Shown here one piece after another: positions 1 through 20,875 of a stretch of 20,875 nucleotides of DNA. Position 1 is the first letter of the stretch. Each line of letters begins with the position of its first letter. The notes beneath the pieces were generated by a model that saw nothing but the letters and a program-made list of their open reading frames with translations, was not told the origin of the DNA and ran no database searches. The position numbers were made by a program, and so were the translations under genes. Source of the DNA: a virus. Its lineage: Duplodnaviria > Heunggongvirae > Uroviricota > Caudoviricetes. The stretch lies in IMG/VR virus record IMGVR_UViG_2703718798_000003, one strand, 5' to 3'.

Positions 1-9300: not shown

Positions 9301-11735
9301 AGACCACGACGAACCATTTCACCCTCGAGTGTTTCCCCCTGGCGACCAGCGGCGTTTTCCGGTGCCGGAGCTTGTCCTTTCTGGAAACTCTGGCCCTTAA
9401 CCTCACCGGTTGTGGTAAAACGACCACCACGTCCGGCCTGATTCTCATCCGGCGTACGCGCCACCTCTCCCGGTAACGGATATCCCTGTCCGGGATGAAT
9501 ATCGCCGGGAGCGGGCAGGCGTGGACGCTCAGTTAACTCCTGTGCTGTCGGACCGGCATCACCTTCAGCCATCTGTGAACGTACAAGCTCCTCTGCCGTC
9601 GGCGCGTTGCCACGGGCAAGGCGGGCCTGTACCTCCGTATCATCCCCCGTGAAACCACGGAATCGCGGGTCACGCATGAACGCGGGCTGCTCCATCGGGT
9701 CAGCATCAGCAATACGCTCTCCGTCAGCCAGGGTGTTAATGGTTTCCGTTGCCACATCTTCAGAGAACGCAGGATTATCCATTTCAACGGCATATTGATT
9801 CTCGCCTTTCTTCACTACGGACGGTTTCAGGCCGGTGGCGGCGGCATTACGGAAAACATCACTCCCCATGGCGCTTTTCTCATCCGTGAAATAACGGTTG
9901 TCCGGGCGCACCTTTTCAATGCGTTCCGCTGGTCTGGACGCACCATTCCCGTTAATTTCAATGCGGACTTCATTCGGGTCCCGGAACCGCACCGTCGGGT
10001 AAATGCTCCCGTTACCATCCTCCGCATTTTCAGGCTGTGACTGTGCTTCCGGCGTCACTTCCTGTTGTGGGCGAATGACTTCTCGTATTGCCTGAAACTG
10101 TTGTTCTTCAGTCTCGGTGCGCTCCTCTTTCTGGCTGAGTCTGCGGTATTCCTCAAGCAGTTCAGAACGCGGCTTCGCCTTCAGCTCATTCATCACAGCC
10201 TGTCGCTTCGCCTGTTCGTCCAGTTCATTCAACAACTGGCTGGCAGCTTCCCGGCGATGAGCTGCGGATACGTCACCCTCTGTTGCCATATCCGCATCAG
10301 CATACTGCTCCAGAAGCTGCTCGCGATTCATGCCCTGCATGGATTCACGCTGCTGCGCCACCGGATCAACAGATTCTGGTTGCGGGGCTGCGTCGTCCTG
10401 CTGCACGGTTTCAGCATCACGCATGGCGGTTTCTTCTGCGGCCTGACGTCTGCCACGATATCCGGCAACCGCACCGGATGGAGCCCCCATCGCAGCACCA
10501 AAGGCTGCACCTTCGATCGTTGCGTCAGCCACGCCCTCCCACGGTGACACATCCATTCCGGCGGTCTCACGCAATGCCGTGTTTTCCTGATAGCGTGAAT
10601 AGCCGCCCTGCGCCGCATTAATCGCCCCCTGTTCCGTGGCATTTCTGACAATGCCGCTTTTAACGGTCTTCGCTGTGCCTCGTGTCACCAGATTAAACAG
10701 TTGTGCGTCACCCAGTTTTGCCGCCATGGCATTCACAGCCAGCAATTCAGGATCGGTTGCCAGCTGCGCGCGCACCTCATCGGCAACACGCTCTTTTGCC
10801 AGATCCATTTTCTGGCGATCAGTAAGCTGTGCGTGCTGCGGGTCGGCGTCAATGGACAAAAACGTCTGCTGAAATTTCGGTGACTGCGCCAGCTCAGAGT
10901 AATCCGCATTAAGAACAGCATCTGCTGCCGCCATTGCACTCTGCCCCTGTGCACTGGCTGTGGAATGGGTGATCAGGCCCGCCTGGAATAAATCCGGCAT
11001 TTTTTTATCGACAGCTTCTGCTGCCAGTGCCGTGGCTCTTTCCGGCTGCATCCCTGCCGCGATGTATTTTTTCTCCAGCCCGGCGGTCAGCATTTTTCGC
11101 AGTGTGACATCACCCACCTTTTTAGCCACACCGCCAGCAACCATATCAGGTACAAGCGCACCAATCAGGTTTACACCCTTCGCCACCCAGACCGCAGAAT
11201 CATCATAGCCTTCGGTCATCGGCGTATTCAGCGCACGAACAGCACCCGGCGACATCTTACCGGTCAGCCATTCATCAGTGGCTTCAGCACCATCACTGAC
11301 AGCCTTACCGGTTGCCTTCAGACCTTTACCGACAGTATCAGTAACCGCGTTTTTGCCATCAGGCAGGGTATCGATGACCTCATCAGCCCCCCTGCTGCCA
11401 CCGGCAAAAATATCCTGCACAGTTGCGACACCCGGCAGCCCCATACGGCTGAACTCATTTAAAATACGCGCCCCTGTTTTTACCGGGCTTTGAATCATCG
11501 CATCACCGAGTCCACGGGCCATTTCCCCTGTTCCCCGGACGGACTGGGCGAAACCTTTACCCATTGTTGGCAATACATCGCCCAGGCTGAACGACGTACT
11601 GTTATCCTTCCAGCGATTCGGATCAGAGAAAAATGCTTCATAGCTGTCAGTTTCGCCGGGTTGCTGAATGTTCAGGCTGTTACGATTCTGGTTACCGAGT
11701 TGCGCCTCAGGACGCTGTTCCTCTGAATAGGCCAT
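3345..11735 (-). CDS. Giant 2,796 aa protein with two HExxH (zincin-like) motifs; possible polyvalent / virion-internal protein, function unknown
   Basis: Uninterrupted minus-strand ORF. Start placed at ATG 11733-11735 (MAYSEEQ, GGAG SD 5 nt upstream); the longer frame to 11774 overlaps a terminator hairpin. HEWFH encoded at 7872-7886 and HEIIH at 7071-7085; Pro/Glu-rich low-complexity linker with GLP(S/A)PD-like repeats; Gly/Ala-rich N-terminus. No Walker A or hemagglutinin/YD repeats noticed. Confidence 0.85.
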   Translation of the reverse strand: MAYSEEQRPEAQLGNQNRNSLNIQQPGETDSYEAFFSDPNRWKDNSTSFSLGDVLPTMGKGFAQSVRGTGEMARGLGDAMIQSPVKTGARILNEFSRMGLPGVATVQDIFAGGSRGADEVIDTLPDGKNAVTDTVGKGLKATGKAVSDGAEATDEWLTGKMSPGAVRALNTPMTEGYDDSAVWVAKGVNLIGALVPDMVAGGVAKKVGDVTLRKMLTAGLEKKYIAAGMQPERATALAAEAVDKKMPDLFQAGLITHSTASAQGQSAMAAADAVLNADYSELAQSPKFQQTFLSIDADPQHAQLTDRQKMDLAKERVADEVRAQLATDPELLAVNAMAAKLGDAQLFNLVTRGTAKTVKSGIVRNATEQGAINAAQGGYSRYQENTALRETAGMDVSPWEGVADATIEGAAFGAAMGAPSGAVAGYRGRRQAAEETAMRDAETVQQDDAAPQPESVDPVAQQRESMQGMNREQLLEQYADADMATEGDVSAAHRREAASQLLNELDEQAKRQAVMNELKAKPRSELLEEYRRLSQKEERTETEEQQFQAIREVIRPQQEVTPEAQSQPENAEDGNGSIYPTVRFRDPNEVRIEINGNGASRPAERIEKVRPDNRYFTDEKSAMGSDVFRNAAATGLKPSVVKKGENQYAVEMDNPAFSEDVATETINTLADGERIADADPMEQPAFMRDPRFRGFTGDDTEVQARLARGNAPTAEELVRSQMAEGDAGPTAQELTERPRLPAPGDIHPGQGYPLPGEVARTPDENQAGRGGRFTTTGEVKGQSFQKGQAPAPENAAGRQGETLEGEMVRRGLPSPDAQNATAPVREGLPAPDIARNVRMPQPESLPRTVRDSLPELAQQAEVRRQAGGNRDIPQPETIAPESETTVSTDREATVRGGEVRGKKIEDFGEEIKGAAKHRYAQLAETLGKTLEDRDYATQPLSKLFPKPDYAKLANEGADADTLAMIALYRSDIPAKTKHNTAGWGESIKKVRHSVSEMLNGTVSAKRLAEWMEGRMPSRYADTWQLLRTLPPSQMDRASAYRVVSGVYQAAGGKRYDPPQKLYSLRNKDNKGSNLFFSESRDELLAKAKVWFAEQEEKSQAKGDEKTAPSPDDKIRFDVYRNTRSGDIFIAYGKNKMRVRGGFKSASDARKYIDSHRDELVRHVKEMREISREEQRNATNRDRTGPERRKGNVSPEQFSDAFGFRGVQFGNYVEGPRRQADLNRAYDSLHDLAEVLNVPTKALSLNGRLGLAFGARGKGKAAAHYEPGEVAINLTKGNGPGALAHEWFHSLDNYFGRYDVSNDGKITSGGDFMTEAQRVRRIFKDGRYVDAEYPVRQEVYDAFKGVIQAIKNSDMPRRSALLDEVRSKPYWSTDVEMAARAFERYVQDKARMAGVENDYLVNIRKAPEHNTDNTWAYPTNAELDGGIRDAFDHLFSTLKTRETDKGVAFYSRKGVTRTPEGNLISDVNRSAEAKGSPVPQVEAVVRGVMSGIKDSDLKVRVVKSQKEAEALAGELFDGYGRVHAFYRPDKREIVLVADNIPDGRTVREKLRHEIIHHAMEHVVTPAEYQTIIKTVLKTRDSDNATIREAWRKVDASYGKESPEVQAGEFLAHMAEKQPNKFVAAWERVVALVKGVLRRTGLLKPTELNDIRLVRETIRTLGQRVREGYTPREDGVGASSQYSRSGKPDPFKADAYDAKQFASEVRRIAGLQSVSRREMLRVGDTPRVLRALGAPDLELVMPASVVHKATRPEIREHFVSVETLADLPQLLTDPVVVMRSKTESDALVSLIQATDTKGNPVIVAIHTHVKGDGFAEINKIASAYGKDKRSALQDQLDTSLLYLNKEKAAEWLHAVGLQLPEANTINGSSGFKILHPEDIRKGPYYSRTSSLTPEDTIASRFVRQMQDKFQVLKAVQENIRKTGGKIDDSNNAYMAEELFHGKAENDLNVMKERYVQPLAKLLADYKIAQADLDEYLYARHAPERNAHIAKINPKMPDGGSGMTNAEAAEIMQRVRNSGKQAQYDRLAGIVDDMLARRRELIREAGLEESGVVDAWQNAYRYYVPLKGQDVDGVVSLPRTGKGFTIGGRESRQAMGRASRAQSPSTQAIQDLSESLIRHRKNEVGNAFLKLVQDNPDKDYWQVFTDDRPDTMRVIAERKDQETGETIREVVERPVAMAMMADRYFTTKKNGKTYYIKLHDPRLMRAMKNMGPETSNAVIRTLGKVNRFLATVNTSYNPEFLVSNFIRDVQTAVMNLKAEQGRSDGKLKGLDNLSALAVVKDSRSAMSAVYASLRGKTLTGKGTQWQKVWKEFVEDGGKTGWFNMGDLEGQQKEMDRLVSLAKGGWKGQSIGAWNSFLNLVEDANGAVENALRLSAYKHARDAGLSRQQAASLAKNMTVNFNRRGEQGALMNSLYMFANASIQGTANLVRTLGHLNGEGPLLERLRWKNLNVPQKIALAAVGAGYLLGSLNRSVAGEDDDGVNWYDKVPSHVKERNLVIMKSVFGGKAGEYWSIPLPYGYNVFFLLGHTAEGVAAGDLTASRAAGNVVGGVLGAFSPIGSETSETLSGALLKNAAPTILRPFANLAMNENFMGAQIYQENMPFGTPKPDSQLGRRSTPEAYKAFASWLNAFSGGSQYRPGAVDITPESLKYWVDYISGGTGRFISKTTDAAVKSLNGIDIPEQQVPFLGKISGEVMPYADQQKMYDRMTEVAQYHAELKSLTGAERTAFIDENNGKLSMNGLMQDTRKRLKDLRKQCDAIYADSTLSLAQQSAMVKSVERDMKIAVDRFNREYNKKVGVE

Positions 11736-11744
11736 ACAGACTCC

Positions 11745-11772
11745 ATAAAAAAACCCGGCACAATGGCCGGGC
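11745..11772 (-). terminator. Rho-independent terminator between the 421 aa gene and the giant ORF
   Basis: Minus strand: CCCGGC-CATTGT-GCCGGG followed by TTTTTTTA, ~35 nt after stop 11805-11807 and immediately before the giant ORF SD/start. Confidence 0.6.
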
Positions 11773-11804
11773 ATCAGGAAATGGTGTTAATGGAATATCG
11801 TGAA

Positions 11805-13070
11805 TTACTGGGCGTAATTCTGTTTCAGTCCACGGATAAACTGAGATGCAGATGAAGCACTTTCATCTCTGGCCTGTTCCCCCCTGGCCTTTTTAATACG
11901 GAGAAAATTCGCATACCCGTTCTCCAGCAATTTCTGATTCTGAGGTTCCAGCATTTCAGGCTGACGGGCCGCTACATTTCTGGCAAATGACAGCTTATCA
12001 GGATCATCTCCCGCCCAGTTGATAACCTGTTGCTGAAGTTTTTGTTGCTGAATTTTCTGTTGATGCGGTTGTGAACCAGTCGCAGCATAATATTCATCCA
12101 CCGCAGCCTGAGCATTACCGCCATTCTTGATCGCGTCCGCCGCTACGTTGCTGGCCCCCTTCTGAAGCTCTTTCAGAGAAAGTCCCTGCTGCTTCGGCAT
12201 AAAATAACCATAATTTTTCGATATCTCTGCAAATTTGCTGCGATCCCTGACCTGAGCGATAGCCTTATCAACGGGTATCGCCAGCACGGTTTGATCATCA
12301 GGGTGCGCACTGCCGTATTCTGTTACAGGTTTATGCGCGGTGGAGCCATCGCTGTATGTGAGATCAAGGCCAATAAGTACGTACCCTTCCTGCTGCGCCG
12401 GTACGATACTGCCAATCCTGGCCTCTTTTATCGTTTTTTCCCCGGTTGAATCAGGCATGCCAATACGCTGTTGTAGTTCCGGGGCAAACACGCCGGAAAG
12501 CACATCGAGATTTTCCGGGGTATTCAGCGAAGCAATCGCCCTGTCCGGCTTATCATCAAAGATTTTCTGCAGGTTGTTCACGGCCTGACCCGCTTTCGCA
12601 GCATAGCCTACCGTTGACATCATCTTAAGCGGATTGGCGTCCGATAATTTACCGAACAGATGAGAAGCCGCATCATGGTCACCCGCATCAATCGCTTTTC
12701 CCAGCGCCGCCATCACAGGCTGATCGCGCGCCAGCATATCGTTATACTCAAGCCGTCGCTGGTTGTATTTCTGCAACTGGAGTCGTTGCTGTTCCATCCC
12801 CAGCGACGCATTCCGGTAATTCTGGTTGGCGTTAAACTCCCTTTCCTGCAGTGTGTAATTGCGGTCATCAACTTTGGCTCTGTAATCAAAGTTCCGCTGA
12901 TCAACGTCTTTATTATGTTCAAACTGAGACTGCGCAAATTCAAAATCGCGCTCGTTATTTTTCTGTTGCTGAGCAAGCTGTGCTTCTCGCAAACCAAGCT
13001 CCTTACGACGGGTCATTGCCTGGTCAACAGTGCTGAATCCGGCAAGTAACCCCTGTGCAAATCCGCTCAT
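11805..13070 (-). CDS. Hypothetical protein, 421 aa, Gln/charged-rich with coiled-coil-like N-terminal third
   Basis: Complete ORF with strong AAGGAG SD 6 nt upstream, overlapping the stop of the preceding gene. No recognisable catalytic motif. Confidence 0.7.
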   Translation of the reverse strand: MSGFAQGLLAGFSTVDQAMTRRKELGLREAQLAQQQKNNERDFEFAQSQFEHNKDVDQRNFDYRAKVDDRNYTLQEREFNANQNYRNASLGMEQQRLQLQKYNQRRLEYNDMLARDQPVMAALGKAIDAGDHDAASHLFGKLSDANPLKMMSTVGYAAKAGQAVNNLQKIFDDKPDRAIASLNTPENLDVLSGVFAPELQQRIGMPDSTGEKTIKEARIGSIVPAQQEGYVLIGLDLTYSDGSTAHKPVTEYGSAHPDDQTVLAIPVDKAIAQVRDRSKFAEISKNYGYFMPKQQGLSLKELQKGASNVAADAIKNGGNAQAAVDEYYAATGSQPHQQKIQQQKLQQQVINWAGDDPDKLSFARNVAARQPEMLEPQNQKLLENGYANFLRIKKARGEQARDESASSASQFIRGLKQNYAQ

Positions 13071-13080
13071 TCACCACTCC

Positions 13081-13353
13081 TTAAAACAAAGCGCCTGCAA
13101 TGCCGCCAATTACTGCACCAGCAACAGCGCCGACGGCTGTCCCCACTACCGGTACTGCTGAACCAACAGTCGCCCCGATAGTGGCCCCCGTACCAATGCC
13201 CGTACCGATATTCTGTTTTTTCTGAGCTTTCTGTTGAGCAGCCAGTTGTTTATTTGATGCCTCAATCTCTGTACGTCGTCTGTCTGCGTCACTTATTCCC
13301 TGTAATGCCTCACGCCGCGACTGATTTGCAATATCCAGTAAACCGTATCCCAT
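13081..13353 (-). CDS. Hypothetical 90 aa protein with C-terminal glycine-zipper hydrophobic segment
   Basis: AGGGGG SD upstream; C-terminus GTGIGTGATIGATVGSAVPVVGTAVGAVAGAVIGGIAGALF (GxxxG repeats) suggests a tail-anchored membrane segment; N-terminus charged/helical. Confidence 0.65.
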   Translation of the reverse strand: MGYGLLDIANQSRREALQGISDADRRRTEIEASNKQLAAQQKAQKKQNIGTGIGTGATIGATVGSAVPVVGTAVGAVAGAVIGGIAGALF

Positions 13354-13362
13354 ATTGCCCCC

Positions 13363-13809
13363 TTACGCTGCCACCAGTTGTCCGCCAACACTCAGTTTCT
13401 GTCTTGCCGGTGCAGAAGCCCCCGTCAGAATATTCATCTGGCGATCCTGTTCGGCTTCACGGATACCATTTTTCGCACCTGCTATTGCCAGGGCATTACG
13501 TAACCCCAGCGTATTACTGTCGGGATTATCCGGGCGGCTTACCCCGTATCTCGCCATCTGGTTATCCTGCGCCATCTGCGCTGTACGGAGACTGGAAGTG
13601 GCAAGGCCTCCCACCCGTGCAAGCTGTGGATTCATCAGACTGTTGTTCTCCCCAAGGTCAGCCAGCCTTGCTACACGGGGTAAATATCTGGTGCGCCAGT
13701 CGTCGTATTGCTGGCGGGTCAGCGCTGCGGATGTCTGCCAGTCCCCCTGAGGGCGGGCTGCTCCGGTATAACCGTATCTCGCAAGTGTTTCGTATTTACC
13801 GTACTCCAT
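13363..13809 (-). CDS. Hypothetical protein (~148 aa)
   Basis: ORF track gives 13363..13815 with a GTG start; the ATG at 13807-13809 (MEYGKYE) has GGAG ~9 nt upstream and sits 2 nt after the TGA of the upstream gene, so tight coupling either way. Confidence 0.6.
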   Translation of the reverse strand: MEYGKYETLARYGYTGAARPQGDWQTSAALTRQQYDDWRTRYLPRVARLADLGENNSLMNPQLARVGGLATSSLRTAQMAQDNQMARYGVSRPDNPDSNTLGLRNALAIAGAKNGIREAEQDRQMNILTGASAPARQKLSVGGQLVAA

Positions 13810-13811
13810 AA

Positions 13812-14468
13812 TCACAGTCTCCAGTTCTGAGCCTGATGCTGAATGGCATTAGCGCCAGTGCCAGGTGTTTTAGCACCGCCACTTCCTCCGCTACCGCCAG
13901 CCTTATGCATCGCATATGCACCTGCCGCACCCAGACCAGCGCCAACAAGAGAGGCTCGCCCCTGCTGTTTCGTAAACGCCGCCTGTGCATCCGATTTAGC
14001 TTTTGCCAGACTGCTGTCTGCCAGAGAGTTAAAACTCTGTAACGCATCCGCCTTCTGACCAGAACCGAGAGCAGCAACATCCTGTAGCCCGGCAACATAC
14101 TTATCTGCCTGCGATACCTGCCCCCGTGTGGTTGTGTCAATCTGCCCGGTTACCTGATCACTCTGGTTCGCATTCATTACCGCGTTAAAGCGACCACTGG
14201 ACGGGTCAACACCGGACTGAGCAAGATTACCCGCCAGCTCCTTCCGTGCTTCGCCAAACTGTTTCTGATACCCCAGATTTGTGGTGCCAGCGATATTGTC
14301 GTACTGCTGCTCACTGTTCAGGTCATCGACCTTTTCCATGAAGTTATCTTCAGCCGGGCGGAGGATATTTTTGTAATCCTGCCACCCTTTCCAGGCCACT
14401 TCTTCCTGTGCTATTTGCGCTGCTGTTGGTTTTACTTTGGTATCACCACCACCTTTACTTCCACCCAT
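13812..14468 (-). CDS. Hypothetical protein, 218 aa, Gly/Ala/Gln-rich (MGGSKGGG N-terminus)
   Basis: Complete ORF directly after a terminator; first gene of a tightly packed four-gene operon. Low-complexity composition. Confidence 0.65.
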   Translation of the reverse strand: MGGSKGGGDTKVKPTAAQIAQEEVAWKGWQDYKNILRPAEDNFMEKVDDLNSEQQYDNIAGTTNLGYQKQFGEARKELAGNLAQSGVDPSSGRFNAVMNANQSDQVTGQIDTTTRGQVSQADKYVAGLQDVAALGSGQKADALQSFNSLADSSLAKAKSDAQAAFTKQQGRASLVGAGLGAAGAYAMHKAGGSGGSGGAKTPGTGANAIQHQAQNWRL

Positions 14469-14483
14469 AATGGCCCCCTGGAT

Positions 14484-14510
14484 AATAAAAAAACCCTGCC
14501 GGAGCAGGGT
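14484..14510 (-). terminator. Rho-independent terminator downstream of the 125 aa gene
   Basis: Minus strand: ACCCTGC-TCCG-GCAGGGT followed by TTTTTTTATTATCC; the 218 aa gene start lies ~20 nt beyond. Confidence 0.6.
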
Positions 14511-14562
14511 CAGAATGTGAATTGCAATGTTGGTTTAAACACGATGATGAAAACTGTGGCAG

Positions 14563-14940
14563 TCAGACCGCTATCCTGAACACCATGAAGCCATCCTCAT
14601 CATCCGGCATTCGCTCAAAGCCCAGACGTTTTCCCAGCCGGATAAATCCCCGCCTTGCCGTATGAAATTCAGCCCAACGTCCGCCAGCCAGACGGGTTAA
14701 TGTCTTCACCTCCGGCAGATAACGCTCAACGCTGTTACTCCCCGTACACACGCCCAGCAACACCAGAACATAAGGGATACCATCAGCACTGAGCACAGAA
14801 CGCAGCACCAGAAAGCCATCAGGTGCCTCAAAACAAAACGCCTGCTTTTTAAGGCAGGCGTCTTTAACTTCATTCATAAATTCAGGGTTGCGGGAATTTC
14901 TCACCACACGCTGCATATACCGGAGAATTTTATCGTTCAT
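14563..14940 (-). CDS. Hypothetical protein (~125 aa)
   Basis: Start placed at ATG 14938-14940 (MNDKILRYMQ, AGGTGA SD 4 nt upstream) rather than 14964. Contains an embedded terminator-like hairpin at ~14839-14860. No family recognised. Confidence 0.55.
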   Translation of the reverse strand: MNDKILRYMQRVVRNSRNPEFMNEVKDACLKKQAFCFEAPDGFLVLRSVLSADGIPYVLVLLGVCTGSNSVERYLPEVKTLTRLAGGRWAEFHTARRGFIRLGKRLGFERMPDDEDGFMVFRIAV

Positions 14941-15020
14941 TCTCTCACCTGAAACGGGTGCCATATCGGCTGAACCTCAGCAACCAGTTGACGGGGACTT
15001 TCGTCCCCGTCGCGGTTTTC

Positions 15021-15161
15021 CTACTGCTTACACTGTAAGAACGCCGCAAACTCCGCTCCCCACAAATTCAGCCGGAACTCACACAGCGAACCGTGCAACA
15101 TCCAGATAGTGAAGATAACCGTCATACAAATTGTGACGGTGATAAGCGATTTTTGCGACAT
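15021..15161 (-). CDS. hok: Hok/Gef-family type I toxin (46 aa)
   Basis: Translation MSQKSLITVTICMTVIFTIWMLHGSLCEFRLNLWGAEFAAFLQCKQ shares the Hok signature (N-terminal TM helix, SLCE...R, E(V/F)AAFL...CK) with recalled HokA/Gef sequences. Perfect AGGAGG SD 9 nt upstream. Stem-loop GACGGGGAC-GAAA-GTCCCCGTC 10 nt after the stop (14990-15011). Confidence 0.8.
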   Translation of the reverse strand: MSQKSLITVTICMTVIFTIWMLHGSLCEFRLNLWGAEFAAFLQCKQ

Positions 15162-15330
15162 AGCGCTTGCCTCCTGAGTGGAGAGGCGCTAACCTTCTAC
15201 TTGTCAAGGTACAAAGTGTTAGGGCCTCGGGTTAACGTTAAGTTGACTCGGGGCCTTTCCACATCAGGCCTTCAGGTTCACCCTCCAGCCATCAGCCGAA
15301 AGGCACCCACGCATAATTTACGGTTTTTGC
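15162..15330. promoter_or_regulatory. Putative hok mRNA leader and antisense (sok-like) RNA region
   Basis: Inferred from hok/sok architecture (antisense RNA encoded opposite the leader upstream of hok). Contains a 10 bp palindrome TTAACGTTAA at ~15233-15242. Exact promoters and antisense RNA ends could not be defined by eye. Confidence 0.3.
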
Positions 15331-15340
15331 CCTGTACGGG

Positions 15341-15367
15341 CAATAAAAAACCCGCCATCACAGCGGG
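15341..15367 (-). terminator. Rho-independent terminator downstream of the Ail/Lom-like gene
   Basis: Minus strand: CCCGC-TGTGATG-GCGGG followed by TTTTTTATTG, 25 nt after stop 15392-15394; a second hairpin GCCCGTACAGGGC follows. Confidence 0.6.
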
Positions 15368-15391
15368 TAGTAAACGGTTACCGGATACAGG

Positions 15392-20875: not shown

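Follow-up and report, generated by a model that had tools for sequence, protein, structure and literature searches.

Sets of internal virion proteins that serve DNA ejection have been described for the podoviruses P22, T7 and N4. In ejection cassettes of this kind, a protein of ~200 aa is followed by one of 431–982 aa and then by the largest, and the sets match in size and synteny at less than 10% identity (PMC8954989). The mature gp7 of P22, whose set is encoded by the genes 14-7-20-16, begins with Lys-Gly-Gly-Lys-Gly (KGGKG) (PMC8402733). In N4, adjacent genes encode gp52, which is small and membrane-active, the mid-sized tunnel protein gp51 and the encapsidated giant gp50 (~3500 aa), and the three are expelled in this order (PMC13434306).

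Phages of the 933W/phi24B type spread Shiga toxin (Stx) genes, and their late region encodes a giant polyvalent protein. The polyvalent class is predicted to be injected along with the DNA (PMC5512222), and the authors of the phi24B study propose the phi24B orthologue of the giant, gp47, as an ejection protein. Here, we analyze the small genes that precede the giant gene in a prophage of this type and compare them with the known ejection systems.

Results

Organization and Conservation of the Locus

The stretch of DNA under study (the window; 20,875 nucleotides, IMG/VR record IMGVR_UViG_2703718798_000003) represents the late region of a short-tailed Stx prophage of the 933W/phi24B type, i.e., of a podovirus. 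The region is matched by 186 Stx-phage records, and the phi24B DNA is 94.8% identical. Four genes lie on the minus strand in close succession: A218 (14468–13812), whose 218-aa product starts with MGGSKGGG; B148 (13809–13363; 148 aa counted from the ATG); C90 (13353–13081; 90 aa); and D421 (13070–11805), encoding a 421-aa protein rich in Q, N and R with a long helix. The A218/B148 junction consists of a TGA, two nucleotides and an ATG, with GGAG upstream; the B148 stop (TAA) is separated from the C90 ATG by 9 nt including AAGGGGG, and the C90 stop (TAA) from the D421 ATG by 10 nt including GGAG. An in-frame GTG at 13815 as the B148 start (150 aa) was set aside; annotated relatives use the ATG. 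Immediately upstream of the four-gene cassette is a small conserved gene, U133 (14563..14964, minus strand), and downstream of D421 is the giant polyvalent gene (3345..11735, minus strand; 2796 aa). For the giant ORF, ATG 11735 is the most likely start, as it has a GGAG 7 nt upstream and agrees with annotated relatives; a candidate start at 11774 lies inside a terminator hairpin and was rejected.

The dN/dS values of the cassette ORFs against other Stx phages are 0.04–0.3, with a single outlier of 0.48. Low dN/dS, homologues in many genera and orthologue peptides detected by mass spectrometry together allow us to conclude that these are real genes. The sequence-only reading described four packed genes flanked by intrinsic terminators; this anatomy stands, as do the coordinates, and both terminators are strong.

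The four genes keep a fixed order in 38 of 41 species loci, from Citrobacter to Vibrio, the other three being at contig ends, and an ORF of at least 1000 aa comes next after the cassette in 28 of 33 loci. A search across the species loci for independent distribution of the cassette genes found none; they are inherited together with a large polyvalent gene, which usually comes next. The limits of the proposed four-gene operon or five-gene module have to be redrawn, however: the conserved block also takes in U133, upstream of the first terminator, and a U133 homologue adjoins the A218 gene in 39 of 41 species loci. Of 5426 complete E. coli genomes, 424 carry the block, whose products RefSeq labels “hypothetical protein” there, and the A218 family comprises at least 955 clusters at 50% identity.

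The giant protein carries the Pfam domains LPD5, LPD1, MuF_C metallopeptidase and LPD38. The part conserved with distant relatives is residues 1–460 (10356–11735); jackhmmer found the N-terminal ~450 aa in 114 of 130 loci, while the middle domains are variable. Presumably, the giant is an ejection protein that comes last in the set, is the largest of them and bears the cargo domains.

Two Terminators and Late Transcription

The upstream intrinsic terminator, at the U133/A218 junction (14484..14511, minus strand), has an 8-bp stem (14511–14492) followed by seven T residues and folds at −15 kcal/mol (z −5.3). The downstream one, at the D421/giant junction (11745..11772, minus strand), has a 7-bp GC-rich stem (11772–11753), again followed by seven T residues, and folds at −17.2 kcal/mol (z −3.0). 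In each case, 0 of 200 shuffled sequences folded as well, and by the sequence criterion both are Rho-independent in form, i.e., a GC-rich hairpin and then a U-run. Their distribution is different. The upstream terminator was found in 47 of 48 Stx-like loci vs. 6 of 81 other loci, almost only in the E. coli Stx-phage lineage, whereas a hairpin with a T-run occupies the downstream junction in 44 of 44 Stx-like and 50 of 62 other loci, with differing stem sequences. The downstream terminator is conserved in position across genera, and the upstream one is specific for the E. coli lineage.

A search of the minus strand between 11000 and 15000 for a sigma-70-like site found none. The late genes of Stx phages are read from pR′ by a Q-modified polymerase, which ignores terminators (PMC8065619). 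The cassette would likewise be transcribed from the Q-antiterminated late promoter, and, if so, the two terminators should bound no operon in lytic growth. The earlier suggestion that cassette expression depends on terminator read-through is thus plausible. In the lysogen, the upstream terminator most likely insulates the cassette from lom/hok-type morons, while the conserved downstream terminator may trim the expression of the giant gene or stabilize the upstream mRNA.

Orthologues of the Cassette Proteins Are Present in Virions

Published mass spectrometry of purified phi24B virions shows the presence of all four cassette orthologues and of the giant protein. The A218 orthologue gp51 gave 523 PSMs, with a gel peak near the ~25-kDa adaptor gp64; the B148 orthologue gp50 gave 129 PSMs, 83 of them from the batch digest; and the 86-aa ORF orthologous to C90 gave 13, with C90 having just four tryptic peptides in the detectable range. 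The D421 orthologue gp48, with 1634 PSMs, is the most abundant of the four and stands above the portal, and gp47 gave 10962 PSMs. The gel peaks of all five proteins were at full-length sizes. Normalizing the published phi24B spectral counts to 12 portal copies, we estimated ~32 copies of gp51, ~48 of gp50, ~6 of the 86-aa ORF, ~37 of gp48 and ~23 of gp47 per virion; as a check, the same spectral-count estimate gave ~6 copies of the nozzle protein, of which there are 6, and ~11 of the adaptor, of which there are 12. The proteomics sample was the relative phi24B rather than this prophage, and the CsCl-purified virions held traces of Lom and Bor. The phi24B authors dismissed a “bacteriocin homolog” as a contaminant, and possibly gp48 too, which they labelled “Transcription factor?”.

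In the part of the phi24B cryo-EM description available to us, the tail is wholly assigned to portal, two adaptors, nozzle, fibres and needle, and the cassette orthologues are not mentioned, from which we infer that they lie outside the resolved structure; gp47 is absent from the cryo-EM model as well. Positional or homologous counterparts are virion proteins by mass spectrometry or annotation in JC1/Bcep22-like phages, GP4 and phiARM81mr. The U133 orthologue is not in the phi24B virion proteome list.

Proposed Links of A218, B148 and C90 to P22 gp7

Four long helices are predicted for the A218 protein, which has MGGSKGGG as its Gly-rich tip and a conserved GVDPSSG motif; its AF2 model is all-alpha but of low confidence (pLDDT 48.6). 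In the family, the N-terminus is nearly always M-G followed by G/K/S-rich residues. A218 matches phrog_611 and, at E 1e-8, phrog_8003, a “virion structural protein”, and it is homologous to the 277-aa virion-associated protein of GP4 (42 bits, E 2.5e-14; hhalign 96%). When a wide A218 profile was compared with the P22 gp7 family by hhalign, the match had P 8.1e-4 and a matching position, though a probability of just 24%. The controls were weaker: 40 shuffles all gave P ≥ 0.2, and the other eight known ejection proteins P ≥ 0.11. With HMMER, A218, B148 and C90 had no match at E ≤ 0.01 to phrog_598, the P22 gp7 family annotated “DNA ejection”, and P22 gp7 itself matches phrog_598 alone. Most likely, A218 is a gp7-like internal virion (ejection) protein, corresponding to the N-terminal or core part.

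B148, which matches phrog_596 and would likewise be an internal virion protein, is paralogous to the core of A218 but has no Gly-rich tip (hhalign of its family vs. the wide A218 profile: probability 95.8%, E 7.7e-9, 100 columns; minimum P in 30 column shuffles 0.011). This, together with the gp7-type tail of C90 described below, argues against the view of the products as unrelated low-complexity proteins. No hydropathy window of A218, B148 or D421 exceeds 1.0, i.e., none has a strongly hydrophobic segment.

C90 consists of an amphipathic helix and a C-terminal glycine-zipper segment, and it is the sole cassette member with a predicted membrane-inserting segment. The hydrophobic tail (residues 49–90) has a mean Kyte–Doolittle hydropathy of 1.95 and eight small-xxx-small-xxx-small motifs. 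It aligns with residues 183–229 of P22 gp7 (hhalign 91%, P 1.1e-6), a compositionally biased glycine zipper in both, and C90 ends with GALF where gp7 ends with GSLF. In GP4-type proteins, a C90-like tail is fused to the A218 homologue. As judged from these alignments, C90 matches the C-terminal tail of P22 gp7 and of the GP4 277-aa protein. Phage records annotate C90 as “bacteriocin”. We rejected a class II bacteriocin: the Bacteriocin_IIc score (17.3 bits vs. the cut-off of 27.1) comes from the Gly-rich stretch only, all Gly-zipper and Bacteriocin_IIc matches in Pfam are below the cut-offs, and a search for a double-glycine leader or an immunity context found none.

D421 and U133 as Positional Counterparts of gp20 and gp14

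The D421 protein has a conserved N-terminal GFLAGF motif; its helix of ~120 residues is accompanied by a small beta domain and by further helices at the C-terminus. Over the whole length, its similarity to P22 gp20 was not significant (hhalign, P 0.053), whereas the N-terminal motif only (DGFLAGFNT vs. GGFLAGIGAQN in gp20) gave P 0.0018. A fold search with the AF2 model returned no match to gp15 or other tunnel proteins. By position and size, D421 would be the counterpart of the periplasmic-tunnel proteins P22 gp20 and T7 gp15. The phi24B record notes its orthologue as “similar to transcription initiation factor”.

U133 comprises 133 aa from ATG 14964 or 125 aa from ATG 14940; the latter start is more likely because of an AGGTGAG Shine–Dalgarno sequence there. 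Its alignment with phrog_610 begins at residue 9. U133 occupies the position of P22 gene 14, and the comparison with gp14, the best of nine, was not significant (hhalign, P 0.018). We take U133 to be a putative non-virion helper. At the same position, GP4/Bcep22-type phages have a GNAT (RimL-like) acetyltransferase gene translationally coupled to that of the MGGKGGG... protein. No similarity of U133 to GNAT acetyltransferases was found: 19 members gave no Pfam match, there was no PDB profile match, and hhalign comparisons with the GP4 GNAT and with a profile of 13 phage GNAT sequences gave probabilities below 1%.

Taken together, the profile searches against podovirus ejection proteins that the sequence-only reading had proposed gave a divided outcome: A218 (weakly) and C90 were linked to gp7, while T7 gp13–16, N4 gp51/52, whole-length gp20 for D421 and gp14 for U133 gave no such link. 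Searches in Pfam, PHROGs and PDB and the fold search revealed no homology of the cassette to tail, fibre, baseplate or decoration families. The PADLOC defence models gave no match other than that of C90 to part of LeoB (E 1.2e-8), covering the glycine-zipper stretch only.

Discussion

In this work, we provide evidence that the four genes, U133 and the giant gene quite probably form a DNA-ejection (internal virion protein) cassette, a rearranged relative of P22 14-7-20-16. The order of 218, (148, 90), 421 and 2796 aa, contiguous and on one strand, accords with the size-order rule for ejection cassettes. We favor ejection because the orthologues occur in virions but not in the resolved structure of phi24B, as far as the available description goes, because the genes are co-inherited with a large polyvalent protein gene, and because of the links to gp7. 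Of the two readings offered earlier, an ejection/injection set is thus the favored one, and an undescribed accessory system finds no support, the cassette having no specific match in PADLOC or NCBIfam. Most likely, the cassette is a split, duplicated P22-like ejection set, as the comparison of gene plan and profiles suggests.

The proteins would be packed into the procapsid and expelled via the tail upon needle release. A218, B148 and C90 may jointly do the job of P22 gp7 or T7 gp14; C90 would insert into a membrane by its glycine-zipper tail, and in A218 the Gly-rich N-terminus would correspond to the mature KGGKG end of gp7. Like gp20 or gp15, D421 would carry the channel on across the periplasm, and the conserved N-terminal ~450 residues of the giant would complete the conduit and drag the polyvalent cargo domains into the cell.

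The proteins might instead stay inside the head as a scaffold that loads or chaperones the giant protein, with no trans-envelope channel, whether or not they leave the capsid. This is unlikely, though it agrees with the strict co-inheritance of the cassette and a large polyvalent gene, with the co-variation of the cassette and the N-terminal ~450 aa encoded by that gene, with the presence in virions of proteins missing from the available account of the structure, and with the lack of clear transmembrane segments in A218, B148 and D421. Against it stands the membrane-type glycine zipper of C90 and of the fused tails of GP4-type proteins and P22 gp7. The plan, the N-terminal motif and the weak homology also point to gp7, which is needed for DNA delivery rather than assembly (PMC4992974), and P22 has the same kind of set with a last protein of only 609 aa, so that no giant cargo is required.

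It is very improbable that the proteins belong to the outside or periphery of the virion, as tail accessories, fibre-associated proteins or capsid decorations that are too flexible or sub-stoichiometric for reconstructions. The distal needle and parts of the fibres of phi24B are indeed not resolved, and D421 has a long coiled-coil-like helix, but families of such parts show no homology to the cassette in Pfam, PHROGs, PDB or the fold search, other gene products explain the whole tail stoichiometry in the available part of the description, and a 47-kDa external protein at tens of copies should give density, an argument that the phi24B authors used for gp84. Hardly credible is a set of non-virion morons or an accessory, defence or toxin system (bacteriocin, transcription factor) co-purifying with particles: the database names of C90 and of the D421 orthologue, the LeoB match and the flanking terminators, as in morons, would suit it, but the bacteriocin score is below the cut-off, the LeoB match is confined to the zipper, the D421 orthologue is among the most abundant phage proteins of the virion proteome, the genes keep a fixed place within the structural module (38 of 41 species) and have no promoter of their own, and virion mass spectrometry in unrelated hosts agrees.

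With the P22-like ejection reading, five conserved genes and the large A218 family obtain a working annotation. The reading explains several abundant unassigned proteins of the recent phi24B virion proteome and names the likeliest partners that carry the giant into the cell, i.e., targets for blocking lysogenic conversion experimentally. It also suggests that one ejection protein can become several by splitting and duplication, the gp7 core being present twice and the tail separately, and the terminator before the giant gene appears as an old, conserved feature. To a further idea we give little credence: the product of the gene just upstream of the gp7-like gene, U133 here and the GNAT in GP4/Bcep22-type phages, may be a dedicated modifier of the Gly-rich N-terminus of that ejection protein, possibly by acylation or acetylation of the exposed residue (Gly, Ser, Cys or Ala after methionine removal). 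If true, this would add an unrecognized maturation step to phage DNA delivery and give the internal entry peptides of animal viruses, which are modified at the N-terminus, a parallel in bacterial viruses.

The known picture of podovirus DNA delivery stays unchanged, and the cassette is no new kind of system. With T7 gp13-gp14-gp15-gp16 it shares an equal size ladder and order and the same proposed roles, i.e., outer-membrane pore, periplasmic tunnel and inner-membrane/cytoplasmic part, but gp13–16 show no profile similarity to it, and no ordered core stack is seen in phi24B. N4 has a similar capsid protein and the same T=9 capsid; in contrast, its gp51 and gp52 lack sequence similarity to the cassette, its small partners number two rather than four, and its giant is an RNA polymerase instead of a polyvalent LPD/MuF_C protein.

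GP4 of Ralstonia and the Bcep22-like JC1 of Burkholderia are the closest structurally characterized relatives of the phi24B tail, and they too have small genes, then a ~510-aa virion protein, then a “DarB-like” giant virion protein of 3224–4515 aa. The cassette counterparts of JC1 were found in virions by mass spectrometry, and the GP4 277-aa protein, which starts with MGGKGGG, is a clear A218 homologue. In the GP4 type, however, the A218-like core and the glycine-zipper tail are a single protein, GNAT acetyltransferase and PAPS-reductase-like genes are interleaved (U133 being unlike that GNAT), and the 509-aa protein of GP4 is not detectably similar to D421.

The likeness to P22 begins with the location just behind the needle gene (P22 gene 26) in the late operon and extends to the size order, with a ~130–150-aa non-virion gene followed by products of ~220 aa and ~420–470 aa and the largest last. 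It includes the resemblance of mature KGGKG to the N-termini of A218 and its family, the weak but specific A218–gp7 profile similarity, the gp7 C-terminal glycine zipper ending with SLF that C90 matches, and the GFLAG motif near the N-termini of D421 and gp20; moreover, the P22 E-proteins are in the virion and invisible in asymmetric reconstructions, as in phi24B. The differences are that the P22 capsid is T=7 and the capsid here T=9, N4/GP4-like, that the homology of D421 to gp20 and of U133 to gp14 is not demonstrable by profile comparison, that the 20-residue leader of gp7 removed by OpdA has no equivalent here, and that the last protein has 609 aa in P22 vs. 2796 aa in the polyvalent giant. 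Above all, where P22 has the single gp7, this locus would have three genes, two for paralogous cores and one for a separate membrane tail.

Genetic organization of the block

The four genes encoding uncharacterised proteins of 218 aa (A218, 13812-14468), 148 aa (B148, 13363-13809), 90 aa (C90, 13081-13353) and 421 aa (D421, 11805-13070) lie on the minus strand, which carries all long ORFs of the window. The genes, their junctions, Shine-Dalgarno sequences and sequence features agree with the sequence-only reading, which had described a tightly packed operon between two intrinsic terminators. Both terminators (14484-14511 upstream and 11745-11772 downstream, minus strand) were recovered by a scan and fold far better than shuffled sequences (-15 and -17.2 kcal/mol, with seven U each). 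No sigma-70-like sites were found on the minus strand within 11000-15000. The dN/dS values relative to other Stx phages were 0.04-0.3, with a single outlier of 0.48.

Downstream of the block lies the gene for a giant 2796-aa polyvalent protein (3345-11735, minus strand) bearing the LPD5, LPD1, MuF_C and LPD38 domains. Its longest ORF starts at the ATG 11774, inside the terminator hairpin; the start is most likely the ATG 11735, directly 3′ of the terminator, which has a GGAG 7 nt upstream and agrees with the annotated starts of relatives. The Shine-Dalgarno sequence of the giant gene begins 3 nt past the terminator U-run. Further downstream, a gene at 1982-2980 (minus strand) codes for a trimeric autotransporter (332 aa) of the Eib type, which is carried by prophages; its membrane anchor is YadA-like (E 7.6e-16).

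For the region 11700-14620, 186 phage records match at 80-99.6% identity (94.8% for phi24B), and they belong without exception to the short-tailed, Stx-converting 933W/phi24B/P13374 type (Sepvirinae). Among 5426 complete E. coli genomes, 424 contain this region. Comparison with phi24B allowed us to name the upstream neighbours: the nozzle gene (18398-20089), the central needle gene (17133-18401, also recognised by Pfam as Phage_Tail_Tip), two small genes and lom (15392-16126). Between lom and the 133-aa gene preceding A218 (U133, 14563-14964, minus strand) lies a 46-aa Hok/Gef-like toxin ORF (MSQKSLITVTICMTVIFTIWMLHGSLCEFRLNLWGAEFAAFLQCKQ; 15021-15161, minus strand), the P13374 equivalent of which is annotated as ‘MokW-like host killing’. 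The Rfam scan of the window revealed no family, and no Sok or hok RNA reached the gathering score. A hairpin at 14989-15012, near this ORF, would be a terminator when read on the plus strand. In PQ600364 (phiSTEC1589-Stx1c), a ~1.2-kb insertion, absent from the window, separates the hok-like gene from U133; several product names in this record appear to be misassigned, the A218 orthologue being called ‘portal protein’, the C90 orthologue ‘N4-family major capsid protein’ and lom ‘virulence determinant Bor’.

Co-inheritance of the block across species

The A218 family was found in the genera Salmonella, Citrobacter, Serratia, Yersinia, Pectobacterium, Dickeya, Brenneria and Edwardsiella, as well as in Aeromonas, Photobacterium, Vibrio, Enterovibrio, Oceanisphaera and Psychrosphaera. 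Sampling one genome per species gave 41 loci, of which 38 have all four genes on one strand in an unchanged order, the remaining three being cut by contig ends. An ORF of at least 1000 aa begins within 4 kb downstream in 28 of the 33 sufficiently long loci, and the other five bear a run of 200-1160-aa same-strand ORFs instead. The sequence-only reading had proposed a five-gene module comprising the four genes and the giant ORF. The co-inheritance was thus borne out; the extent has to be revised, since a U133 homologue lies immediately upstream in 39 of the 41 loci, and the conserved block comprises six genes.

The large downstream protein varies among the loci in size (1349-3127 aa) and in domain content (InPase and LPD38; MuF_C alone; or LPD5, LPD1, MuF_C and LPD38), yet its N-terminal ~450 residues are conserved with those of the window. 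In most lineages the block directly follows the needle gene; the lom/hok insertion, like the terminator separating U133 from A218, characterises the E. coli lineage. Insertions occur in two Salmonella loci. In NBPI01000024, a Mu-like transposable prophage (12320-20651, with a Mu transposase and a MuB-like ATPase) has inserted within the D421 homologue, of which 314 aa are left, and has displaced the giant gene. In CP022015, two extra genes (9003-9937), one encoding a YafO-family toxin, lie between the U133 and A218 homologues, at the junction that holds the terminator in E. coli.

Proteins of the block in phi24B virions

A 2026 preprint describes cryo-EM and proteomics of purified phi24B virions (10.64898/2026.04.10.717836). 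The phi24B preparation comprised ~52,000 full and ~36,000 emptied particles. The total PSM counts in the supplementary table show that the orthologues of all four proteins and of the giant protein are present in virions: 523 for gp51 (A218), 129 for gp50 (B148), 13 for an unlabelled 86-aa ORF (C90), 1634 for gp48 (D421) and 10962 for gp47 (the giant protein). The low count for the C90 orthologue is expected, because C90 yields just four tryptic peptides of usable size. The gel-band peaks are consistent with full-length proteins, gp48 being found beside the 45-kDa capsid protein and gp51 beside the ~25-kDa adaptor. Our own rough calculation, based on batch PSMs per residue normalised to 12 portal copies, gave ~32 copies per virion for gp51, ~48 for gp50, ~6 for the 86-aa ORF, ~37 for gp48 and ~23 for gp47; it also gave ~6 for the nozzle (true value 6) and ~11 for the adaptor (true value 12).

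In the structural model of phi24B, the tail is wholly assigned to the portal, two adaptor rings, the nozzle, lateral fibres and the needle (10.64898/2026.04.10.717836), and none of the five proteins is present in this model. The authors proposed gp47 as the sole ejection protein and set aside a ‘homolog of a bacteriocin’, as a contaminant, and a ‘transcription regulation factor’ (10.64898/2026.04.10.717836). The latter may be gp48, to which their table gives the label ‘Transcription factor?’. Annotation alone was the basis for both dismissals. A lysogen-expression study does not mention the phi24B orthologues of the block genes.

Comparison of A218, B148, C90 and D421 with known virion and ejection proteins

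Pfam, NCBIfam and PADLOC scans of A218, B148, C90, D421 and U133 gave nothing above threshold, and PDB sequence and profile searches with A218, D421 and U133 gave chance matches only. Profile comparison shows that B148 is a paralogue of A218 (hhalign probability 95.8%, E 7.7e-9 over 100 columns; 30 column shuffles gave P of at least 0.011). A218 also has a homologue in Ralstonia phage GP4, a 277-aa ‘virion-associated’ protein (42 bits, E 2.5e-14; hhalign 96%); according to the phi24B authors, this phage has the closest tail structure (10.64898/2026.04.10.717836). The GP4 protein combines in one chain an MGGKGGGD start and a C90-like glycine-zipper tail at the end, and this fusion of an A218-like core with a glycine-zipper tail recurs in diverse viral contigs. 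A218 and C90 are therefore separate pieces of a protein that elsewhere forms one chain.

The same layout, with a Gly-rich N-terminus, a core and a C-terminal glycine zipper, is found in P22 gp7, which after the removal of 20 residues by OpdA starts with Lys-Gly-Gly-Lys-Gly (NC_002371 note; PMC8402733). The ~50 residues following this mature N-terminus match A218 with P 8.1e-4, while 40 shuffles all gave P of at least 0.2; gp7 was the best A218 match among the nine known ejection proteins tested, the others giving P of at least 0.11. The C-terminal 47 residues of gp7 match C90 (91% probability, P 1.1e-6), and both proteins terminate in G-[AS]-L-F; as the glycine zipper is compositionally biased, we read this match as a shared module and not as proof of descent. 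No similarity of the five families to T7 gp13-16 or N4 gp51/52 was detected by hhalign. The helix and glycine-zipper unit of C90 also matches inside tape-measure proteins, tail-associated lysins, an endolysin family and the defence protein LeoB (E 1e-4 to 1e-9; PADLOC LeoB and PHROG tape-measure/tail-lysin families), which suggests a membrane-insertion module in wide reuse.

As for D421, its N-terminal DGFLAGFNT motif aligns with GGFLAGIGAQN at the same position of P22 gp20, a protein of the same size class (P 0.0018 over 70 residues); compared over their whole length, the two fall short of significance (P 0.053). In the AF2 model of D421 (pLDDT 70), a helix of ~120 residues is accompanied by further helical segments and a small beta domain, and fold searches with it returned coiled-coil noise only. 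No match was obtained for D421 with a 509-aa GP4 protein, or for C90 and D421 with other families.

The N-terminus of the A218 family and the upstream gene

An N-myristoylation-like requirement for Gly2 in A218 is weakened, because family members lacking an extension bear Gly, Ser, Cys, Ala or Thr at position 2, and others have an N-terminal extension. The A218 N-terminal peptide is too short for detection in the published mass-spectrometry data. Many members carry such a 25-45-aa extension with a conserved F-x-P ... L-Y-F-K-G-G-G motif before the poly-Gly, resembling the 20-residue leader of P22 gp7, which is cut just before KGGKG.

U133 sits at the place of P22 gene 14, though its best comparison with gp14 gave a non-significant P 0.018. 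A GNAT (RimL-like) acetyltransferase gene runs 8-11 nt into the start of the A218-family gene in phages of the GP4/Bcep22 type and in related viral contigs (GP4 14044-14490; JC1 gp63-gp64, PMC9144972). Published descriptions treat it as a moron; that it is invariably coupled to the gene of an ejection protein suggests that the two are functionally linked. By analogy, the gene upstream of a gp7-like gene might modify the Gly-rich N-terminus of that ejection protein, a proposal that we regard as very improbable. U133 was suspected to be a small GNAT, because its C-terminal motif contains GF and a GNAT takes the equivalent place in GP4. This identification was rejected at the sequence and profile level, and these comparisons with GNATs gave no support for U133 as such a modifier.

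Terminators and late transcription

The upstream terminator is present in 47 of 48 Stx-like loci vs. 6 of 81 others. A downstream terminator-like hairpin with a T-run occupies the D421/giant gene junction in all 44 Stx-like loci and in 50 of 62 others (94/106 in total), with lineage-specific stem sequences. Extra genes, including a 66-aa ORF and an SDH-family protease, are frequently inserted right after it. In Stx phages, the late genes are transcribed from pR′ by a polymerase that Q has modified and that passes the terminators further on (PMC8065619), so that the two hairpins should not delimit a transcription unit during lytic growth. The position of the upstream terminator, just downstream of the lom/hok insertion and U133, suggests that it insulates the block from moron transcription in lysogens. 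The conservation of the downstream terminator is unexpected; this hairpin may dampen giant-gene expression or shield the message upstream of it.

Discussion

The block, five of whose products have orthologues in phi24B virions outside the ordered structure and whose genes are co-inherited in a fixed order and linked by paralogy and fusion, is most likely a DNA-ejection protein cassette of Stx podoviruses, a system of a known kind. Its proteins would enter the procapsid and remain disordered near the portal, like the P22 E-proteins (PMC8402733), to be expelled upon needle detachment. The A218/B148/C90 group would then form the first membrane pore, D421 would extend the conduit across the periplasm, and the N-terminal domain of the giant protein would complete it, bringing the metallopeptidase and LPD domains inward. 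The roles given to the individual proteins are the least secure element of the model.

The publications consulted here do not link A218 and C90 to P22 gp7, nor do they describe A218 and B148 as paralogues, a block of six genes or the conserved terminator, or reinterpret the ‘bacteriocin’ and the ‘transcription factor’ as virion proteins.

The order needle, U133, A218, B148, C90, D421, giant gene parallels the P22 order 26-14-7-20-16. It also fits the published rule that size and synteny identify ejection cassettes whose proteins share less than 10% identity (PMC8954989). Injection together with the DNA has been predicted for the polyvalent protein class (PMC5512222). A set ending in a giant encapsidated protein has precedents both in N4 (gp52-gp51-gp50) and in the Bcep22-like phage JC1; the JC1 counterparts were detected in virions by mass spectrometry (PMC9144972).

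Follow-up and report, generated by a model that had tools for sequence, protein, structure and literature searches.

A short minus-strand locus in a 933W-like Stx prophage is, at a probability that we put at roughly 85%, a self-contained type I toxin–antitoxin cassette of the hok/Sok family, about 390 bp long (positions 15343–14956) and carried there as a moron. Our window, the whole 20,875-nucleotide stretch of DNA that was analysed, is of a 933W-like Stx phage, and the locus lies in it between lom (ORF 15392–16126; Pfam Ail_Lom, 111 bits) and the next gene. In this explanation, to which the same probability applies as a whole, the Hok/Gef peptide and the hok-type mRNA architecture come from the analyses below, and the transcripts, their processing and the action of Sok are taken to follow the R1 and hokW systems. 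The gene itself is already known, both from NCBI pipeline annotation (the RefSeq entry for the identical locus, WP_000078907.1, reads 'Hok/Gef family protein') and from a catalogue entry in Hok cluster 72, and the finding is ordinary to that extent. Since the identical peptide has already been in a toxicity test and an annotation exists, the sole unusual point is the apparent absence of the usual mok leader frame. In many phage records, the original 933W and VT2-Sakai entries among them, the locus still has no annotation or goes under the name "MokW-like".

The first-pass annotation, made from the DNA alone, had proposed a 46-codon Hok gene on the minus strand, and this proposal held. The hok coding sequence (15021–15161, minus strand) begins with ATG, ends with TAG after 46 codons and encodes the 46-residue peptide MSQKSLITVTICMTVIFTIWMLHGSLCEFRLNLWGAEFAAFLQCKQ; the perfect AGGAGG Shine–Dalgarno (SD) sequence claimed for it is indeed present at 15175–15170, 8 nt before the ATG. 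Assignment of the peptide to the Hok family was upheld by the RefSeq name and by Pfam HOK_GEF (PF01848), which scores 33.2 bits against a gathering cut-off of 22 (E = 4e-08) and aligns residues 8–44 with profile positions 6–42 of 42. Hydropathy peaks over residues 5–22, as for a single helix, and the L-C-E motif is present: S25-L26-C27-E28 ranges from conserved to invariant among 30 relatives, with both C27 and C44 invariant. All 25 diverged copies, with protein identities as low as 59%, have an unbroken reading frame of 46–47 codons. Among the named Hok subfamilies, HokA of E. coli K-12 (NCBIfam NF007290) gives the highest score and likewise has the pattern ...W M... S L C E ... A A F L. C K, but the score of 38.4 bits falls short of the equivalog cut-off of 89, indicating that the peptide is related to HokA rather than orthologous to it; HokA sits in a separate 60% cluster, 93.

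The identical peptide is member 72_1589 of Hok cluster 72, a 'high-abundance cluster' in the work of Escalera-Maurer et al. (bioRxiv 10.1101/2025.08.07.668861), and according to that preprint it was cloned as LRP157 and was among 45 homologues tested for toxicity. The preprint reports that 42 of the 45 were toxic and names three non-toxic peptides, all of them others than 72_1589; on that basis the peptide is reported to be toxic to E. coli on overexpression. Prophages are also reported there to be enriched in hok, and the study deals with the coding sequence only, leaving Mok, Sok and mRNA ends outside its scope.

Homology marks out the cassette sharply. The homologue set comprised 25 loci drawn from an E. 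coli collection and from exact-protein look-ups; a scan of genome contigs yielded only 7 loci, 3 of them in implausible hosts. Diverged copies (75–82% identity) align only with window positions 15328–14956, and homology is lost outside these borders. About a third of complete E. coli genomes carry the cassette, and copies occur in lambdoid prophages, at the ends of P2-like prophages, on a plasmid, in Salmonella and at non-prophage chromosomal sites. The cassette moves as a unit among prophage types, plasmids and species. Upstream, a terminator-like site directly after the lom stop codon (15350–15368, minus strand; 8 pairs and a TTTTTTATT tail) serves as the lom terminator; it lies outside the cassette and insulates the hok promoter.

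The predicted hok promoter (15315–15343, minus strand) consists of a −35 hexamer TTGCCC (15343–15338), a 17-nt spacer and a −10 hexamer TAAATT (15320–15315), and transcription would start at the G at 15308. Homologues in otherwise unrelated surroundings have the pattern TTGnnn, 17/18 nt, TAnAnT at the matching site, which is also precisely where homology sets in. A simple sigma-70 consensus scan of 14800–15500 found no promoter, this one reaching 8 of 12 matches against a threshold of 9; our promoter calls rest on conservation and on analogy with sokW. From the putative start, a full-length hok mRNA unit of 353 nt (14956–15308, minus strand) would run from the 5′ element tac to the end of the 3′ element fbi, as judged from the homology borders and the fold. 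We found no conserved terminator after fbi, its presence there depending on the genomic context; the next terminator-like site on the hok strand of the window lies 100 nt beyond fbi, within the next ORF.

This unit has the fold expected of a hok mRNA. The 359-nt RNA 15308–14950 reaches −150.6 kcal/mol (z = −6.0; none of 100 shuffles was as stable), and its minimum-energy fold joins the 5′ and 3′ ends. RNAalifold on the 25 loci recovered the tac/fbi helix, the ucb stem, the SD hairpin and the 3′ hairpin, with double changes in 14 pairs. The consensus structure is 95.6% paired across the homologues, compared with about 41% when partners are slid. The named structure holds 84 double-change cells as against 28.6 in shuffles, a covariation for which two clades, one of E. 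coli type and one of Salmonella type, largely account, and which hence reflects few events. The alternative helices tac/ucb and GAGGC/GCCUC reach 96.8% pairing, and their compensatory changes fall on the same positions of tac.

At the 5′ end, tac (15292–15308, minus strand; GGGUGCCUUUCGGCUGA) pairs in the minimum-energy fold with the complementary fbi (14956–14973, minus strand; UCAGCCGAUAUGGCACCC), right after whose GGCACCC homology between differing genomic contexts stops. Positions 1–9 of tac are invariant in the 25 sequences, positions 10–12 covary with fbi in 11–12 sequences, and positions 10–11 covary with ucb in 10. Both tac/fbi helices (alignment columns 1–7/376–382 and 10–12/370–372) are about 99% paired, and in the second all three pairs show double changes in 11–12 sequences. 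The ucb-like box (15250–15260, minus strand; GGAAAGGCCCC) is the partner of tac in nascent and truncated folds, a pairing that is 96.4% maintained, with UA-to-CG and CG-to-GC exchanges in 10 sequences. In the full-length RNA, GGCC of this box instead pairs with the GAGGCC box, a stem with a GC-to-AU exchange in 6 sequences. The GAGGC box (15224–15228, minus strand), nearly invariant among the 25 homologues, occupies the position of the mok SD in R1 and hokW and aligns with the mokW SD region, but lacks a conserved start codon downstream; its alternative partner is GCCUC at 15187–15183. The hok start lies in a hairpin (15161–15191, minus strand; UAGCGCCUCUCC/GGAGGCAAGCGCUA; −15.0 kcal/mol) that buries the SD and the A of the AUG; its outer stem is 99.3% paired across homologues, and the probability of the SD being unpaired is 0.00–0.02 in nearly all full-length folds.

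The GC-rich stem-loop of 9 bp that the first-pass annotation had placed downstream of hok is there (14990–15011, minus strand; GACGGGGAC/GUCCCCGUC; −19.7 kcal/mol, z = −5.1), at 9 nt from the stop codon and not the 10 nt given. It is 99.1% paired, with compensatory changes in 5 of its 9 pairs, and a terminator scan flags it as a 10-pair stem at 14989–15012. Its reading as the 3′ terminal structure stands in part: the stem-loop exists, but it is not the end of the unit, as homology and the predicted fold run on to 14956. As an intrinsic hok terminator it was rejected, given that the hok strand carries no U-tail and that homology and structure continue for 34 nt to fbi. By analogy with R1, where mutating the last stem-loop of the truncated mRNA abolishes toxicity (PMC9841398), it is probably the protective end of a processed, active mRNA.

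A covariance-model search for hok/sok elements, suggested as a check on the locus, gave a qualified answer. The Rfam 'sok' model RF01794 matches 15150–15308 on the hok strand at 40.1 bits over its full length (model positions 1–157; E = 2.4e-07 when 1 kb is searched and 4.9e-06 for the whole window), but this score is below the gathering score of 59. At the gathering threshold Rfam reports no match in the window, and the match is visible in E-value mode only. Five cluster relatives score 42.8–51.1 bits and an annotated hokW/sokW control scores 113.5 bits; in the control the score lies on the strand of hokW, opposite to the annotated sokW, which shows RF01794 to be in practice a model of the hok leader in hok-sense orientation. 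Rfam at its gathering threshold overlooks the cluster 72 subfamily in the window and in all five relatives examined.

An antisense Sok RNA with its own promoter within the leader is probable, judging by homology with sokW. The earlier expectation of a plus-strand antisense RNA at about 15165–15300 fits our prediction, as both the putative promoter and the RNA fall there. The predicted Sok promoter (15167–15195, plus strand) has a −35 hexamer TTGCCT (15167–15172), a 17-nt spacer and a −10 hexamer TAACCT (15190–15195), and overlaps the hok SD hairpin on the opposite strand. Its pattern has one match in the window, with 0 expected by chance; AGGTTA (AGGATA in 4 sequences) and CAAG/AAAG on the hok strand, corresponding to both Sok hexamers, are conserved in 25 of 25 homologues; and the hokW locus has the same TAACCT, 6 nt upstream of the annotated sokW 5′ end. 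In the consensus scan the promoter remained below threshold, its −10 hexamer fitting 3 of 6 consensus positions. The predicted Sok RNA of about 56 nt (15203–15258, plus strand), with ends placed to within a few nucleotides, would comprise an 18-nt single-stranded 5′ tail, a 16-bp hairpin and then UUU(CC). It folds at −26.5 kcal/mol (z = −5.2) into the tail-plus-hairpin layout of SokW, and in position and shape parallels the sokW misc_RNA of AF125520.

By the R1 and hokW paradigms, a stable full-length mRNA would be made from about 15308 and would be translationally inert, since the tac/fbi pairing is expected to lock its fold. Slow 3′ trimming back to the hairpin 15011–14990 would strip fbi, upon which tac would switch to ucb and the RNA would open to both ribosomes and Sok. 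Sok, as a short-lived antisense RNA of about 56 nt made on the plus strand (about 15203–15258) from a promoter inside the leader, would pair with the leader, block activation and trigger cleavage of the duplex. Once the supply of Sok ends, Hok would be made, insert into the inner membrane and depolarise or kill the cell. In the locked RNA the GAGGCC box would have ucb as its partner, and after processing GCGCCUC; conceivably, the freed box thereby sequesters this anti-SD and releases the hok SD, with Sok acting as a mask on GAGGCC.

These features can be set against two well-studied relatives. The R1 hok/mok/sok (parB) system shares the small Hok/Gef membrane peptide; a highly folded mRNA that tac/fbi closes and in which tac can pair with ucb instead, with the SD buried and a stem-loop towards the 3′ end, which are predicted folds here; and, likewise predicted here, a short cis-antisense RNA that arises within the leader and has a terminator hairpin behind a single-stranded 5′ tail. 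It differs in that a conserved mok frame is absent here, the peptide has 46 residues and not 52, the RF01794 score lies below the gathering score, and the predicted Sok target lies 28 nt or more upstream of the hok SD and covers no conserved start codon. The hokW-mokW-sokW locus (933W/Sp5; Takada et al. 2021, PMC8621323) comes from the same phage type and has the same order of elements, namely a GGGUGC 5′ end, AAAGCCCC, GAGGC, AGGTTAGC, a 3′ hairpin and GCACCC. The present locus is a second cassette and not hokW-sokW: the hokW primer is absent from the window; hokW maps to 58.46 kb on the minus strand of 933W and the present locus to 45.4–45.9 kb on the plus strand, about 12.5 kb away; and HokW has 51 residues and belongs to the HokD cluster (35_712), unlike the cluster 72 peptide described here. 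The mok of hokW is in frame and 70 codons long, and its Sok measures 71 nt, whereas the present locus has no conserved mok and a predicted Sok of about 56 nt.

We searched the 25 homologues for mok in all three frames, with canonical and near-cognate starts, and found nothing conserved; mokW was recovered from the hokW positive control. A canonical start with a frame reading through the hok AUG is absent in 13 of the 25 and variably placed in the rest, 6 have not even a near-cognate start reading through it, and the closest relative, 933W, lacks a canonical one. About half of the homologues have a three-codon upstream ORF, GUG-xxx-GGU-UAG, which is absent from the window and from 933W. With no conserved mok ORF, the probable target of Sok is ribosome loading, or the refolding or decay of the RNA, rather than mok translation. 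It may be, at somewhat less than even odds in our estimation, that cluster 72 hok cassettes (46 aa) form a widespread subfamily regulated without a mok leader peptide, with GAGGCC as an RNA switch only. On the same tentative footing, Sok would keep Hok in check by covering the switch and through RNase III cleavage, rather than by stopping an upstream ORF from being translated. In silico, the SD had a mean accessibility of 0.018 in the full-length RNA, 0.085 in the truncated RNA and 0.018 when the Sok site of the truncated RNA was masked; the shift, from about 0.02 to about 0.09, goes the expected way but is very small, lending weak support to a mok-free thermodynamic switch. A possible analogy for Sok control of a structured hok start without a leader ORF is tisB/istR-1, in which ribosomes are kept by the antisense RNA from a standby site situated well ahead of a structured translation start; neither the toxin nor the sequence of that system is related to those here. 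We found no earlier description of mok-less hok loci in the openly searchable literature.

The classical scheme, in which Sok covers the start of a mok frame and thereby blocks mok and hence hok, as in R1, would need such a frame, and the window does contain one: a TTG at 15207 opens 42 codons (15207–15079) that cross the hok start, the TTG falls within the predicted Sok target 15203–15258, the frame recurs in the plasmid copy L015, and in R1 translation of mok as far as the hok SD is required (PMC9841398). However, this TTG is missing in 23 of the 25 homologues and in 933W, where, at 96.6% identity, TAA takes its place; it sits 16 nt past the GAGGC box and is not preceded by its own SD; and the counts of homologues without a start reading through hok, given above, tell against any such frame. 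We regard the classical scheme as highly unlikely for this cassette. The absence of mok also counts towards a decayed or silent hok relic, in which ORF and fold persist, the promoter or activation is dead and phage and host feel no effect. Judged by consensus, both promoters are weak, Rfam and NCBIfam give scores under their cut-offs, and the hok/sok loci of E. coli K-12 have been described as inactive (PMC1635323). Yet the ORF is intact in every copy despite the divergence noted above; conservation, with compensatory changes, extends to the promoter hexamers, tac, fbi, ucb and the hairpins; elements and species are exchanging the cassette, which is still spreading; and the identical peptide 72_1589 is reported to be toxic. 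A relic is very improbable indeed on this evidence.

Assuming a functional cassette, the candidate roles are prophage stabilisation, help with lysis on induction (shown for hokW) and exclusion of other phages. A cassette of the same parts might mainly be an induction-triggered lysis helper and not a maintenance module, which we consider unlikely, if worth keeping in view. As lom, hok and all flanking structural genes are on one strand and the cassette is oriented as the late genes are, antiterminated late transcription would read through it and collide with Sok transcription. Read-through would then yield a sense RNA without a proper tac 5′ end, with Hok appearing late in the lytic cycle, a detail that we likewise think doubtful. 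When phages of this type are induced, SokW is lost and HokW comes up at their other hok locus, and the yield of phage falls by half if hokW is missing (PMC8621323), but hokW, for which that effect was shown, is on the opposite strand in 933W. Moreover, the copies at P2-like prophage ends, on the plasmid and at non-prophage sites would see no late read-through.

For the self-contained cassette that we favour, the consequences concern both the phage and the toxin family. With the label "MokW-like" in phage records, the locus is easily mistaken for hokW-sokW, which has been studied. Two unrelated hok cassettes can be present in Stx phages of this type, and hence the phenotypes of hokW-only deletions may be buffered. 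The finding as posed adds little, and mok-less regulation is a modest lead. A mok-free subfamily, if real, would offer a natural comparison that separates out the leader-peptide-dependent parts of the classical hok/sok model, and mok-less control, if it holds, would be a second regulatory solution inside the textbook hok/sok family.

The toxin gene beside lom is a minus-strand ORF at 15021..15161 with an ATG start and 46 codons (MSQKSLITVTICMTVIFTIWMLHGSLCEFRLNLWGAEFAAFLQCKQ), preceded by an AGGAGG Shine–Dalgarno (SD) sequence at 15175-15170, 8 nt ahead of the ATG; the ORF list and direct reading of the sequence agree here with the first-pass annotation, and its assignment of the peptide to the Hok family was borne out by Pfam HOK_GEF (33.2 bits, gathering score 22). 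The best NCBIfam model, HokA, fell short of its cut-off (38.4 bits, cut-off 89), hence the peptide is HokA-related without orthologue status. Protein searches returned a tight group of 46-aa peptides from E. coli, Shigella and Salmonella, almost every one of them named Hok/Gef, and M1, Q3, K4, M21, C27, A39 and FLQCK are invariant in the family. Relatives 76–100% identical to the peptide also occur on an 857-bp Xanthomonas pisi contig, a Planococcaceae MAG containing a masked run of N, and a Vagococcus sp. contig (L004, L005 and L007), where they are likely assembly contamination given the non-enterobacterial assignments. RefSeq lists the ORF as ‘Hok/Gef family protein’ (WP_000078907.1) and phage P27 as ‘MokW-like host killing’, and in the original 933W record it is unannotated. 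In a 2025–26 preprint cataloguing Hok diversity (10.1101/2025.08.07.668861), the identical peptide is 72_1589, from a high-abundance 60% cluster, LRP157 being the clone made of it for toxicity testing under arabinose induction; its text puts the number of toxic homologues at 42 of 45 and gives 19_179, 60_1482 and 69_1540 as the only non-toxic ones.

Diverged copies (75–82% identity) in other genomic contexts match the window only across 15328-14956, and alignment homology begins at a −35 hexamer and ends directly after GGCACCC. The predicted hok promoter (minus strand; −35 TTGCCC 15343-15338, 17-nt spacer, −10 TAAATT 15320-15315) lies 6 nt from G15308, with the lom terminator (15368-15350) directly upstream, and homologues keep TTGnnn-17/18-TAnAnT at this site despite differing spacer sequences. 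An antisense RNA had been expected on the plus strand at ~15165-15300. Alignment with the annotated hokW/mokW/sokW locus, together with conserved hexamers and fold, now places a predicted Sok RNA at ~15203-15258, in which a free 5′ tail of 18 nt leads into a 16-bp hairpin followed by UUU (−26.5 kcal/mol, z = −5.2); we infer its ends, and its layout is that of SokW. Its predicted promoter at 15167-15195 (−35 TTGCCT 15167-15172, −10 TAACCT 15190-15195) is the sole match in the window to this hexamer pair with a 17-nt spacer, and an identical TAACCT precedes the annotated 5′ end of sokW by 6 nt. All 25 homologues conserve both hexamers, four of them reading TATCCT at −10. A simple consensus promoter scan flagged neither the predicted hok promoter nor the predicted Sok promoter.

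Searched against Rfam at gathering thresholds, the locus gave no match. In E-value mode, RF01794 (‘sok’) matched 15150-15308 on the minus strand (E = 2.4e-07; 4.9e-06 for the whole window); the covariance-model check proposed for the region thus found the full model, yet at 40.1 bits, short of the gathering score of 59, and five other subfamily loci were likewise sub-threshold (42.8–51.1 bits). A control on the annotated hokW locus scored 113.5 bits on the hokW strand, opposite the annotated sokW, so RF01794 represents the sense strand of the hok leader. At that locus (L019) the model, labelled ‘sok antitoxin’, spans 611-785, running from the 5′ terminus of the mRNA as far as the hok start codon, against a sokW annotation at 665-735, and the Sok strand has no match; because the model covers the hok-sense strand, any match points to the hok leader, and the antitoxin lies on the strand opposite to the one reported.

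The RNA from 15308 to 14950 is predicted to fold at −150.6 kcal/mol (z = −6.0), with its 5′ end, GGGUGCC..CGGCUGA, pairing with UCAGCCG..GGCACCC at 14973-14956; in this predicted fold, the pairing is the tac/fbi closure between mRNA ends typical of hok mRNAs, and a −15 kcal/mol hairpin sequesters the hok SD together with the A of the AUG. Across 25 homologous loci from E. coli, E. albertii, Citrobacter and Salmonella, RNAalifold recovered tac/fbi, the stem of ucb (the internal box that is tac’s alternative partner), the SD hairpin and the 3′ hairpin, with 95.6% of cells paired compared with ~41% when partners were slid, and 84 double-change cells compared with 28.6 ± 6.1 in shuffles. Tac positions 10–12 change jointly with fbi (CG<->UA, GC<->CG, AU<->GC) in 11–12 sequences, and 5 of 9 pairs in the 3′ hairpin are compensatory. 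The tac/ucb helix, which excludes tac/fbi and is predicted for nascent and 3′-truncated RNA, is 96.4% paired, with compensatory changes at the same tac positions. As read from these alignments, three-way covariation of tac, fbi and ucb is the hallmark of the hok folding pathway, summarized for plasmid R1 in PMC9841398; the changes separate essentially two clades and thus represent few independent events.

The 9-bp stem-loop previously noted after the stop codon is present at 15011-14990 (minus strand; stem GACGGGGAC/GUCCCCGUC; −19.7 kcal/mol, z = −5.1; also reported by a terminator scan), at a gap of 9 nt rather than 10. It lacks a U-run on the hok strand. On the opposite strand it is followed by CGGTTT(T)CC, in the window (14989-15012) and in homologues L012 (1818-1843) and L024 (1650-1673), and it therefore scans as a terminator for transcription entering from downstream; an AACCG/CGGUU helix of the hok mRNA can also explain its conservation. 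No conserved terminator was found 3′ of fbi. Moving 3′ from the hok unit, a terminator-like site is first met at 14838-14861, in a strong hairpin that reads this way on both strands (minus-strand tail TTTTGTTTTG) and could terminate the hok transcript or attenuate the gene that follows. It lies within the next ORF (14563-14964, minus strand), a phrog_610 protein of unknown function whose RefSeq start, ATG 14964 (133 aa), overlaps fbi. The phrog_610 alignment begins at residue 9 and spans profile positions 1–124 of 124, and P27 annotates a 125-aa form with an RBS, making ATG 14940 the more likely start. In L024, a Salmonella P2-like prophage end, a full-length STnc540 sRNA match (178 bits; 1808-1989, minus strand) lies ~100 nt downstream of the hok cassette.

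Takada et al. (2021, PMC8621323) showed that hokW-sokW of Sp5 functions as a type I toxin–antitoxin pair and aids phage release; identity of the present locus with it was ruled out. The hokW primer sequence from that study is absent from the window, and 933W carries hokW/mokW/sokW at 58.46–58.73 kb on the minus strand and the present locus at 45.4–45.9 kb on the plus strand, beside lom. By map position and primer search, this is thus a second, distinct hok cassette in the same phage type. HokW has 51 aa (MKQQKAM...VFVDYESEK) rather than 46, and the catalogue places it in the HokD cluster as 35_712 (10.1101/2025.08.07.668861).

The two cassettes also differ in that mok is an in-frame 70-codon extension in hokW, whereas the present subfamily has no conserved mok. 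A leader ATG, GTG or TTG with a frame through the hok AUG is absent in 13/25 loci, and in 6 of the 25 a near-cognate start is likewise absent; where leader starts occur, their positions vary. The same test recovered hokW’s mok. In the window, a TTG at 15207 opens a 42-codon frame; in place of this TTG, 933W (96.6% identity) has TAA. The hok ORF is intact (46–47 codons) in 25/25 diverged loci, and the GAGGC box, the mok SD in hokW and R1, is still conserved. This is an apparent hok subfamily without mok; the literature searched yielded no account of hok loci lacking mok, and the catalogue states that Mok and Sok were not analysed there (10.1101/2025.08.07.668861).

In R1, hok is translated only when ribosomes read the overlapping mok frame as far as the hok SD (PMC9841398). 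Predicted folds suggest a mok-free relay: loss of fbi would free tac to pair with ucb, which would release GAGGCC to pair with GCGCCUC and so loosen the hok SD, and masking the Sok target would reverse this. Mean predicted SD accessibility over the 25 loci rose from 0.018 at full length to 0.085 on truncation and was back at 0.018 in truncated RNA with a masked Sok site; the shift has the right direction and a small size, and we therefore keep the relay as a hypothesis. Separately, about half of the homologues carry a three-codon uORF, GUG-xxx-GGU-UAG (alignment columns ~113–124; window 15200-15189), ending at an invariant UAG just ahead of the anti-SD. It is not conserved, the window and 933W having GUA there; where present, it might open the SD hairpin.

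Over a 501-base stretch around the locus, identity is 100% with chromosomal prophages of Shiga-toxin-producing E. coli, 99.8% with O104:H4 strain prophages and 96.6–99.8% with 933W, VT2-Sakai (Sp5) and many other Stx-converting phages. All neighbours are on the minus strand: lom (Pfam Ail_Lom, 111 bits), the phrog_610 gene, tail-fibre and internal-virion genes, and a 2809-aa ORF (3345-11774) that matches phrog_616 (unknown function) end to end and, locally at residues 2367–2697, weakly resembles a DarB-like antirestriction family (phrog_10089, 95 bits). Of 5426 complete E. coli genomes, 1750 carry the cassette, at most 9 copies in any one. It lies beside lom in Stx phages, past ogr where P2-like prophages end, in a lambdoid prophage with gpJ on one side and a tail-fibre gene on the other, on a plasmid, in the chromosome adjacent to the gene for a type B ribosomal protein L31, and as tandem pairs in Salmonella. 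These tandems (L020 1354-1712 and 1845-2206; L021 1355-1715 and 1855-2206) are diverged whole cassettes ~490 nt apart, adjoining a YafO-type toxin gene in L021.

The cassette behaves as a mobile moron, and the catalogue likewise reports hok enrichment in prophages (10.1101/2025.08.07.668861). The original reading of a Hok/Gef-type locus holds in both observation and interpretation. Elements of this kind are known, protein-level annotation of this one already exists, and toxicity of its peptide has been reported; what is new is the delimitation of its RNA parts, its separation from hokW-sokW and the apparent absence of mok.
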